Positions 1 to 64,000 of a stretch of 64,000 nucleotides of DNA are shown piece by piece. The position numbers and the translations under genes are program-made. The stretch covers positions 514,411-578,410 of the forward strand of contig NW_013657670.1 of NCBI RefSeq assembly GCF_000142905.1, written 5' to 3'. Under the pieces are notes generated by a model. It saw only the letters and a program-made list of their open reading frames with translations, did no database searches and was not told the origin of the DNA. The first letter of the stretch is position 1. Each line of letters begins with the position of its first letter. The stretch comes from Thecamonas trahens ATCC 50062. Lineage: Eukaryota; Protista; Apusomonadida.

Positions 1-1027
1 TGCGAGTCACAAACTGAGCCCGCGACTTGGGCGTAAAGACCGGCGCTCGGAGCGCGAGCCCCGCTGCCGCCACTTGAGCCTCATCGCCAAACCGGACCGT
101 GTAGAACGGCGACTGGACCGGACCCAGGGTCTCGGCCACAGCGCCGATGACCTTGCGGTCCTGGGTGCAGAGAATCGAGCCTTCCTCCAGCGGCCGCGAG
201 AGCTCCAGGCCTTTGATCACCACCACAGCGTCGAGCTGCGACGAGATGGTGCCCACAAGCTCCAGCGGCTCGTCCGCCGCCACCGACACCGCCGACACGT
301 CGGCCACCGGCGGATTCAACACCTCGTTGGCGGTCCGCGGCACCTCGGCGAGCATCTTCTTCCGCTCTTCCGCAGCCTGCCGCACCTTCCACTCGGCATC
401 AACGTCCTCAAACCCGAGATCAGAGCCCTCGCAGTCGGACGCCTCCGAGTCGGACGACGACGACGACGATGACGAAGCCTCGCCCGACTCGGCGCATGCG
501 CCGTTGGATGGCGACGACGACGACGAGAGCGATGCCACCAGTGATGGCCCTGGCTGTGCTGCTGATGTGGTAGACTCGGCTCGAGTCGCTGTTGGGGAGG
601 CGATAGTGCGAGTAACAGGAGCAGCAGCTGCAGGCGCAGGAGCAGCAGCGGCTGTGGCCGCTGAGTCGTCATTGGCCATCACGCCTGCGGAGCGGGCCGG
701 CTCGGTCGCGGCAACCTGGACACCTCCAGCTGCCAGTGACGAGACTGAAACTCGAGCAGTAGGCGGGCCAGCACTTGGGCTATCTCCAGCCAGGGGCACG
801 GTCTCAGAATCGGCAGCAAGCCTGGGTTGGAGGCCCTCAGTCGTCGTGGCTGCCTCGTCCGCAGGGGATGAAGATGGCTCGGCTGCTGCTGGCGGTGCGG
901 ACGCATAGACCTGCGCAGGCTCTGTGTCGGCATTAACCTCGGTAGCAAGTGGACTAGTGGGGAGAACCTTGTCTGCATTTTCCGGATGTGTGGACGGATG
1001 CGCGTCCATCGCACTTTCGCTCGCCAT
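1..1027 (-). CDS. NAF1: H/ACA snoRNP assembly factor NAF1 (Gar1/Naf1 domain), runs off the window edge
   Basis: Not in the ORF track because there is no stop in the window. Manual translation from ATG 1027 gives MASESAMDAHP..., an acidic Ser-rich N-terminus, then LEEGSILCTQDRKVIGAVAETLGPVQSPFYTVRF, typical of the Naf1/Gar1 barrel. Confidence 0.85.
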   Translation of the reverse strand, partial: MASESAMDAHPSTHPENADKVLPTSPLATEVNADTEPAQVYASAPPAAAEPSSSPADEAATTTEGLQPRLAADSETVPLAGDSPSAGPPTARVSVSSLAAGGVQVAATEPARSAGVMANDDSAATAAAAPAPAAAAPVTRTIASPTATRAESTTSAAQPGPSLVASLSSSSSPSNGACAESGEASSSSSSSSDSEASDCEGSDLGFEDVDAEWKVRQAAEERKKMLAEVPRTANEVLNPPVADVSAVSVAADEPLELVGTISSQLDAVVVIKGLELSRPLEEGSILCTQDRKVIGAVAETLGPVQSPFYTVRFGDEAQVAAAGLALRAPVFTPKSRAQFVTR

Positions 1028-1395
1028 GGACCTCGGTCTGTAGTGGAGTGCTGCGGCGGCGGGCCAGACGGCGGTGGCGAGCGGGCGTGGGTTTGAAGGA
1101 GGGGGTGGGTGAGTGTGGTTTGTTGGACAACAACAAAAATTGTACTATTTTTCTCGCCTGGAGAGCTGCACCGCGAAATGTTGCCGCTAGAGAAGCGAGC
1201 CGGAGCTGTAGCTGGAGACATGTCGCAATCACAACCGTCTGGTGTTCTGGCAGCATCTATCTCTATCGGCACGCACCTTGTGTCGTCAAGCGGCGGGCTC
1301 ATGTCATCGTCGGTTTGTACAGGCCGTGGCCGACCTCGCCCAGCTAGGCTGTTGATCGAATCAGCCAACACCTGTCCCACCTTCTCCCCCCCACC

Positions 1396-4300
1396 ATGGC
1401 CAAGCACCTCCGGGAGTTCTCACAGCAGGAGGCACTCACCACGCGACTGGCAAACATTCTGGAAGAGTATCCGCTCTCGGTCGGTTCTACCGTTGCGGAA
1501 TGGGCTCAGAATGCGGATGATGCTGGGGCAAGCGTCTTTGGCCTGGTGGTCGACGGACGAACTGCAAGAAACGACCTTCCATTGACGCCATGTGGCGGCG
1601 AAGCGCTGCCAGACATGATCGAGATGGCACGCCGACCGGCGCTGTATGTGTACAACTCGGCCCAGTTTTCAGATGCGGATTTAGAGAACATTATTTCGCT
1701 CGGCAACTCGATGAAGCGCGAGTCGGGCGCCTCTATTGGCAAGTACGGTCTGGGTGCCAACGTCATGTACTCGTTCACTGACACGCCGATGTTCATCTCG
1801 CGCTCATCGCTGGTTGTCTTTGATCCGCATGGCCATCGGCTGCCCGGTGGTATGCTCGGGACTATCACCGACTACATGGCGTGCGGCCTGGCCGAGTCGG
1901 ACCCGGTCCTGGCCTCCGCCTTTGACCTCGAACTGGCTGGCGTGTTCTCAGCCTCGCTCTCGGCCCATTTTGATGGCACCCTCTTCCGGCTCCCGCTGCG
2001 GACACCCGAGGACGCGGCGGCATCGGCAATCTCATCGCACGCGCTCTCCATCGACGATGTTACCAACCTCCTCTCCGACTTTGCGCCGCAGGCCTCGGAC
2101 ATGCTCCTCTTCCTCAAGTCGGTCTCGACCGTCTTTGCCCACGTTCTTACCGACGACGGCCTCACCACGCTCATCACCACCGAAATTGTCGGTCTCGGCC
2201 CAGAGCTCGCGGCCAAGCGGGCGTTGCTCCTGGATGTCGTTGCCGGCGAGCGTCAGGCGCTGCACGCCTCGTTCGAGCTGAGATTTACCGAGTCGTCGGA
2301 CATCCTTGCATCGCGACCGGCGCCGCGGTGGTGGGTCGCGGTTGGCACGCTCGACACACTCGATGCTGACGCCGAGGCTTTGGCCAAGGCTGTGGGCTAC
2401 GTGCCCTGGGCCGGGACAGCGCTACCGCTCCACCAGCTGCCGCCGAACTGGCACGGCCGGGCGTACACCTTTCTTCCCCTGCCGATCACTACCGGCTTTC
2501 CTTTTCACATCAACGGTGCGTTTGCGCTCTCGGCCAATCGGCGCCAGCTCTGGCGCGGCGATGCCGAGCTCTCGGACGCAGCAGCGACAAAGGGCCGGTG
2601 GAACAGCTTTCTCCTCAACACCGTCCTCCCTAGCATTGTCATCCGCGCGTTTGTCGACTCCCAGGCAACGCAACTGGCGCTCGATCCGCTCGCTCACCTC
2701 CCAGTGCTTGCCAGCACACCACCACCGTTTGACGACTTTGCCCATGCGCTCTACACGGCTGTGACTAGCCTCGGGCCAGATGCGCCGGCATTGTTCCCGG
2801 ATCCGCGCTCGCCTGGCAGCTTCGCGCCGCTCCACACGTTTACGCTCATGGACCCCGAGTTTGCGGCAACTGCATCATCGCACATGTTCACTGCGCTCAT
2901 TGCTGCGGATGTGGCACTACTTGCACTTCCGACGCACGTTCAGGACGCGCTCGACGCACTCGACGTTCCGCTGCCGACAACGTCGCCGGCGATGCTGGCG
3001 TCGGCGCTCCGCCGGGTCGTTGCCGTCGATCCCGCGCTTCTTACCCGCGACGTTGCCGTCGCCGCCCTGAACTACGTCCTCTCGGGCGCGAGCGAAGAGA
3101 GCGCGTTGGCGCGACTTGCGTGTCTTGACGGCCTTGCCATTGTCCCACTCCGCGGCGGCGGACTGGGAACTCTGCGCGTCACCAATGCACCGCACGCCCT
3201 TGCTGCGGCAGCCTTACCTTTGGACGAGAAGCGGCGCGAGTCCAAGGCCGAGCGGGCAGCGCGGCGGCGGGCGGCGCGCAAGGCCGAGAAAGCTGAGCGC
3301 AAGGCCAAGGCCAAGGCTGCCAAGCGGCGGGCGCGCGGGCAGGAGCTAGAGGCCCGGCTCGAGTGCGGACTGGAGCCAGCACCAGAGTTGAAGGGCAGCA
3401 TGCCGAGCTTTATGCCAGACACAATTGTCCTCCCGCCCCACCCGCAGTTTCTGGGGCTCATCCCTGACGATGCGGCGTGTCTAGACATGGACTGCCGCGC
3501 AGCGGCTGTGCTCGCGGCTCCAGCGATATTGGCTGTGACCAACATCGTGCCGCTGGGTCTCGAGTACCTCACCCGCTTTGCGCTGCCGCGCTTTCTTGAT
3601 GATGCGTTCCTGGGTATGGGCATGAACGATGCCCTTGTACTCTCCGGCTTTGACGCGGGTTTGCGCCAGCCGTTTGGCCCGCGGTGGCGCAGCCTGCGTC
3701 GTGCTGAACCCCATGCCGCAGCCACGGGGCGCGAGATCCTGAATCTGGCGTGGTCGCTCCTCGCGTCGCTCCAGCTCTCGACGGACGCCATTCGTCGCGC
3801 CTGCGCTGGACTGCCGATGGTGGTCACAGGCCAAGGCGTGGCAATGACGCTTGATGCGGCTGTAGCACACTTTGTGCTTGCACCCGACGAGCTTGACCTA
3901 GCTGGGGAAAGCGCAGCCCTTGCGCGCGACTTTGGCGTCCTCTCGCTCGCCGCAGAATGGGCAGCCGAGGCTGCACTGGCAGCACAGCTTTTGCCGGCAC
4001 ACTGGTACGACGACGGCTTGCTTGCGCTGGCTGTTTGCGTTCCACGCGGAGCATGCATCGACGTTGTAAGTGATGCTGACGCAGCGGCACTCTGCCTGGC
4101 TGCGCGCGACACTATTGCCAACTGGGCCAACGCCGATGCCTCCGTGCTGCATCCGCAGTTGCGTCCTGAAGGTCTGGACCGACTGCCGCTCTTCGAGTCA
4201 CTGGACGGGAGCAGCATGCTGGCGTCGCCTCGTGCAGACCCAATGCGGCCGCTGCCTCTGCCGCGCGGCGAGGGCTGGGCCATTGCGCGCAAAAGTCTTG

Positions 4301-6344
4301 CCGCGCTGGCCGGGCTGCGCATCATCAAGACCGACGGCTCAGCGCGGACCGTGTTGGGCTTGGTCGGAGCGGGCACAGCGGACTTTACGACGTTCATGCG
4401 GCGGGTGCTCTTGCCGCGGCTGCGGAAGCTGCCTCGGGCGGTGATTGAGGAGCATATGAGTGTCGAGCTGGCGGCTGCGATATTCGATGGGCTTGTGCCG
4501 GTCATGGTGTTGCCATGGCAAGGCGACGACGCGGTAATGAGCATGGTCCTTGGGCTCCGCGGCGTCCCGCTCCTGCCATCCTCCTCGGGCTGGCGGACCG
4601 CATCCGAGGTCCACGACCCAGACTCGGAGCTGCTTGCGCGAATCGAGAGAGCCGCCGCTGCCAGCACGGACGGCTCCATCGAGCTTGTCTTTCCGTCACA
4701 TGCCTTCTCCACGCCAGGCGTTCTCACTGTCCTGCGAGCTTTGGGCATGACCGACCTCACGGCGCCCGAGTGCATGTTTGCCGCGGCCCGGGCGGTAGCT
4801 GAGCTCCGCGACGCCGAGCTTGCGCGCGAGTTTGTGGCGAGCGTTGTCCAGCACGCCCGGCAGTGGCCAGTCCACCAGTTGCGTGAGCTCGGCGCGATTG
4901 CTTTTGTACCGGCGTACGACTTGCGTGGCGCCGAGATGGTGCCGACTCACCTACTCCCGTCGCTGCCGTTCAACGCGGTGACCTCGCTCGAGACACAGGC
5001 TTGCTTGGGGTTCCAGGCTCAGAAGTATCGCGTCGATGACTTGGTGTCAGCGCAAGTGTCTCGGCGTCAGCCGAGCGGGGCCCACACCGTGCGATTCGAC
5101 GACGCCCTTGCGCGGGCGCACGAGCAGCTGCGCATGGTGACAGGGAGTACCAGCGCAAGCGAGATACCGAGCGCTGTGGTCACGTTTGTGGCTCCAAACG
5201 AAGCATCGATCCTTGCGATGGACGCTTCGGTCGGCTTCCGCAAGGCGCTGGTACTGCCGGCCGAGCTGGATCGGGCACCGCTGCGCATGCTGTCGGCGTG
5301 GGGAGTGCCGCATCCACCGCCGGCATCTGTGGTGGCGAGCAACCTCACGGATTGCGTGGCGATGTGGGCGGAGAACGGTGTGAGAATGCTTGCGAGCCAC
5401 AACAGACTAGCGGCCCGCAATGCCGAGGCGTATGTGCACGGAACGGTGCTTCTCCATCTGGCGTACTTGGCACGATACCTGGCGGCGATGACAGACATGA
5501 ACTGGGTTGCGGCTCTGGCGCCGGTGCCGTCGGACAAGTTTGGTGTGATCAGAAAGGGCAGCTCTGGCAAGCGGTGGCTCATTTCGCAGCTGCGCGCGCT
5601 GCCGGTGGTGTTTGTCGATGGGGGCTCATCCATACGTCCAAGGTGTACTCGGATCTGGAGCACGATCTCGCAGATGACGTCCGCGCACTACCGAGCTCGT
5701 ACCTGCCGGTCCAGGGCCTGCTGGAAGAGCTTGGCGTCCACAACTTGGACCACGAGCCACTGATCCTACCGCGGGTGACAGCAGAAGCACCAAACACGCT
5801 ACTGGGTCCGATAGTGGCGGCGGCGTTCAACGACGCGCGGCTGGCAGATGTTGTGGTTCGGAGCAGGAGCGGGCGCGAGTGGTTTGCGCACCGGCTGGTG
5901 CTCGGCACGAGCTCGGCGTACTTTGCGTCGGCATTTGAGTCGGGCATGTGTGCAAACGAGGGTGGCGTGATTGCCCTCACGACACCTCACTGGGCGTCAG
6001 ACAGCGCGTACGATGCCATGATGCAGCACATGTACATTGGCGACGGTTGGTTGTCGGCGCTGAAGGAGACGCTTGAGGACGTCATGACTGTGACTGAAGT
6101 CCTGCGGCTTTCGGATGTGTACATGCTGCCGCGGCTGAAGCAGGTGTGTGAACTGTGGCTTGCGAGCGGCGAAGCGGTGGCGATTCTCAACCTCTGCACA
6201 CTGTATGCACTTGCAGATGCAACCAATGCAGTTCAGCTGCAGACAGCCATCGCATACCACATGCGACAGGTCCTCCCCGCGCTGATCAAGACCGACGATT
6301 GGGGTGAGCTGAGTGATGAGCAGCAGAGTCGAATCATGCACTAG
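1396..6344 (+). CDS. Sacsin-like GHKL/HSP90-type ATPase-domain protein with C-terminal BTB/POZ domain (frameshift near 5620)
   Basis: Sacsin repeat motifs FSQQEALTTRLANILEEYP, EWAQNADDA, IGKYGLG and GTLFRLPLRT. Adding one G to the GGGGG at 5620-5624 joins ORF 1396..5763 to ORF 5298..6344, which contains a BTB domain (LADVVV...FAHRLVLGTSSAYFASAFESGM). Confidence 0.8.
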
Positions 6345-6536
6345 CTATAGCCCCAAAGTGATGACGTATGTGTGTATTGTGGAAACTGCGCCGGATTGTG
6401 CTGAATTGAAGTTGCTGCAGGTGGATGACGTGTTGGCCATGTGGAGCGCCAGACCGCCGGTCGCCGACCATCGGTTGCCCGGCTCTGGCCGAGACCGAGA
6501 GCCACCCAACTCGATCCACACACGTTCCACGAGGAC

Positions 6537-7769
6537 ATGCTTGGACGGGCGATTCTGGGCGGACGGCGGGTTGTCCAAGGCGGTCTGAGGCATGGCATGA
6601 CAGGAAGCACGACGAGGCGTGTCACACGAGGCATGTCGAGCTCGTTGGGTGCGGTGGGCGCGGTGGGGAGCGTAGGCGAAGCCGTGAGCAAGGTGGCCGA
6701 CGCCACGGGATCGACAGCGCTGGCAGCAGCGGCGACGGCGACGACGACGGCGATGACAGATGGCGTAGAGGGCGTGGAGGGGAGTATGCTTCGGGACTCG
6801 TTTGGAAGGGATCATACGTATCTGAGGATCTCTCTGACGGAGAAATGTAATCTGAGGTGCACGTACTGCATGCCCGAGGAGGGCGTGGAGCTGAGCCCGG
6901 CTGCCACCATGCTCACCGACGACGAGATCGTGGCTCTGGCAAGCTTGTTTGCAAAGGAGGGCGTGGAAAAGATTCGTTTGACCGGCGGCGAGCCGCTGGT
7001 GCGGAGGTCGGCAGTGGAGGTGGTGGAGAGGCTGGCAGCCATTGAGGGCATCAGTTCTGTGGGCATGACGACCAACGGACTGCTCCTCCGGCGCAAGCTG
7101 GATCCGCTACTCGAAGCCGGGCTTACGGCGCTCAACATCTCGCTCGACACGCTCGATCCGCACAAGTTCACGCTCATGACGCGCAGACTCGGGTTCGAGC
7201 GGGTGATGGAGGGCATCGAGCGGGCAGCGGACTCGGCGCTGCCGACGATGGTCAAGATCAACTGTGTGCTCATGCGCGGGGTCAACGACGACGAGGTGCT
7301 GGACTTTGTGGAGCTCACCCGCGAGCTGCCTGTCGACGTGCGATTTATCGAGTACATGCCGTTTGACGGCAACCGGTGGAACGACACCAAGATGGTGCCG
7401 TACGCCGAGCTGTTGGAGACGATCCGCGGCGCGCATCCCAGCCTTGTGCGCGAGGCGGACGCACCGAACGACACGTCAAAGGCGTGGCGGGTACCGGGCT
7501 ATGCTGGGCGGATCGGATGCATCTCGTCGATGACCGAGCACTTTTGCGGGAGCTGCAACCGGCTCCGGCTGCTGGCCGACGGCTCGCTCAAGGTCTGCCT
7601 CTTTGGCAACACCGAGATTTCTCTGCGCGACGCGCTTCGCGCCGGCGCAACCGACGACGACTTGCGGGCGCTCATTCAGGCTGCAGTGTGGCGCAAGAAG
7701 GCCCGGCACGCCGGCATGCACAACATTGCCAAGGGCCAGAACCGGCCGATGATCAAAATCGGCGGATGA
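6537..7769 (+). CDS. MOCS1: GTP 3',8-cyclase (molybdenum cofactor biosynthesis MoaA/MOCS1A/CNX2)
   Basis: Radical [11 protein letters not shown] motif, RLTGGEP, C-terminal cluster CGSCNRLR and terminal MIKIGG double glycine. The likely start at 6537 begins an Arg-rich, transit-peptide-like leader. Confidence 0.95.
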
Positions 7770-7778
7770 GCGCTGTTG

Positions 7779-9809
7779 TCAGCTCGAGTCTGAGTTGTCG
7801 TCCGTACTCGAGTCTGACGAGTCTGACGACGAGTCCGACGAGTCCGAGTCTGACAAATCAGCCGAGGCGGTGGCGTGGTCGTGGGCATGGTTGTCGACCG
7901 AAGATCCGTTGAGCGGGATAGGGGCACCTGGCAGAGCCTGGTTGGTGTTGTGGCGGGCAGCGCGGTCCTCGTACTGGCGCTGGATGTCCGGGCGGAGCTT
8001 GGCGCGCATCTTGTCTATCTTTTTGGCCGGGAGAGAGCCGATGCCGTTAAAGGCCAGGTCCATGAGCGCGTCGCAGTCAAAGACGGAGGCCGGCATGTCC
8101 TTGACGCGCATAAAGAGCTCGCCGCCGGAAATGAGCTCGCTAGACGCCATGGCCATGATCTCGGGCTCAAAGGAGCGGACAAGGGCGAGGGCAACGCGGA
8201 AGAGTATTTTTGAGCCCTCGTAAAAGAAGGCGTCCCAGACCCGGAGCGTTGTCTCTGTGGGGACGGAGCGGACGTAGAGGCAGAGGAACCACTGCGAGGA
8301 GATGAGCTCGAGTGGAATGCCCTCGGCCTCAAAGATGGGCGGCAGCGCGGGCATCTTGGCGGCGACAAGCTGGGCAAAGACCTTTTGGTCGACCGACGAG
8401 TCGACCATCGACCGCGAGTAGTATTGGGCCGGGAGAAGGAGCTCCAGAGTGGCGGCAAGGAGCCAGAAGGCCTCGTCCTCGGTCATGCGCATGAGCATAA
8501 AGGCGACGACAAAGTTCATGGACTGGCAGTAGCCGACAGCCTGGTTGCGGATTGAGTAAGCCACCAGGACCCGGCGAAGCTTGGCCTTGACCTCGGCGGC
8601 GTCGAGCGACGGGTGCTTGGGAAAGGTGCGGTCGAGGTCGTTGTCGATCTGGCGCATGGCCTCGGACGTCATGCCCTCTGCCTGGGCCAGCACCGTGGCG
8701 TAGGCCTCGTCCGGACTTGCGGCGGCTCGCAGCTTGGAGGCGCCTGATGTTTGCAGCCACACTGCAGGTCGCCACTGTTGCGGAATGCCAAGCCGGACCA
8801 TCTTTTTCAGCTCGTCGCACTTTGCAAATGCCTTGGCCGGGTCGATGGCCGACTTTGCGGTTGCTGCTCGTGCCTTGGCCGTCGCCTTTGCGCGGGCCTT
8901 GTCGGCCTTTGCGCGGGCCTTTTCGGCCTTTGCGCGGGCCTTTTCGGCCTTGGCCAACTCCTTCCTGGTCTGCTTGTCGGGCTTTGGTGCCTTGGACTTG
9001 GACTTGGCCTTGGACTTGGCTGGCGGGCCGGATGCTTCGCAGCTGGCCTCGCCGTCAGCCGAGGCGCTGTAGGCGTCGGCATCGCCGCTGGCCGACTTGT
9101 GTGAGACCGGGGTGCGTGGGGTGATCGGGCTTGTCGGTGTCGTCGGCGTGGCTGGGGCAGCCACAGCCGTGCTGTCCTCACCATGCGGCTTGGCCTTGGC
9201 CTTGATCTTGCCCTTCTTGGCAGCATACGCGTTCCACCTGAGGACCCGCTCCTGCAGCACGTGGGCATAGCTGGCGTAGAAGGCAGCCTCGGCTTCTGCA
9301 TCTTCGGGCGAGAGTTCAAAGCCGTACATGTCACGCGGGATGCCGCTTGACGACCGCTTGTGGCCATTGCCAGCGGCCAGGGTCAGCTTGTCTGCGGCAT
9401 TGCCGTCTTTCTTGCTGGAAACGGCACCGTTCTCTGGCTCGGGCTCGGTCCCACATCTGTCATCGGGGTCGGACTCGGGGTCGGGGTCGGGGTCGGGGTC
9501 GGACTCGGGGTCGGGGTCGGACTCGGGGTCGGGGTCGGACTCAGGGTTGGGGTCGGACTCGGGGTCGGACTTGGGGTCGGGGTCGGACTCGGGGTCGGGG
9601 TCGGCCTCGCCATCAGCCTCGCCATCAACCGTACTTGCAGCCCCAGCGCCAGCCCCGGCCCCAAGGTCGTCGTTGGCAGGCGTCGGGTCACGGCTACCCG
9701 CAACATGCTCTCCGGTGACCATACCCTCACCACCACCACCACCACCACCGCCACTAACAGCACCACCACGGCTGCTGCTGCTGCTGCTGCTGCTGTCACA
9801 CACACTCAT
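7779..9809 (-). CDS. TBC-domain Rab GTPase-activating protein
   Basis: [28 protein letters not shown] (Arg finger), GYCQSMNF (Gln finger) and [11 protein letters not shown]. Start uncertain (9809 or 9722). Confidence 0.9.
9464..9604. repeat. Coding (GGGTCG)n-type minisatellite encoding Asp-Pro/DPESDP repeats
   Basis: Directly visible tcggggtcggac tandem units inside the TBC gene. Confidence 0.85.
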
Positions 9810-10071
9810 TCACAACAACACACAGTCCACAGAGACTGTAGACAGGCGTGGCGAGTCATGGTCCCAGTCTGTTGTTGGCGGAGCGGTTGCGGTTGGTGGG
9901 TCGGTCGACTGGCTGACTTTGGCCGGGGCAACGCGTGCACACTCTACTTTGCTCAACGGCAAGTTTTGTGAGAAGCAGCAAGTTTTGTGAGGAGCAGCCA
10001 GTCAACTGCAGAAGGGTATTACCACAGCCTTGCTTGTTCATGATGTGGGTGGGTGGTGGGTTTATCGACGG

Positions 10072-12591
10072 CTAGCCGTCGTGGGGATCAGAGTCGATGA
10101 CGGCGCGCGAGTCCTGGTTGAAGAGGAACTCGGCGAGGTAGTCAACTGGGTCATCGGGCCGGGCTTTGCAGACCTCGATGAGGCCCTCGGTGAGGGTGGG
10201 CATGACGTGGGTCATGAGGAACTCGCGCAGCGGCTGCGACTGGAGCTCAAGGACCTTCTGCTCTTCGGCGCGGATGACCTCGTTACGGGCCGTCCACTCG
10301 GCGTCGCGCTTGGCCTCGGCGGCGGCGGTGGCAGCCGCCTGGCGCTGCGCCTCCTCGGCGGCGGCTGCAGCGGCGGCGGCAGCAGCCTCAGCCTTGGCAG
10401 CAGCACGCGCGGCAAGCTCCTTCTTGGTGGGACCGTAGTTGTGAGGCTTGCCGGCGAGCTTCTTGACAGCGGCAAGGACGTCAGACGGCTCGGTGGTCTC
10501 GTTGATGGTGATGTACAGCGGGAGGATCTCGCGCGAGTCGAAAAAGTCCCACGCGTTCTCCTCGTCGGTGTTGGCCTCGCGGAACCAGGCGAGGCGGCGA
10601 GCGACGCCGTCCTCGGTCCAGTGGGTGCCTGTAACCTGTGCTTCAGGTAGCGCCCGCATGCGGGCCTTGATGAACTCGTCGTCGGCCTCGAGGATGACGA
10701 CGTTGGTTGGAAGAATGTCCTTGGCGACACCATCCAGGTTGTCGTCGGCGACCGAGGTCGACTCGTCGTCGTCGCCGGCGGCGAACAGCTCCTCGGCCTG
10801 GGCCAGGGTCTTGGGGAAGCCGTCGAGGACAAAGCCTTGGTTCTGGCACGGCATGGAGAAGAGCTTCTCGCGGAACATGGCAACGAGCAGGTCGTCGGGA
10901 ATGCGGCCGTTCTCCGACTCGGCCCGAGCCTCACGGATCTCGTCGAGCATGTCGGCATCGGCCGGGTCCTGCGAGGTCGTCAGCTTGGCGAGGTAGTCGG
11001 AGATGACGTCTTCGGTCTGGATGTGGTGGACCTTGTACTCGCGGGCAATGCGGGCGGCGTAGTACGACTTGCCCACGCCCGGCGGGCCCTGGATGTAGAA
11101 CATGAGCGGCGTGAGCTCGCGCACGGTCTTGAACTCACGGATAACGTCAAAGATGGCCTCGAGGAGACCGGTCTCGGCGTGCCACACAAAGTCCTCCAAC
11201 TCGCGGATAAACGACGGCTCGAGGACAACATCGAGGTGGAGCATGTCAAACTGCAGCGGAGTGAGCTCACGGACAAGGACCGGATCGTCGCGCTTGACTC
11301 GCTTAATGGCGCCCGAGCCCAGCGCCTCGGAAATGGTCGAGACAAGATCCATGGCCGACATGCGGCCGTCGTCGACAGCAAGCACGTAGGGGATGTCAGG
11401 CTTGAGGGCAACAACTTGGGCCACGACCTGGGCCAAGTCGAGGACGTGGATGGCCGGCAGCGCGTTGCGGCCACGCCCGATGACCGGCAGCTGGCGAGGC
11501 GAGCCGTGCCATGCCATCTTGAACAGGTAGTGGAAGACGCCCTCGCCGCCGCCGTACACCAGGCCGCGGTTGATGATGACCGCGTTAAAGTTGGCCTTCT
11601 TCTTCGACCACTTGGTAGTCAGCTTCTCCACATACAGCAGCTCCTTGTGGTTCGGGTGCGCCTTGCGACGCTTGTAGTCCTCCTCGATGAACGCCATCTC
11701 GTCGCCGTCACCTTCGTCCGACCGCCCGGTCTTGCCCCAGGTGAGGACCGACGAGAGCGCCACAAACATCTTGGGCCGCTCCCAGCTCTCGGCCTCGTCA
11801 GCCAGCGTTTCGACCAGCCACTTGGCCTCGTTGACGTTGGACACGAGGTCATACACAATGACGTCACACTGGCGGACCTCCTCAAGCAGCGCGTCGCGAG
11901 TGATTGTCGACGGCAGCACCCGCGAGACGCCCTCGGGCACGCCCGCGCCCGGCAGCTCTCCGCCTGGCAGCACCGCCGGGCGAGGGAGTGGAAACGACGG
12001 TGACGCCTCGGACCGCACCGTTCCGATGATCTCGACCTTGGCCGGCAGCGTCGCCTCATCAAAGCTCGGTGCCCCCGCCTCTGAGCCGTACTCGGCCTCA
12101 GACCCTTCATAGCCGTCGTTGTCACCAGCTCCGGCCGAGCCTGCCGGAGAGCCACTGCCATCAGCGCCGCCTGCCAGCGCCGAGTTTTGCTGGCGGCGAC
12201 CGCGGCCCTGCGGCTCGTCATACTCGGACATGGAGTCATCGAGCGGCAGTGCACCCGGACGAGGATCACGGGCGTACATGATGCCCGTCAGAGCGGAAGC
12301 CACATGATGACCAATGTACGAATCCAGCTCGGTGACAAAGACTCTCGGCGGCATGACGGGCTGCTTGACGACCACTGCCGCCACAGACTCTGTTGCAGCC
12401 GAGCCGAGCTGACTCCCGGCATCACCCGCATCATTTTCAGCAGTGACGACGCCATCGTTATCGTTGTTGTTGGCAGCCGCAGTTGTAGCAGCGGTGGTGG
12501 CCGCCGTCCCATTGTTGTTGTTGCTGTCGCTCCGACCAGCCTCGTCGGTCTTGTTCTCGCCGGCCATGGCCATGGTCGTGTTGCTCTCCAT
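10072..12591 (-). CDS. AK7: Adenylate kinase 7 (flagellar; epimerase-like N-domain, AK domain, C-terminal Dpy-30 motif)
   Basis: FVALSSVLTWGKT, YKRRKAHPN, P-loop GPPGVGKS, CQNQGFVLDGFPKT and Dpy-30 motif PLREFLMTHVMPTLTEGLIEVCKARPDDPVDYLAEFLF. Confidence 0.92.
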   Translation of the reverse strand: MESNTTMAMAGENKTDEAGRSDSNNNNGTAATTAATTAAANNNDNDGVVTAENDAGDAGSQLGSAATESVAAVVVKQPVMPPRVFVTELDSYIGHHVASALTGIMYARDPRPGALPLDDSMSEYDEPQGRGRRQQNSALAGGADGSGSPAGSAGAGDNDGYEGSEAEYGSEAGAPSFDEATLPAKVEIIGTVRSEASPSFPLPRPAVLPGGELPGAGVPEGVSRVLPSTITRDALLEEVRQCDVIVYDLVSNVNEAKWLVETLADEAESWERPKMFVALSSVLTWGKTGRSDEGDGDEMAFIEEDYKRRKAHPNHKELLYVEKLTTKWSKKKANFNAVIINRGLVYGGGEGVFHYLFKMAWHGSPRQLPVIGRGRNALPAIHVLDLAQVVAQVVALKPDIPYVLAVDDGRMSAMDLVSTISEALGSGAIKRVKRDDPVLVRELTPLQFDMLHLDVVLEPSFIRELEDFVWHAETGLLEAIFDVIREFKTVRELTPLMFYIQGPPGVGKSYYAARIAREYKVHHIQTEDVISDYLAKLTTSQDPADADMLDEIREARAESENGRIPDDLLVAMFREKLFSMPCQNQGFVLDGFPKTLAQAEELFAAGDDDESTSVADDNLDGVAKDILPTNVVILEADDEFIKARMRALPEAQVTGTHWTEDGVARRLAWFREANTDEENAWDFFDSREILPLYITINETTEPSDVLAAVKKLAGKPHNYGPTKKELAARAAAKAEAAAAAAAAAAEEAQRQAAATAAAEAKRDAEWTARNEVIRAEEQKVLELQSQPLREFLMTHVMPTLTEGLIEVCKARPDDPVDYLAEFLFNQDSRAVIDSDPHDG

Positions 12592-12865
12592 ACCACGGTA
12601 CGCACTTGGTGGTGGTGGGGGGTGGGGGTGTACTTGGTGGGCGGGGTGGTGTTCGGGGTTGGTGGGTTTGGTGTATGTGGCGGTGGGTGGGATGTGGGGC
12701 GGTGAGGTGCGGTGTGGCGACGGTGGCGGGTGTCGCCGTTGTGCCGTTGCCCGCCCAACGAACGACCGAGTTCGTACTCGACGGATGGACAGTGCGGTGT
12801 GAGGGGGGGGGGGGGGGGAGGGGGGTACTTTTTACGGGATAGCGCCTTCAGCCAAGTACAGTTGG

Positions 12866-12932
12866 TTGCCTGCTCTGCCTGCTCTGCCTGTTCTGCCTGC
12901 TCTGGTTACTCTGCCTGCTCTGCTTGATCTGC
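12866..12932. repeat. 9-bp minisatellite (CTCTGCCTG)n immediately 3' of the RSPH stop codon
   Basis: About 7 imperfect copies are visible. Confidence 0.7.
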
Positions 12933-14279
12933 TTAGCGATCGTCCGAATACATCTCCGAACCCGAGGCGTAGGAGACGTCGTCGTCCTCGCCGCGGAGAA
13001 GGGCATCGCGCTCGTCAGTGGCGTCTGCGCGCTCGACAATGTCGTCGCCGGCGTACTCAGCGGCAGGCTGCGGCGGCGGCTGCGGGGGCGGCTGCGGGGT
13101 AAAGTGGGTCGGCTGGTACTTTTGGCCGTAGCCGACGTAGATGCAGGCGGAGGAGCGGCCGTTGGCGTAGGCGTAGGCACCCGGCCAGCGGTTCGACTGC
13201 ATGAGAATGGTGGCGTAGCGGGTGGCAACAGCGGAGGAGTAGCGAACCGACCATGCCGGGAAGGCCCCGATAGGCTCGTCATCGGCGAGCGGGGTAAGGA
13301 GCGGCGGGCCAAACTCGGGCTCGGGCGCGTTGGCGGAGAGCATCGACTCCTCGTCAAACTCCGACTCGTCGCGCGAGGCGTCATCGCGAGGCGGCTCCCA
13401 CCAGAAGCAGCGGCCCTGCGGGAGAATGAAGCGCTCGCGGTGGATCCAGCCGGCCGGCTCGCCGATCTCCTCGTTGTCTGCGACGTTAAAGTCCATGTTG
13501 GAGACGACCGAGACGTTGTCGTCATCCTCGCCGCCGTCGAGCGACTCGAGCTCGGCGGGGTCGACGTAGCGGCCGGCGGGAGCAACGGCGGTGGCGGCGA
13601 CAATGCGGGCAATCTGGGCCCGGAGGTAGTTCTTCTCAGTGCCTGGGAACGGCGGGTACGACTCGACCGGGGCGTCGAGCGAGCCGGTGAAGAACTTGGT
13701 GATGGCGCGGGCAGCCACAATCTGCTTGGGCGTCACGTCTGGCAGCTTGGTCCACTCGCCGCCCGGGAAGGAGCACACAAAGTACGCGTACTTGTTTGCT
13801 CCCTCAAACTCTTCCATAGGCGGCTGTGGCGGCGCCTTGTGCTGCGAGGCCGGCGGGACAAAACCGTCACCACCAGCCTCGCCAGGCTGGCCGTCGGCGG
13901 CGCGGCCACCGCGAGCCGAGTAGTCGCCGTCGTACTCGTCGTAGCCCGAGTCTGCGGCCCGTGCGTCGGCGGCGGCGCCCTCAGGGGCATCAAACGGCCG
14001 CTCGCCGTCCTTGTACACTGCCTCGACGACATAGTACGGGGCCTTGAGGCCGTAGATCTTGCCAAAGAAACGGATCCGCTCCAACGGGTGCGACTCAACA
14101 AGCTTCTGCATGGCGAGCATGACCTTGTACATCTCCATCCGCCCGAGCGAGATACCGCACTCTTCAAACCGCCCAGCATCCGCCATGACATCCGGCATAA
14201 AGCCCTCGTTAAACTCACGCGACGACGCATCATCGTAGCCATCATCATCGTCAGCAGTGACCGTCACCCGATTGGGATC
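12933..14279 (-). CDS. RSPH4A: Radial spoke head protein 4/6 homolog; 5' exon(s) not resolvable
   Basis: RFFGKIYGLKAPYYVVEA, WTKLPDVTPKQIVAARAITKFFTG, ESYPPFPGTEKNYLRAQIARI and SNRWPGA. Probable acceptor TTTAG at 14280. Upstream sequence is noisy and then gapped. Confidence 0.88.
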   Translation of the reverse strand, partial: DPNRVTVTADDDDGYDDASSREFNEGFMPDVMADAGRFEECGISLGRMEMYKVMLAMQKLVESHPLERIRFFGKIYGLKAPYYVVEAVYKDGERPFDAPEGAAADARAADSGYDEYDGDYSARGGRAADGQPGEAGGDGFVPPASQHKAPPQPPMEEFEGANKYAYFVCSFPGGEWTKLPDVTPKQIVAARAITKFFTGSLDAPVESYPPFPGTEKNYLRAQIARIVAATAVAPAGRYVDPAELESLDGGEDDDNVSVVSNMDFNVADNEEIGEPAGWIHRERFILPQGRCFWWEPPRDDASRDESEFDEESMLSANAPEPEFGPPLLTPLADDEPIGAFPAWSVRYSSAVATRYATILMQSNRWPGAYAYANGRSSACIYVGYGQKYQPTHFTPQPPPQPPPQPAAEYAGDDIVERADATDERDALLRGEDDDVSYASGSEMYSDDR

Positions 14280-14657
14280 CTAAACTCGGCCACATACGCC
14301 GTCATCAACCACGAGTGTGTGAGTTGCATGCCAGGGGGTGCTTGGCGGGGGGAGGGGGGGAGAAGGGGGGGGGGGGAGGGAGGGGGAGGGGGAGGAGGAC
14401 CACGTCAGGTAGCGAGAGGGTAGAACAGCAAGTAGCAAGTCCAAGTCGGTATATCCTTGGTAGGGGCTCGGTATGCGCTTGGTAGTCCTTGGTATGGTAG
14501 TGGTGGTTGTGGTGGGGATGGTGGTGGTGGTGGTAGTGGTGGTAGTGGTGGTGGTGGGGGTGGGGACTGAGCCGTTTTTTGGGACGATTCGTTGGGGGAA
14601 TGGCGTGGAGGAGGGAAAACGGGTTTAGGTAATTACTAAACCCTTTACCGGTTTCCG

Positions 14658-14757
14658 NNNNNNNNNNNNNNNNNNNNNNNNNNNNNNNNNNNNNNNNNNN
14701 NNNNNNNNNNNNNNNNNNNNNNNNNNNNNNNNNNNNNNNNNNNNNNNNNNNNNNNNN
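14658..14757. other. Assembly gap (100 N)
   Basis: Run of N. Confidence 1.
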
Positions 14758-14914
14758 TGATCAGTCCCCAGATAGTATGATTGGCGAGGCCTTTGCTGCT
14801 GCTGCCCCCCCCCCCCCTCCCACCTTGCCGCCCCGGGGGGCCAATGGCCAGCCGACAGACGCTTCACGAGCCGATAGCCGACGGGCGGGACACCTTACTA
14901 ACCTCCAACTACCA

Positions 14915-16561
14915 ATGCTGCGCGTGACTCGTAGTAGTCTGACCGCTCCTGTGGCCACTGCCCTCCGTGCCCTTGTACGTATGATTAGTATCCGTGGTAG
15001 TGGTGGTGGTGGTGCGTGTGGGAAGGGGTTGTTGGTGGTGGTGCGCGTGGTGGTGGGGTGGGCGTGGCGGTGGGTGTGGGTGTGGGGGGTGATCGGGTCG
15101 TGGTCTTGGACGGTGGCCTCTTTCAATTTTTGGCTGTTCATCTTGGACCGACACCTATAATGGGCAGACAAGGTGACCGGGAGTGGAAGGGGGAGTGGAA
15201 GGAGGGGGGGGGACGACACTTATGAGAAGAGCTTGTGGGTATGGATGTGGACATGGATGTGGGGTTGGCAGACTGCTCGGGCTGGAACTCGTGCTGGTGT
15301 GAATGGGCTCAAGTCTGCCGAGGTCTTCTCGGCTGCGGCTGGAGCAGGCGGCGCGTCGTCGGTGCTGGGCCGGATGGCTGGCCAGTCGACGATGGCTATG
15401 GGCACCATTGGTGCTCGTGGGTATGCGTCCGAGGCTGTGATGACGGTGGACACACCCGAAATGGGCGACTCCATCTCGTCGGGCACCGTGGCCGACTGGG
15501 AGAAGGGTGTCGGCGACTATGTCGAGGCCGACGAGGTGGTGTGCATGATCAACACCGACAAGATCGCTGTGCCTATCACCGCGCCGCAGGCGGGTGTCAT
15601 CACTGAGATCCTGGTTGACGAGGACGAGGAGGCCGAGGTCGGCACTCCGCTGTACAAGCTCGACACCGCGGCGTCTGCGCCTGAGGCCAAGGCCGACTCG
15701 GCCGAGGAGCCCGCAGCCGAGGCCAAGGAGGAGGCCAAGGAGGAGGCTGCGCCGGCCAAGGAAGAGAAGCCTGCGGCAGCCAAGGAGACCAAGGCTGCGG
15801 CCAAGCCTGCGGCGGCCAAGCCTGCGGCGGCCAAGCCTGCAGCCAAGACCATGACTGGGGCGCGGACCGAGACCCGAGTCAAGATGACGCGGATGCGGCA
15901 GACCATTGCGGCGCGGCTCAAGGAGTCGCAGAACACGGCGGCGCTGCTGACCACGTTCCAGGAGATCGACATGACCGAGCTTATGGCGCTGCGCAAGAAG
16001 CACCAGGAGGCGTTTGTGGCCAAGCACGGCGTCAAGCTCGGCTTCATGTCGCCATTCATCAAGGCGTCGGCCAAGGCGCTGCAGGAGGTGCCGGCCATCA
16101 ACGCGGTCATCGACGAGACCGACGTCGTCTACCGTGACTACGTCGACATCTCGGTCGCCGTCGCCACTCCCAACGGCCTTGTCGTCCCCGTCGTCCGCAA
16201 CGCCGAGTCGCTCTCGTTTGCCGACGCCGAGCACGAGCTCGCCCGCCTCGCCGCCAAGGCCCGCGAGAACCAGATCTCGCTCGACGACATGGCCGGCGGC
16301 ACCTTTACCATCTCCAACGGTGGTGTCTACGGCAGCTTGCTCGGCACCCCCATCCTCCAGTCCGGCCAGTCGGCCGTCCTCGGCATGCACGGCGTCTTCC
16401 CGCGCCTCCGCGAGGTCGACGGCGAGTTTGTCAAGCGCTCCATCATGATTGCCGCCCTCACCTACGACCATCGCCTCGTCGACGGCCGTGAGGCTGCCAC
16501 CTTCCTCCGCACTGTCAAGCAGGGCATCGAGGACCCGACCTCGCTTCTCTTCGACCTGTAA
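14915..16561 (+). CDS. DLST: 2-oxoglutarate dehydrogenase E2 (dihydrolipoyl succinyltransferase); join(14915..14974,15272..16561)
   Basis: Exon 1 is a mitochondrial-leader-like MLRVTRSSLTAPVATALRAL, followed by an in-phase GTACGT...CAG intron. Lipoyl TDK motif, RMRQTIAARLKESQNTAALLTTF, GGTFTISNGG and DHRLVDG. Confidence 0.93.
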
Positions 16562-17381
16562 AACCCTTCGAGCCTGCTCCCGCCACACCAAGATCGCCCC
16601 CCTGCTCTCGACGTCGACCACTTGTCTCTCGACCAGCACTCAGAATGGGGTGCGGCGGGTCAAAGTCTGCCGGAGAGCGGTCAACGAAGAATAAGCCCAA
16701 GCGAAAGCTAGAAAAACTAGACGTCAAACTTCCTGAAATCAAGGTATGTATGTCACACCCTTCCCCCACCTCTGAGTAGCTTACTACATGTACTTTACCA
16801 TGCTGCAATCGCCGTCTCCATCCGCCAAGCCACGCTCTCTATCGAGACTCTTTCCGTCCCCTTCCCTCCCCTCCCTCCTGCCGCGCAAATTGAGTGTTCG
16901 CTCGTCAACGAACGTTATGCGCCAGTCGATGATGCTGACATGATGGACACCTCCGTTCCCACCACCACCACCACCGCCATGGGCATACCACTACATGCCA
17001 CCTACACACCATATGCAGGTCGCCTACCCTGCCCCACTCTCCCACACCTCCCACTTGCTCGTCTCGACTTCTGCACCCCCCTCCCCCCTCTGCCACAGCC
17101 AACTGCCCTCGTCGCCCGCTCCTGGTTCATGGGCGGTTCGTCGTCGGCGGGTATGACGAGAACGGCGTCGTCATTGGGCAAGCTGTTTGGCTGTGGTGGG
17201 AGCAAGGACGTAGGGGAGGTGAGGGTATGGTCATCGGGTGCAGGATGTGGCTGGGCCTGGAATTGAGTTGATGGTGGCGGGCATGGCTCGCCTCCCGCCT
17301 GGAGCGTGGCTGGAGTGTGGCTGGAGGCTGGCTCGGCATGCGGGTCATACTCACTCCTTGATGGATGGTTGGGATTTGTAG

Positions 17382-17756
17382 AAAGGCAAGGTCAAGACTA
17401 CGTACGGTGATGATCTGGATGTGGACGCTCTGGAAGCGCGCGCAGCCGAGGAGGCTGCGTCGCAGCTGAAGGATCTCAAAAAGGCCAAGAAGCGCGCACC
17501 TGCTGCGCCAGCGCCCGAGCCGGTCGGCTCGTGGTCGTCGCTCTCATCGGCGTCGGACAAGGGCGAGAAAAAGTCCAAGGCGGCCGTCATCGAGTTTACT
17601 GAAGCCGAGCTGGACGCCCTCGAGAAAAAGGGCCAGTCTGAGGCCAAGGCTGCGCTCCGTGGCGGCGGCAAGGGTGGTGGCAAGGGCCGCGGCAAGGGTC
17701 GTGCTGGCGGCCGGTCCGGCGGCCGCGGGCGTGGCCGGGCCAAGGGCCGGCGATGA
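17382..17756 (+). CDS. Last exon of a small basic hypothetical protein with RGG/GR-rich tail
   Basis: Acceptor TAG at 17379-17381, then KGKVKTTYGDDLDVDALE...GGRGRGRAKGRR*. Upstream exon(s) probably lie within 16900-17220 but are not resolved. Confidence 0.5.
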   Translation, partial: KGKVKTTYGDDLDVDALEARAAEEAASQLKDLKKAKKRAPAAPAPEPVGSWSSLSSASDKGEKKSKAAVIEFTEAELDALEKKGQSEAKAALRGGGKGGGKGRGKGRAGGRSGGRGRGRAKGRR

Positions 17757-17811
17757 ACAAATGCAAGGGGAGTGAGAAGCGGACATACACAGCATGCAGC
17801 GCGCACTGGAT

Positions 17812-19780
17812 TTAGTACAGAAGATCGCGGAAAGCGGCCTGGATGGCCTCGTTGAGCGCCTGGAGGCGGGCGACGACGACCTCCTCGCCGTCGGACGGCT
17901 CCTCAAACTTCATCTGGGTGAGCTCGTAGATGATGGTGTCGCCCATGGCGGCCTTGATGGCCGAGAGAGTAACCTTGGACGACGAGTCGCGCGAAGCCTC
18001 AACGGCGTTCTGCGCGAGATCGTGGAAGGTCACGATGTTGCGCATCATCCACACGGTCTTGTAGAACGGGCAGAACTGGTCGTACGTCGAGAAACCGTTC
18101 TGCTGCAGGTAGTCGTCGATGATGAGCTGAGCAACCTCGAGCACAATCTTCTCCGGCTCGCCAAGCGCGTCGGGCCCGACAAGCTGCACGTACTGGGCGA
18201 GCTTCTCCTGCTGCTGCAGGATCTTGCCGACCTTGGCGCGGAGCGCAACAAAGTCGGGGTAGTTGGCCTCATACCATGGCTCGAGCGCGTCCTTGTAGTT
18301 GGAGTACGACTTGGTCCAGTTGACCGAGGGAAAGTGCTTACGCTGCGCAAGCGACTTGTCGAGGCCCCAGAAGCACTGCACAATGGCAAGGGTCGCCGAC
18401 GTGACCGGATCGGAGAAATCTCCGCCAGGCGGCGAGACGGCGCCGACAATCGAGACAGAGCCCGTCCGCGACGGCGAGCCCAGACAGTTGACACGCCCGC
18501 CGCGCTCGTAGAACGACGCGAGCCGCGCCCCAAGGTAGGCGGGGTACCCCGAGTCGGCTGGCATCTCCGCCAGCCGGCCCGAAATCTCACGCAGCGCCTC
18601 GGCCCAACGCGACGTCGAGTCGGCCATCATCGACACGTTGTATCCCTGGTCGCGGAAGTACTCTGAGAGCGTGATGCCGGTGTAGATCGATGCCTCACGC
18701 GCTGCCACTGGCATGTTCGACGTGTTCGCCACAAGCGTAGTCCGCTTCATGATCGACTCCTCCACTCCGGCAAAGTTGGCCTTGAGCTCCGGGAAGTCCT
18801 TGAGCACCTCGGCCATCTCGTTGCCGCGCTCGCCGCTGCATCACCGCCCCGCCGAACGCCCGTCACACCGCCATGCTTGTGGTCAGTCACACTCGGAACA
18901 CATCCCCCTTGTCATCACACAAACAGACACACACACACACACACACACACACGCATCACACACACACACACACTTACCAGCCGACGTAGATGATGACGTC
19001 CGAGTTGGAAAACTTGGACAGCGCCTGCGAAATAACGGTCTTGCCGCAGCCGAAAGCGCCAGGAATGGCACAGGTCCCGCCCTGGACGACCGGGAACAGG
19101 CCGTCGAGCACCCGCTGCCCGGTCAGCAGCGGCGAGTTGCCCGAGAGCTTTTCGGCCACCGGGCGAGGGTTACGCACCGGCCACGTGTGCATCATGGTAA
19201 ACTGCTTGGTCTCGCCCTCAAACTCGAGCTCGAGCACCACGTCCTCGAGCGAGTACGAGCCCGGCTCGGCGACGTACGTCACCGTGCCCATTGCCCGCGG
19301 CGGGAGCATGATCTTGTGGTTGACGAGCGACGACTCAAAGACCGAGCCGTAGATGTCGCCGCCGGTGAGGTGCGAGCCGACAGCGATGCCGTCGCCAAGC
19401 GAAAACTCCCACTGCCGCTGCCGGTCGAGCCCGGGCACGTTGACGCCGCGCGGAATGTAGATCGACTGCGTCATCTCTGCAATCGTCTCCAGCGGGCGCT
19501 GGATGCCGTCAAAGATGTTGTCCATGATACCCGGGCCGAGCTCGACCGAGAGCGGCTTGCCAGTCTTGAGGATCGGATCGCCGACCGTGAGGCCCGACGT
19601 CTCCTCGTACACCTGAATCGTCGCCGTATCGCCCTCCAGCCGAATGATCTCTCCCACCAGATTGTCGTGACCAACACGAACGAGCTCGTACATGGCCGCC
19701 CCGTGCATTTCCTCAGCCACCACCACCGGGCCGGACACCGACCGAATGATACCGTACTCGGACTCCTTCTCATCCTCCAT
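17812..19780 (-). CDS. ATP6V1A: V-type H+-ATPase catalytic subunit A; complement(join(17812..18835,18978..19780))
   Basis: VSGPVV, P-loop GAFGCGKT, spliced [28 protein letters not shown] and [11 protein letters not shown]. The intron is 142 nt, GTAAGT...CAG. Confidence 0.97.
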
Positions 19781-20329
19781 GGACTTGATCAGCGCACGCG
19801 CATTCTGAAGAGCCTATCCTCGTGCATAGCCATCACCCCCATCCCCGCACACCCCACAGTCCATCCATCCAACCAACCACACACACACACGCACACACAC
19901 CTATGAGTACACCACCCCTCCCCGTCGCCGTCCCTTCTCCCGTCTCGGTCGGTCAAAAATCGTCCGTCCGCCCACTACCTCGAGTGGTCACACCCGCCCA
20001 CCAAAGTCATGAAGGAGGACTCTGAGACAAGCCAAGACTGGCTACACATGGTCAGACAACAATGCCGGTTGTCTTCATCCCGTTCTTCCCGCCGTCTTTC
20101 TGCTCCGTACACCAGCCATGTTGGTAGTCTTGCCTCCTTACAGCGCAAGTCACGTGTGACTGCACTCGCTCAACCAAAGCCATCCCCTCAACCAAAGAAC
20201 GTGTTGATGACGGCTCGGCCCGCTCACCCTCGGTCACGCGACGACGCGTTCATGCTGACAGGTAGGCAGTGCCTTTGGGATCGATGCATGTGACATGTCA
20301 TCATCAAAGTGGATGGGCGGCGGTGACTA

Positions 20330-20742
20330 CGAGCTGCTCTGCTTACTATGGGCCCACGACCCGCCATGACTCGCGTGGCTTTTGTCTACGGCGTCATCGA
20401 CGCCCTCTCCCCCAGCACCAACGCCGTCAGCTCCGCGCCATCGCGCAAGCGGAAGCGTCCCTCTGCAGCGGCTGCTCGTCACCACCACTTCCCCAAGAAA
20501 GCCGCCATGCGACGCGATTGCCTCGACTGCCGGAAGCTTCATTGTAGTCGATCACGGCTGCGGACCTTTTGCGCCGCGTGTGGCGTCCATCTCTGCATCA
20601 CCGACTGTGTTCTGTTGTGGCAGCCAATAACACACTGTACTACTCTTTTACAACAATCCATGGACGTTGAGCGTCGCGGAGCGCGGCGGAGCGCGGCTTG
20701 CGCGATGGACAGATTTGTCCATTCCGTACCGTAAAGGGTAAA
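20330..20742 (+). mobile_element. Degenerate piggyBac-like transposon 3' fragment
   Basis: Encodes HFP...RRDCLDC...RTFCAACGVHLCITDC, like the piggyBac C-terminal cysteine-rich domain. It is followed by AAAGGG-TAAA at 20733-20742, resembling the GGG-TTAA end. Confidence 0.6.
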
Positions 20743-20750
20743 GGCGATAC

Positions 20751-22288
20751 TTAGAAGCTCACAAGCGAGTGGATGCCACCCTCCTGCTGCGCAGCCGGCG
20801 AGCGGATCTCAAGCCGATCTCAAGCCGGAGCTTGCCGGACCAGAGCGCGTCGCGGAGCTCGGTGATGGAGCGGACGCCGATGTCCTGCAGGCCGTGGAGA
20901 ATGCCCTTGCGGAGGTAAGGGACGTAGAGCGAGATGGAGCCCTTGTCCTGGACCGAACCGACGACGCCCTGCGCGACCTTGATCGAGTCGGCCTCGGAAA
21001 AGTAGCGGTTGTCCGAGCCCTTGGTCATGGCCTCGATGGATCCCATGCCGCGGTACTTCTTGACCCGGACGCCGTCGTGGTAAAAGTACTCGCCCGGCGC
21101 CTCCTCGGTGCCGGCAAGCATCGAGCCCATCATGACAGTCGATGCGCCCATGGAGAGCGCCTTTGTGATGTGCCCGACCGACCGGATGCCGCCGTCGGCA
21201 ATGACCGGAATGCCAAACTGAGCCGCGTACTTGGCAACCTTGTACACAGCCGTCGCCTGGGCCCGCCCCACAGCCATGACCTCCTGGGTGGTGCAGATGG
21301 AGCCGACCCCCATGCCGATGCGGAGGCCGTCGACGCCGGCCTCAATCAGCGCCTTGGCCTGCGGCACAGTAACAATGTTGCCGCCGATGACGTCCACGGT
21401 CGGGAAACTCTCCTTGAGGTGTGCAATCATCTCGAGCTGGTAAATCGACGACCCGTTCGACGAGTCGATGACAATGACGTCCACGCCCGCCGCAATCAGC
21501 GCCGCCGCCCGGTCACGGTCTGCCGGCCGAGTCCCGATCGCCGCGCCCACCAGCAGCGACTTGGTCTCGTGGTCGACGGACGCGTTCGGGTAGTCGCGCC
21601 ACGTCTTGAGGTCATGCCGCGAGACAAGACCCACAAGGTGGCCGTCGCTGTCCACAATTGGCAGCTTGCCGATCTTCTTGGCCTTGAGCAGCGCGTTCGC
21701 CTCGGCCAGCGCCACGCCCTCGGGCGCAGTCACAAGATCCGTCGTCATGACCTCAGACAGCGGCGTCTCCACGTCCTCCACAAAGTCAATGTCGCGGTTG
21801 GTCACGATGCCCACCACCACGCCGCCCATCGCCCCGGTGTCGGTGATCGGGATGCCGGTAAAGCCGCGCGCGGCCTTGATCTCCAGCACGTCACGGATGG
21901 TGGCGTCCGGCTTGAGGCAGACCGGATCGGTGATGAACCCGTTCTTAAACCGCTTGACAGCCTTGACCATCGCCACCTGCTCCTCCACCGAGTTGTTCGA
22001 GTGCAGAATGCCGATGCCGCCCTGCAGCGCCATCCCGATCGCCATCCGCGCTTCGGTCACCGTATCCATCGGCGACGAGACCAGCGGCGCCGAGAGCGTG
22101 ATGTTCCGCGAGAGCTGTGCCTCGATCGAGACCTCCTCCACGCCAAACCCGATGTGTCCCGGCATCAGAATAATGTCCTCATACGTGTACCCGGTCCCGC
22201 GGTTCTTGACAAACAGCTCATGCGCCGAGAAGCCGTCGACCCACTCGTCAGACTCGATGTCGATCTTGTCCATGTTCATCGCCGCCAT
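20751..22288 (-). CDS. IMPDH: Inosine-5'-monophosphate dehydrogenase (11-bp duplication frameshifts the C-terminus)
   Basis: [12 protein letters not shown] pair, catalytic loop [18 protein letters not shown] and YRGMGS. Removing one copy of the 11-mer at 20806-20827 restores [17 protein letters not shown] with stop at 20751. Confidence 0.95.
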
Positions 22289-23177
22289 GTTCTGCACGCC
22301 ACTCGACCACGAACGTTCCGTCAGTCCGTCAGTCAACACCGCAGCCCCTCCCATCTCCATCTCCCATCAAATCAAGCTGCCCGATCTGCCATCCGTCCGT
22401 TGCTTGTGGTTCGCCATTCCACCGTCCGTCACCAGAGAATCTACCTCATCCCTCCCCGCCGCCGCCTCCCCACCACCACCACACAAAACCACATGCATGG
22501 ATTGCCCCTCCTCCCCCCTCCATACCACGTACTTGGTCTCCTCCGGAAGTTTGGTTGTCCCTAAGTGGAGTGCCAACAATGTCGGTCATGGTAGGGCCCT
22601 GGTTGGCAGGCAACGTCTGGTGGCCGTCGGATGATGACGACCATGACATGGCAATTTGCGGGTGGCGAGCGCGGCAGGCGATGGCACGCCAGTTGCTCAC
22701 GACAGTTGTCATGGCTCTGCATGTACGAGATCGGGGAAATGCAGCTTGTTAAAGTCATGATGAGCCGGCCTTTCGCCTCTGATTGCTTTTCTCGATACTA
22801 CCTCCCCACTTTTGGCATGCCGATCTCAGCTCATGGCTCTATATCCCTGCTCCTGCTTTCCTCGCACCTCGGCCTATGCACGCATCGCACGCGCCAAGGA
22901 GGTAACGCTGCAATCAGGCCACAGACACTCTTCGACGACCACCGCCACCATAGCCACCATCTATTCCTTGCCCACCATGACAAACACAACGCCATTGCCC
23001 TAGCAGCTCTCCCTCCCGGCCAACCTCCATCATCGCAGCAGCACACGTGACATTGCCTGCAGGCTGTGGGCACAAAGGCCCAGCAGCGGCAATGGGGAAG
23101 CGGCAGGCCGACCCAGCCACACCCAGCCACCCAGCCACAGCCACACCTCACTAACTTTTGCACTCCAAGTCTTTTGC

Positions 23178-26100
23178 ATGTCTACGGAAGTGGCACAGGA
23201 GAGTGGCGCTGTGGCGCATGTTGTGACCAGCAGTGGTGGCGGTGGTAGCGGTGGTGGCGGTGGTGGTGGTGGTGGTGGTGGTGGTGGCAAGGGTGGTGAT
23301 CAGGGTGGTGATCATGGTGGAGACGGTGGGAATGGGCAAGAAGTGATGCAGACCAAGTCACTGCCTATGTTTACAGGAGTGTACATGCCTGTGTGTGAGA
23401 ACATGTGGGGAGTGCTCATCTTTCTTCGCTTCTCCCTCATTGTGGGTAAGGAGGGTGTTCTGGTCTCCCTCCTCGGTGTGGTGGCTCTCGCCTACACTGC
23501 TGTCCTCTTCACCACTCTCTCGCTCTCGGCGATCGTCTCTAATGAGCGTGGTACCTTTGGTCGCGGCGGTGCATATCGCCTCATCTCAAGAGCTCTCGGT
23601 GCTGAACTTGGTGGTGCTGTCGGTGTTATGTACTTTCTGGGCCTTATGTTTCTGGCGGTACTCGAAGTGCTCGGCACTGTCGAAGTCCTCATCGAGACTT
23701 TTCACGATGAGCTTCACTTTCCCGGCTCTGTCCAGCTCTTTGCCGTGGCCTTCTTCCTCCTCATCTCGGCCATGGTGTACGGCGGGACCAAGGTAGTGGC
23801 GCGACTGGGGGTGGTCTTTCTCTCGATTGTGGTTGCCTCGATGGCGTTGCTTGTCCTCGGTCTGCTCACCTCGGACAACTCGAGCACCGATCCGACTGCA
23901 CCGCATGTGGAGATTACCGGCATGTCCGGCGAGACGCTTTCGCGCAACCTCGGGCCGGCGGTTCCGGGCATTTCGAGCTACACGGCGATGCTCGCGCTCT
24001 TCTTCCCCTCGTTCACCGGCATTCTCTCGGGCGCCAACCGGGCCGAGGTGCTTGCCTCGCCCAAGACAGCTATTCCATGGGGCACGCTCGGAGCCATTAC
24101 CACCTCGCTCTGCATCTACTCGCTCATCATGATTCTCTGGGGCTCTGCTGTCCACAACGAGTACCTCCAGACGGCCAAGTTTATCATTGGCGACGTGCTG
24201 TTTCCGGTTGGCTGGCTCGCGCCACCGCTCATCATGCTCTCGTCGATGGCGCAGTCGCTGCAGATCATGATTGTGGCGCCCAAGGTGCTGCAGGCCATTG
24301 CGCACGACCGGATCATTCCATTCCTCGCGCCATTTGCCAAGCTCTCGCCGTCGGGCCAGGCTGTGCGTGCGCTGGCGCTCACGACCGGCCTCGCCATGGC
24401 AGCGTCGATGGTGGGCGACCTGGAGGTCATTGCCCCGATTCTCTCGCTCTGCTTCCTCCTCTGCTACTCGGCGCTCAACCTCTCGTGCTTTGTGCTCGAG
24501 CTCCTGCACGCGCCAGGGTGGCGCCCGCGGTGGCGGTACTTTCACTGGGGCACGGCGCTCGCCGGCTGCATCCTTTGCGTCATGCTCATGTTCCTTATGG
24601 CGTGGTACTGGGCCGTGGTTGTTTTTGCCATCTGGATTGCGCTCTACCTGTACATCAACTGGAAGGGCGTCGAGTCGTCGTGGGGCGACGGTCTCCGCGG
24701 CCTGGTCTACCAGCTCGCGCTCCGGTCGCTCCTCTCACAGGAGCTGGGCGCGCACTACTCGCGCAACTGGCGGCCGCAGCTTGTGGCGCTCATCGAGGTG
24801 ACGCCGCTGCAGCTGCAGGCGCTGCAGCAGAACGCGTCGGGAGCCGGGCACAACACGCCGGCGACCATCCTCTCTGCGCCGCACACGCCAGCCTCGCACG
24901 AGCTCGACTTTCACACTGCGCTCGAGCTCGAGTCCTCGTTCAACTCGTCGCTCGACGGCGTCCTCTCGGTGGCGGCGCAGCTGCGCAAGGGCAACGGGCT
25001 CTGCATCGTGACCGCGCTCATGGAGGGCCTCTACGCCGAGAACCAGGGCGCGTCGTCGTTCCTTGCCAAGTACATCCAGGACCAGATGGACTCGCACCAG
25101 CTCCGTGGCTTCCCGCAAGTTGTGGTCGGCCCTGCCTTCCTCCAGTCGCGCGACTACGTAATCCAGACCTCGGGCCTCGGTGGCCTCCAGCCAAACACGG
25201 TGCTGATGGAGTACCCGGAAGGCTGGCGCGAGGAGGCGCTCATCTCGTCGGCGGTCCAGTTTGTCGACTCGCTCATCTCGGTCTCGACCTCGGACAAAGC
25301 TGCGCTCATTCTCCGGAACCCGACCAAGGACTTTCCGTCGTCGTCGTCGACCTCGTCCAACGTGGCGCTCGAGACCGGGACCATCGACGTGTGGTGGATT
25401 CTCCACGACGGAGGCCTTCTCATCCTCCTCTCGTACCTCCTCCGCAAGCACGAAATCTGGGCTGGTTGCGCTCTCCGCATCTTTACGGTGGTGGAAGAGG
25501 GCGACGACTCTGAAGCCATCCACGCCGACCTGGTCAAGAAGGTCGAGTCGCTCCACATCGACGCCACCGTCGCCGTCGTCGTCCTCCCCAACGACTCGAT
25601 CCACCCGTACTCGGTCGACTGGATGTCGCGGGCCAAGGTGCATGAAAACTTTATGCGCGACCTCAACGTGACGGTCGAGGCGCTCCCGTCCGAGGTGCTC
25701 TCCATTGCAGAGACCGCCACCGCGCACCGCGGCCTGCGCTCCATCCCATCGACCGTCGACCTCGAGGCGCTGCGGCTGCCCAAGTTTGCACGGGCGCAGA
25801 ACGCGCAACTGGCGGCGACGCGCGCCGAGCCGGGTGCGTCGTATGGCTCGGGCGCCATCCAGTGGCAGCTCGAGGGTACGCCGTACACCTTTGAGCCCGA
25901 CGACTACGAGTACGGCGAGTACGAGTACGAGTACGGCGAGTACGACGAGGAGCAGGAGGCCAACGACGACTCGTCATCTTTCTGCTCCTACGACTCGTCG
26001 CTGCTGAGCTCGGACGAGCCGGAGGCCCAAGCCCCGGCCCCGGCAGCCGTCCACAACCCGCACGCCCCGCACCGCCCGTCGGGCCTCCGCCACTCGCACC

Positions 26101-26828
26101 GCCGCTCCGACTCGCCGTCGCTCTCGGCGTCGGCGCCGTCGTCGGCGCTCGGCGACACCCTCGGCCCGCTCCCGACCGACGACGACCTTGACCTCGACCA
26201 TGGCTCGCGCCGCCGTGGCTCGCGCAAGCCCCGCTCGCGCAAGCCCGTCTCGCGTGGCTCGCGCAAGACTGGCGCGCGCAGGGCGAGTGACACAGCAGGC
26301 AGCCTGCGCAAGCGGACTCGCTCGCGCTCCCGCTCGCGCTCGCGCTCTCGCTCGCGCTCGCGCTCGCGCTCCCGCTCCCACGGCGGGCCGCGCCGCCGCG
26401 GCGGTGCGGCTGCTGTGCCCGCACCGGCGCCGGCGGCGCTCCCGCGCATCCACCGGTCGTCGTCCGTGCTCTCGACAACGTCGACCAAGGGCGACACCGC
26501 GCAGTCGATCGACCTCCTCTCGCGGCAGCTCATGTCGATGAAGTCGATGGCCAACATGGGGGAGACCATCCAGCTCGAGTCGATCGAAGCGCTCCGCGAC
26601 GCCCATGGCGACTGGAGCAAGCTCAACAAGGCTATCCTCGCCCAGTCGCGGCAGGCCTCGCTTGTCCTCATCAACCTGCCCGACGTGTACCTCAACGACG
26701 AGCTCCTCACCCAGCGCCACACGAAGGACGTCATCACGTACATGAGCTACATCGAGGTACTCTCGTCCAACCTCAACCGCGTTCTCTTTGTCCACGGTAC
26801 CGGTAAGGAACTGGTTGGCTCGTTCTAG
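23178..26828 (+). CDS. Cation-chloride cotransporter (SLC12, KCC-like)
   Basis: GVYMPVCENMWGVLIFLR, AYRLISRALGAELGGAVG, FFPSFTGILSGANR, WRPRWRYFHW, NWRPQL, GTIDVWWILHDGGLL and terminal VLFVHGTGKEL. Confidence 0.92.
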   Translation: MSTEVAQESGAVAHVVTSSGGGGSGGGGGGGGGGGGGKGGDQGGDHGGDGGNGQEVMQTKSLPMFTGVYMPVCENMWGVLIFLRFSLIVGKEGVLVSLLGVVALAYTAVLFTTLSLSAIVSNERGTFGRGGAYRLISRALGAELGGAVGVMYFLGLMFLAVLEVLGTVEVLIETFHDELHFPGSVQLFAVAFFLLISAMVYGGTKVVARLGVVFLSIVVASMALLVLGLLTSDNSSTDPTAPHVEITGMSGETLSRNLGPAVPGISSYTAMLALFFPSFTGILSGANRAEVLASPKTAIPWGTLGAITTSLCIYSLIMILWGSAVHNEYLQTAKFIIGDVLFPVGWLAPPLIMLSSMAQSLQIMIVAPKVLQAIAHDRIIPFLAPFAKLSPSGQAVRALALTTGLAMAASMVGDLEVIAPILSLCFLLCYSALNLSCFVLELLHAPGWRPRWRYFHWGTALAGCILCVMLMFLMAWYWAVVVFAIWIALYLYINWKGVESSWGDGLRGLVYQLALRSLLSQELGAHYSRNWRPQLVALIEVTPLQLQALQQNASGAGHNTPATILSAPHTPASHELDFHTALELESSFNSSLDGVLSVAAQLRKGNGLCIVTALMEGLYAENQGASSFLAKYIQDQMDSHQLRGFPQVVVGPAFLQSRDYVIQTSGLGGLQPNTVLMEYPEGWREEALISSAVQFVDSLISVSTSDKAALILRNPTKDFPSSSSTSSNVALETGTIDVWWILHDGGLLILLSYLLRKHEIWAGCALRIFTVVEEGDDSEAIHADLVKKVESLHIDATVAVVVLPNDSIHPYSVDWMSRAKVHENFMRDLNVTVEALPSEVLSIAETATAHRGLRSIPSTVDLEALRLPKFARAQNAQLAATRAEPGASYGSGAIQWQLEGTPYTFEPDDYEYGEYEYEYGEYDEEQEANDDSSSFCSYDSSLLSSDEPEAQAPAPAAVHNPHAPHRPSGLRHSHRRSDSPSLSASAPSSALGDTLGPLPTDDDLDLDHGSRRRGSRKPRSRKPVSRGSRKTGARRASDTAGSLRKRTRSRSRSRSRSRSRSRSRSRSHGGPRRRGGAAAVPAPAPAALPRIHRSSSVLSTTSTKGDTAQSIDLLSRQLMSMKSMANMGETIQLESIEALRDAHGDWSKLNKAILAQSRQASLVLINLPDVYLNDELLTQRHTKDVITYMSYIEVLSSNLNRVLFVHGTGKELVGSF

Positions 26829-27463
26829 CTGTCGCCACTGCACGAGAGCGTCGCCTTGCCCTCGCGTTCTGCAACAAACCCAAGCCCAGCCTCACACATC
26901 TCACTCATAGCGGCAGCAAGCGCAGCGATGCGCTCGCAGCTTGCTCTGCCTGGCGGCAGATCGACCTCGGCGCGACCGCGCCTCGCATCAAGCACGCGCA
27001 CAATGTCGGCCACAACGCTATCATTGAGCGGGGCGTTGGCGAGCCGGACAATGTCGATGGAGTTGTCAGCAAATGGAAGAGCCTCGCCGCAGCCGAAGAT
27101 GACGTTGCCGACAAGCACGTTGCAGTTGACGGCCACCACGCTAACATCATCGTCAGAGCAACTGCGATCGCACGACTCTTCACCGCCGATGTCGATCGCC
27201 ACTGGTCCAACACCACAGCATGAGCGTATGTCCTCCCGGGTGAGCACCGCGTTGTACGGCATCAATCTCCTTCTCACTTCCTCTGAGCCGGCAAAGCACC
27301 CGCGAGCGACCAAGAGCCAGACCGCCGGCCCCGGCTGCAGCCGCTCCCTCAGGGCCGTCACACAAATTGCGCGCTTTGGTGGGCTTTGTTTTGCAGATGC
27401 ACCTGTTGGTGGGGGCGGGGGCTGAGGGGGCGGCGGAGTGAGAGTGCTTGTGGTGATGCCCAT
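26825..27463 (-). CDS. Small class I SAM-methyltransferase-like protein
   Basis: AIDIGGE (motif I-like), GEALPFADNSIDIV (motif II/III-like) and DIVRVL. Stands as its own gene once the helicase frameshift is corrected. Confidence 0.55.
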   Translation of the reverse strand: MGITTSTLTPPPPQPPPPPTGASAKQSPPKRAICVTALRERLQPGPAVWLLVARGCFAGSEEVRRRLMPYNAVLTREDIRSCCGVGPVAIDIGGEESCDRSCSDDDVSVVAVNCNVLVGNVIFGCGEALPFADNSIDIVRLANAPLNDSVVADIVRVLDARRGRAEVDLPPGRASCERIAALAAAMSEMCEAGLGFVAEREGKATLSCSGDS

Positions 27464-27549
27464 GGATGAGTGCTGGGTGTAGGCATGCGAGAGTGAGGTG
27501 TACGTACGCAGGGCCAGTTGCGTAGTGTGCAGGTGGTGTGATTAATGCT

Positions 27550-30500
27550 TTAGTTGCCACGCCCATACACATCGTCATCGTCCGAGTAGTAGTCGTCGTA
27601 GATGTCGGCAGCCATAGCGGCGAGGAGGTGCTGGGCACGAGCACGATCGGCGTCGCTGTCGCCGTTTTCGGCACCCGAGCCAAAGACGGCGTGGCGGCGA
27701 GGGCGCGGGCGGCGGTCATGGCGGCCTTTTGGTCGGCAAGCGCGGCAAAGTACGCGTCCATGCGATCGTTAATGGTCTTGGCGTGGACGGTGAGAAAGTC
27801 GGCCATCGAGGCCGAGCCGGCGCGCTGGAGGCGATCACAGAGGGCTGGGCGGAGGACGCCGGCGATTTTGTGGTCGTTGAGGACGAGGCGCGACTTGATG
27901 ACCTCGAGCATGGTCTTTGTGATGCTTGCGGGCGTGGCAGAGTCGAGCGGTTTGCCCATGCGCTTGAGCGTCTCTTCAACCCGGTCGACGAGCCAGGCGA
28001 CGCGGGCTGGGTCGCCGTCCGACGCATTGCCGCCATCAGCGGCGCATGCGGGTTGGAGCGTTGAGCTGAGGCTCGCAAACTGGGCGAGGATCGGCCCGTC
28101 TGTGGCAGCACGCGGGGCGTTGGCGACAGTGAGGTCGGCAGCAACGTTCGACTGGAGCTCGACAAGCGACTGGTCGAGGACGACGTCAAGCGGCGCGTTG
28201 GCCGGGAGCTCGAGAGCTTCGAGCGCGGCAGTGAGCTCGGCCGGCTTGGGGAGGTCGACGATGCCGCCGGACGAGTCAAAGGCTGATGAGAGCATGGCGC
28301 GGAGGGTGTTGATAGCTGAGAGAGCCGCGAGGCCGAGCGGCTTGGCAAAAGCGACCTTGCAGACCTTGCCTGAGCCGGCGGTGGTCGAGTCGAGCCAGTA
28401 GACCACGCCGACAATGGTGTCGCTCGCCAGGCCGCCAACCACGGCCTGTAGCTCCCAGCCACGGGAAATAGTGGTGAGGAGGATGCCGTCGTAGAGGGGG
28501 AGTGGCTCAAGGAGGGTGCAGCCGGTGGCGCGGAAGATGTCGGCCGAGTTGGTGCCCTGGATGGTGGCGGCGACGGCGCGGGCGGTCTTGGTCGAGGTGT
28601 CGACAAGGGCGTAGCCGGCGAGCGGCGAGCGGAAGTACGGGTAGACTTTGCCGGCGTCGGAGAAGCCGCCCATGGGGGCCCATGTGAGCTGCCAAGGCGA
28701 CATCGGCGGCTGGACGTCGACGGTCTTGGCCTTGCCGAGGACCATGCCAACGACGGAGGCCTTGGACGGGAGCTTCATCCGCCCGCGGCCATTGGCGAGC
28801 TGCAGCATGAGCTGCACCTCGAGCGCGAGCTTGGGCCGGGCATCCAGTTGATCGGCGGGTGGCGTCAGCGGAGCCGGAGGCTCCGGGAAGACCATGGCGT
28901 ACCAGCCCGAGCCGCGGTGGAGGGTAAAGTCGAGCGGAGGTCCATCGCCTTCGGCGACGAGCGCCGATTTGAGGTACGACTCGGAGGCCTCGGGCAGCGA
29001 GTTCCAGATGACGGTGCGCTCTGGCGGGAGGCCGCGGGCGAGGACAGCCGGTGCGATCTTGACGTTTTTGGGCGTCTTTGAGCCGCGGAGGTAGTTGAGC
29101 GGGAACGCGGCGGCGAGGAGGGCCTTGAGACGCGGGTCCGGGGCGACGCGGCCGGCGGCTGAGTTGTGGACGCGGAGCTTGGAGAGCGAGTAGACGGCGG
29201 CGCGGACAGAGCCCTGGGCGGGAAGGAAGGTCATAACCTTTGTGGCGATCTCCTTGACGAGGTTCTCCAGCTGCGAGATGCGCTTCCACGAGACGGCACG
29301 TGCGCGGCAAAAGCGGGCGAGTGCGGAGCGCTCGGTGCCGGGGCGGGCCTTGGCGCGCTTGGCGAGCCAGGAGCGGAAGAGGCGAAGGACAGCGATGGGC
29401 TCCGAGTAGGCGCCGGCATCGTACTTTGCGCGGTCGAGGAGCGATTCGTGCATGCGTGCGCGGAACTCGGCGAGCGACTTGAGGAAGAACGGCGAGGGGA
29501 GCGAGAAGACGTCCTGGATGGTGAGTGCGGCAGCCATGATGATGCCGTCGACCGGGAGGCCAAAGGTGACGCCGAGAAAGACGAGGCGGGCGTACTTCAG
29601 GTCGACCGGGAGGGCCATGGCCATGTGGCCGAGGATGGTGATCTCGGCGTCTTCGGCGCGCGAGCGCATGGCGCCCCAGGCATCGAGCTCCTCCAGGGCG
29701 CGGACGACACGTGACTCTGCGGGCGGGGTGATGATCTTGGCGAGGACGTCCTTGACAGAGCCGAGGCCGAGCTGGCGGATGCGGAGGACTAAGCGCTCGA
29801 GCGGCATGCGCTCGATGTCGGGCTTGCCGTACTCGGGCATGTAGTCTTCAAAGAAGAACTTGGGGTACATGCGGACAACAGTGCCGGGCGAGAGGCGGCC
29901 AGCGCGGCCGGAGCGTTGCTTGGCCGACGACTTTGCAGCCCATGAGCGGAGGAGGCAGGTCATGTTGGACTTGGGATCGTACTGGACCACCTTTTCGAGG
30001 CCGTAGTCGAGGACGGCGGTGAGGCCCGGGACGGTGATGGATGACTCGGCGATGTTGGTGGCGAGGACGACGTTGGTGGCGTCGAGCGGCGGGGCGTTGA
30101 AGGCGGCCTCCTGCTCGGCGCGCGGGATGGAGGAGTGAAGGACGACGAGGTTAAGAAGCGGCTTGGACTCGCGTCCGACGGTGCCCGAGTGGGTGAGCGC
30201 CGAGTAGACGTTGGCGTTCTGCTCAAACATGTCGTACAGCTCGGTGATAGCGCCGAGGCCGGGCAGAAAGATGAGAACGGCGGCGCCGGGCTCGGCGAGC
30301 GCCTCGACGACGCCGACGCCCGCGCGGAGGAGCGGGACAAGGACCTCGGGCTTGGCGAGGAGCGGCGGGACGCGAGCGTGGGAGACGTACGCTGGAGCGG
30401 CGGCCGGGCCAGGCTGGGCGAGAGTGGCAAAGGCAGCCTTGTCGGGCAGCGTCGCGCCAAACGACTTGCAGAAGGTCTTCAGGCCCTGGAAGAGCGAGGC

Positions 30501-33473
30501 ACGGGTAGCTTCATCGACCTCGACCTCGAAGAACGCGTCGTGTGGATCAAAGTCGGGCGCGGAGGCCGGAGCGACCGCGTCGCCGTCGCCATCCTCGTGG
30601 ACGACGATGGCACGCTCGACGTCGGCGAGATCGCAAATGGTGTCTAGGTAGACAACGCGCGAGGGGAAGCGGTGGACGCCGACAAAGACCTTGGGCGGGC
30701 GAGCGTCTGCCACCACGACGCGCTCGGTGGCGCCGGTCTCGGCGTTGGTTGTCTCGATGGGACGCATAAAGTAGTCGACAAAGACCTTGACGTCCATGGT
30801 GGCGGACATGAGGATGAGCTTGACACCGTACTGGCGGAGGTGGAGCTTGAGGACAAGCGTGAGGAGGTCCATGTCCAGGTCACGCTCGTGGACCTCGTCG
30901 AGGACGACGTGGGTGTAGTCTGCCAGCGCGTCCGGGTGGTGGACAAGGAGGGCGAGGAGGTAGCCGGTGGTGACAAAGGTGAGCGCAGTACGGCCGCGGG
31001 CGGCGGCGTGCTCGCCACCGATGCGGTAGCCGACTTCTGCGCCGAGGCGCGAGCCGCGCATGTTGGCGACGTGACGGGCGAGCGAGACGGCGGCGAGGCG
31101 GCGCGGCTGGGTGACGATGATACGGGCTTCCGGGTGGGCGTCGAGGATAAACTGCGGGACCATGGTCGACTTGCCGCACCCGGTCTCGCCCTCGATGCAC
31201 ACGATCTGCTGGGAGTCGATGAGCTGGACAATGTGGTCGCGATGTGCCGAGACCGGAAGGCCCTCGCCCATGGCCTTGAGCTGGGCGAGCTCGTCTACCG
31301 ACGGCGGCGCGGCGGCGGCGCGGGCAGCGGCCTCCGAGGCGGCGGCGGCGGCGGCGGTGGCGGCGGCCTCGACGGACTCGGCGTAGTAGTCGAGCGTCGG
31401 CTGCGCGAGGCCGGTGAGTGCGGTTTGGAAGACGTCGCGGAGCTCGGGGCATTCCATAGCCTCGGCGGCGTCAAAGCCTTCGGCGGCGAGTGCGGCGTAG
31501 AAAGCGAGCGTGGAGAGGACAGACGAGGGGCGGGGGAACGATGCCGTTGGAAGGCCGATGAGACGGGCGAGAGCCTTGACGTACTTGTAGACGAGCTGAA
31601 GCCAGGCAAAGATAGAGACCGCGCGGAGGGCTGGGCGGTCAGCGCCGGGCGTGAGGCCCTCCTCAGCCTCGAGCGCAGCGAGGTAGCTGGCGGCGCGAGA
31701 CGACGACGAGCGGGCGGCGACCATGGCAGTAGCGATGCGAGCGAGCTCGTCCATCGAGAGGCCGACGCGTGAGCCGAGAACAGCGATGACGCGAACGAGA
31801 GTGGTAAAGTAGTAGCCGGAGAGGACTTGCGGCTCGTCCGTGGTCGGCGGGACCTGGCGGGTGCCCTGCGAGGTGGCGACGGCAATAAAGTACTCAAAGA
31901 AAGCGGCCGAGAGGTCAAACGAGATGCGCGGGGCGCGGACAAGAGCGAGGAGCGGGCCGTCGAGAGCGGCGTGTGGGATGCCGGCGGCGGTGAGCGGAGC
32001 AAAGAAGGTCTGCGAAAAGTGCGAGGCAATGACCGACCAGCGCTCGCGCGCAACCATGCGGACGTTATCACCGATGCGGACAAACTCGGCGACGGCCGGC
32101 AGGCCGCACCAGCCGCCGAGGACGATCTCGTAAAATACCAGCCGGAGCGGGGCGACGAGGTCGGTGGCGGAGAGCTGCGAGGCCTGCAGCGTCTCCAGAG
32201 GAAGCGAGCACCAGGCCTCGCCACGGAGGGCGACGGTGCGGGCCCACGAAGGGACAGTGCCGGCGGCGAGTGCGTCGAGGACGGCAGGCGGGACGCCGGA
32301 AATACCGGTGGCAACAGTGGTGACGGCAGCATCCTGCTCGGGCGAGGCCTGCGGCTGGACGTACGAGGTGACCGACGAGCCGTAGAATGAGCGGGCGTAG
32401 GTGATGGCGCGGCAGACGTCGCCGTCACGATGCATGAGGTCGACCAAAACAGGCGCAGCCTCGAGCTGCGGCGACGGGAGCGCCATGAGCCAGCCCGAAG
32501 CCTCGGCCGGCGCAACCCATGTCCGCTTCTCGGAGCGGTGGTAGTCTTTGAGTCCAAGCATGCCCGGCAAGTTGTAGCGGTGGACAAAGTGCGAGGAAAA
32601 GTCGTCGCCAAGGACGATGGCGACCTCGATGAGGGCGTCGACCGAGTCGCCGAGGCCAAGGCTGCGGGCGACGCGGATCGGCTCGATGAGCCAGCCCTCG
32701 AGAGGCAAGCTGGGATCAGCCACCGCCGCCGCCAAGTTGAGCCAGGGCAGCGGGAGGTAGCGAATGGGCCCCGCCATGACGGCAAAGTCAGTGTCAAAGC
32801 CGAGGATGGCAGCGACGGCGCCGGGCGCGGCGGCCTCGGCCGTCCGCATGACATCGGCCATGATCGGATCGGCCTCGCCGTCGCAGCTCACAATAGTGAC
32901 GTGGTCCATGCCCGCCAGCGCTTCGAGCGCCTCCTCCTTCATCAGCGGCGGCTTTGTCCACGGCAGGCCGATGGGCGAGGAGTAGCCTGCCAGGGCGGCC
33001 ATGGCCGCGGCCATGTCGGCAATGCCCTCGTTCATCCGCGAGATCCATGCGTTCCGCTTGGCAACAACGCCGTTTGTTGACGACAGCGAGCCGCGATCAG
33101 CACCCGTGGCACCGGCCGCACCTGCAGCGGCGGCAGCCTTGAGCGATGACGCCGAGGCCGAGCCCCGAGATCCGTCCATGTACAGCTCGACATCAAAGCC
33201 ACGACGAGTAAGAGCATCAAGGGCATGTGTGAGCGCAGGGCCAACGATGGCATAATCAACGCCAAGGAGAGCCAAGTACTTGAGACCGCCAGCATCGGCA
33301 CGTTCTCGCAGAGCGCCTTGCACGACATGGAAGATGAAGCCAAGTCCGTCGACCAGGAGTCGTGGACGATGGCTTGCATCATCACTCGCGTCCGTCGCCA
33401 CCTCGGCCTTCCACTCTACAGCCACGGTGCTTTGTTTCTCTTGCAGGTATGTCCATAGTCCGCGAATGCCCAT
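27550..33473 (-). CDS. Asteroid/ASTE1-like PIN (XPG/FEN1-type) nuclease fused to a Spindle-E/TDRD9-like DEAH-box RNA helicase
   Basis: N-terminal MGIRGL, LLVDG, YMDG, GEAD, DTDF and GDDF nuclease motifs. Helicase motifs GETGCGKST, TQPRRLAA, DEVHERD, MSAT, ATNIAESSIT and QRSGRAGR. The true C-terminus is probably ...YSDDDDVYGRGN* (stop 27550) after a 1-nt loss near 27727-27730. Confidence 0.85.
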
Positions 33474-34087
33474 GTTGTGCAGGAGGGGTACGGTGCGGTG
33501 CGGTGCGACGCGGTTCGGCGTGGTGCGGTCCGGTGACGGCTGGTGTCGTCACCTGGGATGGATCCGAGTTGAGTTCGTGTGGCGGGGCGCTGCCGGCTCT
33601 GGTCATGATGTGATGGTTGTTGGCTAGATCGGGAATGAACAGAGAGTCGAGAAGGGTCGGGAAGGGTTGGAGAGGTAAAGCAGGGTGGCAAGGGTGGTAG
33701 AGACAGCGGGGAGGATGAGGAGGAAAAGAAGGCTTGGAGATTTGTGGAGAACTGTGATCAAATCGCGAAACGTCGATCTGTGATCAATCGTCTTTTCTGC
33801 GCAGCCTCTGACGTGCAGATATTTGCTTGTATTTCAGACCGATCTCGTTGCATTCTCTTCTTGCACCTCCCGCCACACCAGCAACACCTTTGCGCTCACT
33901 CATGTACAACCTTCTAGGTTGTTTGTTGAGCGGTGCTTGCGTAGGATGGCATTGTGGCGCACTCGGACGTCGGGCGAAATTCTTGTCAGCCCAAGTGGCA
34001 GGTGGCGACTGCGGCTGGTGGGGGGGGGGGTCAGGGATAGGGCCTTTGGGAGGGGGGTACACTCGACTGGCAAGGTAGTCAGCAAGT

Positions 34088-34555
34088 ATGGTGCGCAAGG
34101 CACGTATGGTGGACAAGGTAGACGCTGTGCTTGCAGTCCCACTCAAGGCGTTCAACGTCCCGCTGGTCAAGTTCAAGGTCCCGCGAGTGGAGCGGCCGTC
34201 GACCACGGTGGTCTTTGCCCTGCTCTTCATCTCGTATGTGGTTGTCCTCTCGGGCGTCATCTACGACGCCATCATCGGGCCGCCGGCCTTTGGTACCGAG
34301 CAGGATGCTAATGGTGTTGTCCGGCCGGTCACCTTTCTCAAGTACCGCATCAATGGCCAGTACATTATCGAGGGCATGACGTCCGGCATGGTGTACGGCC
34401 TCGGCGCCGCTGGCTTTATCCTCATCGAGATCGCACGCTCGTCCTCGGGCACCCCGCGCCTGGCTATGCTCGGCGCAGGTATGGCTGCCATCGTCCTCGC
34501 CTTCTTCCTCTCCATCCAGTTTATCCGCATGAAGATCCCGGGCTACCTCCGCTGA
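34088..34555 (+). CDS. OSTC: Oligosaccharyltransferase complex subunit OSTC/DC2
   Basis: GVIYDAIIGPP, RPVTFLKYRINGQYIIEG, three TM segments and terminal MKIPGYL. Start at 34088 or 34106. Confidence 0.9.
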   Translation: MVRKARMVDKVDAVLAVPLKAFNVPLVKFKVPRVERPSTTVVFALLFISYVVVLSGVIYDAIIGPPAFGTEQDANGVVRPVTFLKYRINGQYIIEGMTSGMVYGLGAAGFILIEIARSSSGTPRLAMLGAGMAAIVLAFFLSIQFIRMKIPGYLR

Positions 34556-34647
34556 GGATGATAAACGCGATGCGCTGCGGTGCGCTGATAGCAAATGGGG
34601 AAAAGGGCGGGGGGGGGGGGGGGTGTGCGCGTGTGTGCTTCATTGCC

Positions 34648-35345
34648 TCACATGCCTCTGTCGAGGGTATGGTAGCAGTAGGTGGCGTGGGCGGCGTGGA
34701 AAGTGGTGCGGAAGGTGTGATGGTGAGTGGGTGGCCGAGCGAGCGACGGGGGGGTAGGGGGGGAGCGGGCAAGGGACAGGGTGAGGTCGGTGACGAGGGA
34801 TAGAGGGAGAGGGAGGGGAAGCAGGGGCGAGGAAGTATGCCCCACACCATACACATGCAACTCGCAGAGTGTGCAGGTGGTGGTGGCTGTGGTGTACGTA
34901 CTGGCGCTTCATCTCCATGATCTCGGCGATACGCTTCTTGATGGGCTTGAAATGGATACGCCGGCGAGTCTCCTACTCTCGACACATATACACCGGTCGG
35001 AAGACCCCCCCATTCCGTGTACCACATGACATCATTCCCACAACCAACCCGACGAAACAGCGAACCAGCAGTGTGAGTATACCACCCAGAAGGGTGCTCT
35101 AGGTACCGCCCACACCCGACGGCGCGATCCTGGCGGCGATCACGGCGGCGATCAGCCCGTCGCCAGCAAAAGGCCGTCAACTCGCTACGTACCTTGAGGT
35201 CGTCCTGCCGCTTGCGCCACTTCTTGACATGGCGAGTGTTGCGGGCTGCTGCGGGGGTCAGCCCCTCACGCATGGCTTGCCGCGACCACAGAGCAACAGC
35301 AGCTCCGATCCGCCCACGCGACACATACATCCGGATGCCCGACAT
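34648..35345 (-). CDS. MRPS21: Probable mitochondrial ribosomal protein bS21m; complement(join(34648..34657,34902..34972,35193..35345))
   Basis: Two GTACGT...AG introns give the 77-aa basic protein MSGIRMYVSRGRIGAAVALWSRQAMREG...RHVKKWRKRQDDLKETRRRIHFKPIKKRIAEIMEMKRQGM, which fits the bS21 size and pattern. Confidence 0.65.
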
Positions 35346-35465
35346 GGTGGCCAGAGTTGAGTGAGCGGCCGGCGGTCGGCAGCCGACCGATCGATCGCAG
35401 CCGTCGGTGACTCGCGGTGGCCGACGCCGACGGGGAACACCACGGCTTGGGCACACGACTTGGTC

Positions 35466-36260
35466 ATGCTGAGGGCTTGCGTGGGGCAGAGGTGGAGTGC
35501 ATACATGTGGCAAGGGGGAGTGGGAGTTTCAGTGGCTGCAGTCCATGTGCCGGCGGGGCAGAGCCAGGGTGGGCGTGTGCCGGAGACCGAGGCGACGACG
35601 ACACGCAAGGGCAAGGCGCGGTACACACGGCAGTACTTTTATGAGATCGACTCATCGGGGAGAGTCTTCCTCGCCGATGCCAAGCACAAGAACTATGCCA
35701 CAGCATACAGGGATGTCACCTTTCTCAATGATCTCTTCACAAGACTCAAGGCCAACAAGACTGGCTTGTATGTCGATGATGGCTACGACTATGTCTCGCC
35801 CTGTGGACGGGAGCTCAACTTTGTGACCACAGAAGACATCACGCCGTATGTCTTCCATACTCTCCATCGCTTGCCGGGAGACAGTGCTGCTGCGCCTGGG
35901 GCTTGCGCTGCTGCGGCGGTCGAACCAGCGCATGGCACCGATGCTGATGGTGCCTGCGCAGCTGGTCGAGACGCTGCTCCTTTGGAAGCCGCCGATTGTG
36001 ACGACGATGGCGTGGACGTGCTGGTGTACGGCGCGGCCATGTACGTTCCGTTCCAGCCGGATGCGCTGTGGATCTCGGAAGCCGGTCGCATGTACCATCC
36101 CTCGCCAATGGATGGCGTGCCCGGGCTCGTCGGCGACAAGCTCACCATGGATCTCAACTGCGAAGTCATTGACGATCCCGCCGACGCCGTGGCGTTTATG
36201 TGGCGCGGCGAGCGCCACGTCGTTGCCCCTCACTGCCCCGACTCGCCCGTCTCGACGTAA
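35466..36260 (+). CDS. UPF0598 / C8orf82-like protein (DUF4505)
   Basis: RQYFYEIDSSGRVFLADAKHKNYATAYRD...YVSPCGRELNF...GRMYHP. Start uncertain. Confidence 0.85.
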   Translation: MLRACVGQRWSAYMWQGGVGVSVAAVHVPAGQSQGGRVPETEATTTRKGKARYTRQYFYEIDSSGRVFLADAKHKNYATAYRDVTFLNDLFTRLKANKTGLYVDDGYDYVSPCGRELNFVTTEDITPYVFHTLHRLPGDSAAAPGACAAAAVEPAHGTDADGACAAGRDAAPLEAADCDDDGVDVLVYGAAMYVPFQPDALWISEAGRMYHPSPMDGVPGLVGDKLTMDLNCEVIDDPADAVAFMWRGERHVVAPHCPDSPVST

Positions 36261-36369
36261 ACCGCTGCCGCCCTGCCCTGTTTTGCCGCCACCACCTCCC
36301 CCGGCTTGCCACTACCGCCACTGCCACCGCCACTGCCACCGCCACTGCTAGCCACTCCTCTTCGACAAG

Positions 36370-38226
36370 ATGGACCAAGCGGGAGCAAGAGGCAGCACGC
36401 ATGACAAGAGCACGGTCGTGGTAGAGGCGGCAGTACCAGCAGAGGACCAGGACCAGGACCAGGGCCACAACCAGAGCCTCTCGCTGTCGCACCGGCAGCT
36501 GGCCCAGCTGCCCGAGTTGAGCCATGTGGCGGCGAGCCTGACCTCGTTGGACCTCTCCTACAACTCGCTCACATCGCTGCAAGGACTTGATTGCCTGGCA
36601 TCGCTGACATGGCTGGACGGATCCCACAATGCGCTGACGGAGATGCCTCTGTTGCCATTGGCATCGGGATTGACAGCCCTCAACTACGCACACAACTATC
36701 TTGCTCATGTGGCAGCTTTGGACGCGCTGCCGGCGTTGGCCATGTTGGATCTCTCCCACAATCTCATCGCTTCGCTCCCGGCACTCCGGCCTCTCTCGCT
36801 CAACACGGCACTCACTCATCTCGACATCAGAGACAATCCCGTGACGCACTCGCGTCGCGGTCTTCGTTTCCACATCCTCAACTGGCTCCCCTCGCTCTCG
36901 CATCTCAACGGCTCGAGGACTCGCGCCGCTATCCACACTCGCGCCCATGAGGCTGCAGTGGCACAGCGGCTCCAATCCTCGCCAACACCGTCACGTCGCA
37001 CGGCCCGATCTCTCCGCTCGGCGCGCCCGGCTTTACGCCCGTGCCGCGACAGTGCGCTGGAGGAGCTGGATGCGCTGCTGGCTGTCGAGGGTGTCGATCC
37101 GCGGGAGCTTCTCGACTCGCTGAGGGGTAGCCCCGCAGGCAAATCGCTGTCATCGGCGTCGTTGCCGTTGCCGTCGCCATCGCCACGCCCGCGACGTGCT
37201 CGCGCAGGCGCTGCCGCTCGGGCGCGGGCGAGAGTTTCGTCGACGCCTCGGCGGGCGCGCCAGGCGGCGACTCCGCGGCTGCGGTCGGAGCCGCGGCCGC
37301 GACCAGCCCGCGAGCGCGTCACTGCCAGCCACGCGAGTCCGTCGCGGCGGTCGCTCCGCGGAAGGAGCAAGGCTCGCAACCGGCCGCTTTCGGAGCGCAA
37401 GGCCCGGATTGCGGCGTACGACGCGGCGCGACGGGCCGGACTGGGGGCGTCGCCGGGAGGGATGGGCGGCGGCGGCCCCACCGGCGACTCGCCGCTCCGC
37501 GCCAGCGAGCTCCGGACGTCGGTCCAGGACCGGCTCGACGCACTCTCGCGTGAGCTAGAGGCGTCGTCCTCGGCTCGAAAGTCGCGGCAGGCCAAGCTCC
37601 GGCACGAGCTCGAGCGCGAGGCTGACCACTTGGCAGTCGTCGAGTCAGCGCTTGCGGCAAACGCGCCGATTCCGGCGGGCGGAGCCCGGCACTTTGGCGA
37701 AGGAGACGACGACGGTGTCTCGTCGGCACTGCTCGGCGCGTTCCTCTTTTACATCGACGAGCTCTGGTTTACAGCCCGCCTTGCCGTGGTGGTCCTCATC
37801 CGGCTCGGCGGGGCGCTGCCGGCGGCGCTGCGCGCAGTTGTGCGGTCGGGCCGGTTGACCCGGCCGTGCGACCCGCCGGCGGCGCTGCGCGGACACTGGG
37901 GCTCGCCGGGCGCGCTCCGCAAGTGGCCGAAACTCAAGGCGGCGCAGACGGCGTGGATGGAGACGCAGTACACACGGACTATGTTCCACACGCTGTACGG
38001 ATACGCCGAGGCTGGCGCGACCAAGCCGTTCCTGACATACGCGGCCTCGCTGCTGCAGGCCGGCACGCTCACTGCGGACCGGGCGCCGGACGAGGGCTCG
38101 GACCCGTTGTTCGCCACCACCGATGAGGGCCTAGGCCTGCTCGAGGAGGAAGAGTACACGCGGTCGCTGTTGTGGTACATTGTCGAAAGCGGACGCGCGG
38201 CAACATCCGAGTCTATCGGCGCTTGA
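36370..38226 (+). CDS. SDS22-like leucine-rich repeat protein
   Basis: About 5-6 LxxLxLSxNxL repeats and an LRR cap (NPV...LPSLSHLNG), then basic low-complexity and coiled-coil regions. Confidence 0.8.
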   Translation: MDQAGARGSTHDKSTVVVEAAVPAEDQDQDQGHNQSLSLSHRQLAQLPELSHVAASLTSLDLSYNSLTSLQGLDCLASLTWLDGSHNALTEMPLLPLASGLTALNYAHNYLAHVAALDALPALAMLDLSHNLIASLPALRPLSLNTALTHLDIRDNPVTHSRRGLRFHILNWLPSLSHLNGSRTRAAIHTRAHEAAVAQRLQSSPTPSRRTARSLRSARPALRPCRDSALEELDALLAVEGVDPRELLDSLRGSPAGKSLSSASLPLPSPSPRPRRARAGAAARARARVSSTPRRARQAATPRLRSEPRPRPARERVTASHASPSRRSLRGRSKARNRPLSERKARIAAYDAARRAGLGASPGGMGGGGPTGDSPLRASELRTSVQDRLDALSRELEASSSARKSRQAKLRHELEREADHLAVVESALAANAPIPAGGARHFGEGDDDGVSSALLGAFLFYIDELWFTARLAVVVLIRLGGALPAALRAVVRSGRLTRPCDPPAALRGHWGSPGALRKWPKLKAAQTAWMETQYTRTMFHTLYGYAEAGATKPFLTYAASLLQAGTLTADRAPDEGSDPLFATTDEGLGLLEEEEYTRSLLWYIVESGRAATSESIGA

Positions 38227-41200
38227 ACCGCTTACTCGGCTCGTGCCGCACATCGTCGCGCCCGCGCCGGCGCTTGCCGCGGTTGCGTGGACGGCCTCGG
38301 CCTCGTCCTCGGCCTTGACCTCGGCGGGCAGGCGGCCGCTGCGGCTGCAGCGGCTGCAGTGGCGGCGGGCCGGGCGGCGGGCCGGGCGGCGGGCCGGGCG
38401 GCGGGCCGGGCGGCGGGCCGGGCGGGAGCGGCGGGCGAACGTACGGCTGTTGGTAGGCCTGATGGGAGCGGTAGGCTTCCGACGCAGACGATGATGCCGG
38501 TGGCGGTGGCGGCTGCGACCGCATTGGCGGGTGTTGCGGCATGGTCATGCGATGGGGATGGCGGACGTGGAGAGACGAGCGCCCGGCGACGATGGCCCTG
38601 CTGGTGTGGACCCGCATCGAGTCGGCTGGCGCAGAGCGGAGCGAGCTGCAGAGGGCGGCGGCGAGGTCGGTCGAGTTGCAGACGAGACCGCGCGAGGCGG
38701 CGTCGTTGAGGAGCTCGTTCCAAGCGAGGTCGTTGCGGAGAGAGGCGACGTTGCAGACCACAATGTGGACGAGGCGGGCTCGGGTAAGGGCGACGTTCAT
38801 GCGACGGACGTCGGCGAGGAAGCCGACCGAGGTGGAGGAGGCGCGGACGGTGGAGAGGAGGACAATGTCTGCCTCGCGGCCCTGGAACGAGTCGACGGTG
38901 CAGACCGGGACGACGATGCCGGCACGGCGGAGGTGGTGCTCGAGCTCGCGTGCCTGGCCGCGGTACGGGGTGATGACAGCGATGCGGAGAGAGATGCGGC
39001 AGCGGGAAAGGCGGTTGTGGATTTCGACGGCGAGGGCGACAACGGCGGCGGCCTCGGCTGGATTGACTGTCGACCGCCCGCGGCGGTTGTGCTCGCGCGA
39101 GTGCGGCACGTTGACTACCATGTACGGCGAGAGGTTGGCGGCGGTGTAGACCGGGTGCGGGTCGAGGGTGGCGGCGGCAACCGAGACACCCTCCATCAGC
39201 TGCGAGTCGTAGAAAAAGTGCGAGGGGAACTGGCGGATCTCCGGGTGGAAACGGTACTGGGTCTGCAGCGTGATGGCAAAGACGCCAGCGTCCTTGAGTC
39301 GGGTAAACAGCGGCGCGTGGTAGTTGGCCTGCTCGGCGACCTTGGAGAGGACTGTGGCTGGCAACTGGCACGGGTCGCCGACGAGCCAGAGCGTGTCGGC
39401 ACCGCGGGCGAGCGGGATGAGGGTCGACGGCTCGACCGCCTGCGCGGCCTCGTCGATGACCACGTACGGGAAGTTGAGCTTGGAGAGGATGGAGAGCGCG
39501 GACGACGAGAGGGTGCAAAGGACCACGTCGGCAACCTCGAGAATGCGCTGCTCGACGGCGTTGACGCGCGTGTTGAGCGAGCGCTGAAGGTCGGCAATCT
39601 CGTGAGAGACCCGCTCGCGCTCAGTGTCGATGCGGGAGAAGCGGGCGGCGGAGCCGGCGCCGCGCGAGGCGGCGGCGGCGGCGGTGACGACCACGGATTC
39701 TTGTTGGAGGGCGACGAGCTTATCGCGGAGTGAGTTGAGGCGGGCGGTGATGGCGGCGTGGGTGGACTTGACTCGGTTTGCGTGGGCTCGGACGAGGGCA
39801 TCGAGCGAGTACGCGTTTGCGGTCTTGCTGGTTCCGCGCGAGGCGCTGCCGACGCGGACGATGCACGGGCGGACGGTGGCGGCGCGGACGGCGGCAGTGA
39901 CGGCGGCGGCGCCGCCGGGGCCGTTCAGCACCTCGTCCATGTTGTCGAGCGGAACGGACCAGTCGATGAGGCCGTGCGTAGCGATGCGGGTGATGAGCTC
40001 GTCGACGGCACCGTTTGACGGCGCGCAGACGAGGAGCGGGTACGACCCGCCCTCGCGCGAGAAGCGCATCGAGGTTGAGCCGTGCGGAAAGAGAGCCTCA
40101 ACCATCGGCTGCAGCATGACATTAGTGGTCGAGCCCGGCGAGGCAGTCGCGGCTGGCAGCGACTCAACACCCATGATGTTGAGATGGCTATTGGCGAGGC
40201 GGGAGGTGCGCGAGACCGACTTACCCAGGCCGCGCCGGCCTCCGCCACCCGACTTGGAGAAGATCCGCGAGCGAAGAAGAAGCGAGAGGCCGCCGAGAAT
40301 GGTGGAAGACTTGCCGGTGCCTGGTGGGCCGTGGAGAAGGTGGATGCCGCGGAGGTGTGTTGCGGCGTGGAGCGCCTCGCACTGCTTGTCGTTGAGGGCG
40401 CAGCGCATGAAACGCAGGCGTGGGAGGGCAAACGCGTCGCCGAGGCTCGGCGCGGTGCTGTCGATCCAGCGCGCGAGCATGTCTTGCGGCTTTGGATTCG
40501 GGTGGATGATGTTGGGTCGGAGGCCAATGGACGAGAGATTGGCAATGGCGGTGCACTCGCGGCGAGCGGTGATGAGCGAGACGACTCGCGTGACAAAGAC
40601 GTTGCGCTTAGCCAGGCCGCGGACAAACTCGAGCCGGTTCGAGTTACGACTGAGGCTGTAGCTGATGGTGTACATGCCGTCGTTGGTCTGGCCCCTGGTG
40701 ATGGCGAGGACGTGTGGATTGTCCTTCGCGAGGCTCGCCTTGGTGTGAACCACAACAAGCGACTGGTTGCGAAAGGTGTCGGCGGCGATGTCTGTCGCGC
40801 TGCGGACGGCAAGGCGCATTGTGCCCGACGACGGTGACGTCGGATTGAGGTCAAGGACGCGGGCTCCAATTGACGACGGAAAGCCGTCGTCGCGGGCAGA
40901 CTCGATGGCAGCGCAGGTCTCGGCGAGCACCATGGGAAAAAAGATGTTGCCGTACGAAGTGACGCTGTTAAACTTCTTGGGCACCGACTTGAGAAGCTCG
41001 CGCCAGTACGAGTTGCCCGGGAGGACAAACAAGTTCCATCCGAGGACAACGGCATCAAACTGGCCGAGAAAGTCGGGCGTCCGGGTTGTCGGCGCGCCAG
41101 ACGCATGCGACGGCCGCCGAGTCGACTTGATCTCAATCGGTCCTGACGACGATGATGACGACGTTCCGGCCGTCGACGACCGTGGCGGTGGCACAAATTG

Positions 41201-44200
41201 CGAGGTCCGTGCCACAGCCTGCCCACGGCCGCCGGCTCGCGGCCTTGTCGAAGCCCGCACCTGTTCCGGCGGCAGTTCGGAGAACGAGAGCTGCTTTGTC
41301 GCCTTCCGCTGTTTGGGCAGAGTTACGTCCTTGACTGCCTCGATGACCTCGGGCAAGTCCCATGCGTTGATGCGCTTGGCAGGACGAGCCTCGGGTTGTG
41401 TTGTCGCGACGGGAGGCGCGTGAGCCGGTGCGGGGGCTGGCGTCGTTTTGGATCGAGGTGGGCGGTAAAGTGGCAGCGCCGAGATGGGAACATCATCGTC
41501 GTCGTCATTGTCATTGCCGCCGTCGTCTTCAGCAGGTGGAGCAACGTCGTTGGAGCCGTTGTCAAGCGCAGAGGTGGCGGAACCACCGCCATCGTCTTCA
41601 TCGCCCCCGCTACTCCTGTTGTCGTTGTCGGAGGCCGTCGACTCGTCGCTCGAGCCAGCCTCGATCATGGCAGCGCGAGCGACAATGGCACTGTGACGCT
41701 CGGCTGAAGAGAGGGCGGCGTCGCGAGGGACAGCGCGGAGGGTGACCACCTCGAGGTCGTGGTCGGTGAGGCCGATACCCTGGTCCTCGGGCAGGGCAGC
41801 GCAGGCGGGGCCCGAAAGGGCGCTGCCCTCGCCGGTGACGCTGCGGACGGCAGAAAAGGATGGCAGTGCGTTGTCGAGCGCGGCGTTGTCGGCTGTAGAG
41901 TTGGCGCGGCGCAGAAGGTTGGCAAGCCGCTTGGCGGCGCGCGGGTCGGCGGCGGTGACGATGGCGACGACCCGCTCCGGGAGCGGTGGCCTGTGTTGAA
42001 CGAGGCAGTCCAGGATGAGGTCCTTGACGGCGCGCCAGAGCGGGCGCAGCCGAATGTGGGTCTCGACAACCGGCTTCCACGCCAAAAGCGAGCAAAGAAC
42101 GACCGGCAGCGAAACGAGAAAGGCGGGCGGCGGCGCTGGCATCGAGGTGAGGCGCCTGCAGATGGGATGAAGACACTGGAAAAAGACAAGCACCTGTGGC
42201 TCGAGATGAATCGAGCTGGGGCGCTCGTGGTCAATGGCGGCCGACGCGAGAACCGAGGCGGCAAGCTGCCAAACGGCGACAATGCCGGCGTCGTTGACGT
42301 CTGTGTGGGCTGATGTGAGGGTGGTAAAGGCATGCCGGTAGACTGAAAAGTGGATGGCATGGGTGCGGATGACGGTAGCGAGGTGAGCCCAGCCAGCAGA
42401 GAGCGCGTCACGGAGTTGATGGTCGGCAGCGGCCCGGTGGAGTGTCGCAGCAGCAGCAGCAGGATCAGTAGCGCCGCCAGAGAGGCGGAGCGCGGTGGCA
42501 CGGATGCCGGCGTGGCGCGAGACGAGGAGGAAGGGCATGGCGCGGGCAAGCGACGGCGAGGTGAGGACGGCGAATCGGCCCGAGGCATCGTTGACGGGCA
42601 TGCGACTGAGGAGGCTCTCCATGTACTGGGTAGCCGAGTTGAAGGCGTCGGCGAGAGCGAGGTCGCTCTTGTCAGGCGGGAGCGCAATGACGGCGAGTGG
42701 CGCAAGAGCGAGGATCATGCTGCCGTGCATGTGCGACGGCGGCTGGACGGGACAGTCTGGCGACCAAGGAAAGAGAGCGCTGGAGTGTGCGGTACGACCG
42801 GGCGGCGGGGTGGCGAGCTCACAGCTTCGCCACGGTAGCTCCGCAAGAGCAGTGGCGGCCGCGGCAAGATGTGCAAGCTCGCACCGGAGGGCAGCAGTGA
42901 GGAGCGAGAGTGCATCGGGCGGGCAAATAGTGAGCGGCACGATGGTGGTCGGCTCAGTGCCGGCCACCGCGTGCCAGGCAGCAAAGGCGAGCTTCTTGTC
43001 GATGTCGCTCCATCCCCGGAGTGGCTCGAGACGTGGCGAGTCGTATGTAGTGCATACAATAAAGACTGCGGTAGACGCCGCAGCGTCGGCGAGATGGCGG
43101 CGATGGCGGTGCGAAGCAGGCGAGGCAAAGTCAAAGAGGAGGCGAACAAGGTGGGCGAGGAAGCATGTGATGGGCGAGGGAGCGGAGAGCGCCGAGCTGG
43201 AGGTCTCGACCCGCGACGACCACACAATCCACTGGGCAACAACCGAGTCGCGGCCAACGCCTGCGAGCGAGAGCACAACAAGGCGAAGAGCGTCGATGAG
43301 TTCGAGCGATGGAGCAATGTCGAGGTACGCGGCAAAGGTGGTTGGATCGAGCACGTCCTGCGACTCCCAGAACGCGGCGCGGAGGTGGTCGAGGAAAATG
43401 ACAACGAGCCGGAGGAGGCGCGAGCGCGAGCGGCGGTCGGCGTCGCCACCGTGGCCGGTCGCGCCCTTGACCAGAGGCAGTACGTTCGCCTGGAAGAGCT
43501 CGGCGAGGCGCGGAACTAGGCGCGGGAGCAGGACGGAGAGGACGCCGATGGCAGCGGTGGAGCAGGCTTCGAGGAGGACAACAAGCGCGTCGTAGAGGAC
43601 GTCGTGGGCGAGCGCCGGACGGAACGAGCGCGGCAGGTTCGAGTCGAGCGGGACCGACGGGGTGACGGGGTCGAGGAGCGCGAGAATGTATTCGAGGACC
43701 GGCGCGAGGCTGGCGGCGTCGAGCGAGGTGACAGACTCGTTTGCCTTGGCCTCACCCGGGGTGACAACGTGAAAGTCGGCGAGGAGGTCCTTGACCATGG
43801 CCCGCAGCTCGGCGTGGGCAGCGGTGAGAAGGAGGATGAGCCCGGTGAGCGGGACGTGGAGCAGCGGGCCGAGGCGGAGTGCGTTCCGCTGGACAGCGGC
43901 CAGGTCCGAGACAGCCGAGCTGCTTGCGGCATCCCAGGTCTGCGGCGGGTGAACCATGATGGGAAAGCTGCGCCAGCGACGGAGCATGTGGCTTGCCTGC
44001 GGCGTGGCCTGCAGCGTGGCTGTCACCGCCACCACCATCCGCGGCGAGGCATCGAGCAGGGCGGGCGATTGAGGACGGCAAAGAGATGGGCGTCGCTGAG
44101 AACGACCTTGCTGGCGTTATCCGGCACGCTTTTCCGCAGCCGGGCACAGTGCATGGCATCAAAGGCATCGTCGTAGTCGGCACGGTGCATGGCTGTGTAG

Positions 44201-44714
44201 ACTGCGAGTTTGGGTGGGTGGGTGGGGGTGGGGGGGGGAGGGCGGGTGAGTGGGTGGCGGACAAAAAAGGTCGCAGTTTGGAGCAGCAGGAAGGATAGGG
44301 CACACAGCGGGAGGGTGCCGCGCAGGCGGGCCGGGAGAGGACGAGGGCGAAAGGGAAAGAGAGAGAGAGGAGGTATGAGGGCTTCCATGGCGTACCTTGG
44401 AAGTGTGCATGGACACACTTGGTACAGTGGTCAAGCGAGGCGTCTGAGGCAGCAAGGATGGCTGCGAGCGGGGGGGACAGGGGGTGGACGGGTGATGGTG
44501 AGGAGGAGGCGGCGGCGAGGTGTGCGGCGAGCCAAGGCATCCAGACCATGGGCGAGGAGCACCAGACATGTGATGGAAAGCGGGCGATGGTCGATTGAAG
44601 AGTAGGGAGGTACTCGCTCCAGAATGACTCTTCTATCGATGGTAGTGTGCGTGAGCCGGCGTCGATGGCGGCCGCGGCGGTCGAGCATGCAGCGGCGGTA
44701 GCCGCCAGCGCCAT
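38213..44714 (-). CDS. SEN1: Sen1/senataxin-like SF1 (Upf1-like) helicase; complement(join(38213..44201,44396..44714)), frameshift near 44064
   Basis: GPPGTGKS, LVCAPSNGAVDE, IDEAAQ, LVGDPCQLP, LQTQYRFHP, TVDSFQGRE and RRMNVALTRAR. Exon 1 HVWC...CTKC resembles the Sen1 N-domain. The intron is GTACGC...CAG in phase 1. PPPG repeats at the C-terminus. Confidence 0.85.
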
Positions 44715-44840
44715 GCCAACCGAGAGGAGTGTGCCGAGGATGGAATGCAGAGATCCAACAGAGATGGGTCGAGTTTACGAGAGTCGCGATGTGGGTGAGG
44801 CGGGAGGGAGGGGGACATGGAGAGCAGCGGAGGGCGGCGG

Positions 44841-45768
44841 TTACTTCTTCTTGATCCACTTGAAGTAGATGATGGTGAAGATGGTTCCGAGGATGAGGAG
44901 GACGATGACGCCGGTGATGATCTTGGTGGTGACGAGGCGGCGGTTCTGTGGGCGCGATGTGTGGGGTGAGTGCGGGGCGGAGGAGGGGGAGGGGGGGAGG
45001 GGGGTAGTGGGTGCGGCAACGGACGTACCATGGTGCGGACAAGCTTGTGGCCGCGCGAGACGTTGTCGTCTGCGATGTAGAGGTTGCGGTCGGCGCGCTC
45101 GATGATCTCACGCTGCTGATGGAGCTCGGAGAGAGTGTTGGCGCCGATCTCTTCGGACTCGAGAGCGAGGCGCTGGGCGTTGGAGAGGCGGTTGGACGTC
45201 TCCTCGAGGCGGCGCTTGCCATCCAGGATGCGCTGGCGCTGGGCAATCTCGCGGGTAGACATGATAGCACCGCCGCCGGTGCCGAGCGAGGCAGCGCCCG
45301 CACCAGGCGCGGCACCGGCCATGAGCTCGTCGCGGGAAGCCTGGGCGGAAGTCTGCGAGCCGATGCGGCGCATGTCGCGCTTGAGCACGGTGAGATCAGC
45401 CTGGTACTTGCGCAGCCGCGGGGTGAGCTTGTTCTTTGACGCCGGCGGTAGCGAGCGGATCTCCAGCTCCATCTGCCGCAGCTGTTGGTTGGCTCGGCAT
45501 CACATGCGCGTGCGGAATTTGGTGAGTGCGAGTGGTGTGTGCGAGGCAGGGGAGGGGGAGGGGGGGGGGAGGAGGGGAGTGCGCGTACAATGTTGTTGGC
45601 AGCGCTGAAGGCTCGCTCCACGCCAGCCATGGTGGCCTTTCGTTGCTCTGTGGGTCGGGGTGTGTGGTGAGAGGGGGTTAGGAGTTGGTGGCGGGGAGGG
45701 AGGGTGGACATGGGGAGGGGGGGGGAGGGAGGGGGGAAAGGGGGATGTAGGTGTATGTCTGTGCGCGC

Positions 45769-45807
<39 letters not shown>

Positions 45808-46026
45808 NNNNNNNNNNNNNNNNNNNNNNNNNNNNNNNNNNNNNNNNNNNNNNNNNNNNNNNNNNNNNNNNNNNNNNNNNNNNNNNNNNNNNNNNNNNNN
45901 NNNNNNNTGACATGGGAGGGGGGGGACGATACCGCCAGACTGGCTCCGGACCTCGGATAGGAGGTTGGAGATGGTCTTCGACTGGGCCATGTACTCGGAC
46001 TCATAGTTCTCGAAGAGGGCCGACAT
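44841..46026 (-). CDS. VTI1: Qb-SNARE VTI1; exons 46026-45933, 45647-45589, 45481-45029, 44945-44841
   Basis: MSALFENYESEY, LRQMELEIRSLP, SNARE motif ALESEEIGANTLSELHQQREII and a C-terminal TM anchor. Splice phases are consistent. Confidence 0.9.
45808..45907. other. Assembly gap (100 N) inside VTI1 intron 1, next to a (GT)n microsatellite
   Basis: Run of N. Confidence 1.
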
Positions 46027-46133
46027 GGTGGTGGTTGACGCGGGTCGAGAAGAGTGGCCAATGGCTGGTTGGAGGTGGGCTTGGCGGCTGGCTGGCGAGT
46101 GTGCCAGCAATTTACAGTTAGCGCTGCGTGGGG

Positions 46134-48275
46134 TCATGAGGCCGAGCGGCGGGCGTAGAAGAGGACGTAGGCCTTGGATGACGAGATCGACGCAGGGTCG
46201 ACGGTGTGGACGCGCGAGTCGTCAAAGAGGAGCCAGTCGAGGGTGCCTGGATGGCGGACGTACGAGGTGTAGTGGCCGCAGGTAAGGTCGCCAGCGTGAC
46301 AGACAACCGCCAGGAGGTCGTAGAGGGCGCGGTCGTGATCGGCGGTGTACGGGCCCATGTCGAGACCCTCGAGCGGAAAGTCGACTGGGGTAGAGACCTT
46401 GGCCCAGGTGTGTTCGGTTCGGGAGAGTGAGAACCGCTTGAGGTGAAGGACAAGGATGCGCGGGAGCTTGCATACGACCATCTGCTTGGTGGCGCGAGTC
46501 CGGGCCCGGCAGGCGGAGCAGGTGACAAGCGAGTCGTCGCCGAGCTCCTCGGGCTCGGTAAAGGCCTTAAGCGAGGCCTGGAGGCTGCCGCTCATGGCGC
46601 GCGCCGAGACCGGCGGGCGGACCGGCGGGCGCGGCTGCGAGAGGTGGCGCGGGCGAGACGGCGGCGAGCCGAACCGGGCGCTGTCGGTCTGGGCATATAC
46701 CGGGTTGCCGTACATGTCGGTGTAGGCGAGGTAGAGCGTGCGCGCCGGCGGCACGTAGCTGTGGTCCGGATCGTGTGCTGACGCCGTCGCCTGCGGCGGA
46801 CCGGGCACTCGCAGCGAAAGGTCCATGAACGGATCGTACGAGTTGGAGACGTGGCCGCACTCAGAGCAGGTCAGCGACGACCGGAGCATGCCGCCAAACA
46901 CGTCGGTGATGATCGAGTTGTCGCGCGCGACGTGGCGTCGCCAGGCGTCGGCAGCTTGCTCCGAAGGCGTCGCGCCCGGGAGCGACGAGTGCGGCGCAGG
47001 ATGGGCCGAAACCGTGCGGACTCGATTGAGGTCCGAGTGCAGGCCGTCAAGGACAAAGCGGAGGAGCTCTTGCGCGTCCTGCTGGGCGTAGCCCACAAAC
47101 TGCGGAGCAATGCGCGAGATCTGGTGCTTGAAATCGACAGGCGCAAACATCGGCGCATGAGACCAGAGCGCGCGGGTGACTTCGGCAAATGAGAGAGCAA
47201 GTGCTCCCGGCGGGACCGCGTCGGTGCTGTCGGTGTCAGCTGACAAGGCAGCGGGCACATCCTCATCGGTCGGCTCAGTTGAAGACCGCAAGGGCTCATT
47301 CTCGTCGTCGTCGTCGTCGTCGGTTGTGCCGGCCGAGTTTTGGCCAAGCGGTAGTTCTGCAAACAGCGGGCGAGGAGCGTCGGGCGGCGGCGGCGGGAGG
47401 TCGGCTCTAAACTCGTCCGAGAGAAAGTAGGTGGAGAGCCAGCGGAGATGGACCAGGCACTGGAGCGAGGCATTCATGAAGCAGGTGTTGCCGAGATTGC
47501 GGAGACCAACTTCGCCGCCCGAGTCGAGCGGGTAGGCTAGGAACGACGGCCGCTGCGGCAACGAGCCCGTGACGGGCGGTGAGGCCACAGGCTGCTGGCT
47601 CCGTGCAGCTGGTGACCACGGAACGACCGCCATGGCATTACCCGGCGGCGAGCCAGCCCGCGAGCCAGGGCGTGAGCCAGGGCGTGAGCCAGGGCGCGAG
47701 CCGGGACGCGACGACCGCTGCGAGTGGGTGTGGAGCTGGGAGCCACGCGAGAGCGGCGGCCGTGAGTGGTCGCGGTCATCGGCGCCGGCAAACGAGACCG
47801 CGCGCTTGCTACTTGCCGGAGCAGGCGGCGAGAGTGGGTCGCGAGGCAAAGCGCGAGCAAGAGCAGCCTTGCTCGACGCGTGGAGCAAGAGGTAGGGTGA
47901 GGCGGAGCCAGAGTCACGATGCGCGTCAGCCGCGGACGACGCGACCGGCCCGCGATGCGGCGACGCCAACGCCGGCGGCTTGCGCGCTGCCGCCGGGCGA
48001 ACCGGCATGCTCGCTGTATACGCCTCCATGTCAACTGGGTCGGGAGGCCTGTCTGCCGCCGAGTCGGAATCTTTCTGTCTACTGCCGCTGGCGTCGGCCG
48101 CTTCTAGCGCGCGGGCGAGGGCCGACTTGGCGGGTGGCGGAGTCCGCGGCGACCGCGGCGGCGACTCGCTCTTGGCCCGCAGCAGCGCTTCAAAGCTCAG
48201 CATGGCCTGGGCGAGGATGCGGTCGGCCTCCGAGGCGTCGTCGGTAGCCTGGCGAGGTTCGTCCATGGCTGACAT
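46134..48275 (-). CDS. Ubiquitin-specific protease (peptidase C19, USP2/8/21-like)
   Basis: Cys box GLRNLGNTCFMNASLQCL, QQDAQE, LVLHLKRF, His box HAGDLTCGHYTSY and FDDSRV. Confidence 0.92.
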   Translation of the reverse strand: MSAMDEPRQATDDASEADRILAQAMLSFEALLRAKSESPPRSPRTPPPAKSALARALEAADASGSRQKDSDSAADRPPDPVDMEAYTASMPVRPAAARKPPALASPHRGPVASSAADAHRDSGSASPYLLLHASSKAALARALPRDPLSPPAPASSKRAVSFAGADDRDHSRPPLSRGSQLHTHSQRSSRPGSRPGSRPGSRPGSRAGSPPGNAMAVVPWSPAARSQQPVASPPVTGSLPQRPSFLAYPLDSGGEVGLRNLGNTCFMNASLQCLVHLRWLSTYFLSDEFRADLPPPPPDAPRPLFAELPLGQNSAGTTDDDDDDENEPLRSSTEPTDEDVPAALSADTDSTDAVPPGALALSFAEVTRALWSHAPMFAPVDFKHQISRIAPQFVGYAQQDAQELLRFVLDGLHSDLNRVRTVSAHPAPHSSLPGATPSEQAADAWRRHVARDNSIITDVFGGMLRSSLTCSECGHVSNSYDPFMDLSLRVPGPPQATASAHDPDHSYVPPARTLYLAYTDMYGNPVYAQTDSARFGSPPSRPRHLSQPRPPVRPPVSARAMSGSLQASLKAFTEPEELGDDSLVTCSACRARTRATKQMVVCKLPRILVLHLKRFSLSRTEHTWAKVSTPVDFPLEGLDMGPYTADHDRALYDLLAVVCHAGDLTCGHYTSYVRHPGTLDWLLFDDSRVHTVDPASISSSKAYVLFYARRSAS

Positions 48276-48647
48276 GTTACGCCGCGGATGCGTCTGTGGT
48301 GTCTTGGGCGGAGTCGGCGGAGGCGACGGAGGGAGCGAGCACAACCGTGCTGTCCGCCGCCGGTTCCGTTCGCGGATGGTAGGCAGCTTGGGCGGATGTG
48401 GTGTGGGTGTTTGTGTGTGTGGGTAAGTGAGGGAGGTGTGGGGTGGGTGTGGGGTGAAGTGGGGTGTGTGAGAGACAGAGAGAGAGTGTGTGTTTGTGTG
48501 TGGGGGGTGCGGGTGCGGGCGTGGGTGGGTGTGGGGCGCGGGAGATTCGAACGGGAGCGGGAAGGGAGGGGAGGGGGGTGTTTGATGGCATTGGTTGTAG
48601 CAGTGGCGGGTGGAATGGTGAGTGTAGGCATGTAGCTTGCTCGTGGC

Positions 48648-50037
48648 CTAAAAAGGATCCTGGCCAGCCTCCTCGGCCTCGCGAATGGGGGCAAAGTACG
48701 GGTGCTCCATTGCCTCGCGAGCGGTGAGGCGCTCCTGGTGGTCGTAGCAGAGGAGGCCATCGACGAGCGAGAGAGCCTCTGGCGAGCAGAGATGCTTGTT
48801 CTCCTCGGTGATGAACGACTCCCACGGCTTCTTGGGGTAGTGCTTGAAGCCCTTGGGCTCACACGAGTCTTCGTCAGAAAGATGGTACTTTTGCTGGAAA
48901 GCGACCATGTCGTCGGTGCCGAGGATGCGGACGATCTTGGAGAGCTGGTTGGCGTCGGTCCGTTTCCCGCGGAAGAACGGATAGCTGATGAAGACCATCT
49001 GGGCAGCCACAACGCCGACCGACCACAGGTCCGACGAGTAGTCGTAGTCGCGCATGCCGAGGAAAAGCTCGACGGCCTTAAAGTAGCGCGAGGCGACGCG
49101 GAGCGAAAACTCCATGCCGGGGTAGTAAAAGTCGGCCAGACCCCAGTCGATGAGTCTCAGTGTCCTCGTCTTGGGGTCATACACCGTGTTGTGCGGCTTG
49201 ACATCGCGGTGCATGATGCCCTTTGAGTGAGCATAGTCGAGAGCTTCCAGCAGCTTGTAGAGGTAGAACCGCACCTCCATGTCCGGCATGGACGGAAAGT
49301 ACGTCTTAAAGTCGACAGCATCGACCCACTCAAACACCACGCAAGGCTGCTTGGTCTCCGGATCGCGGACAACATCCAGGAGCTGGAGGATGTTCGGGCC
49401 ATCGCGCAGATTCTGAAGGATCTTGATCTCCTTCTTGATCCTCTGGAACTTGACCGGCTTCAGCACCTTGAGCACCACATCGCCTTCGGGATCAGTCGAC
49501 ACGTCCTTGCCCAGGAAAACCTCAGAGTACTTGCCTAGCTCCTCCGCACACGTGATGTGAGTCCAGGCGTGCTGCTAGCCAAGCCAGGCGGTCGCGGGCG
49601 TGCGACCGCGAGCCCTTCTCGCCTCCCCCTTCGTCGACCAAAAAACGACCGCGAACGTGGCGACGTCGCCCTGCGCTCTGCAGCCCAAAGGTAGGAGCTC
49701 AGGCGGCTGACAGAGTGCACTACGGCATGCAAAGGTTCTTGGTAGAGTTGAACATGCGTGGAGTATGCTGGTTGCGGCCGTGGCTGGTTGTCGTCTCTGT
49801 AGTGTGGCTAATGTACGCAGCGTTGCGCGGGAGTGGAAGGGTGGAGCCCGAAAGGCGGGATGAGGGGGGAGGCTGGGCGAGGAGGGGGGGGGGGGGCATG
49901 GCGAACGTACCCTGGCCAATCTTGCGGACAACGGCATACTTCTCGGGGTCACCCCACTCAATCTGCATGTCATTGTAGGCTGTAAAGTCGTCCGGCTGCT
50001 TGGAAATAGCATCGCGGTAGACTCGCGCCAACGACAT
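48648..50037 (-). CDS. CSNK2A: Casein kinase II alpha subunit (divergent); complement(join(48648..49534,49911..50037))
   Basis: SLARVY, spliced GQGKYSEVF, HRDVKPHN, DWGLADFY, RVASRYFK and RLTAREAMEHPYF. Confidence 0.92.
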
Positions 50038-50184
50038 GGTCCCTGTGAGGACCGCTGAAGTCGGGTGATTCGAGCTTTGACGTGTGACGGACGTTCGCTC
50101 GTTCGTTCATTCGTTGGTTCGTTCGTTCGTTCGTTCGTTTGTGGTGAGGGCGGGGTGAGCTCGGCTCGACTGGGCATCATGAGC

Positions 50185-52213
50185 TCAGTCGGCGTGGTCG
50201 TGCTGGGGGATGGGGCGGGAGGCAGCGGCGGCGGCGTCGGCGGCAAAGGCGCGGTTGCGGGCGTGCTCGGCCTGGATTCGCATCTCGAGCCACTCGGGAC
50301 GGTTGGGGATGGTGACCGAGAGCAGATACTTGAGGGCGAGGAGGGCGTGCTCGGCGGCGACAAGAAGGCCGAGCTGGGCGGCGTGCGACCATGTCGGCGT
50401 GAGCGCGGCGATGCCGTGCGAGGTAAAGCCGACGAGGGCCACATTGGTGAGGACCGAGCCGACCGAGAGGACCTGCAGCAGGGTCCACCACACGCCGATG
50501 TCCGAGACGGTGACAGGGACCGGGCGGCGCGAGGTGCCGACGAGCTTGTAGGCGTCGGCGCGGATCTCGACGACGTTGTTGGCAAAGGCAAGAAGCGGGG
50601 CGAGAGGGAGGACGGCGGCAAAGAGGGTAATGTAGCCAAACTGGATGACCATTTCGAGGTAGTCGTCGTAGACCGAGGCGTACGGAGGCATGCCGTACTC
50701 GGCACGAGCCTTGGAAACGATGCGCGGGGCATGGTCCGAGCCCAAGTCCTTTGCCGACGACCAGAGCGCGTAGAGCTTTGTGGCTGCCGGAGTGAGGACC
50801 TCGAGGGTGCCAAACAGAATCTGCGAGGTAAACAGGAGCGAGGTGAGCTGGGTAGTGAGCCGGTCGAGGTCGCGGACGACAAAGGCTGCGTAGAAGAGCG
50901 AGACGTAGCAGTTGACAAACTGGACCGAGGCGAGCTTGATGATCATACTGTCCTTGTACTGAGTCTCGGTCCGGTGGTTCTCGTAGTCGTTGAGGACGAC
51001 GGCGAGCTTGCGGTAGGCCATGTTGAAGAGCGGGACAAAGACGCCGTAGAGGCCGAGCGGGATGAGGCGGACGGTCCAGTGCGAGCCGCGGAGCGCGTCC
51101 TCGGCGGCAAACGAGGTGAGCATGACGAGAATGGCAAATATGACAGCAGCAACGGTGACCGGAATGGTGATGGCGTAGCGGGCGGCGCGAGCAGCCCAGG
51201 GAAAGTGGCGCTCATGTGCACCGGTGAGCGGATTCGTGACCAACTCGCCGGTGTACTGGAACCGAGCCGCCTCCGAGGCCTCATGCTCGTGGACGTTCCA
51301 GTGGTAAGCGAGGACGGCGGAGCGCCGCTTCCATGCCTCGAGGAAGCAGGTGCCCCAGAGAGTGATAAATGCAGCAAAGACGAGGATGCCGATCTGCGCC
51401 GCCGACGGCATGGTTTGGGTGAGGGCAAAAACGACGGCGCCGAGCGCGGCAGGCACGGTCAGCCACCGGGTGTACTCCTCAAGCCAAGCAAAGTAAAACG
51501 CAATTTCGGCGCCGTAGTACTCGTGCACGGCGTCGATCGGCTGCCGCGACTCGAGGTGCCGGGTGAGCCATGCGTTCTCGAGCGCCGCCAGGGCATCGTC
51601 GTCGTGGAACGGAAACTCGGCAAGGAGCAGTGATTCCTTGCGGAGAGTGGCGACCATCGGCATCGACGGCGACCATGGAACGCTTGCCACGCGTGCCGCA
51701 TCTGTTCCGGGCAGCAAACACTCGAGCGCGTCGATCAGCAGCTGGATCTTCTCCTTGGAGGTGAAGAACTGGGTCCGCTCCGCAAAGCCATCAAAGGCCT
51801 CGGAGCGGGCAACGACAAATGAGCGGAGCGCGCCGTCCTTGAGCGCCTTCTTCAGCGAAGCCGCCTCGGCCGCACGGGCCAGCCACATGTGCGGCGCGTC
51901 AATGGCAAGCATGATCTCGTCGGCGTCGGCGGCAGACCGCCGCGAGGCGATGAGACCGGAGGCGCGCAGTGTGAGCGCTACCGCGTCGACCAGGTCTGGC
52001 ATGTCCACCTCTCCATCCGGATCGGTGCGTGGGAAGACGAGGCAGTATGTGGCGCGGAGCGGAGCTGGCGGGATCTCGACCTTAACCGACTGTAGTGATG
52101 GTGAGTGGGGATGACGAGGAGGAGGGGAGCGAGCAGAAGGAGGGAGGGTTGCGTACGTTGAGGAGGGGGACTGGTTTGTAGGTCGGAGTGAGGAGGTGGG
52201 AGGACGGTGGCAT
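50185..52213 (-). CDS. Anoctamin/TMEM16 (ANO8/10-like); complement(join(50185..52089,52157..52213))
   Basis: QPIDAVHEYYGAEIAFYFAWL, FLEAWKRR, ENHRTE, DDYLEMVIQFGY, NNVVEIRADAYKL and DIGVW. The short first exon is inferred from a GTACGC...CAG intron. Confidence 0.88.
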
Positions 52214-52371
52214 GGTGTGTGTGTGTGGGTGGGTGCGGAGTTTGTAGGTGTGGGAGTGGTATGTGGTGTGTGGGGTTGGGTGTGGGAGGTTGTGTTCGGG
52301 CAGTGGGGTACGGACACGAAGCAGGGGCGGCGGGCAAGGGAAGAGGCGAGGCGAGGGATAATGGAGTGGGT

Positions 52372-54387
52372 TCACTTGGAGGAGACGATCTCGTCAATCT
52401 TGCAGATGCCGCGGGCGCACTCGACGGCAAGCTTGAGGGCCGAGACGGAGACGAGGAGCGGCTGGATGACGGCGTCGTCGACCATGTTGGTGATGGAGCC
52501 GCGGCGGACGTTGATGCCAGCCTGGGCGTTGCCCTCGGCATGCTGGTTGCGGAGCTCGGTGACGATCTTGATGGGCGAGAGGCCGGCGTTCTCGGCAAGG
52601 GTGTAAGGGATGATCTCCATGGCCTCAGCAAAGGCGCGCATGCAGTACGACTTGACGCCCGGGATGGTGCGCGAGTGCTTGTCGAGGGCCTGCGAGACCT
52701 CCATCTCGGGAGCACCGCCGCCGGCGACAAGGAAGCGCTCCTTGACGAGCGAGCGGATGACGCAGAGGGCGTCGTGGATGGAACGCTCGGCCTCGGCAAG
52801 CATGAGCTTGTTGGAGCCGCGGCAGAGGATGGTGACGGTCTTGCCCGGGTTAGGCACGTCGGTGATCTTGATGTAGCGGTTGGCGCCAGTGCCGAGCGAC
52901 TCGACGGTGCCGGCGGTACCGAGCTTCTCGGCGGACATGTGGTCGATGTGCGAGATGGGCGAGCAGCCGACGGTGTCGCAGATAAACTCGACGTCGGCAC
53001 GCTCGACGTCGGTGACGACCAGGATCTTCATCTTGGACAGGTAGTGGAGGGCGAGGTCCGAGACGGCGTCGCGGAGGATGGACTTCTGAATGAGGAGGAC
53101 GTTGCAGCCAGACTTCTTGATGGCCTTGACCTTCTTGAGCACATCCTTGCGCTCCTGGGCAATGATGCGGTCCATCTGCACGTGCGACGAGACAATGATG
53201 TGGTTCTCCATGTCGGTCTTGGGCGGCGAGAGCTGGAACTGGATGAGGCCAATCTTGGCGTTGGTGACCTTCTGCGGGCCGCCGGCCTTGGCGCGGATCT
53301 TGAGCTTGGTGAAGACAAGGCCCTCGACGAGCTCGGTGTCGTCGACGGTGCCGCCGAGCTTGGTCACGACCTTGATCTCGTTGAGGTCGACGTTGTTGTC
53401 GAGCTCCGGGTTGATGACCTTGAGCACGGCGTCGACGGCAATCGGGGCAAGGAGCGACGAGTACTGCGAGACAATCTTGGAGTTGAGCGAGGTCGAGGCG
53501 GCCTTCAGCAGCGACTCGCGGTCGTCGAGCGTCAACGGCAGCGCCATACCGCGGAGCACGTCGAGCGCGTAGTCGAGCGACTGCTGGTAACCCTCGGCAA
53601 TGACGGTCGGGTGCACACCCTTCTCGAGGAGCTCGAGCGACTTGGCGAGGAGCGAGCCGGCCAGAACCACAACAGACGTCGTGCCGTCACCAGCCTCGAC
53701 GTCCTGCGCGCGCGAGAGCTCCACAAGCATCTTGGCCACCGGGTGGACGACTGCCATCTTGGACATGATCGTCGCGCCGTCGTTCGAGATGGTCACGTCG
53801 CCCTTGCCGTCGACAAGCATCTTGTCGGCGCCACGCGGGCCGAGCGAGGTCCGCACCGCATCCGCCACAGCCTTGGCCGCAACAATGTTCGAGACCTGTT
53901 CTCGCCACCGCCGCCAGTTTGTGAGTATGGGCTGCGATTGCGGCAAGGGGGGAGGAGGAGGAGAGCGCCATTTGCGAGCCAAAAAATGGAGATGAACCCG
54001 CCGAGGTCGCTCTCCCCGCCGCGGCCAACGGAGGAGAACGGGGTGCGGGGGAGGAGGGGAAGGGGGAAAGCGCGGTCCTGCGCGTGAATGGCATCACATG
54101 CGTGGTCCATACACCGCTCTGCTCTGCTGCCTGCGGCCGGCATGGGCGCGCGGGACCGGTCGCCGAGGGGGGATGTCGGCGCCAAGCCGTAGATTCGCGC
54201 GGGAAGGGCGGGGAAGGGGGGCGGAGAGCGGGAAGAGGGGAGAGGGGGGAGGCAATAGCAAACAGGGGCGAGGGAGAGAGAGAGGGGAGGACGCAGGGTC
54301 CGCACGTACGCGGACGTCGTTCTCGCGGTCCTTCTCCTGGAAGTTCATGTTCCCGCTGGACTTGGACGACGACGCAGCTGCCGACAT
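52372..54387 (-). CDS. CCT4: T-complex protein 1 subunit delta; complement(join(52372..53895,54310..54387))
   Basis: DVR|[33 protein letters not shown] and [17 protein letters not shown]. Confidence 0.95.
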
Positions 54388-54596
54388 TTGTGTTTGGTTG
54401 GTGCGAGTCGAGTGAGCCGACCGACCGTCGCTGTTAATCGTTCGTTCGTTCAATGGTAACACGTTATGTTTTGGAGTGGCACGCGAACGGCGAGGGGGTG
54501 AGGGGAAGGTTCCAGCAGGGACAAGGCTGTGGATGCGGGGAAAGACGACGATAATGATGATGGCGATGCACAGGGCAATTTAACACGGCAACAGCA

Positions 54597-55662
54597 TTAT
54601 GATGAGGTAGCAGGGCGAGTGTCATCAAGCCAGGTGGAGACGGCGACTTCTGCGGCCTGCCACTTGAGAATAAACGGGTGCGAGAGAAGCTCCCAGGGGC
54701 GCGGGCGCATGTCTGGGTTCTTCTCGAGGCAAGCGGCGAGAAAGTGGCAGATTTCCTCGGACCAGCCATCGGCTGGCAAAAGACCAGGGGCCGGAGAGTT
54801 GACGATGGCGTCAAGGACTAGGAACTCAGAGGCAACCTCGTAGGGAAAGGCGCCAGTGGCAAGCTCGATCATGGTAACGCCAAAAGCCCAGACGTCTGCG
54901 GTGATGTTGTACTCGGCAACGTCGCCACGAATGCGCTCGGGAGCAAGGTAGTATGTGGTGCCGACATTGGTCTTGGCGATCGAGTCCTCCAGCTTCTTGG
55001 CAATGCCGAGGTCGGCGAGCTTGATGGAGCCGTCGGAGGCGACGAGGATGTTGTCGGGCTTGATGTCGCGGTGCATGACACCCTTTTCCTTCTTGAGGTA
55101 GTTCATGCCGTGCATAACCGCCACCGCAATCTTGCCCAGGATAGCCTCGGGCATGCGCTGGCGGGCGGAGGAGCTCTTGAGCACGTCGCGCAGTGAGCCG
55201 CCGTCCATAAACTCCATCGCCAGGTGCAGCTTGTCGTCGTGGAAAAAGGCGCCCCGGAGCCGCACAAGATAGTCCGAGTCCGACGAGTTGAGCGTCCGCA
55301 CCTCACACAGCATGTGCTCGCGCTCCTTGTCGGTGTCGGCGTAGAGCGGGACAGCCTTGACCGCCACCAGCTCACCGCTCGGGCTCCGATACAGCTTGAC
55401 CTCGCCAAACCCGCCGCGGCCGAGCAGGCGGACAAACGTCAGTTGGCTGTGGTCGAACGAGCCCATCGCCTGGGTTACGGAAGAAGAGGGGGGTGAGTGG
55501 AGGGGAAGGGGAGGGGAAGGGGAGAGGGGGGGGTAGGGGGGGTGGGGGGTAAGTGCGTACGTCGACCAGCTCGACCACTGGGTTTGGGACTGGCACAGGC
55601 GTGGCAAAGTCGGTGATGATGGGAGGGCGTGGCGGGCGCTTTCTCCCTGGTGGTGCAGCCAT
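54597..55662 (-). CDS. MAP kinase kinase (STE7/MEK family); complement(join(54597..55469,55561..55662))
   Basis: Exon 1 carries a basic docking-site-like RKRPPRPPII. GRGGFG, MEFMDGGSL, HRDIKPDN, activation loop DSIAKTNVGT and YLAPERI. Confidence 0.9.
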
Positions 55663-55716
55663 GGTGCGTGTGTGTGTGTGTGTGTTTGTTTGTGTGTGTA
55701 TGAATGTATGTATGTA

Positions 55717-55747
<31 letters not shown>

Positions 55748-55914
55748 CTGTGTGTGTGGTTAGGTGTGTGGGAGCGAGTGTGGGTGGGTGGAGTGGGGTG
55801 AGGTGGAAGGAATAACAGAAGGAATGGGGCGGCGGTTGAGTGGCGGGGTGGGCGGGTGGCAGGTGGCGGCAAGTGATGGTGGCGGACAGACATTTTTCTG
55901 ATTCTGGACTGCCA

Positions 55915-57187
55915 ATGTCACGAGTCCTGGTCCTGCTTACTGTCGTGGCATGCATGGCCATGGCGGTCGCTGCCGAGGGACAGAGGTGGACTGTGGTTGA
56001 TGGAGAGGTGGTGTTCAAAGGCTCAGACTTGCGTATGTGGTGTGTGGGATTGCAGGTGGGCGAGGAGGGCGGGGGATGATGGGAAGGGGAAGAGGGGAGA
56101 CCGAGGGGAAGGTCAGGTTGAGTACGGGCACGGCGGCAGGCATGCAACTCATGTGCGGCGTGGAGATGGTGGGCATGACGTATGGGGTGGACTCGGGATG
56201 GGCTGGGCGGGAAACAATGCAGCGCACTGCAACATTGATCCGCAGCAGGTGACTGTGGGCGGGTTGTCGGCTGGTGCATTCCAGGCCGTGCAGATGGCGG
56301 TGGCGCACTCGGGCCTCTTTGCTGGGCTCGGCGTGGTGGCCGGTGGACCGTTCTACTGCGCACAGAACCAGCTCGATCTGGCACTGACCTCGTGCACCAA
56401 GACACCGGCGCTGATCTCGGACACGGTTCTTCTGGGCGAAATGACGTACATGGAGACGACGCTGCAGATCGATCCGCTCAAGAACATCGAGGAGACCAAC
56501 GTGTATCTGTACTCGGGCACGCTCGACACAGTCGTCCACCAGGGCGTCATGTCCAAGCTTGAGGAGCAGCTCTCCAAGTGGGTTGACGCATCGGCAATGA
56601 CGGTCAAGCTCGACATCCCGTCGGTCCATTCGATTGTGACCGACTACACTGGGCACGCGTGCGACCACTTTGAGTCGCCGTACATTGTCAACTGCGGGTA
56701 CGATCTTGCCGGCGAAATGCTCACCTCGCTCTACGGCCCGCTCAACAACCGGTCGGCGCCGACAGCACCGCCGGCATCATCGATCCTGGACAATGTGTAT
56801 CAGTTCTCGCAGGCTGCGTTCATTCCTGGCGTCTACACGCCCGGCGAGCTCTCGCTCGACACCACTGCATACGCGTATGTACCGCCGGCATGCATCGCCT
56901 CGGATGACGACGCCATGAACGCCACCTTTTGCAAGCTTCTGGTCCTCTTCCACGGCTGCGAGCAGTCGCTCAAGGAAATCTCGACCCAGTTTGTGCTCAA
57001 CACGGGCGTTCTCCAGTGGGCGGAGACCAACAACATCGCCGTGCTCTTCCCGCAGGCCACGTCGAACGCGCTCAACCCCAAGTCGTGCTTCGACTGGTGG
57101 GGCTATACCGGTGTCGAGTACCCGACCAAGCTCGGCCCGCAGATTGCCACGGTGTACAGCATGATGCAGCACATGGCCAAGCTGTAG
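55915..57187 (+). CDS. Secreted poly(3-hydroxybutyrate) depolymerase-like esterase; join(55915..56032,56223..57187)
   Basis: Signal peptide MSRVLVLLTVVACMAMAVAA, N-proximal lipase box GLSAG, GGPFYCA, GTLDTVV, FHGCEQ and CFDWWGY. Confidence 0.85.
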
Positions 57188-57197
57188 CAGATAAAGT

Positions 57198-58169
57198 ATG
57201 TCGTCGTGTGCTTGTCGGTGTCGGCGGCTGGCTGCGACCTGGCACATCACTCACTACGTCGACGGAATGGCAAGCCAGGGCACAGCCATGAAGGTCACCA
57301 CGCAGCCGCAGGACGGTAACTTGGGAGTTGCCGGTCATGGGAGGCAGGGCGGAGCTGTCCATGTGAGCGGCCGCGGCGACGGTCTTTGTCCGCTTGGGTA
57401 CACGGCTGCGGACTCGCAGGCGCTGCCGGACGTGTTTGACGTGTCGACGGGCGAGGGCATTGGGCGGGCGCGGTACGAGACGCTGCTGCCGCTGACACAG
57501 GCACTGCGACAGGCACAGTGGGGCGAGTCGGCAGTGACGGCGGGTCTCGTTCAGAGCTTCCTTGTGGCTATCCAGGTCCGGCCGGCCGGCGAGCTCCCGC
57601 AGCGGTTCGCGTTTGCCTTTGTGCAGGACCTCTTCCGCGTCACGGTCAAGGCGCTGCTCCAGATCGGGGTCATCTCGTACTGTCCGGACTGGGTAGCAGT
57701 CCCGATGCTTGCGTCTGTGCCCGAGTCTGCCAAGGCGGCAGCGCGCAAGTTCCCGCGGCATGTGGCGGCGGCGTTGGTGGTCCCGCTGGCGGTGCCGGCC
57801 ATGACGCTCTCGCACGTAGCAACCTGCACCGCGTCGCAGGCCTTTGGCTATATCGAGTACAAGTTCCTCACCATGTGGCACGCTTCGCTGCGGCGGCGCG
57901 AGCACTCGGAGAGCCGCGCGCCGCGGGCCGGCGTCTCAACGCTAGAGCGGGCCAATGCCGAGATCGCGGCCCACAACAAGGCACTCGTCCGCAAGTCGGC
58001 CAAGGCCAAGAGCCACTTCCAGGAGCGGCTCTATCTCAACGCACTCGCGTCGACGGTCGCTGTCTTCTCCGGCGCGTTTGCTGCAGGCTTTGGCACGCTC
58101 ATCCAGCCCGGAACCGGAACAAGCATTGGCGCGTTTGTGGGCGAGACGCTGCCGTACTTTGTCATCTGA
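57198..58169 (+). CDS. Hypothetical membrane protein
   Basis: 323-aa ORF with coding-like codon usage and a C-terminal Gly-rich hydrophobic hairpin (GAFAAGFGTLIQPGTGTSIG). Start uncertain. Confidence 0.6.
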   Translation: MSSCACRCRRLAATWHITHYVDGMASQGTAMKVTTQPQDGNLGVAGHGRQGGAVHVSGRGDGLCPLGYTAADSQALPDVFDVSTGEGIGRARYETLLPLTQALRQAQWGESAVTAGLVQSFLVAIQVRPAGELPQRFAFAFVQDLFRVTVKALLQIGVISYCPDWVAVPMLASVPESAKAAARKFPRHVAAALVVPLAVPAMTLSHVATCTASQAFGYIEYKFLTMWHASLRRREHSESRAPRAGVSTLERANAEIAAHNKALVRKSAKAKSHFQERLYLNALASTVAVFSGAFAAGFGTLIQPGTGTSIGAFVGETLPYFVI

Positions 58170-58206
58170 GCGTTATCCACGGGCGGCGGTAGTAAATGGA
58201 TTGCAT

Positions 58207-59616
58207 TTACTGACCCGGCGAAAACTCCGCGAGGTGTGTATACGGCACGACGTCCGACTCCATCTGGCAGGATGAACCTGTTGACTGGTCCTTGGGCGTC
58301 CGCTGGGCCGAGAGCGAACGCCGGCGCATGGCGATGGAGCGCGCGGCGCCGGCGGACGAGGCAGCCGACTCGGCGAGCGGCAGGTCGATTTGCTCGAGAA
58401 AGCGCAGGATGAGCATACAAATCTCCTCAGATTGGCGCTCGTCGGCGTATACATGGGTCTCAAAGGTGGCCTCGATGGCTCTCGCCAGGTCGCCGCGGCG
58501 CGACTCGACCATGGCACGGCCAGCCGGGTACGAGTGGATGAGGGCGACAACCTGGATGAGGACAGCGGTGAGCGACGGCGGCCAGGCCTCCGGTGACGCG
58601 AGGAGTGCAGTGGCGCGGTCAATGACAACCCGAGCAGTCCGAAGCGTGATGACCGGATCGAGCACAACAAAGAACGAGAAGAGGCGTACGAGGCCCTGCA
58701 GCGCGGTTGGGGACTCGAGCCGGCCGACAAGGGCGGGAATAAGGAGAGCCTCGTGTGGGTTCTGCTCAAAGTGGGCATTGGACACAAGCGAGAACCGCTC
58801 GACAATGCCGACATAGCCGAGGAGAACCTCTGCATCAGCGCAGTAGGCCTTTCGGGTGTCGATCTTGTCGTCGACAAACCGCTTCCGCCGCTGGTAGATG
58901 GCGTGGAGCATGACGGCAGACGCACCTTTCTCTTCCGCCAAGCCGGCAAACGGAGTTGAGATGTTAGCGAGAGCAGCGAGGGCCAGCGCGCCGTGGCGCT
59001 GGACGTGTGAGTCGTTGCAGAACCGGGTGAGCGTGCCGACGATGTTGCCGGCCAGCTTGATAACATTCTCCCGGTCGTCCAGAAACTCGAGCAAAGGCAA
59101 AGGCGTCGGCACGCTCGTCGCAAGCAGATGCAGACGATGCAGCGCGCCGTGGAGGCTCTTGACCGGGGCGGTTGGGTAGTGCGGCGGGAACGGGGAGAGC
59201 GAACGCTCTAGAAATTGCGACCAGGCATGACGGGCTTTGATATCCTCCTTCCCACTTGCTTTCCGCCTGTGGCTAGTAGCCTGGGCGTGTGACAGGGCAC
59301 TGTCATGGTCGCCGTCGGATCGGAAGAGCGCCCCAAGCGAGTTGACCGAGGCCAATGACTCGTTGAGTGGCGAGGCCAGGGAGGTACTGCCGGCCCCGGC
59401 CCCGAATCCGTTCTGTCTGCGGGAAAGGGTCTCAAGATACGTCGGCGACACCGGCGAGCTCCCCAGATCGACTGTGGGCACCAACTCTTGTGACAGTCTC
59501 CCCGTGGACACGTCGCCCGAAGCAGCAGAATGGGCTCCTGGCCTTGGCTGGCTCCTTGCCCGGGAAGGTCGGCCGTCGTGGGACGTTGGCGCCGCCCGCG
59601 AGCTTCCACAGCCCAT
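58207..59616 (-). CDS. Hypothetical dually acylated (MGCGSS) helical/ARM-like protein
   Basis: N-myristoylation/palmitoylation motif MGCGSS and ARM-like VQRHGALALAALA. Confidence 0.65.
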   Translation of the reverse strand: MGCGSSRAAPTSHDGRPSRARSQPRPGAHSAASGDVSTGRLSQELVPTVDLGSSPVSPTYLETLSRRQNGFGAGAGSTSLASPLNESLASVNSLGALFRSDGDHDSALSHAQATSHRRKASGKEDIKARHAWSQFLERSLSPFPPHYPTAPVKSLHGALHRLHLLATSVPTPLPLLEFLDDRENVIKLAGNIVGTLTRFCNDSHVQRHGALALAALANISTPFAGLAEEKGASAVMLHAIYQRRKRFVDDKIDTRKAYCADAEVLLGYVGIVERFSLVSNAHFEQNPHEALLIPALVGRLESPTALQGLVRLFSFFVVLDPVITLRTARVVIDRATALLASPEAWPPSLTAVLIQVVALIHSYPAGRAMVESRRGDLARAIEATFETHVYADERQSEEICMLILRFLEQIDLPLAESAASSAGAARSIAMRRRSLSAQRTPKDQSTGSSCQMESDVVPYTHLAEFSPGQ

Positions 59617-59838
59617 GCTCAGCCCCCCAAAGACAAGTCCAAGACTAAGAGCAGAGGTGCAAGGTGCTTGGAATGCGTGTGGGGTGGTGAAACGGGGGTT
59701 GCGGTAGGCTGGTGTGCGGTGGGTGGAAGAGCGGTGGTGCGGGTGTGGGTGGGTGGCCAGCGGGTCAATACGGGGTGGCGTTGAGTCGCTCGCGGCGTGT
59801 CACTTGACGCCTAGGCCGGGTGCGAAGAGAGGGCGCCG

Positions 59839-60591
59839 GTGGGCATGGCGTGTACGCATGCGACGGTAGTGCGATGCTTGGTCTCGATTCCGGTGGCTTC
59901 AGTGCGGGCACTAGCGTTTACGACAGCAGCCAAGGCGGCAGTCTCGGCCTTGCTTGGTGGCCTCACGTCGTCGGCGAGGACGCGTCGGTACGCAGTAGCA
60001 GACGCCGAGCACTACACAGTACATGCAGAGCGACCAGAGTTACCCGACTGGATGCAGATACGGTTGCCAAGGTGGCTGCCAAGAAGACTCGCCGCAGCAG
60101 TGGCAGCAGCAACGGACTCGTCGACTTTCAGCTTTGGCGCGTCGTTTGCTGCGGCGGCCGCGACGTATCGTGCGGCGGTGTGCTTCGTGCTCCCGCTGCT
60201 GCGGAGGGCGGGCGTGCGATCCAAGATGGCTGGAGGGGTTGTGGCGGGCAGTATGGCGGGCCTTGTACTTGGGGCATGTGAGGGGACCAGTGAGCGGTCT
60301 ATCGAGCTAGCGCTGTACATGCTTGCACGGGCGATGGATGCGCTCGTGCAAAGGATGCTCCCGCCGCTCCCGCCGCTGGCGTCGCTCATCGGAACGGTGG
60401 CTGTCTTTATGGCGCTGCAGACGATCATTATGTGGGCGTTCTGCTACAGTCCCGAACTGCTTCCGGCACGGTATCTTCGATTCATGGCGTCAATTGCGTC
60501 GCGGCAACGTCGGATGATTGCGCACATCCGGCGCATGATGCGGATCTCACAGCGCGGCAGAGCTACGCCGCATGGCCCGGATGATCTGTAG
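59839..60591 (+). CDS. TMEM135/PXMP4-like (Tim17-fold) membrane protein
   Basis: VAGSMAGLVL...RSIELALYMLARA...IIMWAFCYSPELLPARYLRF. Confidence 0.7.
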   Translation: MGMACTHATVVRCLVSIPVASVRALAFTTAAKAAVSALLGGLTSSARTRRYAVADAEHYTVHAERPELPDWMQIRLPRWLPRRLAAAVAAATDSSTFSFGASFAAAAATYRAAVCFVLPLLRRAGVRSKMAGGVVAGSMAGLVLGACEGTSERSIELALYMLARAMDALVQRMLPPLPPLASLIGTVAVFMALQTIIMWAFCYSPELLPARYLRFMASIASRQRRMIAHIRRMMRISQRGRATPHGPDDL

Positions 60592-61595
60592 CGTTTGTAA
60601 GTGATGTTTGTCTCCAAGTGACGCTCCTATCTTTGAATTCGCCTGCCAGTACCATGTGACGGTGGCGAGAGACGAAGGTCGAGGTCTGGTGAGTGGTGCT
60701 CGAGGCGGAAGTGGCGAGGCGTTACCATCTGAGGCTGCAAGGCGTGTCAGTGTGATCGATGTTGTGTGCAGGAGTGTCGACAGAGTTTGAACTGCTCGCT
60801 GTGGACAGGCAACGAGAACGAGACGTCCATGATATTGTGCACCGGAAGGTCCGCATCGGTCGCGTCGGCGTCGGCAGCGTGAGAGAGAGTGTTGCACGAG
60901 ATGTCGCTACCGATAAAACAAGAAAGGCTTTGCAGTGACCGGCGTCGGTTGCCTTGAGGGTGGCCTGGGTCTCGGCGATGGCACAGCACGAGACGAGGAG
61001 GGGGCGTGGAGACGAGGTCGAGAGCGACGCACGACGTGCGGCCTTTGGCGAGATTAGCGAGGCATTCGCCGCGGCTTACACCGAGCCATTTGGCAACATG
61101 GTGGAGCGAGATGATGGGAGGGGTACTATGGAGAAGCGTGTGCGGGGACGGAGAAAAGCGCCGCCGATGGTGTCGGATAGGGGCGATGGCGGGGAGTCGT
61201 TGTGTGTGTTCGAGGCCCGGAACGAGGAGAGGAGCAGCAGTTCGAGCTCGGATTCCAGCGGTGGGAGGTCGTCTAGCGAGTACCGCGAGTGGAAGCGGCG
61301 CAAGTTCCTGGAGGCGATCAGGATGTCTAGCAGGGAGGAGATGCTGCGGATGCATGTGAATAAAGATGTGCTATTTGTGGTGTGAATACCATCTGTGTTG
61401 CTGCTGCTGCTTCCAGCGCGAGTTGGCAGCAGAGCAGGACGGCACACTTCTTCCTGGGTGACTTCGTCCGCATGAGTGTGACAGCGTAGGTCAACAAGGA
61501 AGGGGAAAGGCGGGGAAGCGGGTACACCTTTCTCAAGAGCACAGCCGAGGAGGGAGAACAAAGCAGTCTACAAGTTCACTATTGCGACCGACGAC

Positions 61596-64000
61596 ATGAG
61601 CGGCGGGGTGCAGGAGCTTGTGCGTGCGGCCCGCGCGGGAGACCTGGAGAGGGTACAGGCGCTGGTGGAGGGTGGCGTGGCGGTGAAGGATCAAGTGGTG
61701 TCCGGGGTCAATGACCGGGTTGTGTACCAGGACACGGCTCTGACGGGCGCGGCGCGGATGGGGCGGAAGAATGTGGTGCAGTGGCTAGTGGGGAGTGCGG
61801 TGGTGGGGGTGGAGGATGGGCGGACGGACGGGTGGACGGCGGCGATGGCTGCTGCCTGGGGTGGACACCTGGATGTGATGCAGTGGCTGGTGAGCAAGGG
61901 TGGGGCGGATGTCGACAAAGCCAACAACAAGGGATGGACACCGCTGTACATCGCTGCGCAGAATGGCCACCTGAAAGTGGTACAATGGCTGGTGGACAAG
62001 GGTGGGGCGGATGTCGACAACGCCGACAACGACGGAGTCACGCCGCTGTACATTGCTGCCGAGATGGGTCAACTAGTTGTGGTACGATGGCTGGTGAACG
62101 AGGGTGGGGCGAATGTCGACAAGGCCAATAACGACGGGGCCACGCCGTTGTCTATTGCCACGCTTAGCTGCCACTTGGATGTAGTGCAGTGGCTGGTGGG
62201 CGAGGGCAAGGCGGCGGTCGACAAGGCCCTGAACAACGGAGCCACGCCACTGTACATAGCTGCGCGAAGCGGTCATCTGGATGTGGTTAAGTGGCTGGTG
62301 AGCGAGGGCGGGGCGGAGGTCGACAAGGCTCACAACAACGGAGCCACACCGCTGTACATTGCTGCACAGAAAGGCCACAAGGATGTGGTGCAGTGGCTGG
62401 TGAGCGCATATGGGATGGAGGTTGATCAAGTCAAGGACAGCGGAGCCACGTGCTTGCTCAGCGCTGCGAAAAAGGGTTGCCTAGGCTTGGTACAGTGGCT
62501 GGTGACGGAGTCCGGGGTGGCAGTCGACGAGACCGACGTCGACGGAGTCACAGTGTTGTGCATCGCTGCGCAGAATGGCAACCGGGATGTAGTGCGTTGG
62601 CTGGTGAAGACGGGCGGGGCGGATGTCAACAAGACCGTGAACGGCGGAGCAACACCACTGTATGTAGCTGCGCATAGCGGTTACCTCAATGTTGTGCAGT
62701 GGCTGGTGGGCGAGGGCGAGGCGGCGGTTGACCAGACCTTGGACTGCGGAGCCACACCACTGTACATTGCTGCGTACAACGGTCATCTGGATGTGGTTCA
62801 GTGGCTGGTGAGCGAGGGCAAGGCGGAAGTCGAATTGGCCTTGAGCAACGAAGCCACACCGCTGTACGCTGCTGCGCATAACGGTCATCTGGATGTGGTT
62901 CAGTGGCTGGCGGGCGAGGGCGGGGCGGATGTCGGCAAGGCCGACAACAACGGGGCTACACCACTGTACATTGCTGCCGAGAAGGGTCATCTGGATGTGG
63001 TGCGATGGCTGGTGAGCGAGGGCGAGGCGGATATCGATGAGGCTAACAACAACGGGGCAACACCGCTGTCTATTGCTGCGCATAGCGGTCACCTCAATGT
63101 TGTGCAGTGGCTGGTGGGCAAGGGTGGGGCGGCGGTTGACCAGACCTTGGACTGCGGAGCCACACCACTGTACATTGCTGCGCATAGCGGTCACCTGGAT
63201 GTTGTGAAGTGGCTGGTGAGCGAGGGCCGGGCGGAGGTTGACAAGGCTAGCAACAGCGGAGCCACACCGCTGTACATTGCTGCGGAGAAAGGCCACCTGG
63301 ATGTGGTGCAGTGGCTGGTGAGCGCATACGGGATGGAGGTTGACCAAGACGAGGACAGCGGAGCCACGTGCTTGCTCAGCGCTGCGAAGCAGGGTTACCT
63401 AGGCTTGGTACAGTGGCTGGTGAAGAAGTCCGAGGTGGCAGTCGACGAGACCGACGACGACGGAGTCACACCGCTGTACATGGCTGCCGAGATGGGTCAT
63501 CTGGATGTGGTGCGATGGCTGGTGAGCGAGGGTGAAGCGGCGGTCGACGAGGCCGATAATTACGGAGCCACACCGTTGTCTATTGCTGCGCATAGCGGGC
63601 ATCTGGATGTGGTTCAGTGGCTGGCGGGCGAGGGCAGGGCGGATGTCGGCAAGGCCGACAACAACGGAGCCACGCCGCTGTACATGGCTGCCGAGATGGG
63701 TCATCTGGATGTGGTGCGATGGCTGGTGAGCAAGGGCGAGGCGGAGGTCGACAAGGCTAGCAACAGCGGAGCCACACCGCTGTTTATTGCTGCGCGTAAC
63801 GGTCATCTGGAAGTGGTTCAGTGGCTGCTGGGCGAGGGAAAGGCGGCGGTCAACACGACCTTGACCAACGGAGTCACGCCGCTGTACATGGCTGCCGATA
63901 TGGGTTGTCTGGATGTGGTGCGATGGCTGGTGAGCAAGGGCGGGGCGGAGGTCGACAAGGCTAGCAACAGCGGAGCCACACCGCTGTACATCGCTGCGCA
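61596..64000 (+). CDS. Long ankyrin-repeat protein (>20 repeats of 34 aa), runs off the window
   Basis: Not in the ORF track because there is no stop in the window. MSGGVQELVRAARAGD, then 102-bp units encoding GATPLYIAAxxGHLDVVQWLVxEGxAxVDKAxN. Confidence 0.93.
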   Translation, partial: MSGGVQELVRAARAGDLERVQALVEGGVAVKDQVVSGVNDRVVYQDTALTGAARMGRKNVVQWLVGSAVVGVEDGRTDGWTAAMAAAWGGHLDVMQWLVSKGGADVDKANNKGWTPLYIAAQNGHLKVVQWLVDKGGADVDNADNDGVTPLYIAAEMGQLVVVRWLVNEGGANVDKANNDGATPLSIATLSCHLDVVQWLVGEGKAAVDKALNNGATPLYIAARSGHLDVVKWLVSEGGAEVDKAHNNGATPLYIAAQKGHKDVVQWLVSAYGMEVDQVKDSGATCLLSAAKKGCLGLVQWLVTESGVAVDETDVDGVTVLCIAAQNGNRDVVRWLVKTGGADVNKTVNGGATPLYVAAHSGYLNVVQWLVGEGEAAVDQTLDCGATPLYIAAYNGHLDVVQWLVSEGKAEVELALSNEATPLYAAAHNGHLDVVQWLAGEGGADVGKADNNGATPLYIAAEKGHLDVVRWLVSEGEADIDEANNNGATPLSIAAHSGHLNVVQWLVGKGGAAVDQTLDCGATPLYIAAHSGHLDVVKWLVSEGRAEVDKASNSGATPLYIAAEKGHLDVVQWLVSAYGMEVDQDEDSGATCLLSAAKQGYLGLVQWLVKKSEVAVDETDDDGVTPLYMAAEMGHLDVVRWLVSEGEAAVDEADNYGATPLSIAAHSGHLDVVQWLAGEGRADVGKADNNGATPLYMAAEMGHLDVVRWLVSKGEAEVDKASNSGATPLFIAARNGHLEVVQWLLGEGKAAVNTTLTNGVTPLYMAADMGCLDVVRWLVSKGGAEVDKASNSGATPLYIAA

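What the first reader, a model, noticed from the sequence alone, without database searches (positions are those of the whole stretch)
27550..33473. Asteroid/ASTE1-type nuclease fused to a Spindle-E/TDRD9-like RNA helicase: candidate one-protein unwinding and cleavage effector
Seen in sequence: one uninterrupted ORF has an XPG/FEN1-type PIN domain with the acidic active-site positions apparently intact (VDG, MDG, GEAD, DTD, GDD). It then has Asteroid-like helical motifs (LRLVFYEIVLG..VAEFVR; VSIFAWLQLVY..LARLIGLP), an Ala-rich linker, and a DEAH helicase. The helicase signatures (YTHVVLDEVHERDLDMD, SWAAKSSAKQRSGRAGR, LGHMAMALPVD..RLVFLG, AAFPLNY, PERTV) recall TDRD9/Spn-E more than generic DHX helicases. 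No Tudor domain is evident. Established: Spn-E/TDRD9 acts in animal piRNA transposon silencing, and ASTE1 is a structure-specific nuclease. I know of no described fusion of the two. Inference: a coupled unwind-and-cut machine for RNA or RNA:DNA hybrids, possibly anti-transposon or antiviral, in a non-animal protist.
Basis: partly seen in the sequence, partly recalled or inferred. Interest (0 to 1): 0.85.

Follow-up and report, generated by a model that had tools for sequence, protein, structure and literature searches.

The report
Asteroid-type nuclease fused to Spindle-E-like helicase
One gene of the protist Thecamonas trahens joins an apparently active Asteroid/FEN-type 5' nuclease to a Spindle-E-like RNA helicase, and the same unstudied fusion occurs in sponges, oomycetes, a malawimonad, a kinetoplastid and a picozoan, so it looks like an old eukaryotic unwind-and-cut enzyme whose function nobody has tested.

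Summary
Window 27550-33473 (-) is Thecamonas trahens AMSG_02901, an uninterrupted reading frame across the linker.

- **Nuclease module (aa 1-700):** No Pfam or PDB hit by single sequence. A family profile hits FEN1 and EXO1. An AlphaFold model (pLDDT 81) matches Asteroid/ASTE1 models over about 580 residues (TM 0.72/0.84). All seven FEN-type acidic residues and the arch Lys/Arg pair are conserved.
- **Helicase (aa 736-1500):** A complete DExH helicase. Its best solved and named relatives are Spindle-E/TDRD9.
- **Not a TDRD9 orthologue:** It has no Tudor domain. It sits in a separate, well supported clade, and an AU test rejects joining it to TDRD9. No Piwi domain was found in this genome.
- **Not unique:** At least 14 other proteins carry the same fusion, from Sycon, Ephydatia, Albugo, Gefionella, Papus, Picomonas and unnamed samples. 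In two of them a single exon spans the junction.
- **Literature:** I found no paper on this architecture.

Best reading: an ATP-driven 3'-to-5' helicase that hands the displaced 5' end to its own 5' nuclease, probably on RNA. This mechanism is inferred, not shown. A paralogous Asteroid-like module in this genome is fused to a poly(A) polymerase. I class it as a new variant of a known kind (helicase-nuclease fusions), of moderate to high interest.

The parts
27550..33473 (-). Whole gene AMSG_02901 as deposited (1963 aa). The read-through ORF would run on to 27180.
32484..33473 (-). aa 1-330: FEN/XPG-type PIN 5'-nuclease domain. It starts MGIRGL and carries acidic D42, D100, E200, D202, D227, D229, D291 and arch K139/R146. 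A low-complexity Ala/Gly/Ser insert lies at about aa 101-131.
   Evidence: The family profile hits FEN-1 (2.6e-10) and EXO1 (4e-9). Foldseek gives EXO1/FEN1/XPG with probability 1.0. VIA-align gives FEN1 Z 14.1 and EXO1 Z 13.8.
31374..32483 (-). aa 331-700: helical C-terminal half of the Asteroid/FAM120/Mkt1-class module. It includes the conserved PLR..Y..L / V.E..R and RPS.R / FP.P motifs.
   Evidence: The AF2 model scores pLDDT 80.8 and pTM 0.85. The whole 1-719 aligns to Asteroid clusters at TM 0.72/0.84 over 575 aa, to ASTE1 at 0.71/0.73, to FAM120B at 0.70/0.67 and to MKT1 at 0.66/0.62.
31269..31373 (-). aa 701-735: Ala-rich linker, in frame with no stop.
   Evidence: Contigs of unknown library kind lie collinear across it (X1 30086-31660, X2 30607-31550).
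29844..31268 (-). aa 736-1210: DExH helicase core (RecA1 and RecA2) with motifs I, Ia, II (DEVH), III (SAT), V and VI all present. About 100 aa are inserted between the two lobes.
   Evidence: Pfam DEAD 3.1e-9 and Helicase_C 2.1e-9. The PDB search gives Spindle-E 282 bits, against DHX29 234, DHX9 230 and DHX36 221.
28794..29843 (-). aa 1211-1560: winged-helix / ratchet (HA2-like) region and a possible OB region of the DEAH/RHA type. It is divergent.
   Evidence: The alignment to the Spindle-E chain runs to query aa about 1414, and family alignments reach about aa 1500. Pfam HA2 and OB models do not hit.
27688..28793 (-). aa 1561-1929: C-terminal region with no recognisable family.
   Evidence: No match among the collected relatives. 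No Atlas feature hit. No Pfam hit.
27656..27687 (-). 32-nt GT..AG piece removed in the deposited gene model. It could be a very short intron or compensation for a frameshift; this is unverified.
27550..27655 (-). Last exon of the deposited model: an acidic Tyr/Asp tail and the TAA stop at 27550-27552.

Best explanation
AMSG_02901 is a single polypeptide with two enzyme modules.

(i) The N-terminal ~700 residues form a 5'-nuclease module of the Rad2/XPG superfamily. It has the Asteroid/ASTE1-FAM120-Mkt1 architecture, meaning a FEN-like PIN domain followed by a long helical half, and its metal-binding and arch residues are intact.

(ii) After an Ala-rich linker comes a complete DExH (DEAH/RHA-type) helicase. 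This helicase belongs to a pan-eukaryotic clade whose nearest named relatives are Spindle-E/TDRD9, but it is a paralogous lineage, not TDRD9 itself.

Shown here: the fusion, the fold assignments, the conservation of catalytic residues, the clade, and the wide distribution of the same architecture.

Inferred mechanism: DEAH/RHA helicases load on a 3' single-stranded tail and move 3'-to-5'. That movement peels off the 5' end of the opposite strand. A 5' end or 5' flap is exactly what FEN/EXO1/XRN-type nucleases thread through their helical arch. The protein would therefore unwind a duplex with ATP and degrade or clip the displaced strand from its 5' end.

The substrate is most likely RNA or an RNA-containing duplex, which points to RNA surveillance or decay. 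The reasons are that the helicase lineage is an RNA-helicase lineage and that the only other Asteroid-like module in this genome is fused to a poly(A) polymerase. It does not work through a Piwi partner in this organism.
For: One gene:
- An uninterrupted 2097-codon frame, identical to the deposited single-exon model across the junction.
- The same N-module and the start of the helicase (GETGxGKS) lie within one exon or ORF in two unrelated samples: P0019 on L003, with a GT..AG intron only later, and P0016.
- Full-length transcript ORFs carry both halves in Gefionella (P0026), Sycon (P0025) and Papus (P0116).

Nuclease:
- The family profile hits FEN-1 at 2.6e-10, EXO1 at 4e-9, and Rad2/XPG and GEN1.
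- Fold matches: FEN1 Z 14.1, EXO1 Z 13.8, GEN1 12.4, XPG 12.3, XRN1 8.2.
- The whole module matches Asteroid models at TM 0.72/0.84.
- D42, D100, E200, D202, D227, D229 and D291 are each kept in 26-31 of the 28-31 filled rows. K139 and R146 are conserved 7 residues apart, the spacing recalled for FEN1 K93/R100.

Helicase:
- All motifs are present.
- The best solved relative is Spindle-E at 282 bits.
- All top named hits are Spn-E/TDRD9.
- It scores 278-518 bits against about 118 Spn-E-like proteins but only 252 bits against Thecamonas's own DHX57/29-like paralogue.
- The tree separates it from seven Thecamonas DEAH paralogues at 99% SH-aLRT.

RNA leaning:
- A paralogous module on contig C54 is fused to PAP_NTPase and PAP_central (hhalign probability 97.8%).
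- Mkt1, FAM120A and lepidopteran Asteroid-type nucleases are linked to RNA in the literature (PMC12345631, PMC7026591, PMC7598268).
Against: - No activity, substrate or polarity has been measured for any member of this fusion family.
- By the account in PMC12345631, ASTE1 itself is reported to have nuclease activity and to act in DNA repair. DNA or R-loop substrates are therefore not excluded.
- The Thecamonas N-module alone matches no Pfam model and no PDB sequence. The assignment rests on a 16-32-row family alignment and a predicted structure.
- The Ephydatia-like copies have lost two acidic residues (D229 to V/I, D291 to S), so nuclease activity is dispensable in at least one lineage.
- No RNA-seq run was available to show one transcript in Thecamonas.
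- How the two modules sit relative to each other was not modelled.
Confidence: 0.6

Rival explanations
1. The Asteroid-like module is not a working nuclease here. It would be an RNA- or protein-binding platform, as proposed for Mkt1 and FAM120A, that targets or regulates the helicase. The protein would then be an RNP remodeller or translation/decay regulator without cleavage of its own.
For: The fold is about equally close to FAM120B (TM 0.70/0.67) and MKT1 (0.66/0.62), which are known as post-transcriptional regulators (PMC12345631, PMC3985637). The sponge copies P0030, P0031 and P0037 have lost D229 and D291 yet keep the module.
Against: All seven acidic residues and the arch K/R are kept in Thecamonas and in nearly all other members. 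The N-terminal MG.xGL that forms part of the 5'-nuclease active site is at the very start of the ORF.
Confidence: 0.2
2. It is a DNA-repair or replication enzyme. ASTE1-like processing of DNA ends or flaps would be coupled to a helicase acting on R-loops, G-quadruplexes or DNA, as DHX9 and DHX36 can.
For: PMC12345631 summarises ASTE1 and FAM120B as nucleases acting in DNA repair. The closest solved folds (FEN1, EXO1, GEN1, XPG) are DNA enzymes. Some DEAH/RHA helicases unwind DNA structures (general knowledge).
Against: The nearest helicase relatives (Spn-E/TDRD9) are RNA-pathway proteins (PMC11094040). The paralogous module in this genome is fused to a poly(A) polymerase, an RNA enzyme. XRN1, an RNA 5' exonuclease, shares the fold.
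Confidence: 0.15
3. It is a piRNA-like, small-RNA-guided anti-transposon effector, working as Spn-E/TDRD9 does with Piwi proteins.
For: The helicase's closest characterised relatives are Spn-E/TDRD9. S. pombe Mkt1 is needed for RNAi-mediated silencing (PMC7026591).
Against: No Piwi-domain match was found in the 28.7-Mb genome although the control genomes matched. No PAZ match was found either, but that control was silent, so the result is weak. Only one RNase III match was found, in a 340-aa frame. There is no Tudor domain. The helicase lies outside the Tudor-bearing TDRD9 clade (p-AU 7.8e-6).
Confidence: 0.04
4. It is an annotation or assembly artefact: two neighbouring genes that merely share a frame in a G+C-rich genome.
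For: No RNA evidence exists for Thecamonas. G+C-rich DNA gives long spurious ORFs, up to 519 aa here. The 3' end of the model already needs an odd 32-nt intron.
Against: At least 14 proteins from six named distant lineages and several unnamed samples have the same order of domains. In P0016 and P0019 one exon encodes both the module and helicase motif I. There is no stop and no plausible internal start context at the linker.
Confidence: 0.03

Closest known systems
ASTE1 / Asteroid (Mkt1-ASTE1-FAM120 class of the Rad2/XPG family; PMC12345631, PMC5499597)
   Same: A FEN-like PIN domain followed by a long helical C-terminal half, about 600-700 aa in all. Predicted structures superpose over 575-581 residues (TM 0.71-0.84). 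The acidic active-site residues are retained.
   Different: The sequence does not reach Pfam XPG_I_2 or XPG_I thresholds. Here the module is covalently joined to a helicase, whereas ASTE1, FAM120 and Mkt1 are stand-alone proteins. Substrate and activity are untested.
Spindle-E / TDRD9 (animal piRNA-pathway DExH helicase; PMC11094040, PMC4232550)
   Same: It is the best solved relative (9nhs_G, 282 bits) and the best named relative. It has the same DExH motifs and the same divergent HA2-like region.
   Different: There is no Tudor domain. It lies in a separate clade (99-100% SH-aLRT), and the AU test rejects a joint clade. Animals such as sponges, Glandiceps and Owenia have members of this clade alongside the Tudor-bearing TDRD9 clade that other animals in the tree carry, so the two are paralogues. 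No Piwi was found in Thecamonas.
FEN1 / EXO1 / XPG / GEN1 / XRN1 5' nucleases
   Same: The catalytic PIN-like fold (Z 8-14), seven acidic residues, the arch Lys/Arg pair and the N-terminal MG..GL.
   Different: Only the first ~330-400 residues correspond. The helical half and the helicase are absent from these enzymes.
Other helicase-nuclease fusion enzymes: Dna2, WRN, Dicer, HELZ2, bacterial PhoH2 (PIN + PhoH RNA helicase; PMC5499597)
   Same: The same logic: one polypeptide couples ATP-driven strand separation to cleavage. PhoH2 also pairs a PIN-like nuclease with an RNA helicase.
   Different: The nuclease and helicase families differ. None of these joins a FEN/Asteroid-type module to a DEAH/RHA helicase.

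Membership tests
Rad2/XPG (FEN-like PIN) 5'-nuclease superfamily | Sequence relationship to FEN1/EXO1/XPG N and I regions | tested here: met
   The profile of family alignment A1 hits FEN-1 at 2.6e-10, EXO1 at 4e-9, Rad2 at 4e-6 and GEN1 at 0.01. The single Thecamonas sequence alone gives no Pfam or PDB hit.
Rad2/XPG (FEN-like PIN) 5'-nuclease superfamily | Seven metal-binding acidic residues and the helical-arch Lys/Arg | tested here: met
   D42, D100, E200, D202, D227, D229, D291, K139 and R146 are present and conserved in the family. The correspondence to FEN1 D34/D86/E158/E160/D179/D181/D233 and K93/R100 is from my own knowledge of FEN1 plus the alignment.
Rad2/XPG (FEN-like PIN) 5'-nuclease superfamily | PIN-like fold with helical arch | tested here: met
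   The AF2 model scores pLDDT 80.8. FEN1 Z 14.1 and EXO1 Z 13.8. Foldseek probability 1.0.
Rad2/XPG (FEN-like PIN) 5'-nuclease superfamily | Metal-dependent nuclease activity | not testable with these tools
   Needs biochemistry.
Asteroid/ASTE1 (Mkt1-ASTE1-FAM120 class) | PIN-like domain plus long helical C-terminal half, as a whole-module fold | tested here: met
   Atlas shape search: Asteroid clusters TM 0.72/0.84 (575 aa), ASTE1 0.71/0.73 (581 aa), FAM120B 0.70/0.67, MKT1 0.66/0.62. Atlas feature search: Asteroid_N/FAM120A/XPG_I_2 clusters at 0.96.
Asteroid/ASTE1 (Mkt1-ASTE1-FAM120 class) | Match to Pfam XPG_I_2 (PF12813) above the curated cut-off | tested here: not met
   No hit for the Thecamonas module. 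The genome-wide PF12813 search hits only an EXO1-like and an XPG_N+XPG_I gene. Seven of 16 family members hit, all below the cut-off. The newer Asteroid_N model was not hit, and I could not confirm it is in the local library.
Asteroid/ASTE1 (Mkt1-ASTE1-FAM120 class) | Orthology to animal ASTE1 by phylogeny | not tested
   No bona fide ASTE1 sequence could be obtained through the tools. The alignment-based search returned nothing.
TDRD9 / Spindle-E | DExH helicase core most similar to Spn-E | tested here: met
TDRD9 / Spindle-E | C-terminal (extended) Tudor domain | tested here: not met
   No TUDOR hit in the protein. The genome's Tudor matches lie on other contigs, C68 and C93.
TDRD9 / Spindle-E | Placement inside the TDRD9 orthologue clade | tested here: not met
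   The Tudor-bearing clade has 100% support. The query lies in a different clade with 99-100% support. Forcing query plus TDRD9 together costs 122 lnL units, p-AU 7.8e-6. The group was named after the tree was seen.
TDRD9 / Spindle-E | Piwi-clade partner in the same genome | tested here: not met
   PF02171 gives no match while the controls matched. A six-frame search of a draft genome does not prove absence.
DEAH/RHA helicases | Motifs I, Ia, II (DExH), III, V and VI | tested here: met
   Read directly from the translation. Pfam DEAD and Helicase_C hit.
DEAH/RHA helicases | WH-ratchet (HA2) and OB C-terminal domains | tested here: inconclusive
   The Pfam HA2_N, HA2_C and OB_NTP_bind models do not hit. 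The alignment to Spindle-E, DHX29 and DHX37 chains does continue about 200 residues past RecA2.

The most novel reading that the evidence does not exclude
The Asteroid-module + Spn-E-like-helicase fusion may be an ancient, possibly LECA-age, eukaryotic RNA unwind-and-degrade enzyme and the ancestral state of its helicase clade. It is found in Obazoa, malawimonads, Discoba, Picozoa and stramenopiles.

Read as a 'Rosetta stone', it predicts that the stand-alone Mkt1/ASTE1/FAM120-class proteins and Spn-E/TDRD9-type helicases of animals and fungi work together physically. Together with the poly(A)-polymerase fusion in the same genome, that would define a previously unrecognised RNA-processing role for Asteroid-type nucleases.
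Probability: 0.25. Interest if true: 0.8.

Novelty: new variant of a known kind. Interest (0 to 1): 0.62.

Why it matters
The Asteroid/ASTE1, FAM120 and Mkt1 proteins are a poorly understood branch of the XPG nuclease family. Spindle-E/TDRD9 is a helicase whose molecular action in piRNA biogenesis is still unclear.

A conserved natural fusion of the two module types gives a concrete hypothesis that can be tested at the bench. It occurs in lineages spanning most eukaryotic supergroups, including an organism in which no Piwi domain was found. The hypothesis is that the helicase exposes a 5' end for the nuclease.

It also suggests the Spn-E-like helicase lineage is older than the Piwi pathway and independent of it. 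The family is large, about 2000-3600 aa per protein, it is annotated only as 'uncharacterized' or 'spindle-E-like', and I found no published study of it.

Tried and rejected
- Pfam on aa 1-740 gave no family even at E 0.1.
- phmmer of the N-module against PDB sequences gave nothing.
- Single-sequence AlphaFold was useless, with pLDDT 40. It was replaced by the alignment-based model.
- The word-based homologue search restricted to long proteins found only the protein itself for the N-module.
- The same tool with alignment A1 returned nothing at all, so that search was wasted.
- The exhaustive phmmer gave only 19 weak relatives, the best at 4e-12. The fusion partners appeared only after I built an HMM from those relatives.
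- A reciprocal-best-hit test with Branchiostoma TDRD9 was not clean. The slowly evolving DHX57/29-like paralogue on C42 scores slightly higher in summed bits than this gene. I therefore used a tree instead.
- The AU test on the 63-row PMSF tree did not finish in two 300-s runs. I repeated it on 34 rows with LG+G4.
- RNA evidence: no run on record as RNA. Four small runs of unknown kind gave only collinear contigs with no joints, which says nothing about transcripts.
- The C-terminal 440-650 residues have no relative among the collected proteins, no Atlas hit and no Pfam hit.
- The contig look-up for P0008 found nothing.
- I did not send a complex-prediction job, because the report does not claim a specific docking of the two modules.
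- Outgroups for DHX9, DHX30, DHX36 and YTHDC2 from other species could not be fetched. Only Thecamonas paralogues and PDB bit scores stand in for them.
Full report
**What is there.** The window comes from Thecamonas trahens ATCC 50062, an apusomonad. On the minus strand an ORF runs from the ATG at 33473 to 27180, 2097 codons. Its first 1929 residues are identical to the deposited protein AMSG_02901, which is 1963 aa and annotated 'uncharacterized'. The deposited model then removes a 32-nt GT..AG piece (27656-27687). It ends with an acidic Tyr/Asp tail and a TAA at 27550-27552. Other frames of this 66% G+C stretch give ORFs of at most 519 aa, so a 2097-codon frame with homologues for both halves is not chance.

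**The N-terminal 700 residues.**
- Taken alone they match no Pfam model, even at E 0.1, and no PDB sequence. A single-sequence AlphaFold model was worthless, with pLDDT 40.
- An exhaustive phmmer search of 1.8 billion representatives found 19 weak relatives, the best at 4e-12.
- Aligning these (A1) gave a profile that hits FEN-1 (2.6e-10), EXO1 (4e-9), Rad2/XPG and GEN1 among solved structures.
- With a 32-row alignment (A2) AlphaFold gave a confident model, pLDDT 80.8 and pTM 0.85.
- The first ~400 residues of that model superpose on FEN1 (Z 14.1), EXO1 (13.8), GEN1 (12.4), XPG (12.3), T5 exonuclease (9.9) and XRN1 (8.2).
- The whole 1-719 superposes on predicted structures of 'Asteroid domain-containing protein' (TM 0.72 by query, 0.84 by target, 575 residues) and 'protein asteroid homolog 1' (0.71/0.73). 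FAM120B (0.70/0.67) and MKT1 (0.66/0.62) follow closely.
- These proteins are exactly the group that Caballero et al. (PMC12345631) proposed as a class within the Rad2/XPG family.

The seven acidic positions (D42, D100, E200, D202, D227, D229, D291) are conserved in almost every row. So is a Lys/Arg pair seven residues apart in the arch (K139, R146), the spacing I recall for FEN1 K93/R100. The Ephydatia-like sponge copies are the exception: they have lost D229 and D291. By sequence the module is a distinct subfamily that does not pass Pfam's XPG_I_2 model.

**The helicase.**
- Residues 736-1210 carry all DExH motifs: GETGCGKST 762-770, DEVH 859-862, SAT 890-892, TNIAESSITV 1139-1148 and QRSGRAGR 1186-1193.
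- Among solved structures the best match is Spindle-E (9nhs_G, 282 bits), ahead of DHX29 (234), DHX9 (230) and DHX36 (221).
- Among long proteins in the 5.8-billion-sequence set, every named top hit is Spn-E/TDRD9 or 'spn-E-like'.
- The protein scores 278-518 bits against about 118 such proteins, but only 252 bits against Thecamonas's own DHX57/29-like paralogue on contig C42. That paralogue has RWD and DSRM_DHX29 domains, and its own best PDB hits are DHX36 and DHX29.
- In a maximum-likelihood tree of 63 rows, the Spn-E-like sequences separate from seven Thecamonas DEAH paralogues at 99% SH-aLRT.
- Within the Spn-E-like group, the Tudor-bearing TDRD9/Spn-E orthologues form one clade (100%). 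Our protein lies in another clade of 39 rows (99%; 100% in the 34-row tree).
- Forcing our protein together with the TDRD9 clade costs 122 log-likelihood units, p-AU 7.8e-6.
- The two clades, together with two ciliate proteins (P0083, P0115) and two unnamed ones (P0095, P0101), form an unresolved polytomy.

In short, the helicase is 'Spn-E-like' as its nearest characterised kin, but it is a paralogous lineage. Sponges, a hemichordate and an annelid have members of this clade. The Tudor-bearing TDRD9 sequences in the tree come from other animals.

**The fusion is not unique.**
- An HMM of the N-module found the same module at the N-terminus of 14 of the long Spn-E-like helicases.
- The named sources are Sycon ciliatum and Ephydatia muelleri (sponges), Albugo laibachii and A. 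candida (oomycetes), Gefionella okellyi (malawimonad), Papus ankaliazontas (prokinetoplastid) and Picomonas judraskeda (Picozoa). Several further proteins come from unnamed ENA, Logan and JGI samples.
- All of them fall in the same helicase clade as the Thecamonas protein.
- In two further samples a single exon or ORF encodes the module and the start of the helicase (P0016, P0019). In locus L003 the first intron comes only after helicase motif Ib, and the next exon continues with DEVH.
- Several carriers are transcript-derived complete ORFs.

This is strong indirect evidence that the Thecamonas frame is one gene. Direct RNA evidence was not available. No RNA run is on record, and four small runs of unknown kind give only collinear contigs, two of which cross the linker.

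Stand-alone versions also exist. Tubulanus LOC141908708 is a 634-aa gene with unrelated neighbours. Some clade members lack the module: Glandiceps, Owenia, apicomplexans and dinoflagellates.

**Context in the genome.**
- No Piwi domain was found, with positive controls.
- No PAZ match was found, but that control was silent.
- There is one RNase III match, in a 340-aa frame.
- Tudor domains occur only on other contigs.
- A profile search for the N-module finds exactly one paralogue, on contig C54. There the module (aa 188-667 of a 1550-aa frame, hhalign probability 97.8%) is fused to canonical poly(A)-polymerase domains. This confirms an earlier scan note (s1-742075).

Both Asteroid-like modules of this organism are thus welded to RNA enzymes. 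That tips the substrate question towards RNA.

**How it probably works (inference).** DEAH/RHA helicases bind a 3' single-stranded tail and move 3'-to-5'. On a 3'-tailed duplex the first thing displaced is the 5' end of the other strand. FEN/EXO1/XRN-type nucleases thread 5' ends or 5' flaps through their helical arch. A protein carrying both would unwind with ATP and clip or degrade the displaced strand from its 5' end. I put about 0.6 on this overall picture, including RNA or RNA-containing substrates. The rivals are:
- a non-catalytic, Mkt1/FAM120-like adaptor role (0.2);
- a DNA-repair role like that reported for ASTE1 (0.15);
- a Piwi-type silencing role (0.04);
- a gene-model artefact (0.03).

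**Novelty.** Helicase-nuclease fusions are a known kind: Dna2, WRN, Dicer, HELZ2 and bacterial PIN-PhoH2. I found no paper on this particular architecture. Database entries call the members 'uncharacterized', 'putative RNA helicase' or 'spindle-E'. I class it as a new variant of a known kind. Its interest lies in its age and breadth, and in the functional link it suggests between Asteroid/FAM120/Mkt1-class proteins and Spn-E-type helicases.

**Limits.**
- The outgroup set lacks DHX9, DHX30, DHX36 and YTHDC2 from other species.
- The trees are 'quick' IQ-TREE searches with SH-aLRT support only.
- Some carriers are transcriptomes of predators or single-cell assemblies, where contamination is possible.
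- The AU group was named after the tree was seen.

Noticed in passing
G000 contig C54, locus L024:2352-7001 (-), not in the window: A 1550-aa open frame has a paralogous Asteroid-like nuclease module (aa 188-667, acidic residues largely kept) fused to canonical poly(A)-polymerase domains (PAP_NTPase, PAP_central). Apart from the window's own gene, it is the only match to the module profile in this genome.
   Followed up: partly
window 27656-27687 (-): The deposited gene model removes a 32-nt GT..AG piece to reach an acidic Tyr/Asp tail. Such a short intron is unusual and could instead mask a frameshift. Without it the frame reads on to 27180 and overlaps the next small ORF.
   Followed up: partly
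   Followed up: partly
window 38213-44038 (-): A 1941-aa ORF with AAA_11 and AAA_12 domains, i.e. an SF1 helicase of the UPF1/senataxin type, lies 5 kb from the nuclease-helicase gene.
   Followed up: no
window 1396-5763 (+): A 1455-aa ORF with an N-terminal Sacsin domain (PF25794, 2.6e-53).
   Followed up: no
L003:12623-20686 (+) and the 2287-aa product of the gene called upstream at the start of L003 (unnamed eukaryote, ENA ERZ25068762): The animal-type homologues are giants of about 3400-3700 aa. After the helicase they carry repeated Egalitarian-type winged-helix domains (WH_Egal, 3.5e-14). A second helicase gene with a faint WH_Egal match lies just upstream, so it may be a tandem paralogue.
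   Followed up: no
Proteins P0030, P0031, P0037 (Ephydatia-like sponge copies): These fusion proteins have replaced two of the seven acidic nuclease residues (D229 to V/I, D291 to S) while keeping the module. This suggests a lineage in which the nuclease has become inactive.
   Followed up: partly
Protein P0039 (Calypogeia fissa, 3343 aa): A liverwort member of the same helicase clade carries SF1 helicase domains (AAA_11/AAA_12) and a 3'-5' exonuclease domain (PF01612) in its precomputed Pfam list. This is a different nuclease-helicase combination.
   Followed up: no
G000 contig C42, locus L013:3631-8457 (-): Thecamonas has a 1609-aa DHX57/DHX29-like helicase with RWD and DSRM_DHX29 domains. 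It evolves slowly and out-scores the window's gene in a search with animal TDRD9, which is a trap for reciprocal-best-hit orthology calls.
   Followed up: yes
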